58,350 nucleotides of DNA from a virus. The position numbers were made by a program, and so were the translations under genes. The stretch lies in IMG/VR virus record IMGVR_UViG_3300029815_000015, positions 1 to 58,350 of that record; one strand, written 5' to 3'. The notes beneath the pieces were generated by a model that saw only the letters and a list, made by a program, of their open reading frames with translations, did no database searches and was not told the DNA's origin. Shown in pieces: positions 1-58,350 of the stretch (positions are counted from its first letter, which is position 1; each line of letters opens with the position of its first letter).

Positions 1-3000
1 GTGCTAACCAGTTTAAGAAAGCCGGTTATAATAGTGCGGAAGAATATGCAGGAAGTTTCCGTAAAAGATTTGGAAAACTTCAAAAGCAGTTGACAGGATA
101 TAAGGTTGATACTAACACTGGAGATGCAACAAATACTTTTTCGCACAACCTTGGTTTGGATTTGACAGAGGTAATGAACTACAACGCCGCTATTGCACAG
201 ATTACAAACTCTGCCGGTATGCTTGGTGAAACATCAATTGCAACTTCAAAAGCACTTACTATGTTATCAGCAGACTGGGCGTCTTTAGCAAACTTAGACA
301 CCGCTGACGTTATGCAAAATTTTCAATCTGGCTTAGTAGGTCAGTCTAGGGCGTTGTATAAGTATGGAATTGACATCACTTCCGCAGGGTTAGCACAAAC
401 GGCAATGAATCACGGTGTTACAGAAAGCATTAAGAACCTTTCGCAACAGTCCAAAATGCAGTTGCGTGTTTTGACTATGTTGGAACAGTCAAAGGTTGCA
501 TATTCGGACTTAGCACGGACAATTAACCAACCCGCAAACCAGTTGAGGATGTTGCAGGCTGGATTTAAGAAACTATCATTGACGATTGGCTCCTTGTTTA
601 TGCCGATTGTTCAGAAAGTGTACCCATACATAAATGCTATGGTTATGGTTTTGCAGGATTTCGCACAGTGGGTAGCGAAACTGGCAGGAATCAAACTTGG
701 TGATACGGATGGTTCACGGAAAACACCAGAGGCACCGGACTACTCCGATGCGGCAGACGATACGAATAAAGTTGCTAAGAACATGGATAAAACGGCTAAA
801 AAGACAAAAAAAGCCGCCGACAATTTGCAGGGATTTGATATTGTAAATAAATTGCAGGACAACAGTGATAGCGATAGTGGTGATACAGACCCTTCTGGTG
901 GAAATGCTAATATTGACCTTTCTAAGGATATTAGTGACGCATTAAAGAACTATGAAAAGATATGGGATAATGCTTTTAAGAGCAACCAGAACAAAGCAGT
1001 TGAGTTGTATAAGAAGATGAAGAAAGCAATCCTTGACGCATGGAAAGGTGGAGATTTCACTTCTCTTGGTTCGGCACTGGCTAACTGGATTAACAAGGGA
1101 ATAAAAAACATTCCATGGACAAAGATTAAAAAGACTACGAAGAAGATTGCTAAATCTCTTGCTACGTTCTTGAATGGATTTGTTAAAGACCTTGATTGGA
1201 CAAAACTTGGAGAAAACTTCTCCGAGGGATTGAATACATGGTTTGAAACATCATACACCTTTTTCAAGACGTTTGATTGGCTCAAATTCGGTCAAAGTAT
1301 TAAAGAGGGTATAACGGCTGCCATAAATAATTTTGACGGTGATTTAGCAGGAAAATCACTTGGAGCAAAGTTGCGTGGTATGATTCAGTTTGCTTTTGGA
1401 GTTATGGTCGACTTCCCATACAAAAACCTTGGAAAGAAAATTGGAGATTACATCAATGGATTTCTTGAAGAGATGGGAGAAGTCCGCAAGAATACTGGAT
1501 TAACTGGATGGCAGGAGTTAGGAAAGACAATCAGTGATGGAATTACTGGAATACTTGATACGATTGACACCGCACTTTCTACCGTAGATTGGTGGGAAGT
1601 AGGAAAAGCAATTGGAGATTTTCTTTCTGAAATAGAATGGGGAAAAACACTTTTGAAAGTAGGGAAAATAATAGTCAAGGGATTATTCAATGCTTTGAAA
1701 GTGGCTATTTCGGCATTTATTAGAGACCCATTAGGTATTGCATTTAAGTTATCAACCGTTCTTATTGGAGTGTTTGCCTATAAAAAATTAAAAATTCTTT
1801 GGGAATCACTAAAAACTGTTTTTAGTGATGGAATAAGCAATTCCTTAATTTCGGCAAAAATAAACTCAAAAGGTTTGACGGATAAATTTAGCGGTTTAGG
1901 GAGTAAAATGGGAAGAGCAATGGGAGTTGCTCTTGTTGCCGCCTATGGATGGTGGGAAAATAGTATTACTGCCGGTGGAGACGCAAAAGGCAATGTGGAA
2001 CGATATGCGAGCGGTACCGATGATAAGTCTATGTTGCTTAAAGAAGTTGTTCAGATGATGGATAAATTCGGTTATGGTTCTAATACTAATACAGTGGATA
2101 GACTTGTTGGACGTCTTAATAAAAAATTAGAAAGTGGAGAAATATCGGAGAAAACGATAAGAAAAGCACTTGATAAAGATTATAAGACAATGACTGATAA
2201 ACAATCCGTACAGTCGGCAGCAGACTTTTTGGATTTGCTTGGTGAAAGCAAAGGTAATGTTGCTACTAAGATAGATAAAGGCAAAAAAGAACTCAATGAT
2301 TATAAACCAATAATTACACAAACGACGAAATATTCAAAGGCTGTAGATACACTTAATAAGAAAATGAAAAAACTTGGAATTTCATCTTCCGAAAGTAAAT
2401 CCATACAGGACAAACTGAAAAAAGCACTCGAAGATGGTGAAATTACGTGGGAAGATTACAAAAAGATAACAGATAAGAACTACAAGTCAACAGATGCATT
2501 GAAGAAGAAAATTGATTCATTGAAGCCAAAAGCAGTAAAAATCAAGGCTGAAACATCTGGCGGTGATGATGTTGATAGTTTGCAGGGGAAAGTAGATAGC
2601 GTAAATAGCAAAACAGTAACAATTACGGCTGGAATTAAAGGGGTTGATATAAAGACGTTTGGCGATTTAAGTATTGCGATGAAAAACATGAAAAATCGTG
2701 ATATAAATGTGAATATTTCCGCTAATTTAAGGAAAGCGTGGTATAAATCTGTTCAGAAAGAATTGTATTCACGGACGTTTTCTATCAACGCAAATACAAA
2801 AGTGATAAAGGCTAGTGGTAAGGAAGTTGAAAAAGCAACTAAAAGCCAAACTGGAAAGAAATACAACGGAGAAAAGTTTAAGAAACTGATGAACGCTGTT
2901 GGAACCACACAAGACCAGTGGGGAAGAGTTGTTATACCTGGAGCAATAGATTACAATGGTAGTAGCAAAAAGGCTAAAGCGGCACAGCAGAGTAAAAAGT

Positions 3001-3359
3001 GGAAAGAACTCATTAAATATTTGAAGAAGTACGGAATAGCAACAAATAATCCAATATTGTTTGCTAACGGTGGATTTCCGGAAGATGGTTGGTTCCGCGC
3101 AAGCCACGGAGAAATGATGGGTAAATTCGACAATGGTAAGTCGGTTGTTGCAAATAACAAACAGATTACTACCGGTATTTCCGAAGCGGTTGCACCGGCT
3201 GTTTATGCGGCTACAAAGGCGGCAATCAAAGAGGAATTATCGAATGCAAATGTCGGTGGCGGTGATGTTTACCTTGACGGAACAAAAGTAACAACGGCAA
3301 TTATGAACAACGCAAAGAAAATCTCCAAGAATAAAGGAATTTCTTGGAACATGGCTTAA
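1..3359 (+). CDS. Tail tape measure protein, C-terminal part (continues the ORF starting at 57198 across the contig junction; about 1476 aa in total)
   Basis: Frame 3 is open from nt 3. Nt 1-81 equal 58270-58350 and are in phase with ATG 57198. Very long Ala/Gly/Lys/Ser-rich protein between tail chaperone genes and tail tip genes. Confidence 0.85.
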   Translation, partial: ANQFKKAGYNSAEEYAGSFRKRFGKLQKQLTGYKVDTNTGDATNTFSHNLGLDLTEVMNYNAAIAQITNSAGMLGETSIATSKALTMLSADWASLANLDTADVMQNFQSGLVGQSRALYKYGIDITSAGLAQTAMNHGVTESIKNLSQQSKMQLRVLTMLEQSKVAYSDLARTINQPANQLRMLQAGFKKLSLTIGSLFMPIVQKVYPYINAMVMVLQDFAQWVAKLAGIKLGDTDGSRKTPEAPDYSDAADDTNKVAKNMDKTAKKTKKAADNLQGFDIVNKLQDNSDSDSGDTDPSGGNANIDLSKDISDALKNYEKIWDNAFKSNQNKAVELYKKMKKAILDAWKGGDFTSLGSALANWINKGIKNIPWTKIKKTTKKIAKSLATFLNGFVKDLDWTKLGENFSEGLNTWFETSYTFFKTFDWLKFGQSIKEGITAAINNFDGDLAGKSLGAKLRGMIQFAFGVMVDFPYKNLGKKIGDYINGFLEEMGEVRKNTGLTGWQELGKTISDGITGILDTIDTALSTVDWWEVGKAIGDFLSEIEWGKTLLKVGKIIVKGLFNALKVAISAFIRDPLGIAFKLSTVLIGVFAYKKLKILWESLKTVFSDGISNSLISAKINSKGLTDKFSGLGSKMGRAMGVALVAAYGWWENSITAGGDAKGNVERYASGTDDKSMLLKEVVQMMDKFGYGSNTNTVDRLVGRLNKKLESGEISEKTIRKALDKDYKTMTDKQSVQSAADFLDLLGESKGNVATKIDKGKKELNDYKPIITQTTKYSKAVDTLNKKMKKLGISSSESKSIQDKLKKALEDGEITWEDYKKITDKNYKSTDALKKKIDSLKPKAVKIKAETSGGDDVDSLQGKVDSVNSKTVTITAGIKGVDIKTFGDLSIAMKNMKNRDINVNISANLRKAWYKSVQKELYSRTFSINANTKVIKASGKEVEKATKSQTGKKYNGEKFKKLMNAVGTTQDQWGRVVIPGAIDYNGSSKKAKAAQQSKKWKELIKYLKKYGIATNNPILFANGGFPEDGWFRASHGEMMGKFDNGKSVVANNKQITTGISEAVAPAVYAATKAAIKEELSNANVGGGDVYLDGTKVTTAIMNNAKKISKNKGISWNMA

Positions 3360-3363
3360 AGAA

Positions 3364-3392
3364 AGAGGCTCATGCGAATGAGTCTCTTTTTT
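3364..3392 (+). terminator. Intrinsic terminator after TMP
   Basis: 10-bp stem AGAGGCTCAT/ATGAGTCTCT (one G-U), GCGA loop, then T6. Confidence 0.7.
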
Positions 3393-3417
3393 ATGTGAAA
3401 AAGTTAGGAGGTGTCAT

Positions 3418-3813
3418 ATGGCATTTACGTTGAAGTTTGGTTGGACTAAGGACAGTTTAGAAGATATGCCAACACCAAAATATGAGGGATGGAAAATCTC
3501 ACGAGAAAAAGTGTGGAACGCAAAAGCAGGAAGAAGTTCAAAAGCACTTTACAACGGAAAGATAGTTGCAAAGAAAGTAACGCTTGACATGGCATTTCCA
3601 GCAAATTTGACGCCAAGCGAAATCAAGAAGTTGATGAAGTACGCAGACCCGGATGATTTATCAAACCGGTACGGCTACATACAGTTCACCAATGAAAAAG
3701 GAGAAAAAGAAACAAAGCAGTTTTATTTTGGAAACCCTAGTTTTGACGCAATGACTTTTTTTAATGGAAAGTTTATTTGGTCTAGCATACAGATACAGGC
3801 GGTGGAGCGATGA
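3418..3813 (+). CDS. Small tail protein in the distal-tail-protein position (131 aa)
   Basis: SD AGGAGGTG upstream of ATG. First gene after TMP. Much shorter than typical Dit, so function is by position only. Confidence 0.45.
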   Translation: MAFTLKFGWTKDSLEDMPTPKYEGWKISREKVWNAKAGRSSKALYNGKIVAKKVTLDMAFPANLTPSEIKKLMKYADPDDLSNRYGYIQFTNEKGEKETKQFYFGNPSFDAMTFFNGKFIWSSIQIQAVER

Positions 3814-6800
3814 GTTATACAGCAAAAGTTTTTTATGTTTTGGAAAGCGACCCTACATATACATTGAAATATGATTCACTTGTAAAAGATGTAAATATCG
3901 GAGATTCGTTTAGTTTGTCTTTTTTGGATTTTGACTATAACAAAACGCATTACCACGTAAAATACGCTATCAATAACGGAAGTGTGTATAAACGTGGCGT
4001 AAATACGATTGACTGTAAAAGCATGATGATTTCGGATGATTATAGGTATATGTCTTGGTACGTGTTCTGCACAGAAGATGAAACAGATATTACTGGAGAC
4101 TGTGCAGTTTCCTATACTGACATAGCAACAGAATTATATTTGAGTATAAGTACAGGAAATTCGGATAGTGTAAGCACAAGAGGAAAAGAAACGCTAATAT
4201 CTGTAAGTATATCGCAAGGTTGTGTTAGCGATTCATTTGCCAGTTATGGCTCTACTTATAGTCCTACTATGAGTTGTGAAATGTATGCAGAAAATAACGA
4301 TTTTACGGATGCCCTTATTGCAAAGACATATTACGATAATACATTAAAAGGAACTATTGTAAATGCATGGATTCTTATAGGAAATGAATTTGCATATCCA
4401 GTACCTATCGGAAGATTTGTTGTAAAAGAAAATCCAACATACAACGGTGATACTGTTTCATTTACTGGAAACGGTTTAATGAGCGAATACATGGATAGGG
4501 CCAAAATCGTCATTAGTTCGCTAAACGAATATCACAAAACGGAATTGGAAGAAAAATACGTACCTAGTCAATTGCAGTTTATCTACACACGTGACGACGT
4601 TTATTATTGGGAGTATTTACCGCAAGACTTTTTGCGTGTCACAGGATGTCCGCTATACATTGATAATTGGAAAGATGTTTTGTCTGCAATCAAACAATAT
4701 AAGTTGTACCATTTGATGATTCCTATGTTATCAAATTTTGCGGACAATGAAGAAGATGGTTACGATTGGGATTGGGAAAGCAGAATCACGTGGAGAGATT
4801 TGTTGTCTGGCATAGCAGTTTTGTTGCGTGCAAATGTGATTGAAAAGAACGGTGCCTTTTATATTAAGCAGTTGCCAGAGTTGCAAGCAGATAACAATTA
4901 CAGACCTATATTTGGTGGAGATACCTATGATTCTAATGCGATTTTCGGGAACAACCTTATGTGTCCAAACAACGTATCTGTAAAGGCTAATAATTGGTAC
5001 TTTTACGAGACAAACAGTGACTATGTTGGATTTGGATATTATGACGGTGAATCCACGGTCGTATTGAATGACAAGGCAAGCAGTGTATCGAATGTAGAGA
5101 ATTATCCAGTGACTATTGAAACGCCTTGGATATTATACGAAACGCTTGACAGGAATACGGTTCATACGCATTTAGGGCAAGTTACGCCAATGCAGTGGAA
5201 AACAGGGTTATCCTTTTTGAATAAGGCGTTTGTTTACCATAAAGCGAGTATCGAAACAATGTACTGGCATCCTCTTATGTCGGTTGGCGAAATGCTTACG
5301 TTCGAGGACTATGACGGAGTTAAGAAGTATGTGTTTGTCGGAGAAATGACGCTACACTACGATGGTGGATTTTATGCGGAGATTACATCGCCTTGTGAAG
5401 TGACAGAGAGTAACACATCTTCTGGTGGTAGTAGCGGAACTAATAGTTACAACAATGGAACAATGGCGCAGGCAAGCGGAACGGTTACTAGTACAATCTT
5501 TGGTGCTATTTTCAAGGATGGAGTTATTACAAATAGTAAAATTGCGGATTCCACGATTGAGAATAGTAAGATTAAAAATTCTACAATAACCAACGCAAAG
5601 ATTGCGGATGCTACGATTGAATGGGAAAAGGTGTCGAAATCTTTTATTACGGATTTGACGGCAGATAATGCGTATATTGAACATCTGAAAGCAACTATCG
5701 GTGAGTTTGGATATATTACTGCCGAAAATGCTGATTTGACATACGCAACTATTACATCACTGCAAGCAGTAGACGGGAAGATAGATTCATTGTCCTCAAA
5801 GGCTATTACTACAGAAAACCTTAGTGCAAAGGTAGCAGACCTAGGCTATTTGTCAGCGGAGAGTGCAGATTTAAAATATGCAAACATCAAATTATCCAAT
5901 ATTGAAGTTGCAGATATTGCTACATTATTTGCAGAAGTTGGTCTTATTGATAGAGCAACAATCGTAGAAGGACATATCACTGGTTTTTTAGACAGTGTTG
6001 AAGTCAACGCCGCAAACATTACGGCCGGCACTTTAGTGGCAGACAGAATATTGCTAAAAGGCGAAAATGGTTTGCTTTATTCGCTGAATAATTTAGGAGA
6101 ACTTCAAAGTAAAACAGTTGATACTTTGGATGGATATATACTTACTGACCGGACCGTAAATGCAGATAAAATCGTAGCAAAAAGCATAACAGCAAATGAA
6201 CTTGATGTTGAAAAGGTTTTTGCGGATTCTGCTGTTATTAAAAAAATATTTTCGCAAGACGTGACGGCAACCGGAACAATCACTGGTGCAACATTAAAAG
6301 GTGCAAATGCAGAGATAGATAACGGTTTGATTGGTGGATTTAATATAAAGGAAGATGGAATATCAAAAGCATACACGAAAAGTAGCAGTGAAGCTTCCGA
6401 AAAGCAAGATTCATATGAATTAGACATATCAAGCAATGGTATTCCTTCATTTAAAGGAACTGGCCAAATATGGAAAGATAACAGTACAAAAGTTATTTAT
6501 GAATCAATTTTTGATAACACATTAACAATAGACCAGTATATGTTTTTAAATAATTCAAATATAAAACAATCATGGTTTAGAACGAAGTTTGCTGATTCAT
6601 ATGCCGGAAATATAACCATATCCGAATTAACATCAGACGGAGTATTGCGACAAAGAACTAGTTATGGACTAGGGTATGTAGCTAATAGATTATATGAAAA
6701 TGGAGAACTATCGGAAGAACTCCCATTTATGGTCGATTCCCCCCTTAAAATACTCTCTAATCATAATGCATCACTGACGAATTACGACTTACAAATTTCG

Positions 6801-7295
6801 TCTAATACTGGAAACCACATGAATATTGGACAAAGAACGATTCAAGCGGTCGACAAGAACAATGCTGCGACAACTTTATATTTAAACAGTTATGGAGGAA
6901 GTATTTCAATTGGTAGAGTTAATGGAGCTGGAACCACTACATTAAATGCTAATGTTGTTTTTGGAAAGCATTGTTCGAGTGTGACAACAACGACACCTAG
7001 TTCAACCATTTTATATGGTATTACAATGAATGGTGGATTATTTAAAGCCGTAGTATTTCGCAACTATCCAATCGCTTCAGCATCCCCTTGGGCAAGCATT
7101 GTTCAAACAAAGTTAATGTCGGGTGATTCCGGTGCAGCAGATGTTACCCAGTATCACAACATGGTAACTGGTAGAGGTGAATGTGTTAGAGTGGCTTTTA
7201 ATGCTAATACTGGAAACCTAGAAGTTAATGCACAATATAACGACATAACCAATGATACCCTGAACGGAATAGCGATATTCCCGGTGTTACAATAA
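3810..7295 (+). CDS. Tail fibre / host-recognition protein (1161 aa)
   Basis: ATGA overlap with the previous gene. Ser/Thr/Asn-rich with repeated ..ADSTIENSKIKNSTITNAKIADATIE.. and coiled-coil stretches (ADLTYATITSLQAVDGKIDSL..). Position after TMP. Confidence 0.75.
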   Translation: MSYTAKVFYVLESDPTYTLKYDSLVKDVNIGDSFSLSFLDFDYNKTHYHVKYAINNGSVYKRGVNTIDCKSMMISDDYRYMSWYVFCTEDETDITGDCAVSYTDIATELYLSISTGNSDSVSTRGKETLISVSISQGCVSDSFASYGSTYSPTMSCEMYAENNDFTDALIAKTYYDNTLKGTIVNAWILIGNEFAYPVPIGRFVVKENPTYNGDTVSFTGNGLMSEYMDRAKIVISSLNEYHKTELEEKYVPSQLQFIYTRDDVYYWEYLPQDFLRVTGCPLYIDNWKDVLSAIKQYKLYHLMIPMLSNFADNEEDGYDWDWESRITWRDLLSGIAVLLRANVIEKNGAFYIKQLPELQADNNYRPIFGGDTYDSNAIFGNNLMCPNNVSVKANNWYFYETNSDYVGFGYYDGESTVVLNDKASSVSNVENYPVTIETPWILYETLDRNTVHTHLGQVTPMQWKTGLSFLNKAFVYHKASIETMYWHPLMSVGEMLTFEDYDGVKKYVFVGEMTLHYDGGFYAEITSPCEVTESNTSSGGSSGTNSYNNGTMAQASGTVTSTIFGAIFKDGVITNSKIADSTIENSKIKNSTITNAKIADATIEWEKVSKSFITDLTADNAYIEHLKATIGEFGYITAENADLTYATITSLQAVDGKIDSLSSKAITTENLSAKVADLGYLSAESADLKYANIKLSNIEVADIATLFAEVGLIDRATIVEGHITGFLDSVEVNAANITAGTLVADRILLKGENGLLYSLNNLGELQSKTVDTLDGYILTDRTVNADKIVAKSITANELDVEKVFADSAVIKKIFSQDVTATGTITGATLKGANAEIDNGLIGGFNIKEDGISKAYTKSSSEASEKQDSYELDISSNGIPSFKGTGQIWKDNSTKVIYESIFDNTLTIDQYMFLNNSNIKQSWFRTKFADSYAGNITISELTSDGVLRQRTSYGLGYVANRLYENGELSEELPFMVDSPLKILSNHNASLTNYDLQISSNTGNHMNIGQRTIQAVDKNNAATTLYLNSYGGSISIGRVNGAGTTTLNANVVFGKHCSSVTTTTPSSTILYGITMNGGLFKAVVFRNYPIASASPWASIVQTKLMSGDSGAADVTQYHNMVTGRGECVRVAFNANTGNLEVNAQYNDITNDTLNGIAIFPVLQ

Positions 7296-7323
7296 ATAAT
7301 TCAAATTTAGGAGGTAAAAAGAA

Positions 7324-7503
7324 ATGGATGAAAACAAAATCACAATCATTGACTACGTGGAGAAGAAATTGTCTGCTGAAATCGCAGAACTTAAGGTTCT
7401 GCTTGCAAAGACGGAGTTTAAGGCTTTTGCTTTGCAGGAAGAAAACGAGCAATTAAAAGCAAAGTTGGCAGAAAAAGAGGAAAAATCCGAAAAGGATGAA
7501 TAA
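7324..7503 (+). CDS. Small coiled-coil protein (59 aa)
   Basis: SD AGGAGGT 7 nt upstream of ATG. Heptad-like E/K/L-rich sequence. Below the ORF-track length cut-off. Confidence 0.45.
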   Translation: MDENKITIIDYVEKKLSAEIAELKVLLAKTEFKAFALQEENEQLKAKLAEKEEKSEKDE

Positions 7504-7619
7504 TATTTTTGAATCCTACATATAATATATTACATGGCAATCCCATGTAATCAAGTTTCGGTTTGGGAGAGGGGTTGCAAATTCCCCTTTCCCTACAATT
7601 ATATGCTAGGAGGAGATTT

Positions 7620-7757
7620 ATGGTAGGAGAACGCAGGAAATATAGAAGAAAGTTAAAGAAACTTATTTCCAAGATGAAAAACGTAGATTCGTTGAGATAT
7701 TACTACGGGTACATTGCAGAAAAAGAAAGATTGAAAGGTAATACTTATAAGGTATAA
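7620..7757 (+). CDS. Small basic protein (45 aa)
   Basis: SD AGGAGGAG then ATG 7620. Lys/Arg-rich. The ORF-track version starts further upstream at a non-ATG codon. Confidence 0.35.
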   Translation: MVGERRKYRRKLKKLISKMKNVDSLRYYYGYIAEKERLKGNTYKV

Positions 7758-7765
7758 TGAAATGG

Positions 7766-7795
7766 AGTAGGATAAAAAACCTACTTCGTTTTTTT
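7766..7795. terminator. Terminator between convergent genes
   Basis: Stem AGTAGG/CCTACT followed by a T-run, lying between the + strand tail genes and the minus-strand repressor gene. Confidence 0.5.
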
Positions 7796-7820
7796 ATTTA
7801 CACAATAATGAATGGTATCA

Positions 7821-8177
7821 TTATTTAGTATCAGTTTTGTTTGCTCTCCAAAGCAGGTCAATTCCCTCTAAAATATATTTTTTGGCTTTTTCATCGAGGG
7901 TATAATATTTCTTAATGGCTTCTTTTAGTTCTACATCTTCTGAAATATGAGCATCCAAAATGGCATCTTCTTCTGAATATGTTTTATCTTCTCCATTAAC
8001 CAAATAATCAATAGAGCAATCTAAACATTTTGCAATTTTTCTAATTTTTGAAATTTTAGGCTCACTTTTACCCTTTTTCCAATCGGAAAATGTACTTTTG
8101 GGAAAATCACAATATCCTGCTACTTGTGCGTCATTTAAACCTTTTAAATCTCTTAATTTACAGTATCTTTCGTACAT
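7821..8177 (-). CDS. cI-like HTH (XRE-family) repressor, 118 aa
   Basis: HTH segment LNDAQVAGYCDFPKSTFSDWKKGKSEPKISKIRKIAKCL. Start moved to the ATG at 8177, preceded by AAGGAG. Divergent from a cro-like gene. Confidence 0.8.
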   Translation of the reverse strand: MYERYCKLRDLKGLNDAQVAGYCDFPKSTFSDWKKGKSEPKISKIRKIAKCLDCSIDYLVNGEDKTYSEEDAILDAHISEDVELKEAIKKYYTLDEKAKKYILEGIDLLWRANKTDTK

Positions 8178-8224
8178 AGAAAATCTCCTTATCAAAAAAA
8201 GTTGCAATTTCTCAACTTTTAGGG

Positions 8225-8253
8225 TTGACAATCAAGACTTCCTAATGTATTAT
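8225..8253 (+). promoter_or_regulatory. Rightward promoter TTGACA-17-TATTAT
   Basis: -35 at 8225-8230, 17-nt spacer, -10 at 8248-8253. 7-bp inverted repeat TTCCTAA/TTAGGAA (8239-8245, 8263-8269) is centred on the -10. Confidence 0.65.
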
Positions 8254-8276
8254 AAAAACAAGTTAGGAAATCTCAA
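8249..8276 (-). promoter_or_regulatory. Leftward promoter for the repressor gene (TTGAGA-16-TATAAT)
   Basis: On the minus strand, -35 at 8276..8271 and -10 at 8254..8249. This -10 overlaps the -10 of the rightward promoter. Confidence 0.55.
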
Positions 8277-8394
8277 CCAATTCAAAATTGAGGAATTTAT
8301 ATTATGTTTTTTGCACAATTCATAGTATACACGATTTTCTAACTTTTATCAAGACATAGTTGTGAAAATCGAACAACTAAAAAGGATTTTCGGT

Positions 8395-8427
8395 AAAAAG
8401 ACTGTTAGTGTGCCGTCACTAACAGTC
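8395..8427 (-). terminator. Intrinsic terminator (minus strand)
   Basis: 11-bp perfect stem GACTGTTAGTG/CACTAACAGTC with a 6-nt loop. T5 follows only on the minus strand. Confidence 0.75.
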
Positions 8428-8774
8428 CTTTACCCCAATTTTTATACCGTATGCACTTTGCAGTCTTTCGACGCATTGTACGACACCAATGCTTCTTAAA
8501 GCACTCTGCCACTTATGCAGTTTGGGTTCAGCATAATTTATTGCCATTAGTTGGCAGATTGCAAGGAACAAGCGGTGTAGTGTGACAAATATCGGAATGT
8601 CAACCTCGAGTTTTTAACGAACTTCTCTGTTCGGCTACGCTACACTTGATGTTACATTTTACTCCATTTTAACGTGCTGTGGCTTCACGATTGCGACCTT
8701 GCAAATGCGGAACAGGCAAATTCAAAATTGCTTTCAAGGTATACACCTCCTAAGATGAATTTACCTAAAATGGC
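8396..8774 (-). ncRNA. Candidate ~380-nt non-coding (or 22-codon leader-peptide) RNA in the immunity region
   Basis: Bounded by a consensus promoter (8809..8781) and the terminator (8427..8395). No ORF above 22 codons. GC-richer than the flanks, with many local hairpins. Confidence 0.5.
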
Positions 8775-8780
8775 TTATTT

Positions 8781-8809
8781 ATTATAACGAAAATCCTAAC
8801 GCAAGTCAA
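8781..8809 (-). promoter_or_regulatory. Consensus promoter TTGACT-17-TATAAT (minus strand)
   Basis: Reverse complement of 8781-8809 reads TTGACT tgcgttaggattttcgt TATAAT. Confidence 0.7.
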
Positions 8810-8825
8810 GAAAGGAGATGAAATT

Positions 8826-9035
8826 TTGGACAAGGGAAATAGAAAGAAAAGTTTTAAAAAGTTAGAATTGCTTGTTAATTCGAGAAACATTACCTTTTAT
8901 AAATTGGCTGATGAACTCGGATTGGCGAGAAGCACTTTTTCGGATTGGAAATCTGGAAAATCAATGCCAAAGACGGATAAATTGATTAAGATTTCAAATT
9001 ACTTTGGTGTAGAAATTTCTTATTTTATTGAGTAG
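8826..9035 (+). CDS. Cro-like HTH (XRE-family) protein, 69 aa
   Basis: TTG start 8 nt after AAGGAG. HTH segment ITFYKLADELGLARSTFSDWKSGKSMPKTDKLIKISNYFG. Confidence 0.7.
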   Translation: MDKGNRKKSFKKLELLVNSRNITFYKLADELGLARSTFSDWKSGKSMPKTDKLIKISNYFGVEISYFIE

Positions 9036-9049
9036 AGAAAGGAGCAGGC

Positions 9050-9778
9050 ATGAACGATTTAAGAATTTTTGAAAATTCAGAGTTTGGAGAAATCAGAACT
9101 GCAGTAAAAGACAATGAACCATTATTTTGTCTTAGAGATGTATGTAAGGTATTGGAATTGACTGCAAAAGGCGTAAAACAGAGACTTTCGGATGAGGTAA
9201 TTTCAAATTACCCCATCGAAGATACAGTTGGAAGAATCCAAAATGCATTGTTTGTTAATGAAGATGGATTGTATGACGTTATCTTGGAAAGCAGAAAGCC
9301 AAATGCGAGGGCGTTTCGTAAATGGGTAACTGGCGAAGTGCTTCCATCTATCCGCAAGAATGGCGGTTACATTGCCAATCAGGAGAATCTTACTCCGGAA
9401 CAGATTGTAGCCAACGCATTAGTTGTGGCACAGAACATCATAACTCAAAAGGACAAGCAGATTGAGGAAATGAAACCAAAGGCAAATTACTTTGACGCTT
9501 TGGTAGATAAGAAATTAAATACCAACATCCGTGACACTGCAAAGGAACTGGGTATCGGAGAAAAAGCATTTGTTTCTTTCCTTATTGAAAAAGGATATGT
9601 GTTCCGGCAGGGAAAACATAGAGACTTGCGTCCATATGCCAAATACGCAGAGAGCGGAAACGGCTTGTTTGTCTTAAAGGACAAGCACAACGAGCGGAAC
9701 GGTTGGACAGGACAGCAGATGTATGTCACTCCAAAGGGAAAAGAAACATTCCGTCTGCTTTTGGAAGAAAGGGAGTGA
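9050..9778 (+). CDS. Antirepressor (Bro-N N-terminus, KilAC-like C-terminus)
   Basis: FENSEFGEIRT.., RKWVTGEVLPSIRKNGGY (Bro-N signature). C-terminal half resembles phage antirepressor KilAC domains. SD GAAAGGAG. Confidence 0.8.
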   Translation: MNDLRIFENSEFGEIRTAVKDNEPLFCLRDVCKVLELTAKGVKQRLSDEVISNYPIEDTVGRIQNALFVNEDGLYDVILESRKPNARAFRKWVTGEVLPSIRKNGGYIANQENLTPEQIVANALVVAQNIITQKDKQIEEMKPKANYFDALVDKKLNTNIRDTAKELGIGEKAFVSFLIEKGYVFRQGKHRDLRPYAKYAESGNGLFVLKDKHNERNGWTGQQMYVTPKGKETFRLLLEERE

Positions 9779-9794
9779 GCCTATTATTCAGAAG

Positions 9795-10316
9795 ATGATA
9801 TTGGCGGTTCTGACATTTCTTCTTATTATAACAGTGGCAACAAGCGTGTTTAAGGATGTATACGCTTACGAGCCGGAATATGCACAAGAAGATACGTTAT
9901 TTATAAAAACAGAAGAACCGCAGGTAAATGTGATTCCAAATGCAAATACGAACAGTTCTTTGGAATCCGCAAAATACATAAAGCAAAAGAAAAAGTCAAA
10001 GAAGAAACACAAGGAAAGGAAAGGCGTTCAATTCTTGATAACTGCATATTGTCCTTGTTGCGATTGTTCAGAGGGGTACGGAAAGATAACTTCTACTGGC
10101 AAGATACCAAAGCAGGGAAGAACAATAGCGGTTGACCCTAAAGTCATACCGTATGGAACAAAGGTGAAAATCAAAGGTCTTGGAACATTTATAGCCGAGG
10201 ACTGCGGCGGTGCGATAAAGGGAAATAGAATTGACATATACTTTGAATCTCATGCAGACACAGAGAGATTCGGAGTACAAAGAAGAACAGTATTCATATT
10301 AGGAAAGGATGAGTGA
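9795..10316 (+). CDS. Membrane-anchored 3D-domain protein (173 aa)
   Basis: N-terminal hydrophobic helix MILAVLTFLLIITVATSVF. C-terminus ITAYCPCCDC..GRTIAVDPKVIPYGTKV..AEDCGGAIKGNRIDIY resembles the 3D (MltA/RlpA-like barrel) domain. Confidence 0.7.
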   Translation: MILAVLTFLLIITVATSVFKDVYAYEPEYAQEDTLFIKTEEPQVNVIPNANTNSSLESAKYIKQKKKSKKKHKERKGVQFLITAYCPCCDCSEGYGKITSTGKIPKQGRTIAVDPKVIPYGTKVKIKGLGTFIAEDCGGAIKGNRIDIYFESHADTERFGVQRRTVFILGKDE

Positions 10317-10318
10317 CA

Positions 10319-10450
10319 ATGATTAAGACAGATGCTAAACCGGCAACACCAGAATTGATTGCAAATTTAATTGAACTTGGTGCAATTTATGTGAAAGACG
10401 GAGAGTTTTATGCAAATGAACCGGGAACATACAAAAAAGAAAAGGAATAG
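10319..10450 (+). CDS. Hypothetical small protein (43 aa)
   Basis: ATG follows within 3 nt of the preceding TGA stop (possible translational coupling). Below the ORF-track cut-off. Confidence 0.35.
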   Translation: MIKTDAKPATPELIANLIELGAIYVKDGEFYANEPGTYKKEKE

Positions 10451-10542
10451 CACCCTTGACCGCAAATCAAACTGCTATTCCAGTAGTAAATAACTATGTG
10501 TTATTTGCGCTCATTTTATCAAATAAGGAGTGAAAAGTCAAG

Positions 10543-11151
10543 ATGAATAAAATTTTATTAAGAGGTACCGTGGCGAGTAAGATTAAATTCTCTCATTCGT
10601 CGCATGGTGAGAACTTTTATGAATTTCGCTTAAAAAGCGAAAGAAAAAGCAATAAAGAAGATGTGATAGTCTGCTTGGTTCCGGAAATCGTTCTGGAAAA
10701 GTGTTCAATCAAAGAAAACGAGAAGATTGAAGTACAAGGAGAAATTCGGACTATCAATAGGAAAAATCATAAACACATTTATGTTTTTGTGCAGGATGCT
10801 ATGTGTGGTGACGAGTTAAGTATATTGACGGACGTAAACGAAGTAAAAATGGATGCGCATATTTGCATACAACCTAATTTACGGCGCACATCCGCTTCCA
10901 ATAGAAGAGTATGTGACGTCATTGTCGCAAGCAACCGCCAATACGGCTCCGACTATATCCCATGTATAGCATGGGGAAGATATGCCACATATGTTTCAAA
11001 ATGCGATGTAGGTACTCATCTGGAAATTATCGGAAGATTGCAGAGCCGTGAATATCACAAGCAGATGGACGATGGCACAGTAGCAGTAAAAACCGCTTTT
11101 GAAGTATCAGTTTCAAAAGTCAAAGAAATCGGAAAGGAGAATGAGGAATGA
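10543..11151 (+). CDS. OB-fold ssDNA-binding-like protein with tandem halves (202 aa)
   Basis: N-terminus MNKILLRGTV.. and a second half ..IPCIAWGRYATYV..LEIIGRLQSREY resemble SSB/PriB-type OB folds. First gene of the recombination block. Confidence 0.5.
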   Translation: MNKILLRGTVASKIKFSHSSHGENFYEFRLKSERKSNKEDVIVCLVPEIVLEKCSIKENEKIEVQGEIRTINRKNHKHIYVFVQDAMCGDELSILTDVNEVKMDAHICIQPNLRRTSASNRRVCDVIVASNRQYGSDYIPCIAWGRYATYVSKCDVGTHLEIIGRLQSREYHKQMDDGTVAVKTAFEVSVSKVKEIGKENEE

Positions 11152-13178
11152 TTTTGAAATCATTGCACTTGGAAAATTTCAAAGGGATTAAAAGCCTTGA
11201 TGTAAATTTTTCCAAGAAAACAAAAATCAAAGGTCAAAATGCAAGTGGTAAAACAACAGTGTTTGACGCTTTTACATGGCTTTTGTTCAACAAGAACAGT
11301 GCCGGAGAGGAGAAATTCAATGTTCGTCCATTAGATAAGGATGGAAAACGCATTGATGATGTGGAAATTAAGGTTGTTGCTGTCTTAGATGTGGATGGCA
11401 AGGAAGTTGAACTTTCAAAGGTTCAGAAGCAGAACTGGGTTAAGAAAAGAGGTACAGATACAGTTTCTTTGCAGGGAAATGTCAATTCATTTGAGATTGA
11501 CGGCTATCCGAAGAGCGAAGCGGATTTCAAAGAATATGTTGCAGGACTTGCAAAGAGCGAGGATATGTTTAAAATGCTTACAAATCCGCAGTATTTCAAC
11601 TCTATGAAATGGAAAGACCAGAGAAAAATCTTAATGAAACTTGTTGATGATTTTTCTGACGTAGAACTGGCAAAGACAGACGAAAGGTTTTTGCCGTTAA
11701 TTAGTGAATTGGAAAAAGCACCGTCAGTTGAAGATATTCGCTCAAAATTCCAAAAGATGCTTTCGGAGTGGAAGAAAAAGCAGGCTGAAATTCCGGTCCG
11801 GATTGACGAAGCTGAAAAATCCAAAGTTGATGTAGATGCCGCAGAACAGGAACTTAAAAAATCAGACTTGGAAAGACGCATTTCTGAAATTGACGAAAAA
11901 ATTTCAGATACTAATGGTGTATTAAAGAAATTGCGAGACGAGGACATGAGATTGCAAATGGATATGTCAGGTATTTTGCAGAGCATGAACGATTCCTTGT
12001 CTGAAAAGAAAAGAAAAATCGAATCGTCCAATGCGGAAGCTACTTATGAACTGGATAATACAAGAAATAAGATTCAGATTGCGGAAAATGCAATTAAATT
12101 AAATGACAGAAGCATTTCTGATGCTGACGCCGAACGAAAGAAATTAGGCGAACAGTACAATTCTGAAAAAGCAAAGGTATTTGATGAAGCACCTTATCAG
12201 TTTGATGAATCCAAGTGGGTATTTGACGATTCTACGACTGTTTGCTCTTTGTGCGGACAGAAACTGCCAGATGATAAAATCGAGCTGATTAAGGCAGATT
12301 TTGAAGCAAGAAGGGAAAAAGCAAAGGAAGATTTATTTAGAAAACTTGCTGATGCGAAAAGGAATTTTATTGAACAGACAAATTCAAATATGGAAAATAT
12401 CAAATCCAAAGGTTTTGAACAGAAACGCATCATCGAGGATTTGACCAAAAAGAATGCAGAGTTGCAGCAGTCTATTGAATCCTTGAAAAAACGTGAGCAG
12501 GAATTACTTTCAAAGAACGAAGATTTTTCCAAACAGTTAGATGAAATTCCTAATAAAGCGGACTATACGCAGAATGAGGAATATATGAAACTGTATAAAA
12601 AAAGGGAAAAGGTTCTTGCTGAAATCGAAAAAGAAAAATCTTCCAAATACGACGAGCGTATCGAAGAGTTGCAGGATGAGAAGAAAAAAATGGAATCTGA
12701 ACTGGATTCTGTAAAAGAAATACTTGCCAAGGCGTCTATGAATGTCGAGATTGACGAGCGTATCGAAGAGTTGCAGGACGAGAAGAAAGTAATCGGACAG
12801 AAAGTTGCCAACCAAGAGCAAATTATTTATCTTTTGGAAGAATTTATTCGGTTCAAACTTAAAAAGATTTCTGAATCCATCAATAGCCATTTTGACACTG
12901 TAAATTTCAAACTTTTTGAAATGCAGTTAAATGGTGGTATGAGAGATTGTTGTGAATGTACGGTTAATGGTGTTCCGTATTCAACTTTGAATAGCGGTCA
13001 CAGAATTGTAGCCGGACTTGATATTATCCGCTCGCTTAGCGAATTGTACGGTGTGAGCGTGCCGATTTTCGTAGATAACGCCGAATCGCTGAATGAGTTC
13101 AATGTGCCGGATATGGATGCGCAGTTAATTCTTTTGAGCGTTTCAGAGGACAAGCAGTTGAAAGTGGAGGGCGTATAG
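11148..13178 (+). CDS. Rad50/SbcC-like AAA ATPase with long coiled coil
   Basis: N-terminal Walker A GQNASGKTT. About 400-aa coiled coil with a central CxxC hook (CSLCGQ). C-terminal ..IFVDNAESL (Walker B/D-loop-like). Confidence 0.75.
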   Translation: MILKSLHLENFKGIKSLDVNFSKKTKIKGQNASGKTTVFDAFTWLLFNKNSAGEEKFNVRPLDKDGKRIDDVEIKVVAVLDVDGKEVELSKVQKQNWVKKRGTDTVSLQGNVNSFEIDGYPKSEADFKEYVAGLAKSEDMFKMLTNPQYFNSMKWKDQRKILMKLVDDFSDVELAKTDERFLPLISELEKAPSVEDIRSKFQKMLSEWKKKQAEIPVRIDEAEKSKVDVDAAEQELKKSDLERRISEIDEKISDTNGVLKKLRDEDMRLQMDMSGILQSMNDSLSEKKRKIESSNAEATYELDNTRNKIQIAENAIKLNDRSISDADAERKKLGEQYNSEKAKVFDEAPYQFDESKWVFDDSTTVCSLCGQKLPDDKIELIKADFEARREKAKEDLFRKLADAKRNFIEQTNSNMENIKSKGFEQKRIIEDLTKKNAELQQSIESLKKREQELLSKNEDFSKQLDEIPNKADYTQNEEYMKLYKKREKVLAEIEKEKSSKYDERIEELQDEKKKMESELDSVKEILAKASMNVEIDERIEELQDEKKVIGQKVANQEQIIYLLEEFIRFKLKKISESINSHFDTVNFKLFEMQLNGGMRDCCECTVNGVPYSTLNSGHRIVAGLDIIRSLSELYGVSVPIFVDNAESLNEFNVPDMDAQLILLSVSEDKQLKVEGV

Positions 13179-13179
13179 A

Positions 13180-13452
13180 ATGAAAGAAGTAGCCGGAAAA
13201 CAGTTTGATGTAAGCAAAAGTATTGAAGCTCAAAGAAAGCTTTGTGAAGAAAAGGGATATCCGCACTTTGCTCCGCGTAGCGGTAGATGCTTTCGGTGTA
13301 ATAAACAAATCTACGAACCTATTGAGCATGAACGCAAAAATTTGGTTACCGGAGAAGTGACAGGGCATTATATCACCGGAATTGATGTGGAAAAAGCAGG
13401 AAAAGAGTTAGTTACAGGTTGTCCGCATTGCAGCCGGAGTTATTGCGATTGA
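13180..13452 (+). CDS. Zn-ribbon protein (90 aa)
   Basis: CFRC..CPHC cysteine pairs. ATG directly after the upstream stop. Confidence 0.55.
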   Translation: MKEVAGKQFDVSKSIEAQRKLCEEKGYPHFAPRSGRCFRCNKQIYEPIEHERKNLVTGEVTGHYITGIDVEKAGKELVTGCPHCSRSYCD

Positions 13453-13462
13453 GGAGGTAGAC

Positions 13463-13690
13463 ATGCAGTACATAAAAGCAAAATTTCCAAACAGCACAAG
13501 AAGTTATACATACCGCACAGAGGATTCTGTAAAAGCCGGAGATACCGTTGTAAATGCAAAAGGAACAAAATTGACGGTCACTGATGAATCAGTTGATATG
13601 AAGTGGGTTGAATCCTATGGTGCTGAAAAAGTAGCAGTTGTCAAGAAGTATGAAGAGCAGGCAGATGCCGTAGAAAGAGAGGAAAAATAA
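13463..13690 (+). CDS. Hypothetical protein (75 aa)
   Basis: SD GAGGAGGT. No recognisable motif. Confidence 0.55.
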   Translation: MQYIKAKFPNSTRSYTYRTEDSVKAGDTVVNAKGTKLTVTDESVDMKWVESYGAEKVAVVKKYEEQADAVEREEK

Positions 13691-13692
13691 TT

Positions 13693-14493
13693 ATGGCAGA
13701 AACAAAGAAGCAGGAAGTAGCAGTATCAGAGGAAAAGAAAGAGGTCGCACACAACAACAAAGTAACAGATTATAGTCTTGGAATTTTCGGAACATCCGAC
13801 AATTTCATCATGGCAATGCAGATGGCAAAGGCACTGGCAAGTTCCACAATCGTTCCACAGACATTTCAGAAAAACGATGCAAACTGTCTGATTGCCATTG
13901 AACAGGCACAGCGGTTAAGAGTAAGCCCACTGATGGTTATGCAAAATTTGTATGTAATCCAGGGTAGACCGTCTTGGAGTTCAAAGTTTCTGATTGCGGC
14001 AATCAATAATTCCGGCAAATTTGATATAGAATTGCAGTTTGACGAAACAAAGGACAAGAACGGAAAGCCATTCTCTTGCACCGCTTGGACTATGAAAAAT
14101 GGTCGTAGGGTTGAGGGCATGGAAGTAAACATGGATATGGCAAAGGACGAGGGCTGGCTTGGCAAGAATGGTAGCAAATGGAAAACCATGCCGCAGTTAA
14201 TGCTTCGGTATCGTGCCGCTTCTTTCTTCTCCAGTCTGAATTGTCCAGAGCTGACAATGGGGCTGTACACGAAAGAGGAAATGCAGGACAACGATTTCAA
14301 GGAATATCAAATGGAAGATTTGCAGGAACAGGTTAAAAGAGATATTGCCGAAAATGCCAACTCAAAGCCATTTATTGTCGATGTTGACGCAACAACAGTC
14401 ATTGAAGATTGTGCCGCAAAAGAACAGGATAAAGAAGTAGTTGATGATGAAGATTCCAAAGATGATAGCAATGAAATTGACTTTTTGAATTAA
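13693..14493 (+). CDS. recT: RecT-family single-strand annealing protein
   Basis: ..CLIAIEQAQRLRVSPLMVMQNLYVIQGRPSWSSKF.. and ..WKTMPQLMLRYRAASFF.. match my recollection of RecT family proteins. Acidic C-terminal tail. Confidence 0.75.
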   Translation: MAETKKQEVAVSEEKKEVAHNNKVTDYSLGIFGTSDNFIMAMQMAKALASSTIVPQTFQKNDANCLIAIEQAQRLRVSPLMVMQNLYVIQGRPSWSSKFLIAAINNSGKFDIELQFDETKDKNGKPFSCTAWTMKNGRRVEGMEVNMDMAKDEGWLGKNGSKWKTMPQLMLRYRAASFFSSLNCPELTMGLYTKEEMQDNDFKEYQMEDLQEQVKRDIAENANSKPFIVDVDATTVIEDCAAKEQDKEVVDDEDSKDDSNEIDFLN

Positions 14494-14512
14494 AAGAAAG
14501 CAAGGAATGTTT

Positions 14513-14668
14513 ATGATTATTAGTAGTGATAAAAATGTGGAAATCAAAGGAAATGAAGATGAAGTAGCAGATGATTTTGTTTTAATTGTATTTGAACTTC
14601 AAAAAATCTTTGGAAGAGAAGACCTTATATTTTTTTGCTGGAGCGATTGCCGCATCGGATTTCGCTAA
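14513..14668 (+). CDS. Hypothetical small protein (51 aa)
   Basis: Read by eye; weak SD. Fills the gap between recT and the next ORF. Confidence 0.3.
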   Translation: MIISSDKNVEIKGNEDEVADDFVLIVFELQKIFGREDLIFFCWSDCRIGFR

Positions 14669-14683
14669 GCGGGAGGAAAAATA

Positions 14684-14932
14684 ATGAGAATTATAAGCCA
14701 AAACGGAACAATTGATATGCCATACGATATGTGTTGTGTTTGGAGACAGGAAGAGGTTATTTACTGCCGTGCTATTGGAAGTGATGATAATGTCGCGATG
14801 GCTACTTATTCTTCTATCGAAAAAGCTGAAACGGTAGAAATACTACTTAGGCGAAATACTGTGCGTTTTTTAGGATTTCAAGATGCTGAAAATTTTTATT
14901 TTCAGTTCCCAACAGAGGAAGAATTTGAGTAG
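14684..14932 (+). CDS. Hypothetical protein (82 aa)
   Basis: SD GGGAGG upstream of ATG. Confidence 0.55.
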   Translation: MRIISQNGTIDMPYDMCCVWRQEEVIYCRAIGSDDNVAMATYSSIEKAETVEILLRRNTVRFLGFQDAENFYFQFPTEEEFE

Positions 14933-14935
14933 CCT

Positions 14936-15331
14936 ATGGAAGTTTCATCTTATTTAGAGTTCGTGCAGAAAGGCATGGAAGATAATATTTACAATTTCTG
15001 CAAAGAAGGAAAATGTAGCCAATGCGGTAACTGCTGTTCCAACCTCTTACCTATGAGTAGAAAGGAAGTGGATGTCATTCACAGATATATTCGTAAGAAC
15101 CATATCAAAGAGTGTAAGCACCTGCTTCCTACTGCGAATAGACCATATGATATGACTTGTCCTTTTCTTGATACAGACAAGAGTTGTGAGAAGTGCCGTA
15201 TTTATCCAGTACGACCGGAAATCTGCAAACAGTTCATTTGTGACAATGAGCAGAGGGCAAAGCACAACCGGAAGTTGTTAGGGCAGACACGAGACATTGT
15301 TGATGTAAGAGAAGAATTTTTTGGAAAGTGA
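14936..15331 (+). CDS. YkgJ-like CxxCxxCC cysteine-cluster protein
   Basis: CSQCGNCCSNLLP plus a later C..C..C cluster. ATG 3 nt after the preceding TAG stop, with no SD of its own. Confidence 0.6.
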   Translation: MEVSSYLEFVQKGMEDNIYNFCKEGKCSQCGNCCSNLLPMSRKEVDVIHRYIRKNHIKECKHLLPTANRPYDMTCPFLDTDKSCEKCRIYPVRPEICKQFICDNEQRAKHNRKLLGQTRDIVDVREEFFGK

Positions 15332-15340
15332 GGTGGTCTA

Positions 15341-15916
15341 TTGATTGAAGAATGGAAATGGGTAAAGGGTTTTGAGGGCGTATATCAAGTATCAAACCTT
15401 GGAAGATTGAAGAGTTTCAAAAAATATTCTGACGGTTATATTCTTTCTGAAAATAACGAAAAGGGAGGATACCTGAGTGTTGTCCTTTATGATTCAATTC
15501 AGAAAAAGCGACGTTGTACTAGAATTCATGTGTTGGTGGCAGAGTCTTTTATTGGAGAAATTCCTAAAGGATACCATGTTCATCACATTGACGACAACAA
15601 GCAGAATAATGTTGTTACCAACCTTGAAATTATACATCCAAAGAAACACCGAATAGAAACGCATAGACAACATCCACAAATCAGTACAGGAATGATGAAT
15701 TACAATAAGTTTGAAAGACCTAAACATATTTTACAGTATGATTCAGATGGACATTTTATCGCTGAATATGCAAATGGACAAATTGCAAGCGAACTTACAG
15801 GAATTTGTCAAAGAAATATCTTGCAGGTGGCAAACGGAGAAGAATACAAGCCGGGGAAGATAAGAAAACAAGCCGGTGGGTATATTTGGAAACTAAAGGA
15901 AAGTGAGGTGGTTTAA
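15341..15916 (+). CDS. HNH homing endonuclease (NUMOD4 + HNH_3-like)
   Basis: EEWKWVKGFEGVYQVSNLGRLKS (NUMOD4-like). HVHHIDDNKQNNVVTNLEIIHPKKH (HNH). TTG start after GAGGTGG. Confidence 0.8.
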   Translation: MIEEWKWVKGFEGVYQVSNLGRLKSFKKYSDGYILSENNEKGGYLSVVLYDSIQKKRRCTRIHVLVAESFIGEIPKGYHVHHIDDNKQNNVVTNLEIIHPKKHRIETHRQHPQISTGMMNYNKFERPKHILQYDSDGHFIAEYANGQIASELTGICQRNILQVANGEEYKPGKIRKQAGGYIWKLKESEVV

Positions 15917-16659
15917 ATGCTTATGCGATGTTGCGGTTCATCATCGGCAGGCAACAGTTACGCTTTAATCAGCAGCAGTGGTGAGATTCTTGCCATTGAA
16001 GCAGGTGTGAAATTTATGGACTTTAAGAAAATGATTGATTGGCGTATTTCTGATGTGGCTGGATGTATCGTCTCACATGAGCATGGTTAGGAGACCATGC
16101 ACGATACATAAAAGACTTTATGCAATCTGGCATTCCGGTTTATACAGCGTTTGAAACGCAGACCGCACTTGAAGCCATTGCCGGAGAGCGAACGACAGCC
16201 ATCTCGCCTAACAAATCGTGTCAAATCGGCAGTTTTACAGTGGTACCGTTCAATGTGCCGCATGACACAGAAATTGAGTGCTATGGCTATTTAATCAAGC
16301 ATGAGGAAATGGGTAAGTTACTGTTTTTAACAGACTTGGAATATTGCAAGTATAACTTCTCTGGATTGCAGGTAGAACACGTCATGTGTGAATGTAACTA
16401 CTCGATGGAATTTGTTGACCGTGACGAACCGAACTATGAACACCGTCTACGAGGGCATATGAGCCTTGATACGGCGCTTAAATTCATATTTACTAACGAT
16501 AATCCGGCATTGCGAAATGTCGTGCTAATACACTTATCAGATAAAAGCGGAAATCCAACACTTTTCAAACAAAAGGTGGTAGAAACGCTTAAATATGACA
16601 CAGAAGTTTATGTTGCAGAGAATGGTTTAGAGGTTGATTTTAACCTTTGTCCGTTCTGA
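15917..16659 (+). pseudogene. MBL-fold metallo-hydrolase interrupted in the HxHxDH motif
   Basis: Frame A (15917-16090) ends ..SHEHG-TAG. Frame B continues GDHARYIKDF.. to 16659. 5 extra nt lie between GGT and GAC. Confidence 0.7.
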
Positions 16660-16670
16660 AAGGAGAAAAT

Positions 16671-16910
16671 ATGAAAGTATATGAGTTGATTCAGGAATTG
16701 TCACAGTTTAAGGCTGATACAGAAGTGGAGTTCCATGTAAAAGCGACATTCGATACCGATATTGAAGCGGAATTTGACCGAGACAATGAGGATGACACGC
16801 AGGAAGTAACTGTAACCGCAGAATTTGATGACGATGTCGTTTTGGAAGAAATTGAGGATAACGAGAACAGCATATATCATCCGAATGTCACTATCAATCT
16901 TGAATATTAA
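16671..16910 (+). CDS. Acidic hypothetical protein (79 aa)
   Basis: SD AAAGGAG 7 nt upstream of ATG 16671. Asp/Glu-rich. Confidence 0.55.
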   Translation: MKVYELIQELSQFKADTEVEFHVKATFDTDIEAEFDRDNEDDTQEVTVTAEFDDDVVLEEIEDNENSIYHPNVTINLEY

Positions 16911-16928
16911 GGAGGAGCAGAGCAATCA

Positions 16929-17345
16929 ATGAATAAAGTAATTTTAATTGGAAGATTAACAAGAGACCCAGAAATCAGATACACGCAGGGAGAAAATTCA
17001 ATGGCAGTAGCAAGATTTACTCTTGCGGTAGACCGCAGATTCAAAAGAGATAATCAACCTACGACTGATTTTATAAGTTGTATTTGCTTTAGAAAAACGG
17101 CTGAATTTGTTGAAAAATATTGTAAAAAAGGAACAAAGTTGGTGGTTGAGGGCAGTTGGCAGACTGGAAATTACACCAATAAGGATGGAGATAAGGTATA
17201 TACAAACGATTGCCTTGTTGATAATTGCGAATTTGCTGAAAGCAAGTCAACGGCAGAACAGAATCAGAAAAAGGATGATAACACTGGAAATGATGATTTT
17301 ATGAACATTCCGGATGGTATTGAGGATGGATTACCTTTTAATTAG
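16929..17345 (+). CDS. ssb: Single-stranded DNA-binding protein
   Basis: MNKVILIGRLTRDPEIRYT..ARFTLAV.. OB-fold core and an acidic C-terminal tip DGIEDGLPFN. Confidence 0.9.
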   Translation: MNKVILIGRLTRDPEIRYTQGENSMAVARFTLAVDRRFKRDNQPTTDFISCICFRKTAEFVEKYCKKGTKLVVEGSWQTGNYTNKDGDKVYTNDCLVDNCEFAESKSTAEQNQKKDDNTGNDDFMNIPDGIEDGLPFN

Positions 17346-17404
17346 AGCCTATGGCGGTTGCCAAGCGTGACCGCCAAATAATAAGCAGAAAGGAAGTGAT
17401 TTAG

Positions 17405-18010
17405 ATGGTTATTTTTGAAGATGAGGGGCAGCAGAGCGGAAAGCATTTGAAAAAACATCATTACTGGAGCGATTCCAACATTGAGGTTAAAAGAGTGCCG
17501 CTTCCGGTTGGTGATTACATAATTGCTAACGAGAAATCTATTGATGTTATTTCACGTAAGGAAGATAGAGGAATGAAAGTTAAAAAGATGGATTTCCTTG
17601 GAACTTATGATGTATCTGTAGATACTAAGAAAGATATGCAGGAGATTGTAGGAAACATCTGCGGACGTCAGCATGGAAGATTCCGTGATGAGTGTATTCT
17701 TGCTCAAAACAACGGAATCAAACTTTATGTATTGGTAGAAAACGAAGATGGAATCAAATCCATTGAAGATGTTTTTAAGTGGAACAATCCACGACTTCAC
17801 CGATATAACAAAATTGCTTATATGCACCGGATTGGCAAATGGCAAACAACAAAATTGCCAAAATCAAGACCTACCGCCGGTTCAACGTTGGCAAAGGCAA
17901 TGATTACTATGGAGAAGAAATACGGCGTTAAGTTTGTTTTTTGTTCGCCAAGAAATGCAGGAGAAAAAGTTGTTGAATTATTAAGCAAAGGAGTTGAAAC
18001 GAATGGCTGA
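17405..18010 (+). CDS. ERCC4/Mus81-type nuclease (possible junction resolvase)
   Basis: VGDYII ... VDTKK ... pattern resembling the ERCC4 GDY..ERK motifs. Position in the replication block. Confidence 0.5.
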   Translation: MVIFEDEGQQSGKHLKKHHYWSDSNIEVKRVPLPVGDYIIANEKSIDVISRKEDRGMKVKKMDFLGTYDVSVDTKKDMQEIVGNICGRQHGRFRDECILAQNNGIKLYVLVENEDGIKSIEDVFKWNNPRLHRYNKIAYMHRIGKWQTTKLPKSRPTAGSTLAKAMITMEKKYGVKFVFCSPRNAGEKVVELLSKGVETNG

Positions 18011-18824
18011 CAAACGGATGTTTTCAAGAAAATTGATTAGTTCGGATGTGTTTTTGGACATGCCATTAACTGCACAAGGATTGTTTTTTCATCTGTGCAT
18101 GAGAGCCGATGATGATGGATTTGTAGATGCTCCAAACCGAATTGTAAGAGAATGCCAGGCAACTCCAAAAGACCTTGAAATCCTTGAAAGGAAGAGATAC
18201 ATACTCACGTTTGAAAACTCTAACGTGGTACTTATCAAACATTGGTTTCTGCACAACTCGATTGCAAAGGACCGGTACACGCCAACACTGTATACAGATG
18301 AAAGGTCGAGAGTCACCTTAAAATGTGGCAAGATGTACCCGAATTGTAGCAAGAGTGACAACAAGAACTATACGGAAATAAAACGTACAGATAACGACTT
18401 GGAAACGAATTGTAACCAAACTGATAACAAAGTGGAACGTAGAGAAGATAAGGTAAGAGAAGAAAAGAAAAGTGATATTGTCGAGCAGAGCACGACGGAC
18501 ACTTCTTTGGTGAAAGAAATCATTGATTACTTGAATGAAAAGACTGGTGCAAGTTACAGATACAGTACCCAAAAGACACAAAGTCTTATCAATGCAAGGC
18601 TTAAAGAAAAATTCACTTTGGAAGATTTCAAACGTGTAATTGACAGTAAATGTAACGATTGGAAATCAGACGAGAAGATGAAAGAGTATTTGCGGCCCGA
18701 AACTTTGTTTGGAACGAAGTTTGAGAGTTATCTGCAAAATGCTCTAAAGATTTTGAAACCTAGAGCAGAGCCGGAAGAAGTTGTTCCGGAAGTTGAGGAA
18801 GAGGAAGTAGGTGCTGACTGGTAA
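18003..18824 (+). CDS. Replisome organiser (N-terminal organiser domain + DnaD-like phage C-terminus)
   Basis: MADKRMFSRKLISSDVFLDMPLTAQGLFFHLCMRADDDGFV.. and C-terminal IIDYLNEKTGASYRY..LINARLKE.FTLEDFKRVID. ATG 18003 lies 9 nt after AAGGAG. Confidence 0.75.
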   Translation: MADKRMFSRKLISSDVFLDMPLTAQGLFFHLCMRADDDGFVDAPNRIVRECQATPKDLEILERKRYILTFENSNVVLIKHWFLHNSIAKDRYTPTLYTDERSRVTLKCGKMYPNCSKSDNKNYTEIKRTDNDLETNCNQTDNKVERREDKVREEKKSDIVEQSTTDTSLVKEIIDYLNEKTGASYRYSTQKTQSLINARLKEKFTLEDFKRVIDSKCNDWKSDEKMKEYLRPETLFGTKFESYLQNALKILKPRAEPEEVVPEVEEEEVGADW

Positions 18825-20656
18825 TGCGATATAAAGTTTACGAGTTTAACCCGGATGATGCTTACAACTTTGCTCGTCATGTTGGAATTGAGGTTAAGGA
18901 ACACGGTGGCGAATTGTTTTTTAAGACTTGCCCTTATTGCAAGCCAAGAGCAACAAGGGGAAATGTTCGCACTTTTTCGATAAATCTTAAAACTGGACAG
19001 TTTAAGTGTTTAAGAGCCAGTTGCGGAATCTCCGGCAACATGGTAACGCTTTCAAAGGATTTTGATTTTTCTCTTGGCAACGAGGTTGACGAGTATTACC
19101 GTCCAAAGAAAAGATACAAGCGGTTGAAGCAACCAAAAGAAGCAATTAAACCAAAGCCGGAAGCGATTCAGTATTTGGAAAGCCGTGGTATATCCGAAGA
19201 AGTTGCCAAAAAGTACGAAATTACCGTACAGACTAGCCATCCAAACATTCTTGTATTTCCGTTCTATGACGAAAATGGTGTACTGCAATTTGTCAAGTAT
19301 AGAAAAACGGATTTTGACAAGGAAAATGATGCCAACAAGGAGTGGTGCGAAGCAAGCACAAAACCGATATTGTTTGGAATGAAACAATGCGATGATAGTT
19401 TTGATACGCTCGTACTCACAGAGGGTCAGATGGATTCATTAGCAGTTGCTACGGCAGAAATACCAAACGCAGTGTCTGTTCCAACCGGTGCCAAAGGCTT
19501 TACATGGATTCCCTATTGTTGGGATTGGCTTTGCAAATGGAAAAAAATCATCGTTTTTGGAGATTTTGAGAAAGGCTCAATATCTTTGTTGGATGAACTT
19601 GCAAAACGTCTAAAAGACCGTGTAGAACACGTCAGAGAGGACAATTACAAAGACTGCAAGGACGCAAACGAGATACTTCTCAAATACGGAGCAGAGCAGG
19701 TTAGAAAATGCGTTGAAGAATCGGTTAAGCTGCCAATCGACAATGTGATTGATTTGGCAGATGTAAAAGAACTTGACCCATACAGCATTGAAAAGATACC
19801 GACCGGTATTGCGGATGTAGACAACTTGCTTTGCGGAGGAATCCCATTCGGTGTTGTTACCATCGTTACTGGAAAATCAGGAAAAGGAAAATCAACTTTT
19901 GTAGGGCAGATTATAACAAGAGCATTAAACAAAGGTGACAATGTTTTTGTATATTCGGGGGAAATGCCAAATTATCTTTTTAAGAATGCGATTGATTTTC
20001 AAATTGCTGGACCGGCAAACGTAGTGGAAGAAGATAGGAGAGATTATGTAAAGCGTTACGTTCGCAAATCTGCGAAAGATAAGATTGTAGAGTGGTATCG
20101 TGGAAAGTGTATGCTTTACGACCGCACTATGGTTAAAGATGAAGATACTGACTTGCTGAATACAATTGAACGTATGATAGTAAGCCAAAATGCAAGGGTT
20201 ATTGTGATTGACAATTTAATGACAATGATAAACAAAACAAGAGTTAAGGGAAGCAAGTTAGAAGCACAGAGCGAAGTTTCAAACACACTAGAGGATATGG
20301 CTAGATTTTACAATATTTGTATTATCTTAGTTGCGCACAAAAGGAAAGATAGCGGGATTGATGATGAAGATATGGACGATTCGATTCGTGGCGATTCCGA
20401 TATTGTCAATTCGGCAGGAGTGATTATTCACTACAACGTAAATAAAGATGAAAATACGATGGAAAATTATCCGAGAATAATCTCGGTTACTAAAAATCGT
20501 GTATTTGGAAGAACTTCTTACAGAGGTTGGAAAGTACACTACGATGAAAAGTCTAAACGAATCTACGGAGACCACGATGATTTAAATATTTGTCTTGGTT
20601 GGGATAATGAAAGCGATGGATTTGTTGAGGACTACGATAATTCAATATTTAGTTAG
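18824..20656 (+). CDS. Bifunctional primase-helicase
   Basis: Zn finger CPYC..C..C, TOPRIM LTEGQMDSLAV, Walker A GKSGKGKST, Walker B VIVIDNL. Confidence 0.8.
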   Translation: MRYKVYEFNPDDAYNFARHVGIEVKEHGGELFFKTCPYCKPRATRGNVRTFSINLKTGQFKCLRASCGISGNMVTLSKDFDFSLGNEVDEYYRPKKRYKRLKQPKEAIKPKPEAIQYLESRGISEEVAKKYEITVQTSHPNILVFPFYDENGVLQFVKYRKTDFDKENDANKEWCEASTKPILFGMKQCDDSFDTLVLTEGQMDSLAVATAEIPNAVSVPTGAKGFTWIPYCWDWLCKWKKIIVFGDFEKGSISLLDELAKRLKDRVEHVREDNYKDCKDANEILLKYGAEQVRKCVEESVKLPIDNVIDLADVKELDPYSIEKIPTGIADVDNLLCGGIPFGVVTIVTGKSGKGKSTFVGQIITRALNKGDNVFVYSGEMPNYLFKNAIDFQIAGPANVVEEDRRDYVKRYVRKSAKDKIVEWYRGKCMLYDRTMVKDEDTDLLNTIERMIVSQNARVIVIDNLMTMINKTRVKGSKLEAQSEVSNTLEDMARFYNICIILVAHKRKDSGIDDEDMDDSIRGDSDIVNSAGVIIHYNVNKDENTMENYPRIISVTKNRVFGRTSYRGWKVHYDEKSKRIYGDHDDLNICLGWDNESDGFVEDYDNSIFS

Positions 20657-20667
20657 GTGGTGTTTAT

Positions 20668-20901
20668 ATGGGAAGCGTAAATGCATCGCAGATTCCAGAA
20701 GAACAGCATATGTGGACTGATATTTGGAATTGGCGTAAGAAATATTACTACCCGGAAGATGATGATTCTTGGTGGAAAGAGTTTACGGAAACTGGCATTG
20801 CAATCGGAGAAAAATACGCAACTAAATTATCGCATGAGATTATTTTTGCAATATTTAATGATGTGCAAAGTCGCAGTAAAAAATTAGAACAAACGGAGTA
20901 A
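20668..20901 (+). CDS. Hypothetical protein (77 aa)
   Basis: SD AGGTGGTG. Trp-rich, no recognisable motif. Confidence 0.55.
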   Translation: MGSVNASQIPEEQHMWTDIWNWRKKYYYPEDDDSWWKEFTETGIAIGEKYATKLSHEIIFAIFNDVQSRSKKLEQTE

Positions 20902-20905
20902 TGAT

Positions 20906-21931
20906 ATGAATGAACAATTAAATATTTTTTCTGTATTTAGAAGAGATTTTAGAATAAATAACAAAATTCGTTTAATTGAATTATTTGCCGGAGTAGGTTC
21001 GCAAGCTATGGCACTTAAAAGATTAGGAGCGGACTTTGAACATTACAAGGTTGTTGAATTTGATAAGTACGCAATCAAAAGTTACAACGCAATTCACGGA
21101 ACAGATTTTGAACCTACAGACATAACTCAAATAAGCGGTTCTGATTTGGAAATAGTTGACACTGAAACATTTACTTACTTACTTACTTACTCTTTTCCTT
21201 GCCAAGATTTATCGGTTGCCGGTAAGCAAAAGGGAATGGTTAAAGGTAGCGGCACAAGGTCCGGGTTGCTATGGGAAGTAGAACGATTGCTGAATGAGGT
21301 TGGCAATTTACCACAAGTGTTACTTATGGAGAATGTTCCACAGGTTCACGGAAAGAAGAACATGGAAGATTTCCAAAAATGGATAGCATTCCTTGAAAGC
21401 AAAGGTTATTCAAATTATTGGCAGGACTTAAACGCAAAGAATTATGGTGTTGCTCAAAACAGAAATCGTTGCTTTATGGTTAGCATTTTAGGAAATTATA
21501 AATTTACATTTCCAAATCCTATTGAACTGCAAAAAGTGATGAAAGATTATCTGGAAGATGAAGTTGACGAGAAGTATTACATCAATAACGAAAAAGCACA
21601 GAAATTGATACAGAAACTAATTGACAACGGAACACTTCAAAATACAATCACTAGAGCAGAGCAGAGCAGAGCAGAGCAGAGCAGACTTGCGTTGACGGAA
21701 CAATTAACGAGCCAAGAGAAAAGCGAGTCGGAAACTGCATTAAGGCAAGATATGACGCAGGAATCTCAAACTTGCGGTCAGATGGAAACTGTATTGTTGA
21801 AAGGAATGGTTGATAAACAATTAGAACCACAAGCACAAAAAATTGACGTATCATCAACGCTTATGTCAAGAGATTATAAAGGGTTAAATAACTATGGAAC
21901 AAATGGAGTGATTGAATGGAAAGAAAAATAG
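20906..21931 (+). CDS. DNA (cytosine-5) methyltransferase, N-terminal/alpha part (motifs I-VIII plus TRD module)
   Basis: ELFAGVGS (I), FPCQDLS (IV), ENVPQV (VI), QNRNRCFMVS (VIII), then IDVSSTLMSRDYKGLNNYGTNGVIE. Ends at TAG 21929-21931. Confidence 0.85.
   Translation: MNEQLNIFSVFRRDFRINNKIRLIELFAGVGSQAMALKRLGADFEHYKVVEFDKYAIKSYNAIHGTDFEPTDITQISGSDLEIVDTETFTYLLTYSFPCQDLSVAGKQKGMVKGSGTRSGLLWEVERLLNEVGNLPQVLLMENVPQVHGKKNMEDFQKWIAFLESKGYSNYWQDLNAKNYGVAQNRNRCFMVSILGNYKFTFPNPIELQKVMKDYLEDEVDEKYYINNEKAQKLIQKLIDNGTLQNTITRAEQSRAEQSRLALTEQLTSQEKSESETALRQDMTQESQTCGQMETVLLKGMVDKQLEPQAQKIDVSSTLMSRDYKGLNNYGTNGVIEWKEK
21653..21685 (+). repeat. Pentanucleotide tract (AGAGC)x6.6 inside the methyltransferase gene
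   Basis: Read directly: six perfect AGAGC units plus AGA. Encodes RAEQS repeats in the current frame. Confidence 0.95.
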
Positions 21932-22446
21932 GGAACATATTTGGCTTTTCTGGCGGTAATTACGCAGGTAATGTGTATGACAAATGCCATTTAAGTCCTA
22001 CTCTAAGCACTATGCAGTGGGGGTGTAAACAACCGATGATTGTAGAAGCAAATTCAATCCGTATGGTTAGAACGGAAGAAGGGAAGGCATTGAGAAAACA
22101 ATATGAAAAGCCTAACCAGTTAGGATTTATGGATAATGGGACCGGTCAGCATCAATCAAACACAGTATACGATGAAAAAGCACTATGCCCTAATATTACT
22201 ACTGTTAATGGTGGTGGAACACAACAAATAAAAGTTGCGACACAATATCGAATTAGAAAGTTGACACCAAAAGAATGTTGGAGATTGATGGACTTTTCGG
22301 ATGAAGATTTTGAAAAGGCAGAAAAAGTTAATTCAAATACGCAGTTATATAAACAAGCCGGAAATTCCATTGTTGTAAATGTTCTTGTTGCAATTTTAGG
22401 ACAGTTATTGCAAGGAAAAGAAGATTTATATAAGGAAATTATTTAA
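21916..22446 (+). CDS. DNA (cytosine-5) methyltransferase, C-terminal/beta part (two TRD modules plus motifs IX-X)
   Basis: VYDKCHLSPTLSTMQWG.., VYDEKALCPNITTVNGGG.., YRIRKLTPKECWRLMDF (IX), GNSIVVNVL (X). ATG 21916 lies 8 nt after GGAG and overlaps the alpha ORF by 16 nt. Confidence 0.8.
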   Translation: MERKIGNIFGFSGGNYAGNVYDKCHLSPTLSTMQWGCKQPMIVEANSIRMVRTEEGKALRKQYEKPNQLGFMDNGTGQHQSNTVYDEKALCPNITTVNGGGTQQIKVATQYRIRKLTPKECWRLMDFSDEDFEKAEKVNSNTQLYKQAGNSIVVNVLVAILGQLLQGKEDLYKEII

Positions 22447-22462
22447 GAAAGGAGCAAATGAA

Positions 22463-22933
22463 ATGTTAAAAAGACAATATCCAATAATGATGGGGTTGGG
22501 AACAAAGATTTTAACCGCATATCATCATCCAAATTTTAAGAATGGTTTGATGTTTGCAATCTTGGACAGTAAGAAAAAATTTCCAAGAGGTCACAATGTA
22601 AGCAACGATGAATTAAAACAGTCAATGTCTACGGTCAGAGCAGAAATATATTTTAGTGATATTGATACACTTGACGGATTTATCAAGCAACTAAAATATG
22701 AGCGAGATTTGTGGGCGAAAAAGATTGAGAAGAAAATAAAATATAGCGATGTGTTGAAAGAAGCACAATCTCTTGTTTCAGAAACCATAGTTGATTATAG
22801 ACCGGCTTATGGATTATATGTTGATGGAATGGATGATTGTGAGCAAATTCCTAACGCAATAGTATGTTGGACAAAAAACGGTTCAGAATTTATATACATC
22901 AAGAAAGGAGACTATGATGAAAAGATTAACTAA
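22463..22933 (+). CDS. Hypothetical protein (156 aa)
   Basis: SD AAGGAG. No recognisable motif. Confidence 0.6.
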   Translation: MLKRQYPIMMGLGTKILTAYHHPNFKNGLMFAILDSKKKFPRGHNVSNDELKQSMSTVRAEIYFSDIDTLDGFIKQLKYERDLWAKKIEKKIKYSDVLKEAQSLVSETIVDYRPAYGLYVDGMDDCEQIPNAIVCWTKNGSEFIYIKKGDYDEKIN

Positions 22934-23180
22934 TAGCGGGAAAGAAATACCTACGTTGATTGATAATGCTGAATATTGGCGGAAAGCGTACTTTAAATTA
23001 AAAGAGTATGAGGATTTAGAGGAAAAGAGCAGACTTCTTAAATTGCCACTTGCTGATGATAAAGTAGAACACAGAGAATGTGTTCATACTAAAGCAACTT
23101 GTCACCACGAAGAGTGTAAGTGTTCTGAATGTCCATTGACGGAGTTATTTTTGGTGTTACGAAGAGGCTTATGCAAGTAA
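22914..23180 (+). CDS. Hypothetical Cys/His-rich protein (about 87 aa)
   Basis: SD AAGGAG. Second ATG (22917) has the better spacing. CHHEECKCSEC cluster. Confidence 0.5.
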   Translation: MMKRLTNSGKEIPTLIDNAEYWRKAYFKLKEYEDLEEKSRLLKLPLADDKVEHRECVHTKATCHHEECKCSECPLTELFLVLRRGLCK

Positions 23181-23247
23181 TGTCTTGCTGGCATTGAATT
23201 AGGAGAATCCAAAGCAGAAACAAAACTGAAAGAATTGAGGTGTAACA

Positions 23248-23463
23248 ATGATTGATTGTAATATTTGCAAGCATAAAGAAGATTATTGTATAGGATGCAA
23301 ACATGGAGAGTTGTTCGAGAGGAAAAATGTGTCAGAATCTAAAAAAATATCAGTTAGTAATGGAAATGAATATTGCGGACATTGTGGTTATTTGTGTGAC
23401 TACGCAAGAGGATATAAAAAGTTTTATTGTATTAGGTGCGGCGGACTTAATTTAAGAAGTTGA
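23248..23463 (+). CDS. Zn-ribbon protein (71 aa)
   Basis: Four CxxC pairs (CNIC, CIGC, CGHC, CIRC). SD GAGGTG. Confidence 0.6.
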   Translation: MIDCNICKHKEDYCIGCKHGELFERKNVSESKKISVSNGNEYCGHCGYLCDYARGYKKFYCIRCGGLNLRS

Positions 23464-23482
23464 AAGAATTGAGAGGTGGAGA

Positions 23483-23710
23483 ATGAATCGTAAGAAACGC
23501 TATGGTGTCTGGAATACCAAAAAGAAAGAATTTCAATTTGGTATTTGCGAACCAAGCAAAACAAAAGCAAGAAAGAAATTATATGAAAAGATTGGGAAAG
23601 ATGCCTACAAATACAGATTTCAAATTAAAGAATTGAAACTAGGCAATCCAAAGGCTGAAAAGTTGCTGACTATAGAAATTGGAGGTGATAACAATGGCTC
23701 AATGGAATAG
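23483..23710 (+). CDS. Basic hypothetical protein (75 aa)
   Basis: SD GAGGTGGAG. Lys-rich. Confidence 0.55.
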   Translation: MNRKKRYGVWNTKKKEFQFGICEPSKTKARKKLYEKIGKDAYKYRFQIKELKLGNPKAEKLLTIEIGGDNNGSME

Positions 23711-24062
23711 AAACACAGTCCCAAAATGTAAGATTAAAAATTGCTCAGATGAAGTTTTGGCAACGGTAGAACACATAGGATATGGCGGAAAACTTTATAG
23801 GAGAGTGATTAAGGCGGTGTACTTCCCATATCATCACTGTACTATTGAGGATATGGCTTGGAATATGAACGATGGTATTCCTAGCAATTGGGAATATTCA
23901 GAAGATGATGATTCATATTGGATTCCGCAAGGTTGGTATGAAGTGTGCGATTACTTTGAGGATTATTCCTATTCACAAATTACAGATTGCGTAAAGGCTT
24001 GGATGAAGTTACCTAATCCATATGAACCAAGAGTTAAAGAGTTTGGAGGTGGAGAAAAATGA
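23694..24062 (+). CDS. Hypothetical protein (122 aa)
   Basis: ATG 23694 lies 7 nt after GGAGGTG. Trp/Tyr/acidic-rich. Confidence 0.55.
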   Translation: MAQWNRNTVPKCKIKNCSDEVLATVEHIGYGGKLYRRVIKAVYFPYHHCTIEDMAWNMNDGIPSNWEYSEDDDSYWIPQGWYEVCDYFEDYSYSQITDCVKAWMKLPNPYEPRVKEFGGGEK

Positions 24063-24691
24063 AAGTAGTAATTGACATACCTAAAGATTTCACAGGAGAT
24101 TATATTGCTGACAAATTCAAAGATTTCTTTTCAAGGGTTATTGCGGATATTGATTGTAAAGGTATGTGTGGTAGATACGAGAAAGAAATTGCTGAAATGT
24201 TTTTAAAAGCATTTGATGATAGTGAAGAAAAGATTTCTTGCAACTGCCAGAATAACAGCAATCCAAGAGATAATGAGCCTTGTTGCAGATGCGATAGTAA
24301 ATTTTCAGAAAATGATGATACAAAAAGCAAAGTTACGTCTCTGGAAACTATAGTAAGGATGGCAGACAACAAGCCATATTACGAAATCAAGTACAAAAAA
24401 GTCGGCGAAGATTATTACCATGTAGGTTACAGTTCATTCAATATTGATAATGTATTGAAATGGCGTGATGAGTGTTTTGAACTTGTTGATGTGAAATACA
24501 CCAATGCCGACAGGATAAGGAATATGTCGGATGAAGAGTTGGCAGAGTTTATACAGAAAATAAAAACTACTTGCTTTGTAGATTTTATAGGATATGCAAA
24601 TAAAGACTGTGAGCAAGATAAAATTTCTTGTAAAGATTGTCAAGCAAAAGCACCAACAATACTTGAATGGCTTCAATCAGAAGCAGAATAG
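24059..24691 (+). CDS. Hypothetical protein (210 aa)
   Basis: ATGA overlap with the upstream gene. SD GGAGGTGGAG. Scattered Cys clusters. Confidence 0.6.
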   Translation: MKVVIDIPKDFTGDYIADKFKDFFSRVIADIDCKGMCGRYEKEIAEMFLKAFDDSEEKISCNCQNNSNPRDNEPCCRCDSKFSENDDTKSKVTSLETIVRMADNKPYYEIKYKKVGEDYYHVGYSSFNIDNVLKWRDECFELVDVKYTNADRIRNMSDEELAEFIQKIKTTCFVDFIGYANKDCEQDKISCKDCQAKAPTILEWLQSEAE

Positions 24692-24700
24692 GAGGTAATT

Positions 24701-25066
24701 ATGGATGGTTTAATTATTAAAAAGAAATGGTTAGACCTTATTGTTAATGGCAAAAAGACCATTGAAATAAGAGGAAGTGATACAAAAAATGAAGGAGAGA
24801 AAATATACCTTCTTGAAAGCGGAACTCACAAAATTGTTGCAACTGCCGTAATTAGTGCTACATATCCTATATCATGTTCTGATTGGTCAGAAGAAAGAGA
24901 AGAACATTGTGTTGATATTTCTTACTCAGACCTAAAAAAAAGATACAAAACACCATATGCATGGGTATTATCTGATGTGACGCCTATTAAAGACATATGG
25001 TACTACAAGCATCCACAAGGTGCAGTGATTTGGGTAAAAAATGTAGAAGTTGTAAATAAAAATTAG
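24701..25066 (+). CDS. ASCH/PUA-like domain protein (121 aa)
   Basis: IIKKKWLDLIVNGKKTIEIRG.. resembles the ASCH-domain N-terminus. SD AGGAGGT. Confidence 0.5.
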   Translation: MDGLIIKKKWLDLIVNGKKTIEIRGSDTKNEGEKIYLLESGTHKIVATAVISATYPISCSDWSEEREEHCVDISYSDLKKRYKTPYAWVLSDVTPIKDIWYYKHPQGAVIWVKNVEVVNKN

Positions 25067-25099
25067 ATATGATTATTAGCAAAAAAGGAGAGAGATGAA

Positions 25100-25450
25100 A
25101 TGAAAAAAATTTTTGAAAAATGGTATGTTTTATTTATGTTATTGAGAATAGCACGACATAACAAAATCAGAATGAAATTTAAGAAAAAGTATGATAATCC
25201 TTTTGGTGGTTATGGAGAATCTCTTGAAGATATGACATTAGAAAAATGTTATGAAAGGGATAATAGGCTTTATAAAAAATCAAAAGAATTAAAAGAATAT
25301 GAAGTCGCATCAAAACCTCAAAGAGATGATTTTGGATTATATGCATATGTAGACCAGCATTGTGGATATTGTGAGGATGATTATTACGGAACAATATACA
25401 CAAAAACGCCACTTAAAAATAGATGGTTAGAAAGAGGTTATCAATGCTAG
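25100..25450 (+). CDS. Hypothetical protein (116 aa)
   Basis: SD AAGGAGAG. No motif. Confidence 0.55.
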   Translation: MKKIFEKWYVLFMLLRIARHNKIRMKFKKKYDNPFGGYGESLEDMTLEKCYERDNRLYKKSKELKEYEVASKPQRDDFGLYAYVDQHCGYCEDDYYGTIYTKTPLKNRWLERGYQC

Positions 25451-25481
25451 GTTGATAATCAAAAGTAGAATAGGAGGAAAT

Positions 25482-25742
25482 ATGAGCGATAGTTATTGGA
25501 ATTATGAAGATGACAAGAATATCATCTGTCCTTATTGTGACGAAGAATACGAGCCGTTTTACGAAGAAACATGCATAGGCGGTGAACGCGTTAATTGCTA
25601 TACCGAAGATACCAACATATACACTTGTGATAATTGTGGCAAGAAATTTACAATGTATGGTTATCGAACCGGGTGGAAATATCGCACCGAAACGATTGAC
25701 GGAGAAGCAACAGAGGAAGAAATTGAAAATTTGCGAGATTAA
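25482..25742 (+). CDS. Zn-ribbon protein (86 aa)
   Basis: ATG 25482 lies 7 nt after AGGAGG. CPYC ... CDNC. Confidence 0.55.
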   Translation: MSDSYWNYEDDKNIICPYCDEEYEPFYEETCIGGERVNCYTEDTNIYTCDNCGKKFTMYGYRTGWKYRTETIDGEATEEEIENLRD

Positions 25743-25912
25743 GGAGAGAGAATATGAAAGATAGATTTTTATTTAAAGCAAAGAGGATGAAAGTCATTGT
25801 TGTTATTGCAACGGATTAAATAAAGCAATCGAGATTGTAAAAGCAGGTGGCATGAATAATAATTCAAAAAAAAGTGACTAAGTAAGTAAAAATACTAGAA
25901 AGGACGGATAAC

Positions 25913-26242
25913 ATGGCAGTAAACAAAAGAGCAGCAATGCGGAGAGAAAAACGCGTGCAGGAGAAATTGACCGGCGGTAAGCCAACACAAACAAAACTTA
26001 TGGCAAGGGCATACATAACTGGTAAGAATGAGGGATTTGAACTTGCTACTGGAATTATGTTTCTTGCACTTTGCGAAGAATTTGGATTTGGAAACAAAAG
26101 AATCAATCGACTTATTGAACGTATATCCGATGAATCAGTAAAGATGGATGAAGACCCAACAAAGTTTAATGTTGATTGGTACATAGATAAAGTCAGAGAG
26201 AAATGCGGTGTCCGAATTCTTAAATCAGATGAGGATGAGTGA
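25913..26242 (+). CDS. Hypothetical protein (109 aa)
   Basis: Long ORF with a basic N-terminus. Weak SD AAAGGA. Confidence 0.55.
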   Translation: MAVNKRAAMRREKRVQEKLTGGKPTQTKLMARAYITGKNEGFELATGIMFLALCEEFGFGNKRINRLIERISDESVKMDEDPTKFNVDWYIDKVREKCGVRILKSDEDE

Positions 26243-26251
26243 GGTGTTTGT

Positions 26252-26869
26252 TTGAGCAATATCTATCAAAAACGATTGTACGATAGAAGAAAGCAGAACG
26301 GACTTTGCATTGATTGTGGAAAGCCACTAGATAGAGACGGCTTACGATGTATAAGTTGTCGTGGTAAAAAGTCGGAGAACGAAAGAAAAAATAAACAATG
26401 CTATAAAGAAGTTGGCATATGTCCTATTTGCAGAAAGGTTCCAATCGGCAGTAGTGAATCATCATGCCCGGAATGCCGTGCAAATGAATCAATACAATGC
26501 AATAATCGAAGAAACAAAAGTGAAGAAGCACGAAAGAGATATAACAAAGAACACAAGGAATGGGCGAAACTTACATATAAGAAGGATGTAGAAAAAGGTA
26601 TTTGTCCACGGTGCCGTAAGCGAAAAGCCGATTACGGGTACTTGACTTGTGGAATATGCAGGGAGAAAAGCAGAAATAGGCAAAGAGCAAAGGCTAGCAC
26701 CAAAAAGAAAACATGGATTGAAAACGGCTTGTGTTGCTTTTGCGGTGGAAAAGTAAAAGATGGATACAAGGTATGTGAAAAGCACTATCAGATGAATGTG
26801 GAAAAATCACGCTCACAAAAAGCGAAAGAAGCAAGAAGAGAGTTACAAGAGAGCGGAATATTATATTAA
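26252..26869 (+). CDS. Multi-Zn-ribbon basic protein (205 aa)
   Basis: At least four CxxC...CxxC units (CIDC/CISC, CPIC/CPEC, CPRC/CGIC, CCFC..C). TTG start after GAGGTG. Confidence 0.55.
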   Translation: MSNIYQKRLYDRRKQNGLCIDCGKPLDRDGLRCISCRGKKSENERKNKQCYKEVGICPICRKVPIGSSESSCPECRANESIQCNNRRNKSEEARKRYNKEHKEWAKLTYKKDVEKGICPRCRKRKADYGYLTCGICREKSRNRQRAKASTKKKTWIENGLCCFCGGKVKDGYKVCEKHYQMNVEKSRSQKAKEARRELQESGILY

Positions 26870-26885
26870 AAAGGAGAAATAGACC

Positions 26886-27017
26886 ATGGAAAGATTATCA
26901 GAAGAACAGTACAGAGAAGTAATTGCGGAAATCAAACATAGTGAACTTCCGAGAAAAACGCAGGAGTTTTTGATTGCGTTGGTTGATGAAGCCAATAAAC
27001 CAAACAAAAAATTATAG
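26886..27017 (+). CDS. Hypothetical small protein (43 aa)
   Basis: SD AAGGAG 8 nt upstream of ATG. Below the ORF-track cut-off. Confidence 0.4.
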   Translation: MERLSEEQYREVIAEIKHSELPRKTQEFLIALVDEANKPNKKL

Positions 27018-27035
27018 AATGAAAGGAAAAGGCTT

Positions 27036-27455
27036 ATGAGATTAGGAAAGTATTTATCCTCATTGACTAAGCCGGAACTTGATGAAATTGAAAAAATTTG
27101 CAATTTCACCGAAGATGAAGAACAAATATTCAAATGCATATCAAAAGGCTATACATTAAGACAAATAGAGATGAAATGCAATATGTCGGAATCAACCGTC
27201 ATAAGAAGAGTATCAAGAATTGATTGGAAAATAAATAAGGCAAAGGAGATGATAGAAGTGAAAAAAGAAATTCCAGTATGTGAAAAGTATAACCTTACTA
27301 TTGAAGAAGCGTCGGCTTATTTTAATATTGGAAAGGATAGAATGAGGGAAATTGTGAACGAAAACAGAAATGAACTTGTTCTTGTTATAGGAAGAAAAAA
27401 CCTTATAAAAAGGAAAAAGATGGAAGAGTATCTTGACAGGACAATGGTTTTGTAA
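27036..27455 (+). CDS. DNA-binding protein with sigma-region-4-like HTH and excisionase-type HTH (Xis-like by position)
   Basis: YTLRQIEMKCNMSESTVIRRVSRI and YNLTIEEASAYFNIGKDRMREIV. Directly upstream of the integrase. Confidence 0.5.
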   Translation: MRLGKYLSSLTKPELDEIEKICNFTEDEEQIFKCISKGYTLRQIEMKCNMSESTVIRRVSRIDWKINKAKEMIEVKKEIPVCEKYNLTIEEASAYFNIGKDRMREIVNENRNELVLVIGRKNLIKRKKMEEYLDRTMVL

Positions 27456-27459
27456 CTTC

Positions 27460-27473
27460 CTATAAATAACTAT
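27460..27473 (+). repeat. 14-bp direct repeat CTATAAATAACTAT, copy 1
   Basis: Identical to 28876-28889. The two copies bracket the integrase gene. Confidence 0.9.
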
Positions 27474-27476
27474 TAT

Positions 27477-27505
27477 TTGCTACAGAGCGTTGTTAGTGAT
27501 ATAAT
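27477..27505 (+). promoter_or_regulatory. Promoter TTGCTA-17-TATAAT upstream of int
   Basis: -35 at 27477-27482, -10 at 27500-27505. Flanked by inverted repeat CAGAGCGTTGTT / AACAATGCTCT. Confidence 0.55.
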
Positions 27506-27548
27506 TATCTTTTAACAATGCTCTTTTCTTTAAGAAAGGAGAATGTGT

Positions 27549-28697
27549 ATGCCAAGCAGAAAAGATAACAAAGGAAGAGTATTAGAGAAAGGAGAAAGCC
27601 AAAGAACTGACGGTACTTATATGTACCGATGGACTGATTTATCAAAGAAACGTCAAGCAATATATGCCAAAACATTAAATGAACTACGACAAAAAGAGTT
27701 ACAAGTAACAAAAACTGAAATAATATCTGGTGTTTCTTGGGAAAGCAATAAAATAACAGTCCGGGAACTGATAGACAGGTATTTATCATTAAAAAAAGTC
27801 CGCATAACAACAGAACAGAAGTATAGATACCTAATAAATATGCTTGACAAGATACAGATATTGGATATTCCAATCAAAGACATAAAAACATCGTTGGCAA
27901 AGCGATATATGATTACCTTAAGCAATATAGGGTATTCGTATGGAACGGTTCAAAATGCAAAAACACTTTTGAAACCGGCTTTTCAGATGGCAGTCGAGGA
28001 TGATTATATAGTCAAAAATCCATTTCTATTCACTTTATCGAACATAATCGAAAACGATTCAAAGCAAAGATTTTCGATGAGTGAAGAAGAGGAAAATCAT
28101 TATATTGAATTTATTTCCAATCATGGATGGTTTCGACATATCTATGATGATGTGGTGATTCTTTTGAATACTGGAATGAGGGTAAGTGAATTATATGGAC
28201 TTACATTTAAGGATGTAGACCTCAAAAACAGAAGAATAAATGTAAATAAGCAATTGCACAGGATTGGTGGCAAATACGTTATTCTTCCACCAAAATCAAA
28301 AGCCGGTAATCGTATGCTTGCCATGAATGACGAAACAAGAAAAGCATTTATGCATAAAAGAACAGAAGTTAGACCAAAAGTAGAATATGCAATTGACGGA
28401 TATACTGGATTTGTTTTCATAAACCACTTGGGTTTTCCAAAAACAAGAAGAAATTTGGAAGGGTCGATGAGAGAAGTACGAAAAAAGCATATTGAACTTG
28501 GTCTTGGAGAGTTGCCGCAAATAACACCTCATGTGTTAAGGCATACATTCTGTAGCCGTATGGTTGAAAAAGGTATGAATGTAAAAACATTGCAATTAGT
28601 AATGGGTCATTCAGATATTTCCACAACATTAGATGTGTATACCCATAAGAAACCGGATGATGTTGCGAAAGAAATGGAACAATATGTTGCTATGTAA
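27549..28697 (+). CDS. int: Tyrosine integrase (Tn916-Int-like)
   Basis: N-terminus MPSRKDNKGRVLEKGESQRTDGTYMYRW. Catalytic HVLRHTFCS ... GHSDISTTLDVYTH. ATG 27549 lies 7 nt after AGGAG. Confidence 0.9.
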   Translation: MPSRKDNKGRVLEKGESQRTDGTYMYRWTDLSKKRQAIYAKTLNELRQKELQVTKTEIISGVSWESNKITVRELIDRYLSLKKVRITTEQKYRYLINMLDKIQILDIPIKDIKTSLAKRYMITLSNIGYSYGTVQNAKTLLKPAFQMAVEDDYIVKNPFLFTLSNIIENDSKQRFSMSEEEENHYIEFISNHGWFRHIYDDVVILLNTGMRVSELYGLTFKDVDLKNRRINVNKQLHRIGGKYVILPPKSKAGNRMLAMNDETRKAFMHKRTEVRPKVEYAIDGYTGFVFINHLGFPKTRRNLEGSMREVRKKHIELGLGELPQITPHVLRHTFCSRMVEKGMNVKTLQLVMGHSDISTTLDVYTHKKPDDVAKEMEQYVAM

Positions 28698-28699
28698 AA

Positions 28700-29050
28700 C
28701 GGTGTAATTGGTGTAAATTTGGTGTAAGTTAAAAAACAAAACGCTTAAAAGTACCGAAAAATGGTTGGTTATAAAAACTCTTACCATCTCGCCGCCTTTG
28801 AAATTTGAAATGTTCAAAATGGCGAAAATGCGTTGTTTTCGGTACATAGAGGATTTTTAACTTTCGTATAAATATCTATAAATAACTATATTTTTTAGGA
28901 AAATGGTGTATAAATGGTGTAAATAATTTAATACATTATTTTACACTAAACAAAGTACGTGATTATAAGAAAAGAGCATTGTTTCCAATAATACATATGA
29001 ATAAATTTTGAATGATTTCTGACGGTTTATCCGTCTTTTTTTGGTGTAAG
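28700..29050. other. Candidate attP region with arm-type repeats
   Basis: GGTGTA(A/T) at 28702, 28711, 28722, 28905, 28916 and 29043. 10-bp inverted repeat GTACCGAAAA/TTTTCGGTAC (28752-28761, 28837-28846). No ORFs. Confidence 0.5.
28876..28889 (+). repeat. 14-bp direct repeat CTATAAATAACTAT, copy 2
   Basis: Identical to 27460-27473. Confidence 0.9.
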
Positions 29051-29074
29051 TTTTAATTGTAAGGAGTGATTGAT

Positions 29075-29239
29075 ATGTTCAAAGACGAGATTCTTGAAAT
29101 GATTTTTAGCGAAAATGAAATGCAGAGAATACCTATTGGAACGCAGGCTACAGCCGTTAGCGTGTTTGAAAATGTTATTGGCAAAATAAGAAAGGAGAAT
29201 CCGGATGCAAAATTATCAGAACTTTTATCCGATGAATAA
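29075..29239 (+). CDS. Hypothetical small protein (54 aa)
   Basis: SD AAGGAG 8 nt upstream of ATG. Overlaps the next ORF by 35 nt. Confidence 0.4.
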   Translation: MFKDEILEMIFSENEMQRIPIGTQATAVSVFENVIGKIRKENPDAKLSELLSDE

Positions 29240-29729
29240 TGGATATGTTCAAAATCCATACGCAGAAAGAATGAACTTTTTGCAAAATTGTCAGCAGAAC
29301 TTACAACCGCCTATGCAGAACTCTCAAATGCAGGCAACATCACAGCAAACAAGTTTTATTGGAAAAGTTGTTGATAGCATTGACGTTGTAAAAGCAACAG
29401 ACATTCCGATGGATGGAAATATATATTATTTCCCAAAAGCAGACGGGACAGAAATATTTGGAAAACAATGGCTTGCAAATGGAAGAACTCATATTTTGAC
29501 TTTTAAGCCAGTTTTAGATACAGAACCTAACAATCCGACACAGGACAACTCAAAAAGTCAAATAGGCATATCAGAAGAGGTCACAGAAGTAATTATGAAA
29601 AGATTCGATGAGTTAGAAAACAAAATTTCTAACTTGGAATCGTCTTTAACTAAAACTTCGACTAAATCTTCGAATAGAAGCACTAAATCTTCGACTACGA
29701 CTAAAAAGGAGAGTGATACAGATGCTTAA
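29205..29729 (+). CDS. Q/N/M/P-rich N-terminus, Ser/Thr/Lys-rich C-terminus protein (174 aa)
   Basis: SD AAGGAG. MQNYQNFYPMNNGYVQNPY..QQNLQPPMQNSQMQ.. then a globular segment and a ..KTSTKSSNRSTKSSTTTKK tail. Confidence 0.6.
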   Translation: MQNYQNFYPMNNGYVQNPYAERMNFLQNCQQNLQPPMQNSQMQATSQQTSFIGKVVDSIDVVKATDIPMDGNIYYFPKADGTEIFGKQWLANGRTHILTFKPVLDTEPNNPTQDNSKSQIGISEEVTEVIMKRFDELENKISNLESSLTKTSTKSSNRSTKSSTTTKKESDTDA

Positions 29730-29955
29730 TCCAATTAGTTTTATGAAAGCAATGAGAAATCCACAGAAATTTTTAGAAGAAATTACAAAAAACAATGAAG
29801 TTATGAGTAACCCTATGGCGAAAAATGCTATTGAGATGTATAGAAATGGAGATTCAAAAGGATTACAGGAATTTGCAGAAAACGTCTGCAAAGAAAAAGG
29901 AACTACACCGGATGAAATAAGAAAATCAATTATGCAAAGATGCAATTTACGTTAG
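29722..29955 (+). CDS. Hypothetical protein (77 aa)
   Basis: ATG 29722 lies 8 nt after AAGGAGAG. Confidence 0.55.
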   Translation: MLNPISFMKAMRNPQKFLEEITKNNEVMSNPMAKNAIEMYRNGDSKGLQEFAENVCKEKGTTPDEIRKSIMQRCNLR

Positions 29956-30021
29956 TACATTTTGGGTTGTGCGCTTAAAACTAGTTTCCCATTTGTAAAT
30001 AAAACAATGGAGGTAAACAAA

Positions 30022-30741
30022 ATGTTTAACGGAAATTCACCTAGTCTTGCCGATATTGCGGCAGTGACAGGAAACAACAAAGACGGCTGGGGCGATGGAA
30101 ACGGCTGGTGGGTCTTGATTATCTTATTTGCTATTTTTGGCGGATGGGGTAATGGCTTTGGCGGCGGTTACGGCAACGGCGGTGACAGAGCATCCGTTCC
30201 TTGTGCTACACAGGCAGATGTTAGAGCCGCAGTAGACCAGCAGACGCTTATTAGCAAACTCGACCAGCAGACATACGGACTGGCAGACAGTAACTATGCG
30301 CTGAACAACACAATCAACAGCAATTTCAGAACTCTTGATAACTCAATCTGTACGCTTGGTTTTCAGAACCAGCAGGGATTCAATGACGTATCTCATCAGA
30401 TTTCCGACTGCTGCTGTGCAACAAGAGAAGCTATTCAGGGCGTGAATTACAACATTTCAACGCAGACAAACGCACTCCAGAACTCTATGTGCAACAATAC
30501 AAGAGATATTATCGACAATCAGAACGCAAACACAAGAAGCATCCTTGACTTCCTTGTAAACGACAAATTGTCTACTTTGCAGACTGAAAATCAGAACCTT
30601 AAATTGGCGGCTTCACAGTCAGAGCAGAACCAATATCTTGTAAGCCAGTTGCGACCTACTGCCGTACCAGCTTACATCACTTGCTCACCTTACCAGTCCG
30701 CTTATGGAGTAGGTCTTAACAACGGTTGCGGTTGTTGCTAA
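30022..30741 (+). CDS. Gly/Trp-rich membrane-anchored, Asn/Gln/Cys-rich protein (239 aa)
   Basis: DGWGDGNGWWVLIILFAIFGGWGNGFGGGYGNGG. Long N/Q-rich region with CCC and a terminal GCGCC. SD GGAGGT. Confidence 0.6.
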   Translation: MFNGNSPSLADIAAVTGNNKDGWGDGNGWWVLIILFAIFGGWGNGFGGGYGNGGDRASVPCATQADVRAAVDQQTLISKLDQQTYGLADSNYALNNTINSNFRTLDNSICTLGFQNQQGFNDVSHQISDCCCATREAIQGVNYNISTQTNALQNSMCNNTRDIIDNQNANTRSILDFLVNDKLSTLQTENQNLKLAASQSEQNQYLVSQLRPTAVPAYITCSPYQSAYGVGLNNGCGCC

Positions 30742-30802
30742 TATGCAGAAGAATCAAAACAGAATATCAGAAAAACTCGCCGAAATAGGCTGATTATTAC
30801 TC

Positions 30803-30840
30803 TATGGGATAGGTCTATGGCTTATCCCATATTGATTTTT
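30803..30840 (+). terminator. Intrinsic terminator
   Basis: 9-bp stem TATGGGATA/TATCCCATA, then TTGATTTTT. Confidence 0.65.
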
Positions 30841-30852
30841 AGGAGGTAGATT

Positions 30853-31263
30853 ATGAGTAATTGCAAAAACGTATGCAAACTTTGCAAGAAATTGATTATA
30901 AGTCAGGCAGTTACATTTACTGCCGGTACTGGTCTTATTATCAGAATACCGGAAGGAAGTTATAACGATGATTCAAAATATTGCATTGTTGTGGCACAGA
31001 GCATTCCGGCAGAAACAACAATTTCTGCTCCGGTATATATCCAGATTGGAACTGGTACGGTACTTTACCCACTGACAAAATGTGATTGTACGCAGGCAAC
31101 GGCTTGTAGTATCAGAACAAGAACAAAATACAGTACAAGAGTTGAAACCACGTCAAATAGCGGGGTTTTCAAATTGCTTGGAAGAATTGCTTGTGCTCCA
31201 GACAACAGATTAAATGCAATAAACGGTGATGGAACTCTTGTTACAACCGGTGGAGGTGATTGA
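30853..31263 (+). CDS. Cys-rich hypothetical protein (136 aa)
   Basis: SD AGGAGGT. MSNCKNVCKLCKK.. N-terminus, beta-rich body. Confidence 0.6.
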   Translation: MSNCKNVCKLCKKLIISQAVTFTAGTGLIIRIPEGSYNDDSKYCIVVAQSIPAETTISAPVYIQIGTGTVLYPLTKCDCTQATACSIRTRTKYSTRVETTSNSGVFKLLGRIACAPDNRLNAINGDGTLVTTGGGD

Positions 31264-31264
31264 G

Positions 31265-31921
31265 ATGGATATTAAAAGAATGCATTGTATGATTGAAAAA
31301 CTTTCCGAATGTGCCAAAAGCGAAATGGAATCTGGAATCGAAAATGTTGATACTTGCGAAATGGGAAAAGTAGTAGACATGATGAAAGATTTGTCGGAAG
31401 CAATGTACTACAGAACCTTGACAAAGGCAATGGATGAATCAAACTTGGAAGAAACGCTTGAAATGTTTGAGCGTTACGGAGACGGAAGAAGATTTTATGA
31501 CAAATACCGATACGCTGACGGAAGATTTGCTCCAAAAGGACGTGGAACGTACCGTAGAGGATATGACGAACCATACTACCATATGACGCCGGAAATGTAC
31601 CGAGAACATGACCCGGAATGGTACAGAGATATGGATAAACACAGAGACGGTCTTATGTATTACACTGATACCGGAATGGATAAAAACATGAAGATGAGAG
31701 ATTCCAGAGAGGGCAGAAGCGGAATGAGCCGTATGTCGTACATGGAATCAAAGGAAATGCACAAAGCAGACACACCGGCGGATAAACAGTACAAAATGAA
31801 AGAGTTAGAAAAGTACATGGGTGAATTATCAAAAGACATTACGGAAATGATTGCGGATAGTTCGCAGGAAGAAAAAAATTTACTCAAAGCCAAAATGCAA
31901 ACATTGTTGCAGAAGTTTTAA
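31265..31921 (+). CDS. Arg/Tyr/Asp/Met-rich hypothetical protein (218 aa)
   Basis: ATG 31265 after GGAGGTG. ..RRFYDKYRYADGRFAPKGRGTYRRGYDEPYYHM.. low-complexity core. Confidence 0.6.
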   Translation: MDIKRMHCMIEKLSECAKSEMESGIENVDTCEMGKVVDMMKDLSEAMYYRTLTKAMDESNLEETLEMFERYGDGRRFYDKYRYADGRFAPKGRGTYRRGYDEPYYHMTPEMYREHDPEWYRDMDKHRDGLMYYTDTGMDKNMKMRDSREGRSGMSRMSYMESKEMHKADTPADKQYKMKELEKYMGELSKDITEMIADSSQEEKNLLKAKMQTLLQKF

Positions 31922-31934
31922 CAAAAACAAATTA

Positions 31935-31958
31935 AAGGGGCGTAATTGCCCCTTTTTG
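31935..31958 (+). terminator. Intrinsic terminator
   Basis: Stem AAGGGGC/GCCCCTT with a T-run. Confidence 0.75.
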
Positions 31959-31982
31959 ATTGGAGTGGTTAGATTGTATACT

Positions 31983-32291
31983 ATGAATGGTTTTGTTTGG
32001 AATATAGTAACAGTATCACCTTATAGCAATATGTTACAAAGAAGTGACGGAAGTTATACTTGCGGAATGTGCGATAGAAACAATCAAACAATTTATATAT
32101 CAAATATTTTGCGCGGCGGTTTTTTACGCAAAGTTTTGCTACATGAGATATGCCATAGCGCAATGTTTTCATACGGAATTGATATGACTTTGGAGCAGGA
32201 AGAAATGTTTTGCGACTTTTTGGCAACATACGCAGATGAAATAATTAGCATAACAAACAATGTATTCCAAACATTAAGAACTGCAATATAG
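31983..32291 (+). CDS. Small HExxH metallopeptidase-like protein (about 102 aa; ImmA/IrrE- or SprT-like)
   Basis: ..CGMCDRNNQTIYIS..LLHEICHSAMFSYGI... The start could also be an upstream TTG. Confidence 0.55.
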   Translation: MNGFVWNIVTVSPYSNMLQRSDGSYTCGMCDRNNQTIYISNILRGGFLRKVLLHEICHSAMFSYGIDMTLEQEEMFCDFLATYADEIISITNNVFQTLRTAI

Positions 32292-32348
32292 ACAAATATA
32301 GTCAAATATGATAATATATAATCAAAAATAAAAGAGGAGGTATTGCTC

Positions 32349-32657
32349 ATGGCTTTGATTAAATGCCCGGAGTGCGGAAAAGAAATAAGTGATAATGCAA
32401 ACAAATGTCCAAATTGTGGAAATCCCATGTATGTAAAAAAGAAACATTCTCCGCTTGGAATAGTCAGTGCAGTAATGTGCGGAATATCAATATTATTTCC
32501 AACACCGGGATATTCTACGATACTTGCCGTTCTTGCTATGTTACTGGCGATAATTGATTTAGTAAGGCAGGGGAAGAACAAATACATTATTGATGATTGG
32601 GTTGTTATTGTGATTGGTTTGCTTAATATTTTTGTTTTTAGGTTTTTGATAAAATAG
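32349..32657 (+). CDS. Zn-ribbon membrane protein (102 aa)
   Basis: MALIKCPECGKEISDNANKCPNCG followed by two hydrophobic helices. SD AGAGGAGGT. Confidence 0.65.
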   Translation: MALIKCPECGKEISDNANKCPNCGNPMYVKKKHSPLGIVSAVMCGISILFPTPGYSTILAVLAMLLAIIDLVRQGKNKYIIDDWVVIVIGLLNIFVFRFLIK

Positions 32658-32674
32658 AATAGGGGGATTCAGAA

Positions 32675-33040
32675 ATGTCATTGATAAGATGTCCGGAGTG
32701 TAAAGGTCAGGTAAGTGATACGGCAGAGAGTTGTCCACATTGTGGTTATATAATCTCTAAATCAAAGGAATTGAAGAATTCGTTCATTGCGAATATGTTA
32801 GCAGCAGTAACCAATGTTATTAGTTTAGTTGGAATATTGGTCGAAGAATATTATCTATTGGCACTTATTCCGCTCGCTTGGACGATTGGTTTTAAATGCT
32901 ATAGCTCATTTAGAGCAAACGAGGGATATGATGTTCAATATTATAAGAATCTTACGAAAGATAACTTAATTGCTTTTCTTATTATCCTTTGTTTTTCTGT
33001 GTTTTGGTATATAATGAAGAGCGGTATTTTATTTAGTTAG
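32675..33040 (+). CDS. Zn-ribbon membrane protein, paralogue of the preceding gene (121 aa)
   Basis: MSLIRCPECKGQVSDTAESCPHCG followed by hydrophobic helices. Confidence 0.65.
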   Translation: MSLIRCPECKGQVSDTAESCPHCGYIISKSKELKNSFIANMLAAVTNVISLVGILVEEYYLLALIPLAWTIGFKCYSSFRANEGYDVQYYKNLTKDNLIAFLIILCFSVFWYIMKSGILFS

Positions 33041-33063
33041 TATAGAGAAAGGTTGTAATTTAT

Positions 33064-33198
33064 ATGTGGAAAAGACTTTTGATAGTTATTTTGATTTGCG
33101 TTATATTCTTAGCAGTTTTTTATTTTGGCAGGTCATGCGTGATTGTGTATGATACTGGAGACAATATGCAGAGAGTAAATGAAATGCTTGATAACTAG
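33064..33198 (+). CDS. Small single-pass membrane protein (44 aa)
   Basis: MWKRLLIVILICVIFLAVFYF... Read by eye, below the ORF-track cut-off. Confidence 0.4.
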   Translation: MWKRLLIVILICVIFLAVFYFGRSCVIVYDTGDNMQRVNEMLDN

Positions 33199-33207
33199 AT
33201 TTATTGG

Positions 33208-33247
33208 ATAGAGACAGTATAATTTTATATTGTCTCTATTTTTTTTG
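33208..33247 (+). terminator. Intrinsic terminator
   Basis: 9-bp stem ATAGAGACA/TGTCTCTAT followed by T8. Confidence 0.8.
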
Positions 33248-33257
33248 CATTTAGGGG

Positions 33258-33286
33258 TTGACTTATGTGCGTGCATAATTTATAAT
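33258..33286 (+). promoter_or_regulatory. Consensus promoter TTGACT-17-TATAAT
   Basis: -35 at 33258-33263, 17-nt spacer, -10 at 33281-33286. Confidence 0.7.
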
Positions 33287-33324
33287 GATTTATGTAAGGA
33301 CATAAATAGAAAGGAGATGATAAT

Positions 33325-33504
33325 TTGTCACCAAGAACTGGTAGACCACCATTACAAGACGTTTCCAGAACAGAAAAACTCAATATCAGATTAACAAAGC
33401 AAGAGAAACAAGATATTGAGTATTGTTCAGAAAAATTAAATCTATCAAGGACTGATACGATAATAAAAGGAATTGGACTTGTAAAAAAGGAAATTGAAAA
33501 ATAA
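33325..33504 (+). CDS. Ribbon-helix-helix (CopG/MobC-like) small protein, 59 aa
   Basis: TTG start 8 nt after AAGGAG. SPRTGRPPL..KLNIRLTKQEKQDIEYCSEKLNLSRTDTII pattern. Preferred over the antisense track ORF 33225..33545. Confidence 0.55.
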   Translation: MSPRTGRPPLQDVSRTEKLNIRLTKQEKQDIEYCSEKLNLSRTDTIIKGIGLVKKEIEK

Positions 33505-33630
33505 AAGAGTAATCGTTTACCAACCAAAGCAACACGATTACTCAATCAAGCAACTCCATAAGGAATTGATAAATCTATTCTATCATTTTCTAGTGGAAAA
33601 TCAAGCATTATTTGAAAGTGAGGAAAAAAC

Positions 33631-33918
33631 ATGGAAGAATTATTAAAAATTGCTTATCGGAACTTTATGGACACAAAAGACATGAACAATTCCGAGGAAG
33701 TTTGTATTATCAACAAGAACTGGGAAACAGCGGAAGACGCCATTGCCCGTTTGAGAGACATATTAAACCCGAGCCTGTTTCAGAATATAGATGAATCAAT
33801 TCGCGATGGCATAGCAGATGTACAAGAAGCATCGTTTATTGCAGGATTTTCATACTGTGCTAAATTTCTGACAAACGGAAAGATTGATTTCTTCCCAGAG
33901 AAAGGTGGTGCTTGCTAA
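33631..33918 (+). CDS. Hypothetical protein (95 aa)
   Basis: ORF ends in a TAATG overlap with the next gene. Confidence 0.55.
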   Translation: MEELLKIAYRNFMDTKDMNNSEEVCIINKNWETAEDAIARLRDILNPSLFQNIDESIRDGIADVQEASFIAGFSYCAKFLTNGKIDFFPEKGGAC

Positions 33919-34595
33919 TGAACGAAGTAATTACCATTGAGAACACCGAAATGCAAATTAGAGAGTATGACGGTCAGAGAGTTGTGACTTTCAAGGATAT
34001 TGATACAGTTCATAAAAACAAAAACGGAACGGCACGACGTAGTTTTAATAGAAACAAAAAACATTTTATTGAGGGCGAGGATTATTTTTATTTAAAGAAA
34101 TCTAATGAGACAGATTCGTTCCAAGAAGAATTTTCTAATGAGACAGATTGTCCCATTAGAAATATAAAGATTCCAAACAAAGGAATAACGGTACTTACAG
34201 AGAGCGGTTATCTTATGGTTGTAAAGTCTCTTACAGACGATTTATCATGGGATGTGCAGCGACAACTTGTTAAAGCGTACTTCAAAGTAAAGCAGGAGAT
34301 TCCGGAACGCAAAACCTATCCGCTACTCGTAGAGGATAAATGGCTTGCAGAAATGGAACCAAACTTTGAGTATCTTTGCAAGCAATACAAACTTACGAGA
34401 AAAGGATTGTATCACAAGATTCTTTTGGACATTGGGAAATCATACAATGTAGATGATTACAAGATACTATATAAGTACGAAAAAGGTTACGAATCAAGGT
34501 TTGTTATGGAAGTTGTATCGTACTTTGCGGAACTAAGAGAAGAAGCAGAGAAAACCATACTGGAACACGTTGCAAGGAAGAAAAACAAGAAATAG
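33918..34595 (+). CDS. ORF6N/KilA-N-type antirepressor-like protein (225 aa)
   Basis: IREYDGQRVVTFKDIDTVH..ARRSFNRNKKHFIEGEDYF resembles the ORF6N domain. Confidence 0.6.
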   Translation: MNEVITIENTEMQIREYDGQRVVTFKDIDTVHKNKNGTARRSFNRNKKHFIEGEDYFYLKKSNETDSFQEEFSNETDCPIRNIKIPNKGITVLTESGYLMVVKSLTDDLSWDVQRQLVKAYFKVKQEIPERKTYPLLVEDKWLAEMEPNFEYLCKQYKLTRKGLYHKILLDIGKSYNVDDYKILYKYEKGYESRFVMEVVSYFAELREEAEKTILEHVARKKNKK

Positions 34596-34694
34596 AAAGA
34601 AAAGCACCGTGCGTGAGGAATATTGGGGTATGTACCCGATACGCACAAATGCTGTTTGCGTATCATAAAACTTTTGATAGGAGGAATACGAAGT

Positions 34695-35555
34695 ATGAAT
34701 GGTATAATTACCCCTACAAAAGATGAGATTAGTCCAACAATCGGCAGTGCGACGAATGTTGTTGAATTTACTAACGGAGAGTTTGGAAAAATACGCACAG
34801 TTACTATTGACGGAAGACCTTATTTTGTCGCAAATGATGTTGCAAAATCATTGGGTTATAAAGATGTAATTAACGCAATTAAACAACATTGCAGGTGGGT
34901 GGTAAAACACGACATACCACATCCACAAAGCAAAACTAAAACAATCGAAGTAAACGTTATTCCAGAAGGAGATATTTACAGATTGGTAGCAAGCAGTCAA
35001 CTCCCAAACGCAGAAAAGTTTGAAAATTGGCTATTTGATGAGGTACTTCCAACCATACGAAAGACTGGCGGCTATGTGAATAACGATGAATTGTTCATCA
35101 ATACATATTTGCCGTTCGCAGAGGAAAGCACAAAGGTATTATTCTTGCAGACTTTGCAGACTGTCAGAGAACAGAATGAGATTATCCAACGTCAGCAAAC
35201 GGAAATCAAGGAACAAAAGCAAGAAATCGTACACAAGGAAGATGTGATTATTGGACTTGTTGGAGATATTGACCTTGCGACCAAACGACAGAGGATTACC
35301 CAGATTGTCAGACACTGTAAAAACAAGCAGTACAAAGAAAGATACCGCTTGTTATATGGAGAGTTTGAAAGAAAATATCACTGCAATCTAAAGTTGCGTA
35401 TGGAGAGTGATATACTAAAGCCGAAAGCCAGAAATACTATGGACTATATAGACCGTGGTATGAACATGATTCCGGAACTCTATGAGATTGCTTGTAAGTT
35501 GTTTGAAAATGATGTTGAAGAACTGAAAGCTGAATGGGATTTTGTTGTGGCGTAA
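34695..35555 (+). CDS. Bro-N antirepressor, second copy (286 aa)
   Basis: FTNGEFGKIRTVTIDGRPYFVANDVAKSLGY.., FENWLFDEVLPTIRKTGGY. ATG 34695 after AGGAGGAA. Confidence 0.8.
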   Translation: MNGIITPTKDEISPTIGSATNVVEFTNGEFGKIRTVTIDGRPYFVANDVAKSLGYKDVINAIKQHCRWVVKHDIPHPQSKTKTIEVNVIPEGDIYRLVASSQLPNAEKFENWLFDEVLPTIRKTGGYVNNDELFINTYLPFAEESTKVLFLQTLQTVREQNEIIQRQQTEIKEQKQEIVHKEDVIIGLVGDIDLATKRQRITQIVRHCKNKQYKERYRLLYGEFERKYHCNLKLRMESDILKPKARNTMDYIDRGMNMIPELYEIACKLFENDVEELKAEWDFVVA

Positions 35556-35637
35556 ACTACGAGGATGAATAATTAAAATTGACAGCAGACAGTATAACAA
35601 TAGAGATAAATCTTGCGAAATGCGAGTTTATGATAAA

Positions 35638-35673
35638 CCCATCGACTAATACTTAGTTGGTGGGTTTTATTTT
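35638..35673 (+). terminator. Intrinsic terminator
   Basis: 11-bp stem CCCATCGACTA/TAGTTGGTGGG (two G-U pairs), then TTTTATTTT. Confidence 0.65.
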
Positions 35674-35744
35674 AGTCCAATATTAGTTCAAGATTAGTAC
35701 AACTCGTGATATAATAATAAGAAATAGGAGCCTAAATTATGGAA

Positions 35745-35790
35745 AAGGCTCCTACTTTTTTGTCAATTGGCAACCGGGGGGGAGAAATAA
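35745..35790. terminator. Bidirectional terminator hairpin
   Basis: Stem TAGGAGCC/GGCTCCTA. T7 on the + side and a T-rich run on the minus side. Downstream of the minus-strand recombinase gene. Confidence 0.6.
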
Positions 35791-35839
35791 ATGGTTGCCG
35801 TATTATATTGGCTTTAGACCTTTACAGTGTACCATACAA

Positions 35840-36415
35840 TCAGATGATACACAAATGATTTTTCAATGCGTTCTCAACACGTTTTTCACTGATACTGATA
35901 TATCTTTGCGTTGTCGAACTGGATGAGTGCTGTAGCAGGTGACGCACCAGTTCAATATCATAATCGTTATTTAGGTACATTTCCGTAGCGTATAACTTAC
36001 GAAAACTGTGTGTTGATATTCCGTCAATTCCAAAGAAATCTGCTACGATTTTCAATTGTTTCTGTACGGCTCTTTCGCTGATTGGAAAGATTCTTGCAGT
36101 TGGTGAAATGCCGTTATCCTCGGTGTACTGCTTTAAGAACTGAAATAATTCAGTTGGAACCGTGAAGTTTCTTCCCTTGCCGGTTTTTTGCTCTACAATA
36201 TCCAGATGATAGCGGCCGCTCTCGTATACTACGTCTGAAAGCGTAAGGTGCAGTATATCAGAGATTCTAACTCCTATGTTGGCTTGCACTACCAGTAATG
36301 TCGCAAGCCGTTTGTTTGGCTTGAATACGTGTTCTCCGTAATTGAAGCCTTTGCGGATTGCAGTTATGATTTCTTTGTAGGTTTCCTTGTCTAATGCTTT
36401 TGTCTTTTTGTTCAT
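35840..36415 (-). CDS. Small tyrosine recombinase, catalytic domain only (191 aa)
   Basis: ..ANIGVRISDILHL.., THSFRKLYATEMY, LLQHSSSSTTQRYI. ATG 36415 preceded by AAGGAG. Confidence 0.8.
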   Translation of the reverse strand: MNKKTKALDKETYKEIITAIRKGFNYGEHVFKPNKRLATLLVVQANIGVRISDILHLTLSDVVYESGRYHLDIVEQKTGKGRNFTVPTELFQFLKQYTEDNGISPTARIFPISERAVQKQLKIVADFFGIDGISTHSFRKLYATEMYLNNDYDIELVRHLLQHSSSSTTQRYISISEKRVENALKNHLCII

Positions 36416-36455
36416 GCTGAACGCTCCTTTCTTTTTACGCCCGGTAAGCAAAATA

Positions 36456-36469
36456 TTTTGATACCCCCC
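36456..36469. repeat. 14-bp direct repeat TTTTGATACCCCCC, copy 1
   Basis: Identical to 36540-36553. Lies in the recombinase leader. Confidence 0.9.
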
Positions 36470-36539
36470 TACCTTTCATATTTTCAAGGTTGGAGAGAGA
36501 TTTTTGCGATTTCGGAAGTTGCGCCCGATAATGCAAATT

Positions 36540-36553
36540 TTTTGATACCCCCC
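36540..36553. repeat. 14-bp direct repeat TTTTGATACCCCCC, copy 2
   Basis: Identical to 36456-36469, 84 bp apart. Runs into the palindrome CCCCGGGG. Confidence 0.9.
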
Positions 36554-36744
36554 GGGGTTGCTAATTTTTATAGTTGCAGGGTGAATTTTTTCAAATTGAT
36601 TTATATTAACAGTTTTTGCACTGTTTTTTACTTTACTGATTTTAGATACACTAAATAAAGGCTTGCCCTTGTGAGACGTTCCAAGGCTCACATTTTGCCT
36701 TTTTATCTCGTGAGCCTATAAACTTGCCATAGATATATAAAATC

Positions 36745-36773
36745 AGTATACGGCTAATATAAAGAGTTGTCAA
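36745..36773 (-). promoter_or_regulatory. Consensus promoter TTGACA-17-TATACT (minus strand)
   Basis: Reverse complement reads TTGACA actctttatattagccg TATACT. About 320 nt upstream of the recombinase ATG. Confidence 0.7.
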
Positions 36774-36931
36774 GGTGCTATGCGTTTTTGCATCCAAACC
36801 AAACCGGAACACATCCGGCAGGGGAAAAACAATCTTTTGTTTTTTGGTATCGCAAACACACCGCCGGAGATTTGCGAAAAGCAAAACGGCAGCAGGGCGC
36901 GCGCCCACCAAAAGCAGGCAGAGCGCACGAC

Positions 36932-36959
36932 AAAAAGCCGGAACGCATCCGGCTTTTTG
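36932..36959. terminator. Bidirectional intrinsic terminator
   Basis: Stem AGCCGGA/TCCGGCT flanked by A5 and T5. Immediately after the stop of the minus-strand ORF 36960..37220. Confidence 0.75.
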
Positions 36960-37220
36960 TTAAATATAACAGAAATCCCCCGGCATCCCGGTTGATATTA
37001 TCATTTTCCCGTCATTTCTACGATAAACGACACCGCAACCGCCATCAAAAATATTCCAAACTAACCAGCCCGGCGGCGTAACGGCTTCTTGTTTTCTGTA
37101 ATCATAAAACGAATAATGCGGCTTGATTCCTTGCCGCTCCTGTTCAAGTGCATTTTCAATGATTTCCCTGTCTGTCAATAATAACGGTGTACCGTCTTTT
37201 TTTCTTCCGCAAAATCTCAT
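36960..37220 (-). CDS. Hypothetical protein (86 aa)
   Basis: Start moved to the ATG at 37220. GC-richer than the phage average. No motif. Confidence 0.45.
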   Translation of the reverse strand: MRFCGRKKDGTPLLLTDREIIENALEQERQGIKPHYSFYDYRKQEAVTPPGWLVWNIFDGGCGVVYRRNDGKMIISTGMPGDFCYI

Positions 37221-37272
37221 AAATATATACCGCCCTTCTGTTTTTAATTTTTTATGCCCTAAAAAGGGGAAA

Positions 37273-37312
37273 AGCAAGCCGGGGAATCGAACCCCGGTAA
37301 ATCCGACTTGCT
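37273..37312 (-). ncRNA. tRNA acceptor/T-arm minihelix-like element (also positioned as a terminator)
   Basis: Minus strand: AGCAAG-tcggattta-CCGGGG-TTCGATT-CCCCGG-CTTGCT followed by TTTCCCCTTTTT. GGTTCGATTCC is the canonical T-loop. Confidence 0.5.
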
Positions 37313-37318
37313 AAAATA

Positions 37319-37732
37319 TTATTTGGCTTTTGCTGCGTGCTTTGTAAGCTCTCTATAAAGCAGATTGCACGCTGTTATTTCTGCCTTATCCTCTGTATAT
37401 CTTTCTTTTTCCTCTTCTGTCTCGTCTAAAATATCAGCGAGCCAATCAATGGCAGAACCGAGAAAAATATCATCAGAAACAGGAAAAGCAGTTGGCAAAC
37501 CGCTCATCCACTCGATAAATAAATTCTGTCTGCTGATTCTTCCTACAATATACCGGTTGTCGAATTTGCATTTTTCAATTTCAAAAGCTGACAAAATGTC
37601 TTTACAAATTTCGTTGTATTCGGTTTTTACCGTTTTCCCGTTATATGAAAAATATTCCTCGGCTGCTTCATAACTTTCAATTATTTTGTTTTCGATTGCT
37701 TTCATAACTTCTTTACTGTTTGTCTTTCTCAT
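37319..37732 (-). CDS. Hypothetical protein (137 aa)
   Basis: Clean minus-strand ORF. No recognisable motif. Confidence 0.6.
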   Translation of the reverse strand: MRKTNSKEVMKAIENKIIESYEAAEEYFSYNGKTVKTEYNEICKDILSAFEIEKCKFDNRYIVGRISRQNLFIEWMSGLPTAFPVSDDIFLGSAIDWLADILDETEEEKERYTEDKAEITACNLLYRELTKHAAKAK

Positions 37733-37792
37733 AATTCTTTACCTTTTCGGGAATCTATGATATAATTCCCTTACCTTTCTTTTTTGATTGGT

Positions 37793-37828
37793 GGCGGTTC
37801 GTTCTTGGTAGGGGCGACCGCCTTTTTT
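37793..37828 (+). terminator. Hairpin plus T6 on the + strand
   Basis: Stem GGCGGT/ACCGCC, 18-nt loop, T6. No obvious + strand gene upstream. Confidence 0.35.
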
Positions 37829-37903
37829 GTTTCTGTATATAATATAACCTATTTTTAGAATAATGTCAAGTGTTTTTGTAATCTTTTTTGTGAATATTTT
37901 TTC

Positions 37904-37932
37904 TTGATTTCTTTCTATATATATGATACAAT
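37904..37932 (+). promoter_or_regulatory. Promoter TTGATT-17-TACAAT
   Basis: -35 at 37904-37909, -10 at 37927-37932. Upstream of the HTH gene. Confidence 0.55.
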
Positions 37933-37956
37933 TAAAGCGCTAGGAGGTGATGAACT

Positions 37957-38184
37957 TTGATAAAATATAAAACAGATGTTCTGAAATTGCTAAAAAAACA
38001 CGGATACAATCAAACACGCATACAAAAGGAAAAACTGCTTTCAGGACAAACAAACGCAAATTTGCGAACTGGTAAAATGGTAAATTTAGATACCATAAAT
38101 AAAATTTGCGTTATGTGTCGCTGCCAACCGGGCGATATTCTGGAAGTAATCCCGACGGATGAAGAAAAAATAAAATATTTTTAG
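37957..38184 (+). CDS. Small HTH-type DNA-binding protein (75 aa)
   Basis: TTG start after AGGAGGTG. ..NLRTGKMVNLDTINKICVMCRCQPGDILE resembles short XRE-like HTH proteins. Confidence 0.5.
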   Translation: MIKYKTDVLKLLKKHGYNQTRIQKEKLLSGQTNANLRTGKMVNLDTINKICVMCRCQPGDILEVIPTDEEKIKYF

Positions 38185-38273
38185 AAAAAAGTAGTTGAAA
38201 ATATTCTAAAAGTAGGTTATAATTGACTTATCAAATAAAGAAAGGCACGGGAGACCGTGAAAAGGTGGAAATC

Positions 38274-38882
38274 ATGAACAAGGATAATGTGTATGAAGTC
38301 GAGTATATGCTCGGCAATGAAGAAAAAAGTGGCTACGTGATTGCCGATAATGAAAGTATGGCAAGTGATGTTGCGTATTTTCTTTTTGGTGAGGGAGAAG
38401 ATGAGCCATACAAAGAAATTGGAATCTACGATAATTCCATGTATGACTTTTTTGTTTTGGAAAGGGAGAATGACGGAAGTTATGAAAATGAAATCTTTGA
38501 AACGAAAGAAGAAGCGTTTTCTAAGATTGGAGTTGATGGGTGGACTATGGACGATTTAAAAGTCTACTCAGAAGGAGAATCCTATGATTTTAAAAAATGG
38601 AATTTTGAGGAAATGAAAAACAAAATATTAAAAAAATTTAATGGCTTGACTTTCCCAATTCGTACCGTTGTTTGTGACGGGAAAAAGTATGTTGGGCGCC
38701 TTGCGTCTGACGATGAATGTTGGGAGATGCTGAGTAATTGCAATTACCTATATGGCTTTATGATTAACGAAGAAAATAGCCAAATTACAAAGATGTTTTT
38801 TAATATTCCAGAAGGTATGGAACTGGATGACGATGACAACTATAAAGAAGCTGTTTCCTGCGAGGAAATCGAGGAATTATAA
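38274..38882 (+). CDS. Highly acidic hypothetical protein (202 aa)
   Basis: ATG 38274 after AAGGTGGA. Asp/Glu-rich throughout. Confidence 0.6.
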   Translation: MNKDNVYEVEYMLGNEEKSGYVIADNESMASDVAYFLFGEGEDEPYKEIGIYDNSMYDFFVLERENDGSYENEIFETKEEAFSKIGVDGWTMDDLKVYSEGESYDFKKWNFEEMKNKILKKFNGLTFPIRTVVCDGKKYVGRLASDDECWEMLSNCNYLYGFMINEENSQITKMFFNIPEGMELDDDDNYKEAVSCEEIEEL

Positions 38883-38894
38883 GGAGGAAAAGAC

Positions 38895-39298
38895 ATGAAA
38901 TACACATTTACAGACACAAGAACGAACTCCCGGAAGAATGGGACAAGTGGGAACAAATTGACGACTTGGACGACTTAAAAGAGTTCTTACGTGAATTTGA
39001 TAATGGCGTAGAATTTTTTAAATTTAAAGAGTTGCCGGAAGATATTGACATCCTCATGGCAGACGGATGTACAAAAGAGGAAGCCAAGAAAAACTTAAAA
39101 GACGGCGCCATAGTTTTCGAGGATTTAGAGGAAAATCTTGAAAACTACCTTGAAGAATGGGCGTATTTAGATAACGATGATGGCGAAGAGAAATTCACGG
39201 ACGAGGTAAAAAAAATGGTGGAAACTAAAACGCCTATTCCAGATTGGGGAGCGGTTGAAGTCTGCGGAAAATGGTACTTCATCGAATATTGTTTATAA
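38895..39298 (+). CDS. Acidic hypothetical protein with an apparent frame break near its 5' end
   Basis: AAGGAGG 7 nt upstream of ATG 38895 (frame 0, stops at 38978). The convincing coding frame (..ELPEEWDKWEQIDDLDDLKEF..) is frame -1 and runs to 39298. Confidence 0.45.
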
Positions 39299-39317
39299 TT
39301 TGATTCCAGAAGAAAAG

Positions 39318-39342
39318 GGCGGCTTTTAAGCCGTCTTTTTTT
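39318..39342 (+). terminator. Intrinsic terminator
   Basis: Stem GGCGGC/GCCGTC (one G-U) followed by T7. Confidence 0.65.
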
Positions 39343-39346
39343 GTGT

Positions 39347-39478
39347 TTTTGTTATCGGTTTGTTATCAATTTGTAATCATGTTGTATACAGTTCTGTTAT
39401 CGCTTTGTAATCAATCTGTTTCCAAAGTGTAGACCAGATAAGATAAGGTTAGATAAGGTTAGAGAAGATAAGTATATA
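39347..39478. repeat. Iteron arrays: five TTGT(T/A)ATC boxes, then four GATAAG boxes in the opposite sense
   Basis: TTGTTATC/TTGTAATC at about 39348, 39359, 39370, 39393 and 39404. GATAAG x4 with a tandem GATAAGGTTA x2 at 39437-39475. Confidence 0.7.
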
Positions 39479-39562
39479 TATAGTCGGGCAGATTCCCCGA
39501 CGCCGTACCAGGATTTATAAAAAACGGCTCGAACTCGACAAATAAATATTATAAATTTATTA

Positions 39563-39591
39563 TTGACAATAATTTGTGTATCGTGTATAGT
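39563..39591 (+). promoter_or_regulatory. Consensus promoter TTGACA-17-TATAGT
   Basis: -35 at 39563-39568, -10 at 39586-39591. About 130 nt upstream of the terS-like gene. Confidence 0.65.
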
Positions 39592-39722
39592 AAGGGCAGA
39601 TATTAAAATACTGCTCTGGAAACAGTAGCATACAGACGGCAGCAAACGCTGACGCAAGATGATAACTTTTTATTTTTCTTGTGTTGGCGTTTTTTATTTT
39701 TGTAATGTTTGGAGGTGATGTT

Positions 39723-40295
39723 GTGAAAGATAACACGATTAAAAGCGAAGTAGGTATTGAGGTATATCAGAACGATATATATAGACTGGTGGATGAATAT
39801 ATAGATACCGAACTAGATGGAGATACAGAAAGTGTATCAGATAACTTTGTATCTATGATTTTTTACATTGCTGATAATATTCAAAAACCTAGTAATGATG
39901 ATATAGACTTACTGGATGATATATTTAATATTTATGTCCGTATATGTGCTAAGTATAAAGTATTACCAACACTGGAAGTATTTAGTTTTTTAGTTGGTAT
40001 TGATAGAAATACATTTACAGATTGGTCTATGGGTAGGTATAGGGTTAGCACTGCACATGGTAGCACAGTCAAAAAATGGTTTAATATTTGCAAATCTTTC
40101 ACGCTTAACCGCTTGCATAACCAGACCGGAACAAATTCCAATCTGATATTTATTGCAAAGGCGGCTTACGGTATGGCTGAAACTGCTCCGGTGCAGGTCG
40201 GCAACCAAAACAGCCAATCATTAGCAGATAGCGAGCTTCCAAAATTGACAAATCCGGCACAGGAAGTCATTGAAATCGAACAAAAAGACGGATAA
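39723..40295 (+). CDS. Terminase small subunit candidate (190 aa)
   Basis: GTG start after GGAGGTG. Position at the head of the packaging block. ..TLEVFSFLVGIDRNTFTDW.. HTH-like. No strong motif. Confidence 0.4.
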   Translation: MKDNTIKSEVGIEVYQNDIYRLVDEYIDTELDGDTESVSDNFVSMIFYIADNIQKPSNDDIDLLDDIFNIYVRICAKYKVLPTLEVFSFLVGIDRNTFTDWSMGRYRVSTAHGSTVKKWFNICKSFTLNRLHNQTGTNSNLIFIAKAAYGMAETAPVQVGNQNSQSLADSELPKLTNPAQEVIEIEQKDG

Positions 40296-40451
40296 ACAAC
40301 GGAAAAACGTTAAAGTTCGTAAAATTGTAGTTATACGAACCGAGCAAAAGAGAGGATTAACAGCCTACCCCCTACCCCTCTATTGAGGGATTAAAAAATC
40401 GCCTGCTAAGTCCCCCATACTACCGAAAAAATAAAAAAGGGGTTTTTGAGA

Positions 40452-40781
40452 ATGGAAAATGAATTACTGAAAACGGAATACTCAAAAGTGTTTGACGATA
40501 AGCGGAAAGCGTTGATATGTCAGAGTTATTACAAGTACGGCAAGGCAAGTAGAAATTTCGCAACCGGAAATGTGGATGCGATTGGAAGTCTTAAAAAGTG
40601 TCTTGCGAAGTTTGAAGAAACTGGAAACACAGAATATCTTTGCGACGTAGCAAATTACGCAATGTTCCGTTTCATGTTTCCGCAGAACGGAGAGTATTTT
40701 AAGAATACGGATTCGGATGGTTCGGCAGGAATTGTTGGAATGAGTGTAAAAGAAATGGAGGACTTCAAGGATGGACGATAA
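40452..40781 (+). CDS. Hypothetical protein (109 aa)
   Basis: Clean ORF. No confident motif. Confidence 0.55.
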   Translation: MENELLKTEYSKVFDDKRKALICQSYYKYGKASRNFATGNVDAIGSLKKCLAKFEETGNTEYLCDVANYAMFRFMFPQNGEYFKNTDSDGSAGIVGMSVKEMEDFKDGR

Positions 40782-40926
40782 CGAAAAACAGTGTTGTGGA
40801 AATTGTAAATATGCTGCATATAGCCGTGAGAATTGTTATGTGTGTGAGAATATGGACAGTTACTATTTAGCTGATTATGTCGAACACGACCACGGATGCG
40901 AAGAGTGGAGGAACCGTGATGATTAG
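40771..40926 (+). CDS. Cys-rich small protein (51 aa)
   Basis: CCGNC..C..C pattern. Overlaps the neighbouring ORFs. Read by eye. Confidence 0.35.
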   Translation: MDDNEKQCCGNCKYAAYSRENCYVCENMDSYYLADYVEHDHGCEEWRNRDD

Positions 40927-41080
40927 TTTTTTGATTCGATACATTGCTGTGGTTTATTTTGGATTCATGGTGGTAGTTTCGTTTTTGAACATAGTGTTAG
41001 GCGAAAAACCTCGTGAGAGAATAATGTCAATAATCAATTTTTGTGCGTCCATTGTGGCGATATATTTTATAACTCATTAA
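40919..41080 (+). CDS. Small membrane protein (53 aa)
   Basis: ATG 40919 after GGAGGA. Two hydrophobic helices. Confidence 0.5.
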   Translation: MISFLIRYIAVVYFGFMVVVSFLNIVLGEKPRERIMSIINFCASIVAIYFITH

Positions 41081-41398
41081 GAGTTTTACCATATCCCTTG
41101 AACTCTTAAACGTGATAAGGAGTGTGAATCACAAAGAGGGGCAATGTATATCCGTTCTAGCCGAGAGCGAATCGGAATACAACACCGGCAATTCGGTGTA
41201 TATGGTTTGTTCATGTTTTTTGCTTTTGCATGAACCTTTCTTGACCCACTAGCGGAAAGCTGATTAAAGGACCGTCACAAGGTCCGGTGGGGTTTATGGT
41301 TTCGTTGCGATAGTTTCCAGTGTCCAAAGTAGCCGGACGCAAAAGAATCGCAACAGTGCGGATTAAAACACAGATGCATGTATGTCAATCCGTACTTA

Positions 41399-41478
41399 CG
41401 GCGATAGCATAATGGATAATGCGTTGTGTAGAATCCCACTATACACAAAGAATCGTGGTTCAAATCCACGATTGCCGA
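41399..41478 (+). ncRNA. Non-canonical tRNA-like element 1 (80 nt)
   Basis: 7-bp acceptor CGGCGAT/ATTGCCG. D-arm GCAT-AATGGATA-ATGC. T-arm CGTGG-TTCAAAT-CCACG. The anticodon arm is 7 bp with an 11-nt loop (or 7 bp with a 7-nt AAUCCCA loop in a shifted register). Confidence 0.5.
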
Positions 41479-41560
41479 TTTCCCCGATAGAGGGGATGAT
41501 GCAATGCAAAGGTACCTAGAATTTTCTTGTTTTGCGATATAATCATTAGTCATTTGAATG

Positions 41561-41670
41561 TGATGTGTGGTGGAAAGGGTAGACGCAGGAAACCACAAGT
41601 ACGATGCCAAAGTGAGCCGAAAGGATATGGACAAAGGCATCATGTGAGGTTCGATTCCTCACCACATCAA
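41561..41670 (+). ncRNA. Non-canonical tRNA-like element 2 (about 110 nt)
   Basis: 7-bp acceptor TGATGTG/CACATCA stacked directly on a 6-bp T-arm GTGAGG-TTCGATT-CCTCAC. The internal arms (GTGG..CCAC; GATGCC..GGCATC with a 27-nt loop) are irregular. Confidence 0.45.
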
Positions 41671-41832
41671 TGTTCCGGTTCGCTACCGGATAAGCAAGCG
41701 TTTCGGTATTCCTTGCTGAAATAATTAAAATGCTTGTGTTGGTTGTCTGACAGTAGAGTATGGACAGAATAGTAATAAGTGACCGGATAATACTTTCCAA
41801 CACAAGAAACCGAATATAACTGGAGGTGTAAA

Positions 41833-42303
41833 ATGGCAAGTATTATTAAAACTTACAATTTCAAAAACGGAAGAACGATTGATACAGATGAAATTCATTA
41901 CGCAAACGGAGAATTTGTTTCTCTTGAAGATTACAAAATTGAAAGAGAAAAAAATTTTTGTCTTGAAAGTAAATTAGATAAATACGTTAGATTGCATTCA
42001 AGATTTACTGATTCTGCACTAAGAGATTTCGATAGCGGAGATTATGCGTCGTTGTGTGTTTTAACAATAAGTGAATTATCCGGTTATAAAGACAGAATAG
42101 AAGAATTAGAAAATGAGATACATACCATGGATTGTTTCTCAAACCCTTTGGACGTTGTCAAAATGCTTACTAGCGCAACGTGCGAAGTGAAAAATCCATC
42201 TATTGGAGAACCACCAGAAACAAAAAAATATACCATTGATGAGTTAAAACAGATTGCAGAGTATTTGCTTGTCTACTGCAAGCATAACAAAGAAGATGAA
42301 TAA
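41833..42303 (+). CDS. Hypothetical protein (156 aa)
   Basis: SD GGAGGTG upstream of ATG. Confidence 0.6.
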   Translation: MASIIKTYNFKNGRTIDTDEIHYANGEFVSLEDYKIEREKNFCLESKLDKYVRLHSRFTDSALRDFDSGDYASLCVLTISELSGYKDRIEELENEIHTMDCFSNPLDVVKMLTSATCEVKNPSIGEPPETKKYTIDELKQIAEYLLVYCKHNKEDE

Positions 42304-42359
42304 ATAATATGTTAGAGGTGTGGAAATCCGTTTTATCAACGCACCTTATGGGTTAAAAG

Positions 42360-42635
42360 ATGGAGAGTAATAGAATGGAAATTTTACTTGCTGTTTATGC
42401 TTTATGGTTGTTTTTAGGTAATTTCATATATTTTAACTTGGTAGAAACCAAAGATATATGTGCATTATGCTATTACGGTTTTGTATCAAAGTATCTGTAC
42501 GAAGAAACAGAAATGAATATGTTCGGATGTGTAATGATTGCACTATTATGTTATGTTTTTTTCCCAATTTTATTCATACCACGAAGCATAGGAATGATTG
42601 TGTTTTGGATATTTCACGTTGGGAGAAAGAAATGA
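42360..42635 (+). CDS. Membrane protein (91 aa)
   Basis: Three hydrophobic segments. Confidence 0.55.
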   Translation: MESNRMEILLAVYALWLFLGNFIYFNLVETKDICALCYYGFVSKYLYEETEMNMFGCVMIALLCYVFFPILFIPRSIGMIVFWIFHVGRKK

Positions 42636-42657
42636 TTGGTGGATTGATAAAGGGGAT

Positions 42658-42840
42658 ATGGAAATGTGTGAATTTTGCAAAAACATTTATACCAAAGATT
42701 ACACAAGCACAAAATACAAAGATTACATATACAAAGATGAACACGGTGTTTATATACATTTCGCAACGGGAGATAGTTTTATGGATTTTGATTATGAAAT
42801 CAATAATTGCCCTATGTGTGGTAGGAAGTTGGTGGATTGA
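42658..42840 (+). CDS. Zn-ribbon protein (60 aa)
   Basis: CEFC ... CPMC. ATG 42658 after AAGGGGA. Confidence 0.5.
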   Translation: MEMCEFCKNIYTKDYTSTKYKDYIYKDEHGVYIHFATGDSFMDFDYEINNCPMCGRKLVD

Positions 42841-43034
42841 TGATTACACAGCAAGATGTTCACAACCATATAGTTTTAAATGCAAATGATTGGCAGAAAA
42901 GATACTTGTCTATGCAATGTGGAAATGATGTTGAAAAATTAAAAGAAGTTGAAAAAAGTATGGCTAATATGGTAAATGGTGTTGTAAAGGCATTGAGAAA
43001 TAGCGGTGTTGATTATTTAAACAAGATTGTTTGA
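42837..43034 (+). CDS. Hypothetical protein (65 aa)
   Basis: ATGA-type overlap with the upstream gene. Confidence 0.5.
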   Translation: MMITQQDVHNHIVLNANDWQKRYLSMQCGNDVEKLKEVEKSMANMVNGVVKALRNSGVDYLNKIV

Positions 43035-43042
43035 GGTGGATT

Positions 43043-43207
43043 ATGAAACATGAAAAGGAATGGTATACTTGCGACAGGTGTGGGAAAGAGATAAAAGTAG
43101 GGCTGTTGTGTATGAAATCAATCACACAAAATGGCATATTAAATATTACCTACGATTTATGTAATAAGTGTATGGAAGATTTTGAGGTGTTTATGGAAAA
43201 TGAGTGA
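43043..43207 (+). CDS. Zn-ribbon small protein (54 aa)
   Basis: SD GAGGTGGA. CDRC ... CNKC. Read by eye. Confidence 0.45.
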   Translation: MKHEKEWYTCDRCGKEIKVGLLCMKSITQNGILNITYDLCNKCMEDFEVFMENE

Positions 43208-43502
43208 TGTAAGATTGGTTGGTAAGATTGATTCACGGAAATTGGTTCCTTGTTTCAACGAAAATAATAGAATACCTGCAAATATGATTTCGGAAAGTAA
43301 TGCGATTTTGAGTTTGGGTGTAAAAGCATTAAGAGAATTGCGTGATTGTGATATAGAACATTTTGTTTTGCCTAGTGAAGAAATCACAAAAAGGGTATGG
43401 AAAAATAAAAACGTGAAAGAATACGGAGAAAAGACAGATAAAATTGAAACTTGTGGATTTCCAGAAAGGGTTTGTCATTATGAAAATAACAGAAATGAAT
43501 AA
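43200..43502 (+). CDS. Hypothetical protein (100 aa)
   Basis: ATG 43200 overlaps the end of the previous ORF. Confidence 0.5.
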   Translation: MSDVRLVGKIDSRKLVPCFNENNRIPANMISESNAILSLGVKALRELRDCDIEHFVLPSEEITKRVWKNKNVKEYGEKTDKIETCGFPERVCHYENNRNE

Positions 43503-43674
43503 TTGCATTGAGAAAATGAGAGAGTGTTACAGTTTTGATGATGACAAAAAGGAAGTATGGCTTGGAGGAGATATGCGTAGTTCATGTAATAGATATATTT
43601 CTGTTTGTACAAAAGATGAAAATGGAACACAAATTGAAATGACAAGGCGTGCAGATGAATTAGTTGAAAAGTAA
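43480..43674 (+). CDS. Hypothetical protein (64 aa)
   Basis: ATG 43480. Overlaps the previous ORF. Confidence 0.45.
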   Translation: MKITEMNNCIEKMRECYSFDDDKKEVWLGGDMRSSCNRYISVCTKDENGTQIEMTRRADELVEK

Positions 43675-43709
43675 TTTTCGATTGTTTGTGAAAGGATAGT
43701 GAAGTAAAA

Positions 43710-44345
43710 ATGAAAAAGATACCTACGTTGTTTGAAAGAAAATATATAAGCAATTGCGTTGTAGAAACACTTCCAATTGTAACAAAAGGTATGGAATGGG
43801 TTTTAAATGGAGACGGAGTCGCAACGGTAAAATTTGATGGTTCATGTTGCGCGATTATCAACGGAGAATTTTACAAGAGATATGACGCAAAGAACGGTAA
43901 ACCAGTTCCAAAAGGAGCTATTAAATGTCAGGAAAAGGCAGACCCAATTACAGGGCATTTTCCATGTTGGGTAAAAGTTGATGATAAGAAACCGGAGGAT
44001 AAGTGGTTCAGAAAAGCATATGATACTGCAATGCAGTGTTGTTTAAGTCCTTTAACTGATGGAACGTATGAAGCGGTTGGAAAGCATTTTAATGGAAACC
44101 CGTACAATAAAGATTATGATGACCTTGTTCCGCATGGAAGAATCATTGTTGAAGTAGAACGAACCTTTGATGGAATTAAAAAATATCTATCCGAACATTA
44201 CGTAGAGGGTTTGGTGTTTTGGAAAGACGATATTCCTCAATGCAAAATTAAAAGGTCGGATTTTGGATTTGAATGGAACAGTAAACAATTAAATTGCCGA
44301 TTATCGGCTGAAAGGAAATGCTATGAATGGAATAATGATAGATGA
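43710..44345 (+). CDS. Minimal ATP-dependent nucleic-acid ligase-like protein (211 aa)
   Basis: Nucleotidyltransferase motifs: I VKFDGS, IV EGLVFWK, V CKIKRSDF. There is no room for an OB domain. Confidence 0.6.
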   Translation: MKKIPTLFERKYISNCVVETLPIVTKGMEWVLNGDGVATVKFDGSCCAIINGEFYKRYDAKNGKPVPKGAIKCQEKADPITGHFPCWVKVDDKKPEDKWFRKAYDTAMQCCLSPLTDGTYEAVGKHFNGNPYNKDYDDLVPHGRIIVEVERTFDGIKKYLSEHYVEGLVFWKDDIPQCKIKRSDFGFEWNSKQLNCRLSAERKCYEWNNDR

Positions 44346-44496
44346 TTTGTTAGAACCGTTAAATGATGCGATTAGCAAAAATACATTAAGTAAGATTCCA
44401 AAACAGAATAAAGGAACAGTCAAACAGTGGACTTCTTCGTGGAGACGTAGCAAAGATGGAAAACTCACTTGTTTGGAGTTTAAGAGAGTAAAATAA
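44323..44496 (+). CDS. Hypothetical small protein (57 aa)
   Basis: Read by eye. Weak SD AAGGA. Overlaps the ligase 3' end. Confidence 0.35.
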   Translation: MNGIMIDDLLEPLNDAISKNTLSKIPKQNKGTVKQWTSSWRRSKDGKLTCLEFKRVK

Positions 44497-44595
44497 AAAA
44501 ATCCCGGCTAACAAACGGAGTTAGTCGCTAACCTAGAAAAATTATAGGCAGGATGCCTATTATAGCATCTCTGCTTGTGTGGAGGTGCTTTTTTA

Positions 44596-47352
44596 ATGCA
44601 TACAATTGAAGATGAGAAAAATATAAAAGAATACGAAAAATACATATTACGAAATGGTATAGACCGTAGTGTAATAGATGCATATTGCGAAGCAAGTAAA
44701 ATTATACTTTGCGGAAGAAAAGACCGTGAATATGGATTGAAAGTTTCTACAAGAGCAAAAGAACTGATTTTTGAGTATATAAAATCAATTACAAATGGTG
44801 CTGATTTTAATTGGCTTGAAACGCAATCTCAAAAAAACAAGCAGTCGTATGATATTTTAGATAAATATTACGATTTGCTGCTTTATGAAGCACCTTACAT
44901 TCTTGATAGTTACATTCTTTACATAGAAAAAAACAGACCTAAGAAAGAAAGATTTTACGAGCCTAGAAGAAAAACACTCAAACAAGTTTCCGATAAGTTG
45001 CAGGAACTTGAAGATGGAAAACTTGACGAATTGTTTATTCACATGCCGCCAAGGGTTGGAAAACTTATTTCGGATGATACACCAGTATTTACGAGTAAAG
45101 GTTGGAAAAAACACGGAGATTTAAAGGTTGGAGATTTGGTTGTTGGTTTGGATGGTAGATATGTAAAGGTAATTTGCGTTCATCCAAAACACCACACAAC
45201 GCATACTGTTTTTCTTTCAAATGGAGAAAGTATAGATTGTCACGAAGACCACGAATGGACGGTTTTTGACAGAAGAAGCGGAAAATATAGAACAGTAGAG
45301 ACAAAACAACTAATCGGACACTTAAAAAACGGAAATAGAAATAATTTCATGTTACCACACAAACCAATGATGGATGGAGAGTATAAGGAAAATCTTAAAG
45401 TACCTCCTTATGTTCTTGGTGCTTGGCTTGGAGATGGTACAAATAGAAAACCATTTATTACGGGTGATAAAAACGACCACGCAATAATAGATAAAATTGT
45501 TAGGCTTGGTTACAAAGTAGAAAGAAAGTACATACATAAAACAACGGGGGTTGTTACGTATGGGTTTGGAAGAAAACTTGTAGATGGATTAAGATTTTAT
45601 AATATGTGTTTTTATACACATACTATGCCTAAACATATACCGGTTGATTATTTAACTGCGTCAATAGACCAAAGATTAGAATTACTTGCGGGTCTTATTG
45701 ATACAGACGGTTGTTTTATAAAAAAAGAAAACAGATACCAATTTACGACCGCTGATGAGTTATTGAAAAATAATTTTGAAACTCTTGTAAATTCATTTGG
45801 ATGGAGATGCTGCACTCAAGAGATTGAGCCAAGAACATCATCAAGCGGAATAGTTGGCAGAAAAAAATATTGGAATATATCTTTTAATCCAACAGAACAT
45901 ATCCCTTGTGCTCTTTATAGAAAGAAAATTTACGAATTTTCTGAAAAAAGAAGAGTTGCTATTTGTGATATTAAAGAGAGCGAACATAAAACTGGTAACT
46001 GCATAACAGTTGACAGCGAAGATGGATTATATATGATTGGAAAAACTATGATTCCAACTCATAATTCGCAGATAATAACACTTGCTATGTCATGGCATTG
46101 TGCAAAAGACGCAGAAAAAAGCAATTTGTATGTGACATACAAAGAGGGATTAGGCGGAGCATTTTTAACTGGTGTCATGGAAATCTGGACAGACCCAACA
46201 TATTGTTTTTCCGATGTATTTCCAAAAGTAAAAGTTGCTGATACGGATTCAAAAAATCATAAAGTAGACCTTGCGAGAAAAAAGAAGTATAAAACACTTT
46301 CTGGAAAAGGATTAGAAAGCGGACTTAACGGAGAATATGACGCTTACGGATGGATGGTATTGGATGATATTCTTGAAGGTATTCAAGATGTGCTTAACAC
46401 GGACACACTCAAACGAAAGCAGATTATCTTTGACAATAATGTAATGTCACGTAAAAAGGAACAGTGCAAACTAATCCATAATGGTACAATTTGGAGTTTG
46501 CACGACCTTTATAGTGATAGATTGGATTTCTTGCAGAATAACCCAGAAGCAAAAAATATCAGATATGACATTTTAAAGATACCGGCTTTGGACGAAAACG
46601 ATGAAAGCAACTTTGATTATGATTACGGTGTTGGATATACAACGCAATACTACCGAACGTTAAGAGCAAAGTTTGAAGAAAATGATGATATGGCATCTTG
46701 GTACGCACAGTATCAGCAGGAACCAATTGAAAGAGACGGTGCAGTTTTTAATCCAGAACATATGAGATTTTACAATGGTGTATTGCCGGAAGAAGAACCT
46801 TACAGAATATGTGCGGCTTGTGACGTTGCTTTAGGCGGAGAAGATTTTCTTGCATTTGCGGTAGCTTATATGTACGAGGATGGTTCAATTTACATTGACG
46901 ATGTTGTTTTCGACAACAGTGAAAAGAAAATAACAAAACCTAAAGTAGCAAACATGATTATTGATAATGACGTTGGAAGTGCGTTTTTTGAAGCAAACCA
47001 AGGTGGAGAGGGATATAAGGATGAAATCGAAGAATTACTAAAGAAAAAAGGACGAAAAATAAATCTACGTTCTGAATATGCACCTACAAACATGAGAAAA
47101 GCGCAAAGAATATGGGATAAGGCTGGAAGTATTAGAGAGTTTTATTTCCGTGATGTTGGATGTCGAAGTCAGGAATACAGAAAATTTATGACAAATTTAT
47201 ACAGTTTTACGGTTACTGGGAAAAACAAACATGAGGATGCGGCGGATTGCCTTGCGTCTTTAGCATACTTCATTGAGGGAAATTGGAGTATGGCAAAAAT
47301 AGAAGTTCCAAAAAACCCATTTAGAGGAGGTTATAGAAATTATGGATACTAA
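44596..47352 (+). CDS. terL: Terminase large subunit containing an intein (584-aa extein + 334-aa intein)
   Basis: ATG after GGAGGTG. Walker A PPRVGK|S is split by the insertion. C-terminal nuclease-like half. Followed by the portal gene. Confidence 0.85.
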   Translation: MHTIEDEKNIKEYEKYILRNGIDRSVIDAYCEASKIILCGRKDREYGLKVSTRAKELIFEYIKSITNGADFNWLETQSQKNKQSYDILDKYYDLLLYEAPYILDSYILYIEKNRPKKERFYEPRRKTLKQVSDKLQELEDGKLDELFIHMPPRVGKLISDDTPVFTSKGWKKHGDLKVGDLVVGLDGRYVKVICVHPKHHTTHTVFLSNGESIDCHEDHEWTVFDRRSGKYRTVETKQLIGHLKNGNRNNFMLPHKPMMDGEYKENLKVPPYVLGAWLGDGTNRKPFITGDKNDHAIIDKIVRLGYKVERKYIHKTTGVVTYGFGRKLVDGLRFYNMCFYTHTMPKHIPVDYLTASIDQRLELLAGLIDTDGCFIKKENRYQFTTADELLKNNFETLVNSFGWRCCTQEIEPRTSSSGIVGRKKYWNISFNPTEHIPCALYRKKIYEFSEKRRVAICDIKESEHKTGNCITVDSEDGLYMIGKTMIPTHNSQIITLAMSWHCAKDAEKSNLYVTYKEGLGGAFLTGVMEIWTDPTYCFSDVFPKVKVADTDSKNHKVDLARKKKYKTLSGKGLESGLNGEYDAYGWMVLDDILEGIQDVLNTDTLKRKQIIFDNNVMSRKKEQCKLIHNGTIWSLHDLYSDRLDFLQNNPEAKNIRYDILKIPALDENDESNFDYDYGVGYTTQYYRTLRAKFEENDDMASWYAQYQQEPIERDGAVFNPEHMRFYNGVLPEEEPYRICAACDVALGGEDFLAFAVAYMYEDGSIYIDDVVFDNSEKKITKPKVANMIIDNDVGSAFFEANQGGEGYKDEIEELLKKKGRKINLRSEYAPTNMRKAQRIWDKAGSIREFYFRDVGCRSQEYRKFMTNLYSFTVTGKNKHEDAADCLASLAYFIEGNWSMAKIEVPKNPFRGGYRNYGY
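45064..46065 (+). mobile_element. Intein with LAGLIDADG homing-endonuclease domain (class-3-like)
   Basis: Starts LISDDTPV.. right after GK. Block B ..HEDHEW... LAGLIDADG motifs LGAWLGDGT and LAGLIDTDG. Block F GNCITV. Ends ..IPTHN|S. Confidence 0.8.
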
Positions 47353-47767
47353 AACATATTTACAGCAAATTAGTAGACTTGACCGAATGATAAACAATAA
47401 GTTATCTGAAATACAGCAATTTAGAGAACTGGCAAGAAGTGTTTCTGCTGTAAAAAATGAAGAAAGAGTAAAAACAAGTCCTAACTTTGACAAAATTGGT
47501 TCGACCTATTGCAAAATTGAAAAGATGGAAGAGGAATTAGATGATTTAATCGACACCTACGTAGACAAAAAGAATTTTATTGTTTCGCAAATTGATGGAA
47601 TTGATAACGAAATTTATTATCATATTTTGTTTGCTCGGTATGTTGAGAAAAAGACATTTGAAAAAATCGCAGATGAAATGACGTATTCATGGAGACAAAC
47701 AATTAGAATACACGGAAGAGCATTACAGGAATTTGAAAAGTTATATGGAAAAACATACAAAGATTAA
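47342..47767 (+). CDS. Sigma-70 region-4-like / ArpU-type regulator (141 aa)
   Basis: C-terminal ..YHILFARYVEKKTFEKIADEMTYSWRQTIRIHGRALQEF HTH. Overlaps the terL stop. Confidence 0.5.
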   Translation: MDTKTYLQQISRLDRMINNKLSEIQQFRELARSVSAVKNEERVKTSPNFDKIGSTYCKIEKMEEELDDLIDTYVDKKNFIVSQIDGIDNEIYYHILFARYVEKKTFEKIADEMTYSWRQTIRIHGRALQEFEKLYGKTYKD

Positions 47768-47831
47768 TAATATGTCATAGTATGTCATATCGCAATTATT
47801 ATATAATATAAAATGAAGAAATCAAAATAAA

Positions 47832-47860
47832 ACACTGCCAAAAAAAGGCGGTGTTTTTTT
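47832..47860 (+). terminator. Intrinsic terminator
   Basis: Stem ACACTGCC/GGCGGTGT (one G-U), A7 loop, T7. Confidence 0.7.
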
Positions 47861-47881
47861 ATTGCAAGAAACGAGGTTTTT

Positions 47882-48076
47882 ATGACGGAACCAAAAACGA
47901 TATATTGTCCAAGATGTGGAAGAAAAGTAGCCACATGGGATGGACGTTCCAGTATGAATATTTCTGTGAATTGCAAAAAATGCAGGAAAAGAGTTGTTTA
48001 CCATGTAGATACTGGAACTACAGAGTTAAAAAAAATAGTACAAAGGACAACATCAAGTGGAATGATGTTTTGTTAG
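47882..48076 (+). CDS. Zn-ribbon protein (64 aa)
   Basis: CPRC ... CKKC. Confidence 0.5.
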   Translation: MTEPKTIYCPRCGRKVATWDGRSSMNISVNCKKCRKRVVYHVDTGTTELKKIVQRTTSSGMMFC

Positions 48077-48088
48077 TGAGGTGCTTTA

Positions 48089-49528
48089 ATGTTTAAGTAT
48101 TATGGAAAAAACATAAGACCGTTTACGGCAGTAAATCAATGCAATTTTGGAAGAAAAGTAATTTCTACAAATAAATCCAAAATTACAAAATTAAATATTG
48201 TCGAAGAATTAAACAAGGCACTTTCGATTCACAAGCAGAATACAAAAGAAATCAATTACCTTGATAGATATTACAGAGGAGACCAGCCTATTTTATACCG
48301 TAAAAAGGTAAATAGACCGGAGGTAAACAACAAACTTGTTTTAAATCTTGCTTATGAACTTGTTGAACGTAAGACTGCTGAAATATGTGCAGAGCCTATT
48401 CAGTATGTGTTACGTGGAACAGACGATAAGAAATCAGAAGAGATTACGGAACTGAATGTCACGATGGATTCTGAAAGCAAGCAAGAAGTAGATATTGATA
48501 TTTGCCGTTGGCGAAGTATTTGCGGTACGGCTTATAGATTTGTTGGAAATGACAACGGAAACGGAGATTTGCTTGACGAAAGCGACTTTGCTTTGTTTTC
48601 GGAAGACCCACGCTATACGTTTGTTGTTTATTACTCAAATAGAAAACCCGCATTTTCTTGTCAAATTAGAGAAGATGAAAGCGATAATTCAATATACTTT
48701 TGCTATACGGAAAGAGAGTATTTTGAAATTGTTGACGGAAAAATTAAAAGTAGTGGGTTGAACGGAAATAACGCTATTCCGGTTGTGGAATATCCAAATA
48801 ATGCAAGAAGGTTATCGGATATTGAGATTACAATTTCTATTACGGATTCAATCAATACATTATCTTCTGACCGGGTAAACGGAATTGAGCAGTTTGTTTC
48901 CGCATGGATTAAATTTGTGAATTGTGAGATTGACAAAGAAACATTTTCACAGATGAGATTAGAGGGTGCTTTAGTTGTTAAATCAAACAATGGCGAAAAT
49001 AAAGCCGACGTTGATGTAATGACAAATGAGTTGAACCAAACAGAAAGTCAAGTTGTTTTTGATGATTTGTTTGAAAGGTTTTTGAGCATTCAAGGATTGG
49101 CTAATCGTTCCAACAACAATGCCGGAGGTGATACTGGAAATGCAGTAAACCTACGAAACGGACATTATGATGCAGGACTAAGAACGGCAATCAACGAACC
49201 GATACTAAAAAAATCGGAAAGAATGGCTCTTAGAATTATACTAAATCGTTTGCGCATAAAGCGAAATTTTACGCTTATGCCAAGCGACATTGAAATACAT
49301 ATCAACCATAATAAAATAGATAATCTGCTTACAAAATCAGGAGCACTTAAAATGTTACTTGAAGCAGGGGTTGATTACAAAAGGGCAATTAAAACTGTTG
49401 ATTTGTTTAGTGACAGTGAGGCGGTTGCACTTGAATCAAAAGACAGAATGGAATATCTGTACCCGACAAGTAAGGATGTTGTAACAGAACCAAATAACAA
49501 TCCAGTAAATAAAGAGGTAGTCGAATAG
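48089..49528 (+). CDS. Portal protein (SPP1 gp6-like)
   Basis: 479 aa downstream of terL. ..LDRYYRGDQPILYRKK..NNKLVLNLAYELVERKTA.. resembles SPP1-type portals. Confidence 0.8.
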   Translation: MFKYYGKNIRPFTAVNQCNFGRKVISTNKSKITKLNIVEELNKALSIHKQNTKEINYLDRYYRGDQPILYRKKVNRPEVNNKLVLNLAYELVERKTAEICAEPIQYVLRGTDDKKSEEITELNVTMDSESKQEVDIDICRWRSICGTAYRFVGNDNGNGDLLDESDFALFSEDPRYTFVVYYSNRKPAFSCQIREDESDNSIYFCYTEREYFEIVDGKIKSSGLNGNNAIPVVEYPNNARRLSDIEITISITDSINTLSSDRVNGIEQFVSAWIKFVNCEIDKETFSQMRLEGALVVKSNNGENKADVDVMTNELNQTESQVVFDDLFERFLSIQGLANRSNNNAGGDTGNAVNLRNGHYDAGLRTAINEPILKKSERMALRIILNRLRIKRNFTLMPSDIEIHINHNKIDNLLTKSGALKMLLEAGVDYKRAIKTVDLFSDSEAVALESKDRMEYLYPTSKDVVTEPNNNPVNKEVVE

Positions 49529-49631
49529 ACTATCTCTTTTATTTTATAAAAATTTGCAGTTGTGCGTAAAACAACAGAACAATTCAAGCGGAGCAAACCG
49601 TGTTAAAAAACGTGAATTGACGGAGGTAATT

Positions 49632-50204
49632 ATGACTAGAGAACAGGCAAAACAGAAACTTATTTCTTTTGGAGTGGCAGAGCCAACGGATGAGCAGATT
49701 TCAGATTTGCTTAATTCAATTAACGCTGAAACAAAGAAAGAAAAAGACAGGGCAGATGGATACAAGGAAAAAGCTAATAAGGCTGATGAATTGCAGACAC
49801 AGCTTGACGAGCTTAACAGCCAGAACATGACAGAGCTTGAAAAAGCAACAACGGCACTTGAAGCGGCAAACAAACAAATTGCGCAGCTTGAAAAGAAAGA
49901 CACAGTTCGCACACAGAGAGCAAATGCAATGGAAAAGTTTGGTATTACAGCAGAGCAGGCAAGCAAAGTTGTTACAGATGATGGTTCTACAGATTATGAG
50001 GTTCTCGGTCAGATTTTTGCCGACAGTAAAAAAACGGCTATTGCTGAATATGAGAAACAGAAACTTGACGATACGCCTAATCCGGGTGGTTCTACAGGTG
50101 GAAGTGGAGAAGAAAAAACAAACGCTGAAAAACTTGTAGAGAAGTATTACAGCGGTCAGAAACAGAATAATGACGTTTTATCACATTATGTAGGAGGTAA
50201 TTAA
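49632..50204 (+). CDS. Scaffolding protein (190 aa)
   Basis: ATG after GGAGGT. Charged coiled coil. Between the portal and capsid genes. Confidence 0.65.
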   Translation: MTREQAKQKLISFGVAEPTDEQISDLLNSINAETKKEKDRADGYKEKANKADELQTQLDELNSQNMTELEKATTALEAANKQIAQLEKKDTVRTQRANAMEKFGITAEQASKVVTDDGSTDYEVLGQIFADSKKTAIAEYEKQKLDDTPNPGGSTGGSGEEKTNAEKLVEKYYSGQKQNNDVLSHYVGGN

Positions 50205-50205
50205 A

Positions 50206-50544
50206 ATGATGCAGTTTGAACAGACAGCATACGAGGGTGATGTAAATATCCTCAAAAGAAAACCGTTTGAAGGTATTCCTATGACACTTGATTTTACAAG
50301 TGTAACAGACAAATTGGCAAATGGGAAAAAGGTTGTTAAGGCTGGAACACCTATCGGAAAGACAAGAGTTGCAGACAACACAGCAACAGTAGTTGGTATT
50401 TTGCTTCATGATGTAACCGAAGATAGACCACAGGGTACATTGCTTAAGAAGGCTTATATTGACGAAACAACAGCCAAAAATCATTCGGGTGTAACCATTG
50501 ATGCAGCAGTTAAGACAGCACTGCCAATGATTGTATTTGAGTAA
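50206..50544 (+). CDS. Head decoration / minor capsid protein candidate (112 aa)
   Basis: Call is by position, immediately upstream of the major capsid gene. Confidence 0.35.
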   Translation: MMQFEQTAYEGDVNILKRKPFEGIPMTLDFTSVTDKLANGKKVVKAGTPIGKTRVADNTATVVGILLHDVTEDRPQGTLLKKAYIDETTAKNHSGVTIDAAVKTALPMIVFE

Positions 50545-50563
50545 TTAACAGGAGGTAAAAAGA

Positions 50564-51637
50564 ATGTTAGTAAATGATGTAGTAGATACAAAAGCCATTG
50601 CGCTTGCAGCTACAAACGATGCAAGTAATGATATTCCTTATCTTGGATTACAGTGGTTCCCGGAAAGAAAGAAATCGGGACTTGATTTAAAGTGGATTAA
50701 AACACACAAAGGACTTCCGGTATCGTTAAAGCCATCAAACTTTGATGCATTACCTACCATTCGTGCAAGAGAAGGATTAAAAACAGAAAAGACACAGATG
50801 GCATTTTTCCGTGAACAGATGGTTGTTACAGAGGAAGATGCACAGGAAATTGACAGAATTAAGGATGAAAACGACCCATATTTACAGGGAGCATTACAAA
50901 GTATCTATGATGATACCACAACACTTGTAAGAGGTGCAGAGGTTGTTCCGGAAAGAATGAGAATGGCTCTTCTTGCCACAGCAAAAGGACACCCAACAAT
51001 CGGAATTGAATCTGATGGCGTTAAGTATGAGTATGATTACGACCCTAACGGAGAATATACCGCTAAGCATTACTTAAAGTTGCAGGACACAGCAATGTGG
51101 AGCGACACAGTAAATTCAAAGCCGCTTACCGACCTTAATAATGCAAGAAAAGCACTTGCAAAACTTGGTAAGGTTGCAACATATGTTCTTATGAACTCTA
51201 ACACATTTAATTATCTGTTAGAGAACAAGCAGGTTAAAAATGCAATTCTTGCACAAAACCTTACAGCAAATATTGAACTTACAGACGATAATGTAATTTC
51301 AATCGTTAAGTCAAGAACAAAACTTACCATTGTTCTTTATGATAAAATGTACATCGGTGATGATGGCAAGGAAGCATATTTTTATCCAGATGATAAGGTT
51401 ACATTACTTCCGGCCGGTGCTCTTGGCGGCACATGGTTTGGTACTACACCAGAAGAGAGAACAGCTTCACAAGTGGCTGATGTAGACGTATCTATGTACG
51501 GAGTAGGAATTGCAGTAGCAAAGAAAGTTGAGTATGGTCCACCAGCTATTACATCTGTAACCGCTTCTGAGATTGTGCTTCCATCTTATGAAAATATGGA
51601 TTCAACATTTGTAATTGAGGTTCATTCACAAGAGTAG
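50564..51637 (+). CDS. Major capsid protein (protein-E-like family)
   Basis: 357 aa with SD AGGAGGT. ..LGLQWFPERKKSGLDLKWIKTHKGLPVSLKPSNFD.. resembles major capsid protein E family. Position supports the call. Confidence 0.8.
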   Translation: MLVNDVVDTKAIALAATNDASNDIPYLGLQWFPERKKSGLDLKWIKTHKGLPVSLKPSNFDALPTIRAREGLKTEKTQMAFFREQMVVTEEDAQEIDRIKDENDPYLQGALQSIYDDTTTLVRGAEVVPERMRMALLATAKGHPTIGIESDGVKYEYDYDPNGEYTAKHYLKLQDTAMWSDTVNSKPLTDLNNARKALAKLGKVATYVLMNSNTFNYLLENKQVKNAILAQNLTANIELTDDNVISIVKSRTKLTIVLYDKMYIGDDGKEAYFYPDDKVTLLPAGALGGTWFGTTPEERTASQVADVDVSMYGVGIAVAKKVEYGPPAITSVTASEIVLPSYENMDSTFVIEVHSQE

Positions 51638-51649
51638 GAGGTATTAAAC

Positions 51650-51922
51650 ATGATATATCCCTATATCGTAAATAAGAATGGTATTTGGTATGAAGCAGGA
51701 GAAGATGTTCCAGAAAATAATTCAAAAGAGGTGGAGAAATCCACCTCTAGTTTTTCTGAAAATACAAATCTGTCTGATGAGAAATCTTATACCAAAACAG
51801 AAATCAATCGTATGTCTACCGCTGATTTACAAAAACTTGCTAACGAGCAGGGATTTGATAAAGCGGAGGAGATTAGCGGCGCAGATTTAAAGAAAATGTT
51901 GATTGAAAAATTCGGATTATAG
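51650..51922 (+). CDS. Hypothetical head-module protein with Rho-N/SAP-like C-terminus (90 aa)
   Basis: ..MSTADLQKLANEQGFDKAEEISGADLKKMLIEKFGL. Confidence 0.5.
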   Translation: MIYPYIVNKNGIWYEAGEDVPENNSKEVEKSTSSFSENTNLSDEKSYTKTEINRMSTADLQKLANEQGFDKAEEISGADLKKMLIEKFGL

Positions 51923-51933
51923 GAGTTTAAATT

Positions 51934-52284
51934 ATGGATGAAGCAATGGAAGTAGGACTGCAAGAAGAAATTATTGCAGATTTGACAATTGAATATGGAA
52001 ATGAGCCTACGTTTAATGCTGACATAATTTCAGTAAAGGTCAAAGATGCTATACGAGAAGTTAAGAACAGAAGAAACTATCAGGCAACATCTTATACAGA
52101 TGAAGAAGTTGAGAAAGACCTTTACGATAACTACTATTCCGTAATTAAGAATTTGGCAGTATATGATTTTGCACAGATGGGCGCACCATTTGAAAGTAGC
52201 CATAGCGAAAATTCAATTTCAAGGACTTGGGTTAGTCGTGATGATATTTTGAAATGCGTTTACCCATTTGTACAGGTCTTATAG
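51934..52284 (+). CDS. Head-tail connector candidate (116 aa)
   Basis: Size and position after the capsid gene. Confidence 0.4.
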   Translation: MDEAMEVGLQEEIIADLTIEYGNEPTFNADIISVKVKDAIREVKNRRNYQATSYTDEEVEKDLYDNYYSVIKNLAVYDFAQMGAPFESSHSENSISRTWVSRDDILKCVYPFVQVL

Positions 52285-52389
52285 AAGATTGTGCGTGAGT
52301 TGTTTAGAGTATCTAAATTTCTCGCAGGGCGTTTCGTGTAAGCGGTGGAGGGCAACGAAACACTATAATTTGCGGAAAGGCGGTAAGGT

Positions 52390-52707
52390 ATGAATATTGA
52401 GATTGCTTTACTTATTAGCGTTATTTCCGTTTGTTTTTCTGTTTACTTTGGACTAAAGAATAATAAGCGGACAGACACAAAAGATATAGAAGAACGCGTT
52501 AAAGATAACACAAGAATCAATGTAAAACTTGATGATATAGGTCAAGATACTAAAGAGATTAAATCAGAAATATCATCCATGAGGGAAGATATTAAAATGC
52601 ACAATGACAGAATTATTAAAGTTGAAGAAAGTTGCAAGCAGGCTCATCACAGGCTTAACGGACTTGAAGAACGTCTCAACGGAAAGGAAGTAAGAAAAGA
52701 TGGATAG
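52390..52707 (+). CDS. N-terminally membrane-anchored coiled-coil protein (105 aa), possible lysis accessory
   Basis: MNIEIALLISVISVCFSVYFGL, then a charged coiled coil. Directly upstream of the holin gene and overlapping it. Confidence 0.5.
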   Translation: MNIEIALLISVISVCFSVYFGLKNNKRTDTKDIEERVKDNTRINVKLDDIGQDTKEIKSEISSMREDIKMHNDRIIKVEESCKQAHHRLNGLEERLNGKEVRKDG

Positions 52708-52993
52708 TATTATGAGTTATGTAAAACCGGAACTGATTGTAGTAGCAGTTGTTCTGTATATAATCGGTGTCGGAATTAAAAAAATGGATATTATCAAAGA
52801 TAAGTACATTCCTTGTATTTTAGGTGTACTTGGTATTTTGCTTTGTGCGATTTGGGTAATTGCAAATACATCTATCGGAACAGTACCAGAAATGCTTATG
52901 GCAGTGTTTACATCAATTGTTCAGGGTGTCCTTGTTGCCGGATTGAGCGTATACGGAAATCAGCTTATCAAACAAATTAAATCAAGTGAGTAG
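52700..52993 (+). CDS. Holin (Hol44-like)
   Basis: ..PELIVVAVVLYIIGVGIKKMDIIKDKYIPCILGVLGILLCAIW.. Three TM segments, 97 aa. Resembles the Hol44 holin family as I recall it. Confidence 0.7.
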   Translation: MDSIMSYVKPELIVVAVVLYIIGVGIKKMDIIKDKYIPCILGVLGILLCAIWVIANTSIGTVPEMLMAVFTSIVQGVLVAGLSVYGNQLIKQIKSSE

Positions 52994-53005
52994 GTGGTTG
53001 CCTTG

Positions 53006-53443
53006 ATGACGTTGGCATCTAACAAACAAAAAATGTATTATTCGTTGCAAGATGGGCAAATACCGATATATGAAAGTTATACAGATGAAGAAGGAAATGT
53101 AATTTACATTACGGATGATGATGGAAACAAGATTGAAACCGGAGAAACAACAATTGGTTATACAAAACCAGTTGAGGTTAAGGCAAACATCACAAATAAG
53201 TTAAATGAAGTTGTCTGGCAAGACTATGGTATTGATGATAGTACAAACTATGCACAAATCATTGTCAGTAAAGGTTATTTGCCTTTAAAATCCGGTAGCG
53301 TGATTTGGAAGAAGTCAGAAATCGTATACAAGGATGATGATAACACAATTCCAGATGAAAGCAGTGCTGATTACACAGTAAAAGGTGTTGCAGATGAAGG
53401 ATTAAATGAGGACTTGTTCTTGTTAAAAAGAAATATTAAGTAG
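53006..53443 (+). CDS. Head-tail joining protein candidate (145 aa)
   Basis: ATG 53006, 8 nt after AGGTGG. Call is by position only. Confidence 0.35.
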   Translation: MTLASNKQKMYYSLQDGQIPIYESYTDEEGNVIYITDDDGNKIETGETTIGYTKPVEVKANITNKLNEVVWQDYGIDDSTNYAQIIVSKGYLPLKSGSVIWKKSEIVYKDDDNTIPDESSADYTVKGVADEGLNEDLFLLKRNIK

Positions 53444-53458
53444 AAAAGAGGTATTATT

Positions 53459-53710
53459 ATGGAATTAAAAGAGACAGTAGAAATGATGAACAGTGCTGAT
53501 TACAAGGAAAGGTTTAAAGCTGAATATCAGCAGGTTGTTATCAGATACAGAAAACTTAAAGCAATGCTTGATAAGTGGGATAATGGAGAACTTAATTTTA
53601 ATCCTACTTGTCCAAGAAGCACATACAATATGCAGATTAAGGCTATGACAGATTACATTGCAGTTCTTGAAGCAAGGGCAGTAATGGAAAATGTCGATTT
53701 GGGTGAATAA
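53459..53710 (+). CDS. Hypothetical protein (83 aa)
   Basis: Clean ORF, no motif. Confidence 0.5.
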   Translation: MELKETVEMMNSADYKERFKAEYQQVVIRYRKLKAMLDKWDNGELNFNPTCPRSTYNMQIKAMTDYIAVLEARAVMENVDLGE

Positions 53711-54036
53711 TGGAAAAACAGAAAGCAAATATTCTTGGAACAGAATATGTGGTTAAAGAAAAGGAATTAAAAGATGATGATTGCGATGGTTATTGTGATT
53801 ACACAAATCATACAATCGTTATTCGTTCTGACAACTTTAACAATGTTGGAAATTTTAGGAATTTACAAAACAAACAATTAAGGCATGAGATAATTCATGC
53901 TTTTTTAAGTGAGAGTGGCTTGCAATCCAATTTTGAACATTCACGGAAATTTGGTCATGAAGAAACAATAGTTGATTGGTTTGCGATTCAATTTCCAAAG
54001 ATTTTTAAAGTGTTTCAAGAACTTGATATTATGTAG
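53710..54036 (+). CDS. Small HExxH metallopeptidase-like protein, paralogue of 31983..32291
   Basis: ..CDGYCDYTNHTIVIRSD..LRHEIIHAFLSESGL. Same C-x-x-CD..N.TI.I...HEIxH layout as the other copy. Confidence 0.55.
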   Translation: MEKQKANILGTEYVVKEKELKDDDCDGYCDYTNHTIVIRSDNFNNVGNFRNLQNKQLRHEIIHAFLSESGLQSNFEHSRKFGHEETIVDWFAIQFPKIFKVFQELDIM

Positions 54037-54044
54037 GTGGTTTT

Positions 54045-54581
54045 ATGGCAATAAAGACATTTAAAGCTGACTTGTCTGTAAGTGGATTAAATGAACTTAA
54101 AAAGCAACTTTTGCAGTATAGGGATGATTTACCTATTAAATGTAAACAACTTGTTTCTATGCTATTACAAAGTGGTGTAGAGGTTGCCGAAACAAATATA
54201 TCAAAGAGTCCATTAGGAAAGTATGTTACGGTTTCGACAAACATATCTGCTGACAAGATGGGGTGTAACGGTATATTGCTTGCCAAGGGGCAAGTAAAAG
54301 AACAAGATGGCTACGCACCGTTTAGTATTTTGCTTGCTATTGAATTTGGTGCAGGTGTTCATTTTAACCCAACAAAAAATCCATTAGTCGGGAGTAAATT
54401 CCCTTATGGAGTTGGTACATTTCCGGGGCAGACACACGCTTATGACGATATGTGGTGGTACTGGAATGAAAAGGAACAAAAATGGATGCCTACGCATGGT
54501 GTAAAAGCCACTATGCCTATGTATAAATCCGGAAAAGATATAAGAAGCAAAATTATAAAGACGGCAAAAGAAATATTTTGA
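54045..54581 (+). CDS. Tail-module protein (178 aa)
   Basis: Call is by position between connector genes and the major tail protein. Confidence 0.35.
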   Translation: MAIKTFKADLSVSGLNELKKQLLQYRDDLPIKCKQLVSMLLQSGVEVAETNISKSPLGKYVTVSTNISADKMGCNGILLAKGQVKEQDGYAPFSILLAIEFGAGVHFNPTKNPLVGSKFPYGVGTFPGQTHAYDDMWWYWNEKEQKWMPTHGVKATMPMYKSGKDIRSKIIKTAKEIF

Positions 54582-54596
54582 AAGTAGGTGGTACAT

Positions 54597-55010
54597 ATGT
54601 CGGTGGAATGGGATGAATTAGTGCCATCTACTGTATTCACAAGGATAAAAACAAACTTTTCCGATAGTTTGAAAAAAAAATACAAAATGACAGATAAAAA
54701 CTTTTCTTCCGTTGGCAGTAGTAATACACCAGCGGTTTTTCCTTTTGTAAAATTGCAATTGTTACCCGGTTCAGAAATCGGAGAAGATTTAGAGGGTGAT
54801 AAAATCAATGCGGAAAAGTTTTCTTTTCAAATTGATGTGACTGATAATAAATCACAAGCAAGAGCAAAAGAAGTTATAAGAGAAGTTAAGAGAATTATGA
54901 AAACAATGCGTTTTCGTGGTTCTTCAATGCCTACGCAAGATGATACAAAAGATACTTACCGACAAACTGCTAGATTTAGCAGAACAATCGGAAAGAATGA
55001 TATATATTGA
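54597..55010 (+). CDS. Tail-module protein (137 aa)
   Basis: ATG 54597 after AGGTGG. Call is by position. Confidence 0.35.
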   Translation: MSVEWDELVPSTVFTRIKTNFSDSLKKKYKMTDKNFSSVGSSNTPAVFPFVKLQLLPGSEIGEDLEGDKINAEKFSFQIDVTDNKSQARAKEVIREVKRIMKTMRFRGSSMPTQDDTKDTYRQTARFSRTIGKNDIY

Positions 55011-55065
55011 CGTAAATACAAGCCGAAAGGCTTTATTTTTTTATCAAATTTAAGGAGGTAACAAG

Positions 55066-55545
55066 ATGGCTTCAACAAGTTATTTGGCAAGAATTATCTA
55101 CAAAGAACACAGCGAAGATGGATTTGCAGGAACATACAAATTGATGTTACGTGCAAAGTCAATCCCATCGCCAACATCTGCACCGAACACTGTAGAAAGT
55201 ACCACGATGGAGGATGATGCACAGACTTTTGAAATGGGTATTAAACAGTCTGACGCAAAAGAGTTTGTAGGAAACCTTGAAAAAGATGATTTTAGTGCTC
55301 TTTTGAATGTTGAGGGTAAAAAATGCGACATTATTCAGTTGTATGGAACGGATGGCGTTGGTGGTGTTGCCAAAGCAGCATATGTAGGGCAGATTACACC
55401 TACTGTAAATGATGTAGGCGGCGTAGATGAAATTCTTGAAATGACCGCTACCGTTGTTCAGAATACCGTGCCTAAATGGGTTACTGACCAACTTACAGTC
55501 GTTGATAACAAGGATGGTACTTTCACTGTTACAAAAGTGGGGTAA
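55066..55545 (+). CDS. Major tail protein candidate (159 aa)
   Basis: SD AAGGAGGT. Immediately upstream of the G/GT chaperone pair and followed by a hairpin. Confidence 0.55.
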   Translation: MASTSYLARIIYKEHSEDGFAGTYKLMLRAKSIPSPTSAPNTVESTTMEDDAQTFEMGIKQSDAKEFVGNLEKDDFSALLNVEGKKCDIIQLYGTDGVGGVAKAAYVGQITPTVNDVGGVDEILEMTATVVQNTVPKWVTDQLTVVDNKDGTFTVTKVG

Positions 55546-55643
55546 CAAGCTATTCAACGAGAAACACTAAAAAGGCTGTGTTGAGTAGCGAGGATGAAGA
55601 GACAGCCGAACCGGAACTCGAATAATATATGCAGTAAAAAAGA

Positions 55644-55670
55644 GAGCCACCTTTCGGGGTGGCTCCTTTC
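55644..55670 (+). terminator. Hairpin / attenuating terminator after the major tail gene
   Basis: 8-bp stem GAGCCACC/GGTGGCTC, then CTTTCC (weak T-run). Confidence 0.45.
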
Positions 55671-55699
55671 CACTAAAAGTGGGGAAAGGATAAATCATT

Positions 55700-56128
55700 A
55701 TGGAATTAAAAGTTAAAGGTAAGGAATACAAGGTTAGATTTGGATATAACAGTTTCTGCGACACAGATTTGATGGACAGAACAAAGGATTTGCTTGGAAT
55801 TTTTGACAGTGAAGAAGTTGAAAATGACAGTGATGTGGGCGGCATTGGCAAGGTTAAAGAATTGTTTTGCTGTGTTCGTGATTTGCTTTACGTTGGATTT
55901 CAGAAAGAAAATCCAGTTGAGAGCGTTCAGGAAGTAGGAGATATTCTTGACGATTATCACGATGAATCTCCAGATAAAGGAATCCTTGATTTGTTTACGC
56001 AGTTGACTGAGGAATTGATGAGTAAGGGTTTTTTGGGAGACCTGTTAAACCAGATTGGGGAGACAGAGGAAGCATCGGAGAAAGTAGCGAAACTTCCGCA
56101 AGACCACAAGAAGCCACAGAAAAAATAA
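55700..56128 (+). CDS. Tail assembly chaperone G
   Basis: MELKVKGKEYKVRFGYNSF... 142 aa upstream of TMP, ending ..CAG AAA AAA TAA. Confidence 0.7.
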   Translation: MELKVKGKEYKVRFGYNSFCDTDLMDRTKDLLGIFDSEEVENDSDVGGIGKVKELFCCVRDLLYVGFQKENPVESVQEVGDILDDYHDESPDKGILDLFTQLTEELMSKGFLGDLLNQIGETEEASEKVAKLPQDHKKPQKK

Positions 56129-56520
56129 ATAAGTCATACTCGGATTTTATATATGAAGATGCAATACCTCATTATCTTTCCTATGGAGTTTCTTACGATA
56201 GGATTATGGAAAGTTGTCCAAAAGACTTATATCCATATGACAAAGCGCATGAACTCCAGTTAAAAGAACAAGATGAATTGCAGCATATGTGGTGGGGCAA
56301 TTATGGCATATCTGCTTTGATTGTAGCCATAGACAGTTGCTTGAATGGTAAATCAGCAAAATCGGAATATATTAAAAGCCCAATTATGTCAAAAATGTTT
56401 GAAGAAGAATATATAGCAGAAAAAGAAACAGAAGAACAAGATATAAAGAAAGCAATTGAAATTGAAAAACAGTGGATGGCAAGGTCTATAAACAAGGGAT
56501 TGCCAGAAACAATCATATAA
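55700..56520 (+). CDS. Tail assembly chaperone G-T fusion via -1 frameshift at A6 (56120-56125)
   Basis: The -1 frame is open from before the G stop through 56520. An A6 slippery run abuts the TAA stop. This is the conserved G/GT arrangement of long-tailed phages. Confidence 0.6.
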
Positions 56521-56533
56521 GGAGCGTTGAAAA

Positions 56534-57169
56534 ATGAAAAAAAAACATTCAATTAGAATTGACAGAAAAAAGTTACATCCATGGTTAAACTACAAACTTG
56601 GACTTTTGCTAAAAGAGTGTGCAAAAAATGGAATCTATCTGATTATCACAGAGGGATTTCGTACAAAAGCATATCAGGATTCGCTTTATGCAAAGGGAAG
56701 AACAAAGCCGGGCAAGATAGTAACAAATGCTCCGGGAAGTTTTTATTCTTCGCAACACCAGTTGGGAATTGCTTTTGATATTGCAATCAATGATTCTAAA
56801 CTGCTTTATAACGATAAACTGATTAAAAAAGTTGCTAAGATTGCAAAATCAAAGAAAGTTGGTTTGAAATGGGGCGGCGATTGGAAGTCTATTGTTGATA
56901 CCCCACACTTCTACCTTGGCAAGTGGGGAAGTACAACCAAAAAGTTAATGTCCACATATGGCTCTTTTGATAAATTCAAGAAAACATGGACAGGTAAATT
57001 ACGTTGCAACACATATTTGAGAAAAGGACGTTTGTTTACGTCTAAAAAACTTATGACAATTCAAAAAGGTGAAACCGTACGGATTCTGTGGAAATCAAAA
57101 GTAAGCAGAGTTGCCAAAATTGAGTATGCAGGAAAGTACGGTTTTATTAGATTGAAAAATCTTGCGTAA
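56534..57169 (+). CDS. Endolysin: M15 (VanY / L-Ala-D-Glu peptidase-like) with SH3-like C-terminus
   Basis: ..ITEGFRTKAYQDSLYAKGRT..SQHQLGIAFDI..WGGDW..DTPHF (M15 H-D-H layout). C-terminal beta-rich segment. Confidence 0.75.
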   Translation: MKKKHSIRIDRKKLHPWLNYKLGLLLKECAKNGIYLIITEGFRTKAYQDSLYAKGRTKPGKIVTNAPGSFYSSQHQLGIAFDIAINDSKLLYNDKLIKKVAKIAKSKKVGLKWGGDWKSIVDTPHFYLGKWGSTTKKLMSTYGSFDKFKKTWTGKLRCNTYLRKGRLFTSKKLMTIQKGETVRILWKSKVSRVAKIEYAGKYGFIRLKNLA

Positions 57170-57197
57170 TGCAAATGATAGATAGTGAGGTGTTAGT

Positions 57198-58350
57198 ATG
57201 TCAGAAACAGTTAAATCGTTGGATATTAAAATAAATGCAACGGCAAAAAGTGCCAAAGATGAAATTACAAATCTTGTTGGTAAAATTGATGTATTAACAT
57301 CTTCACTGTCTAAGATTAACGGTAGCAATTTAAGTGGACTTGCAAATGGAGTATCAAAACTTGGAAATGCTACCAAAACATTAAGCGGAGTAAAGGCAAC
57401 CGACTACAATAGAATTGCAAAAGGATTTGAGCGTTTTGCGAAAATTGATGTTGGTGGATTATCTCGTACTGCTAGTGGTTTGAATACACTGGCAAATGGT
57501 CTTAACAATCTTGGAAACATTCAGAATCTTGGTGGCATTACATCTGCCGTAAATGCAGTTAAAAACCTTTCAAAAGTGAATATGGCTGGGTTTGATACAT
57601 CCAAAATGACAGAGATTGCAAATTCTGTTTCAGATTTAGCAACCAAACTTAGCGGTGTATCTGCAATTGAAAGCACTGTGACACGTGTTGTGGGTTCGTT
57701 AGCAAGGCTTTCTAATAGCGGTCAGTATATTGGTAATGTAACAACAGAATTTCCGATTTTAGGCGAACAAGTAGTAAAACTGGTAGGCAAATTATCTTCT
57801 GCAAATGCAATTGATATTAGCATTACAAAAGTTGTAGAGGGTATTGCTAAACTTGCAAATGCCGGAAAGCGTGTTGGTGAAACAGTTGCGAAACTTGATA
57901 AACTTGGTAACGGTGTAATGAATTTGTTGAAAAAACTGCAAAATGCACCTCAAATTAACTCAAACGTAGCCAACACAATTCAAGGCCTTGGAAACCTTGC
58001 GTCAAGCGGTAGTAGAATTTCCACTATTTCTGATAGAGCATCAACAAGCACTAAAAAACTTGGAAATGCACTTAGTTCATTGAAAGACAAATTAAAAAGC
58101 GCACATAAATCATCAAAAGGTTTTGTAAGTAGCATCGGTATGTTTTATGCTAAGTTCTTTTTGGTAATTCGTGCTGTAAAGAAATTCGGTCAAGCAATTG
58201 GTTCGGCGCAGGACTACATTGAGGAATTTAACTATTTTTCGGTTGCGCTTGATAAGGTTGGAAAAGACAGTGCTAACCAGTTTAAGAAAGCCGGTTATAA
58301 TAGTGCGGAAGAATATGCAGGAAGTTTCCGTAAAAGATTTGGAAAACTTC
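57198..58350 (+). CDS. Tail tape measure protein, N-terminal part (runs off the window end and continues at nt 82)
   Basis: ATG after GAGGTG with no stop to the end of the window. Repetitive ..LGN..K..L.. segments. In phase with 1..3359. Confidence 0.85.
   Translation, partial: MSETVKSLDIKINATAKSAKDEITNLVGKIDVLTSSLSKINGSNLSGLANGVSKLGNATKTLSGVKATDYNRIAKGFERFAKIDVGGLSRTASGLNTLANGLNNLGNIQNLGGITSAVNAVKNLSKVNMAGFDTSKMTEIANSVSDLATKLSGVSAIESTVTRVVGSLARLSNSGQYIGNVTTEFPILGEQVVKLVGKLSSANAIDISITKVVEGIAKLANAGKRVGETVAKLDKLGNGVMNLLKKLQNAPQINSNVANTIQGLGNLASSGSRISTISDRASTSTKKLGNALSSLKDKLKSAHKSSKGFVSSIGMFYAKFFLVIRAVKKFGQAIGSAQDYIEEFNYFSVALDKVGKDSANQFKKAGYNSAEEYAGSFRKRFGKL
58270..58350 (+). repeat. 81-nt terminal overlap identical to nt 1-81
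   Basis: Compared base by base. The copies are identical. Confidence 0.97.

Follow-up and report, generated by a model that had tools for sequence, protein, structure and literature searches.

A tRNA-gene island of a gut phage that probably encodes separately folding, non-decoding tRNA mimics

Phage tRNA genes are nowadays read mainly in two ways, as supplementing codons or as replacing tRNAs that host defences have destroyed. Bacteriophage T4 also carries, co-oriented with its tRNA array and at the 3' end of it, species 1 and 2 (rnaC and rnaD), which are small stable non-decoding RNAs of no known function, and rnaC ends in a tRNA-type T arm (CCGGGUUCGAAUCCCGG). Partial likeness to tRNA is likewise found in tmRNA, in whose tRNA-like domain acceptor and T arms surround a large non-tRNA insert that replaces the anticodon region, and in YrlA, which mimics the T arm and the D arm in an internal part of the molecule, its own 5' and 3' ends forming the Ro-binding stem. 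GOLLD and ROOL, for their part, lie in prophages beside tRNAs, and each consists of one contiguous conserved fold of ~580–800 nt. YrlA, the bacterial and phage Y-RNA-like RNA, is a non-coding tRNA mimic that also occurs in phages (PMC4201824), and tRNA-Sec and allo-tRNAs have 8/5, 9/4, 8/4 and 9/3 acceptor/T geometries, some of them in phages (PMC5389517).

The window analysed here, positions 1–58,350 of record IMGVR_UViG_3300029815_000015, contains at 41081–41832 a non-coding gap that is structured at the RNA level on its + strand. No credible ORF was found in this gap on either strand, in agreement with the initial annotation, and the short ORFs on both strands are all frame-broken in close relatives by indels not divisible by three (2-nt, 4-nt, 1-nt, 11-nt, 20-nt and 185-nt). 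The gap had been placed between packaging genes, which is right only loosely: a weak terS-like gene lies 0.8 kb upstream, but TerL is separated from the gap by 2.7 kb on the downstream side, with seven small genes and an RNA ligase gene in between (the latter 2 kb downstream of the gap; RtcB occupies the same slot in Dulem virus 39). Among relatives the stretch is 93–99% identical while the adjoining gene is replaced by unrelated genes, with a mosaic boundary at ~41817 beyond which the relatives carry unrelated downstream genes. A further contig, IMGVR_UViG_3300045988_115108, is 99.9% identical to that of the window. We consider it fairly likely that a temperate gut phage of ~58 kb has its tRNA-gene island here, and that the gap is made up of separately folding small + strand RNAs that include non-decoding tRNA mimics. 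Its non-coding status, synteny with tRNA arrays, covariation module by module, a tRNA elbow and the missing 7-nt anticodon loop are all observed.

In sister phages the same genomic slot holds a tRNA array (Gln, Ile, Tyr, Glu, Ser) of two to seven ordinary tRNA genes, which typically run from Gln-UUG to Ser-GCU and have the same structured modules lying between them. Two of these phages, L047 and L049, share the gene order of the window phage and have an RNA ligase 63–75% identical to its own; their gaps contain Gln, Ile, Tyr and Glu tRNAs, and that of L047 also a 157-nt homologue of the second tRNA-like element described below. The comparison indicates that the ordinary tRNAs were lost in the window lineage; 12 of 36 close relatives still retain one tRNA-Ser(GCU). 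The modules that remain are a 47-nt motif, tRNA-like elements 1 and 2, and a 3' module of hairpins (H1, H2) and a long 10-bp stem that closes the island; compensatory changes were found in at least five modules (the 47-nt motif, both elements, H1/H2 and the 10-bp stem). Their order is kept in many phages (Gln tRNA, hairpin, 47-nt motif, AUCCCAC hairpin, element 2, 3' module), and the structured pieces also recur apart and in differing combinations, an element-2 match being present in only 15–27 of 91 loci with the 47-nt motif and a further tRNA lying between element 2 and the 3' module in L149. Related islands carry other aberrant tRNA-like genes as well, and Rfam searches of 12 related loci returned tRNAs, one permuted tmRNA elsewhere, int-alpA, DUF3800-VIII and nothing else.

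All twelve helices listed in the initial annotation are complementary on direct reading of the sequence, one of them (41356–41364/41387–41395) including a G.U pair. Its claim of dense base-pairing also held for the + strand as a whole, which has a minimum free energy (MFE) of −232.7 kcal/mol compared to −199.5 ± 6.9 for shuffled sequences (z −4.84), the − strand giving z −3.74. The signal is uneven along the gap, being strongest at 41300–41398 (z −5.99), followed by element 1 (z −3.45), 41672–41725 (z −2.97) and element 2 (z −2.42); segments 41081–41228, 41200–41300, 41479–41560 and 41725–41832, folded singly, were no better than shuffles (z −0.6 to −1.4). Relatives show compensatory changes in the stems at 41209–41235, 41245–41291, 41674–41690, 41693–41717 and 41733–41806 and in both tRNA-like elements. 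Helices 41079–41107, 41182–41199, 41304–41354, 41356–41395 and 41481–41496 are known only in relatives 93–99% identical, where substitutions are few and mostly G.U-compatible on the + strand, with the exception of an A.C mismatch at 41362/41389; that several helices of the 5' third draw on close relatives alone counts against the island reading. Substitutions in seven of the eight informative stem pairs tabulated from close relatives are G.U-compatible on the + strand only.

The initial annotation had seen in these helices a candidate for a single ~750-nt RNA of the GOLLD/ROOL type or of a new class, with the tRNA-like domains embedded in one fold. The folding of the whole + strand, the fixed order of modules in many phages and the prophage setting of GOLLD and ROOL near tRNAs all fit such an RNA, and the gap resembles these two in being phage-borne, close to tRNA genes and densely structured over several hundred nucleotides. 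Unlike them, the gap is modular and divisible. In a cmscan of 40900–42000 (both strands) against the complete Rfam 15 set of 4227 families at E ≤ 10, the matches were to tRNA and, by chance, SpR14, with none to ROOL, GOLLD, HEARO, tmRNA, YrlA or any other large-RNA model, and the whole window at Rfam gathering thresholds yielded only FuFi-1, outside the region, and no group I or group II intron. Covariation across relatives was obtained within the modules. Among long-range pairings, comparison supports just the local 10-bp stem; the longer closing helix of the MFE structure is unconserved, and its inter-module helix 41174–41180/41706–41712 is missing from relatives in which the 3' module persists. 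Moreover, modules occur singly, separated by varying numbers of ordinary tRNAs, and indels of 185, 20 and 11 nt between them are tolerated. With a tRNA array in the same slot of the sister phages, one large RNA spanning the gap is highly improbable.

At the 5' edge, the hairpin AAGAGTT/AACTCTT (41079–41107, + strand, read directly) overlaps the stop codon of the upstream 67-aa ORF and is invariant in close relatives save for one loop change. Two hairpins predicted by folding at 41145–41199 (+ strand), TGTATATCCG..CGGAATACA and ACACCG-GCAATT-CGGTGT, occupy the position of tRNA-Gln(UUG) in sister phages; the second was listed as terminator-like by a scan that found no convincing promoter or terminator in the stretch. 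The next hairpin, GTTCATG/CATGAAC (41209–41235, + strand), was identified by folding and by alignment to relatives, in which its counterpart GTTCGGGG/CCCCGAC follows right after tRNA-Gln, the entire stem being exchanged and still complementary; in close relatives, indels are confined to the loop. Downstream lies a 47-nt three-way motif (41245–41291, + strand), in which the stem P1 (CCCAC/GUGGG) is followed by a small hairpin, AGC-GGAAA-GCU, and a second one, GGACC-GUCACAA-GGUCC. Its alignment (A4) has 96.8% of cells paired and changes on both sides in 7 of 14 pairs, and the motif was found in 45 distinct variants, with at least seven different P1 stems, in at least 120 IMG/VR contigs. In 75 of 96 loci, tRNA-Gln(UUG) lies at most 200 nt upstream of it, and no Rfam 15 family matched the motif at E ≤ 10. 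Two strong adjacent hairpins at 41304–41395 (+ strand), GTTGCGAT..ATCGCAAC and GTGCGGATT..AATCCGTAC, coincide with the folding peak at 41300–41398. Pairing is kept by A-U to G.U changes at 41310/41348 and 41362/41389 in close relatives, one of which carries the A.C mismatch already mentioned, and more distant relatives can be aligned to this region only in part.

Element 1 was confirmed at exactly the coordinates first given, 41399–41478 (+ strand), by a full-length match to Rfam tRNA (RF00005) of 37.9 bits (E 3.6e-06; gathering score 29). Its acceptor stem is 7 bp long, the D arm contains GG, the loop of the T arm is TTCAAAT, and A73 is present. Its anticodon arm is replaced by a 25-nt hairpin (41424–41448) with AAUCCCAC in the loop; this replacement arm folds as a 7-bp stem with the 11-nt loop GAAUCCCACUA, and 15 nt stand at the site of the 7-nt anticodon loop, without the 5-bp stem, U33 or a readable anticodon. 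A single A, rather than two nucleotides (U8, N9), lies between CGGCGAT and GCAT, which appears as a deletion in the alignment to the model, and ARAGORN returned an implausible Ser(aga) call. A homologue in L093 has compensatory changes in the acceptor and T stems and an unchanged AUCCCAC loop, and in other relatives the AUCCCAC hairpin is free-standing on three unrelated stems. Pairing of the AAUCCCAC loop with GUGGGGUU (41287–41294) is possible in the window and fails in relatives, and it was dropped. Directly 3' of element 1, the hairpin TCCCC-GATAGA-GGGGA (41481–41496, + strand) was read directly and recovered by folding; C-to-U changes in relatives retain G.U pairs.

The stretch 41506–41560 (+ strand) contains, by comparison with relatives, the orphan 5' half (GCAAAGGTACC) of a 12–13-bp stem. 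Its 3' half (GGTGCCTTTGC) is absent in the window owing to an 11-nt deletion at 41560/41561; those 11 nt are present in 33 of 36 distinct relatives, and the stem shows a compensatory GA/TC change in L002 and L020. With these 11 nt lacking just 5' of element 2, the window copy could be impaired. The TATAAT to which the initial annotation had drawn attention is indeed present at 41538–41543, but as a promoter it is weak, reading TATAAC in 7 of the 36 relatives. A promoter at this site was rejected: it has no −35 element, the promoter scan gave no + strand site, and the unconserved hexamer sits within the loop of the conserved 12–13-bp stem.

Element 2 (41561–41670, + strand) was also borne out to the nucleotide, with 52.3 bits (E 4e-13, model positions 1–58) in R1, the family covariance model built here, and it forms row 1 of the family alignment A2. 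In its 5' part, the acceptor stem UGAUGUG/CACAUCA is followed by U8 and G9, a Leu-type D arm (GUG-G-AAAGGGUAGA-CGC) and 16 unpaired nucleotides. The 3' part consists of a long arm, GAUGCC..GGCAUC, with the tip CCGAAAGG, then AU, a 6-bp T stem (GUGAGG/CCUCAC) with the loop UUCGAUU, and A73. The element has neither an anticodon stem-loop nor an encoded CCA and, lacking any anticodon, is therefore not a decoding tRNA. Neither ARAGORN nor Rfam at E ≤ 10 on 41561–41670 made a tRNA, tmRNA or YrlA call, and a few longer relatives barely reach 34–36 bits with the Rfam tRNA model. Neither element resolved into an ordinary tRNA gene; such a resolution is what the initial annotation had named as speaking against its reading.

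On sequence comparison, element 2 is a member of a large, widespread and unannotated phage-borne family. The family pattern is a 7-bp acceptor, UG, the Leu-type D arm, a variable core, (C/U)AUG, a 6-bp T stem that contains an invariant G:C, and the acceptor 3' strand. Alignment A2 comprises 57 distinct scaffolds with 99.0% of cells paired, a fraction inflated because members were collected by requiring 6/7 and 4/5 pairs; 96% of the raw pattern matches met that requirement (150 of 156 close into acceptor and T arm). Both sides are changed in 247 cells compared to 79 in shuffles, with a covariation score of 0.69 against 0.17, and these both-sided changes affect six of seven acceptor pairs and four of six T-stem pairs across at least 17 different acceptor stems. 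The elbow is intact (U8, A14, G18G19, UUCRA T loop), and U8, A14, GGG and the T-loop UUC.A are invariant in the 57 scaffolds. Cores range from 36 to 257 nt in the 89 distinct members whose anatomy was determined; they are unrelated between lineages and conserved and structured within them. After the D stem, relatives have a 3–5-bp mini-hairpin in place of the 16 unpaired nucleotides of the window, and a 7-nt loop is not conserved. An intron-bearing tRNA was rejected, as the anticodon stem-loop cannot be rebuilt from the flanks and 36-nt cores are two mini-hairpins.

The family is absent from Rfam 15, and no description of it was found in the literature, where a 2023 catalogue (~8,500 candidate IMG/VR RNAs, with unnamed 'tRNA-like structures') could contain it. 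A scan of bacterial genomes gave four matches in 185,579 species, namely two Lactobacillaceae, an Enterococcus and a Lewinella MAG. Members usually terminate same-strand tRNA arrays: in 46 of 89 family loci, tRNAs lie no further than 1.5 kb away, without exception on the strand of the element and frequently 4–15 nt from it. This is also the position of T4 species 1 and 2. The T4 RNAs differ in lacking the Leu-type D arm, as well as in sizes and hosts, and homology was not supported, R1 matching only tRNA-Ser (22.7 bits) and the T arm of rnaC (12.6 bits) in the T4 tRNA region. As in tmRNA, acceptor and T arms enclose a non-tRNA insert, but element 2 has A3-U70 in place of G3:U70, a true D stem, no pseudoknots and no tag ORF, its cores go down to 36 nt, and no tmRNA match was given by ARAGORN or Rfam. 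Unlike YrlA, its ends form the acceptor stem, it has no Rfam match, and a scan of flanking genes showed no Ro/Rsr gene. With tRNA-Sec and the allo-tRNAs it shares a non-7/5 stack and a long extra arm, differing from them by its 7/6 geometry.

Element 2 also resembles class II tRNA-Leu, which has the same 7-bp acceptor, U8 G9, A14, G18G19, D arm (GCG-G-AA.GGGUA.A-CGC), long arm just 5' of the T stem, T loop UUCRAWU and, in the window copy, A73. Element 2 departs from it in having no anticodon stem-loop, an extra invariant G:C at the base of the T stem (7/6, not 7/5) and a central domain of 36 to 257 nt, and in being uncalled by ARAGORN or Rfam tRNA. The D arm UGGCGGAA(A/U)GGGUA(G/A)ACGC is common to the family and to two true phage tRNA-Leu(UAA) genes, L061 and L119, that were caught by the same pattern search. 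This shared D arm, the invariant U8, A14, G18G19 and T loop, and the A73 of the window and of all TGATGTG-type members raise the possibility that element 2, perhaps along with element 1, mimics tRNA well enough to be charged, the charged RNA then entering a non-ribosomal or tmRNA-like reaction or titrating LeuRS; a truncated tRNA-Leu remains chargeable given A73 and the D/T contacts (PMC9976931). The discriminator of the family, in turn, is A in 33, U in 20, C in 4 and G in 1 of 58 members. It is thus U, C or G in 25 of them, and it varies even between near-identical members, flipping between A and U among those of the GTCACTG type. Chargeability is also opposed by the atypical U1-A72 and 13-bp acceptor/T stack, by cores as short as 36 nt without a tag-like ORF or resume-codon structure, and by the lack of a tmRNA call by ARAGORN or Rfam and of a linked transferase gene, and we regard a chargeable mimic as unlikely. 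The base 3' of the discriminator is U in 40 of 58 members, and CCA is not encoded. RNase Z substrates of Firmicutes show this same pattern, a CCA-less end with U after the discriminator.

Loss of function would be another account, in which the elements are decaying tRNA pseudogenes with leftover spacers. The lineage has clearly lost tRNAs that its relatives keep, the 11-nt deletion took half of a conserved stem in the window, and aberrant tRNA-like genes are common in related islands. Decay, however, does not agree with compensatory changes that keep the scaffold pairs across at least 17 acceptor types, nor with invariant bases at the tertiary contacts; moreover, the non-coding stretch stays 93–99% identical beside a swapped gene, and the 47-nt motif and the AUCCCAC hairpin covary in phages with full tRNA sets. 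We therefore find functionless remnants quite unlikely.

The 3' module begins with hairpins H1 and H2 (41674–41717, + strand; alignment A1). H1 is UCCGGU-UCGCU-ACCGGA, followed by AUAAG, and H2 is AGCAAG..CUUGCU, followed by the invariant CUGAAAUAAUUAAAAUG; H1 pairs show both-sided changes in 4, 1 and 3 of 10 sequences, and H2 an A-U to G-C change in 3 sequences. Next comes the 10-bp long-range stem CUUGUGUUGG/CCAACACAAG (41733–41742/41797–41806, + strand), which encloses 54 nt. The initial annotation had listed this stem from the sequence alone, and comparison with relatives now supports it: in L113 it is wholly exchanged for the complementary UCAAUAGCGG/CCGCUAUUGA, and L149 has a U-A to C-G change. 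The stem ends 27 nt 5' of the downstream start codon and is followed by an invariant GAAAC. This placement, the location of the gap between a terS-like gene and TerL, and the end of conserved sequence at the mosaic junction (~41817) could point to a role at the DNA level or in cis on an mRNA, as a pac/cos site, a recombination boundary or the 5' leader of the downstream gene. Yet substitutions compatible only through G.U pairs favour a + strand RNA over DNA cruciforms, and tRNA-type tertiary bases would be senseless in a DNA site. The 3' module also persists ahead of differing downstream genes, which speaks against a leader tied to one gene. Such a role is very unlikely for the gap, and the 3' module alone may act in cis.

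Returning to the island of separate RNAs, we propose that it would be transcribed together with the flanking + strand genes, and that RNase P and RNase Z of the host would release the tRNA-shaped RNAs in the manner of CCA-less tRNAs; the released RNAs may then receive CCA. The processed RNAs would be stable tRNA mimics, unable to decode, or scaffolds. The acceptor/D/T scaffold would serve processing and stability, the variable arm or the AAUCCCAC loop would be the working part, and the flanking hairpins would be processing or stability signals. As a guess at the effector role, the working part might serve to decoy or sponge up host factors that bind tRNA, or be presented as a ligand. Several results sit uneasily with this proposal. 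Among 1,701 neighbouring ORFs from 79 clustered loci, no cluster was common to more than one phage lineage, so that no protein gene co-occurs with the element-2 family across lineages, and Pfam on representative neighbour ORFs gave MazG, HTH_36 and DUF1642 only. No antisense target was found within the phage, complements of the cores being at chance (1–2 ten-mers compared to ~2.7 expected), and an antisense role was rejected. The variation of the discriminator also counts against the proposal, as does the sixth T-stem pair, which produces the 13-bp acceptor/T stack and may alter measuring by RNase P, RNase Z and the CCA-adding enzyme.

The island keeps tRNA shapes that are unable to decode, and therefore neither codon supplementation nor replacement of destroyed tRNAs explains it. 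The element-2 family retains exactly the parts read by processing enzymes, the CCA-adding enzyme and LeuRS, with a central arm swapped between lineages, as one would expect of a natural tRNA scaffold or decoy. It is possible, though rather doubtful, that the element-2 class (anticodon-less Leu-type mimics with a 13-bp stack and a fast-exchanged effector arm), element 1 as presenter of AAUCCCAC and the 47-nt motif together form a toolkit that manipulates or decoys the host tRNA-binding machinery. Its targets could then be, for example, tRNA-directed defence nucleases, CCA-end-modifying toxins or LeuRS, and it may work alongside the phage RNA ligase. In any case, the family offers many natural variants with which to probe the role of non-decoding RNAs in phage tRNA clusters, a question standing since T4 species 1 and 2 were described. 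Annotation of gut phage genomes would benefit from three covariance models, one each for element 2, the 47-nt motif and the 3' module. A blastn search of 50,697 GenBank (cultured) phages found no match to the region or to a GTCACTG-type family member. In the closest GenBank phage, ordinary tRNAs as well as these RNAs are unannotated, and spurious small ORFs have been called over them.

The genes of this ~58-kb phage genome lie almost all on the + strand, and the gene-free stretch at 41081-41832 (+) is preceded by a weak terS-like gene (39681-40295) and three small ORFs, the last of which ends at 41080. Seven further small ORFs follow it, and beyond them lie an RNA ligase of the DUF5565/RLIG1 type (43710-44345, +; phrog_14301, 1e-54), a TerL with a LAGLIDADG insert (44575-47352, +) and an SPP1-type portal (48089-49528). 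Direct reading of 40700-42200 showed that every helix proposed in the initial annotation is complementary where it had been placed, and that the TATAAT box is present at 41538-41543. The same annotation had described the gap as free of ORFs, and this was borne out: the short ORFs in it are not genes, because indels of 2, 4, 1, 11, 20 and 185 nt in 36 distinct relatives (93-99% identity) break all frames. The predicted + strand fold reached -232.7 kcal/mol (z -4.84), with a z of -3.74 for the - strand. The signal was uneven, being strongest at 41300-41398 (z -6.0), and segments folded alone gave -3.45 for the tRNA-like element 1 (41399-41478), -2.97 for 41672-41725 and -2.42 for the tRNA-like element 2 (41561-41670). 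Stem substitutions in close relatives were mostly A-U to G.U or C-G to U.G, as seen in 7 of the 8 informative stem pairs tabulated, the sole exception being one A.C at 41362/41389; because such changes preserve pairing on the + strand only, the pattern favours the + strand. The gap is non-coding and modular, and is structured as + strand RNA.

The initial annotation had suggested that this stretch could be a large ornate RNA of the GOLLD or ROOL kind, or of a new class. With Rfam 15 at gathering thresholds, FuFi-1 was the only family returned for the whole window, outside the gap, and at E<=10 on both strands of 40900-42000 no large-RNA family was matched, the sole real match being tRNA at 41399-41478. 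A known large RNA is ruled out by this result, and what stands of the original interpretation is structure at the level of + strand RNA and two tRNA-shaped modules, in which all elbow contacts are intact and the anticodon loop is absent.

Element 1 scored 37.9 bits against the Rfam tRNA model (gathering score 29), with 15 nt replacing the 7-nt anticodon loop; ARAGORN called it an implausible tRNA-Ser(aga) and detected no tmRNA. It has a 7-bp acceptor stem (CGGCGAU/AUUGCCG), a single base ahead of the D stem, a D arm with GG, the T loop UUCAAAU and A73, and its anticodon arm is replaced by a 25-nt hairpin with the loop GAAUCCCACUA. A homologue in the related locus L093, 73% identical, keeps an identical AUCCCAC loop and carries compensatory changes in the acceptor (UGGCAAU/AUUGCCA) and T stem (CAAGG/CCUUG). 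In other relatives the AUCCCAC-loop hairpin stands free, on the unrelated stems CGUGUAU/AUACACG, CGUGCAU/AUGCACG and GGUCGAGUG/CACUUGACC. From the L093 homologue and these free hairpins, element 1 is judged to be a tRNA scaffold displaying a conserved hairpin. As a decoding tRNA it was rejected, since that hairpin occupies the place of the anticodon arm.

Element 2 belongs to a larger family. The related locus L047 contains a 157-nt homologue with identical ends, and the D-arm string common to both resembles the D arm of tRNA-Leu. When the D-arm pattern TGGCGNAANGGGTANACGC was used as a query against IMG/VR, at least 120 contigs were matched, and 150 of 156 matches close into one architecture: a 7-bp acceptor stem, U8 G9, a D stem GCG/CGC with the loop (G)AA.GGGUA.A, a central core of 29-258 nt followed by (C/U)AUG, a 5-bp T stem extended by an invariant outer G:C pair, the T loop UUC(G/A)A(U/A)U and the acceptor 3' strand. 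No tRNA was called by ARAGORN in any of the 79 members carrying the extra G:C pair; 3 of the 10 members without it are ordinary tRNA-Leu(UAA) or similar genes. In an alignment of 57 distinct scaffolds, 99.0% of cells were paired, a fraction somewhat inflated by the collection rule, which 96% of raw matches passed. Changes on both sides were found in 247 cells, compared with 79 +/- 10 in shuffles, and the covariation score was 0.69 versus 0.17 in shuffles and at most 0.15 in slid controls. No variation was seen at U8, A14, GGG or the T-loop bases. A covariance model of this scaffold (R1) hit the window at exactly 41561-41670 (52.3 bits, E 4e-13).

The cores show no kinship between lineages and are conserved and structured inside each. 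Typically, a mini-hairpin of 3-5 bp directly after the D stem is followed by a long arm ending 2 bases before the T stem, and a conserved 7-nt loop of the anticodon type was absent from all cores examined. The core in the window consists of 16 unpaired nt and an arm GAUGCC..GGCAUC with the tip CCGAAAGG. CCA is not encoded in the family, and the base after the discriminator is U in 40 of 58 members. At about half of the family loci the element lies within a same-strand tRNA array, mostly as its last member; the spacing from the preceding gene, tRNA-Ser(GCU) or a different tRNA, is often 4-15 nt. Bacterial copies numbered only four among 185,579 species genomes (Lactobacillaceae, Enterococcus, Lewinella), two of them inside tRNA arrays. 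Element 2 resembles tRNA-Leu in its D arm but differs from it in its 7/6 stack and in lacking the defining anticodon feature. Leucylation, possible in principle, appears unlikely because the discriminator varies across the family (A 33, U 20, C 4, G 1). Identification as tmRNA, YrlA, tRNA-Sec or allo-tRNA was rejected. Element 2 is a tRNA-like non-coding RNA in an ordinary setting, the tRNA island of a phage.

Relatives were gathered with an exact 26-mer of element 2 and the downstream protein, yielding 46 IMG/VR loci that share the non-coding stretch. A 185-nt insert after element 1, holding a normal tRNA-Ser(GCU), was present in 12 of 36 distinct versions. Relatives at a greater distance, retrieved with the RNA ligase (63-75% identity), have the same gene order, with ordinary tRNA genes occupying the gap: L047 has Gln-UUG, Ile-UAU and Tyr-GUA, and L049 has Gln, Glu and Ile. 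On this comparison we take the gap to be the phage's tRNA island. In many of the 46 loci the gene past 41832 is swapped for unrelated genes while the non-coding stretch is kept, with a mosaic junction near 41817. Because the switch point falls just past the conserved long stem, the 3' edge of the island is read as a recombination junction. The gene directly 3' of it (41833-42303) has at least three unrelated replacements in otherwise near-identical phages (41817-41900; L009-L046).

Further aberrant tRNA-like genes were observed in related islands, among them a 71-nt RNA (L047 3493-3563) that scores 42.7 bits with Rfam and is rejected by ARAGORN. Odd anticodon arms also occur in 'Asn(att)' and 'Leu(caa)' calls, among them those just 5' of the element (L056, L123, L087) and ~340-360 nt 3' of it (L134, L135), and non-decoding tRNA shapes seem to be common in this phage group. 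In five loci (L053, L081, L106, L126, L162), a tRNA with the anticodon UUA, called 'tRNA-Stop(tta)' by ARAGORN, lies ~250-350 nt after the element-2 homologue; its resemblance to an ochre-suppressor tRNA is a hint that some phages of the group read through or recode TAA.

Other modules of the island are also conserved as structures. A 47-nt motif (41245-41291) forms a three-way junction of P1, the hairpin AGC-GGAAA-GCU and the hairpin NNNCC-GUCACAA-GGNNN, and 7 of its 14 pairs are changed on both sides among nine sequences. Scanned for as a pattern, it occurs in at least 120 contigs; 45 distinct variants were seen, and their P1 stems are of seven or more different sequences. Of 96 loci, 75 place the motif no more than 200 nt 3' of tRNA-Gln(UUG), and 56 have AUCCCAC at most 90 nt after it. 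The hairpin at 41209-41235 has a counterpart in relatives with a wholly different complementary stem. The 3' module, comprising the hairpins H1 and H2 (41674-41717) and a 10-bp long-range stem (41733-41806), recurs at 76-85% identity in seven more distant phages; all three helices covary, and the long-range stem is entirely different in L113. In L036 (9193-9240), H1 is duplicated in tandem, the 20-nt insert CCAGTTCGCTACTGGATAAG being a compensated copy (CCAG/CTGG versus CCGG/CCGG). In most relatives, the TATAAT is enclosed by a further covarying stem of 12-13 bp (GCAAAGGUACC/GGUGCCUUUGC), which runs up to the first base of element 2. Its 3' half is lost from the window by an 11-nt deletion at 41560/41561 (GGTGCCTTTGC), shared with L001 and L028; the 11 nt are present in 33 of 36 relatives. 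The modules are independent of one another: R1 matched in only 15-27 of the 91 loci bearing the 47-nt motif, and in L149 element 2 and the 3' module lie on either side of a further tRNA.

Within a polycistronic transcript, the tRNA-shaped modules would be cut out by RNase P and RNase Z, as for CCA-less tRNAs, and would then receive CCA. The products would be stable mimics of tRNA, with function residing in the variable arm or loop. Action as a decoy or sponge would fit the neighbouring RNA ligase. This ligase is encoded ~2 kb downstream of the island, and in Dulem virus 39 the corresponding position ahead of the terminase is taken by an RtcB ligase (L171 7960-9165); phages of this group thus seem to carry an RNA-repair enzyme as a rule. 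No protein gene was found to travel with the element-2 family, and no antisense target for its cores was found within the phage.

In functional terms, the closest counterparts are the T4 species 1 and 2 RNAs, which sit at the end of that phage's tRNA cluster and are undetected by R1. The 5' end of T4 species 2 RNA (rnaD, AF158101 71053-71171) includes ACCGGGTCGCTACCGGTAAG, a hairpin almost equal to H1 of the window (TCCGGTTCGCTACCGGATAAG, 41673-41693). In T4 rnaC, UUGCCGUAAG is present, and some element-2 cores have it too, immediately 3' of the D arm (L123). These likenesses could be due to chance or to distant kinship. No published description of element-2-type RNAs was found in a literature search, Rfam holds no family for them, and blastn against GenBank phages gave no match. 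Some of these RNAs may be included in a catalogue of candidate IMG/VR RNAs from 2023 (PMC10690425), which mentions tRNA-like structures without naming them. The closest GenBank phage is Dulem virus 39 (portal 77% identical), whose tRNA island is unannotated.

Elsewhere in the window, a full-length FuFi-1 RNA (RF02986, 135 bits) at 8396-8558 (-) lies in the sole stretch of near-zero GC skew in the 5' half. TerL, at 925 aa compared with 579-582 aa in relatives, probably contains an intein or homing-endonuclease insert, because a LAGLIDADG_3 domain lies within it (residues 365-417). Finally, a minihelix at 37271-37313 (-), AGCAAG..CCGGGGTTCGATTCCCCGG-CTTGCT, resembles a tRNA reduced to its acceptor and T arm (R1 18 bits), the D and anticodon arms being absent. 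A tyrosine-integrase fragment of 203 aa (35840-36451, -) is encoded nearby, and the minihelix is a possible attP core that stems from the 3' end of a tRNA.
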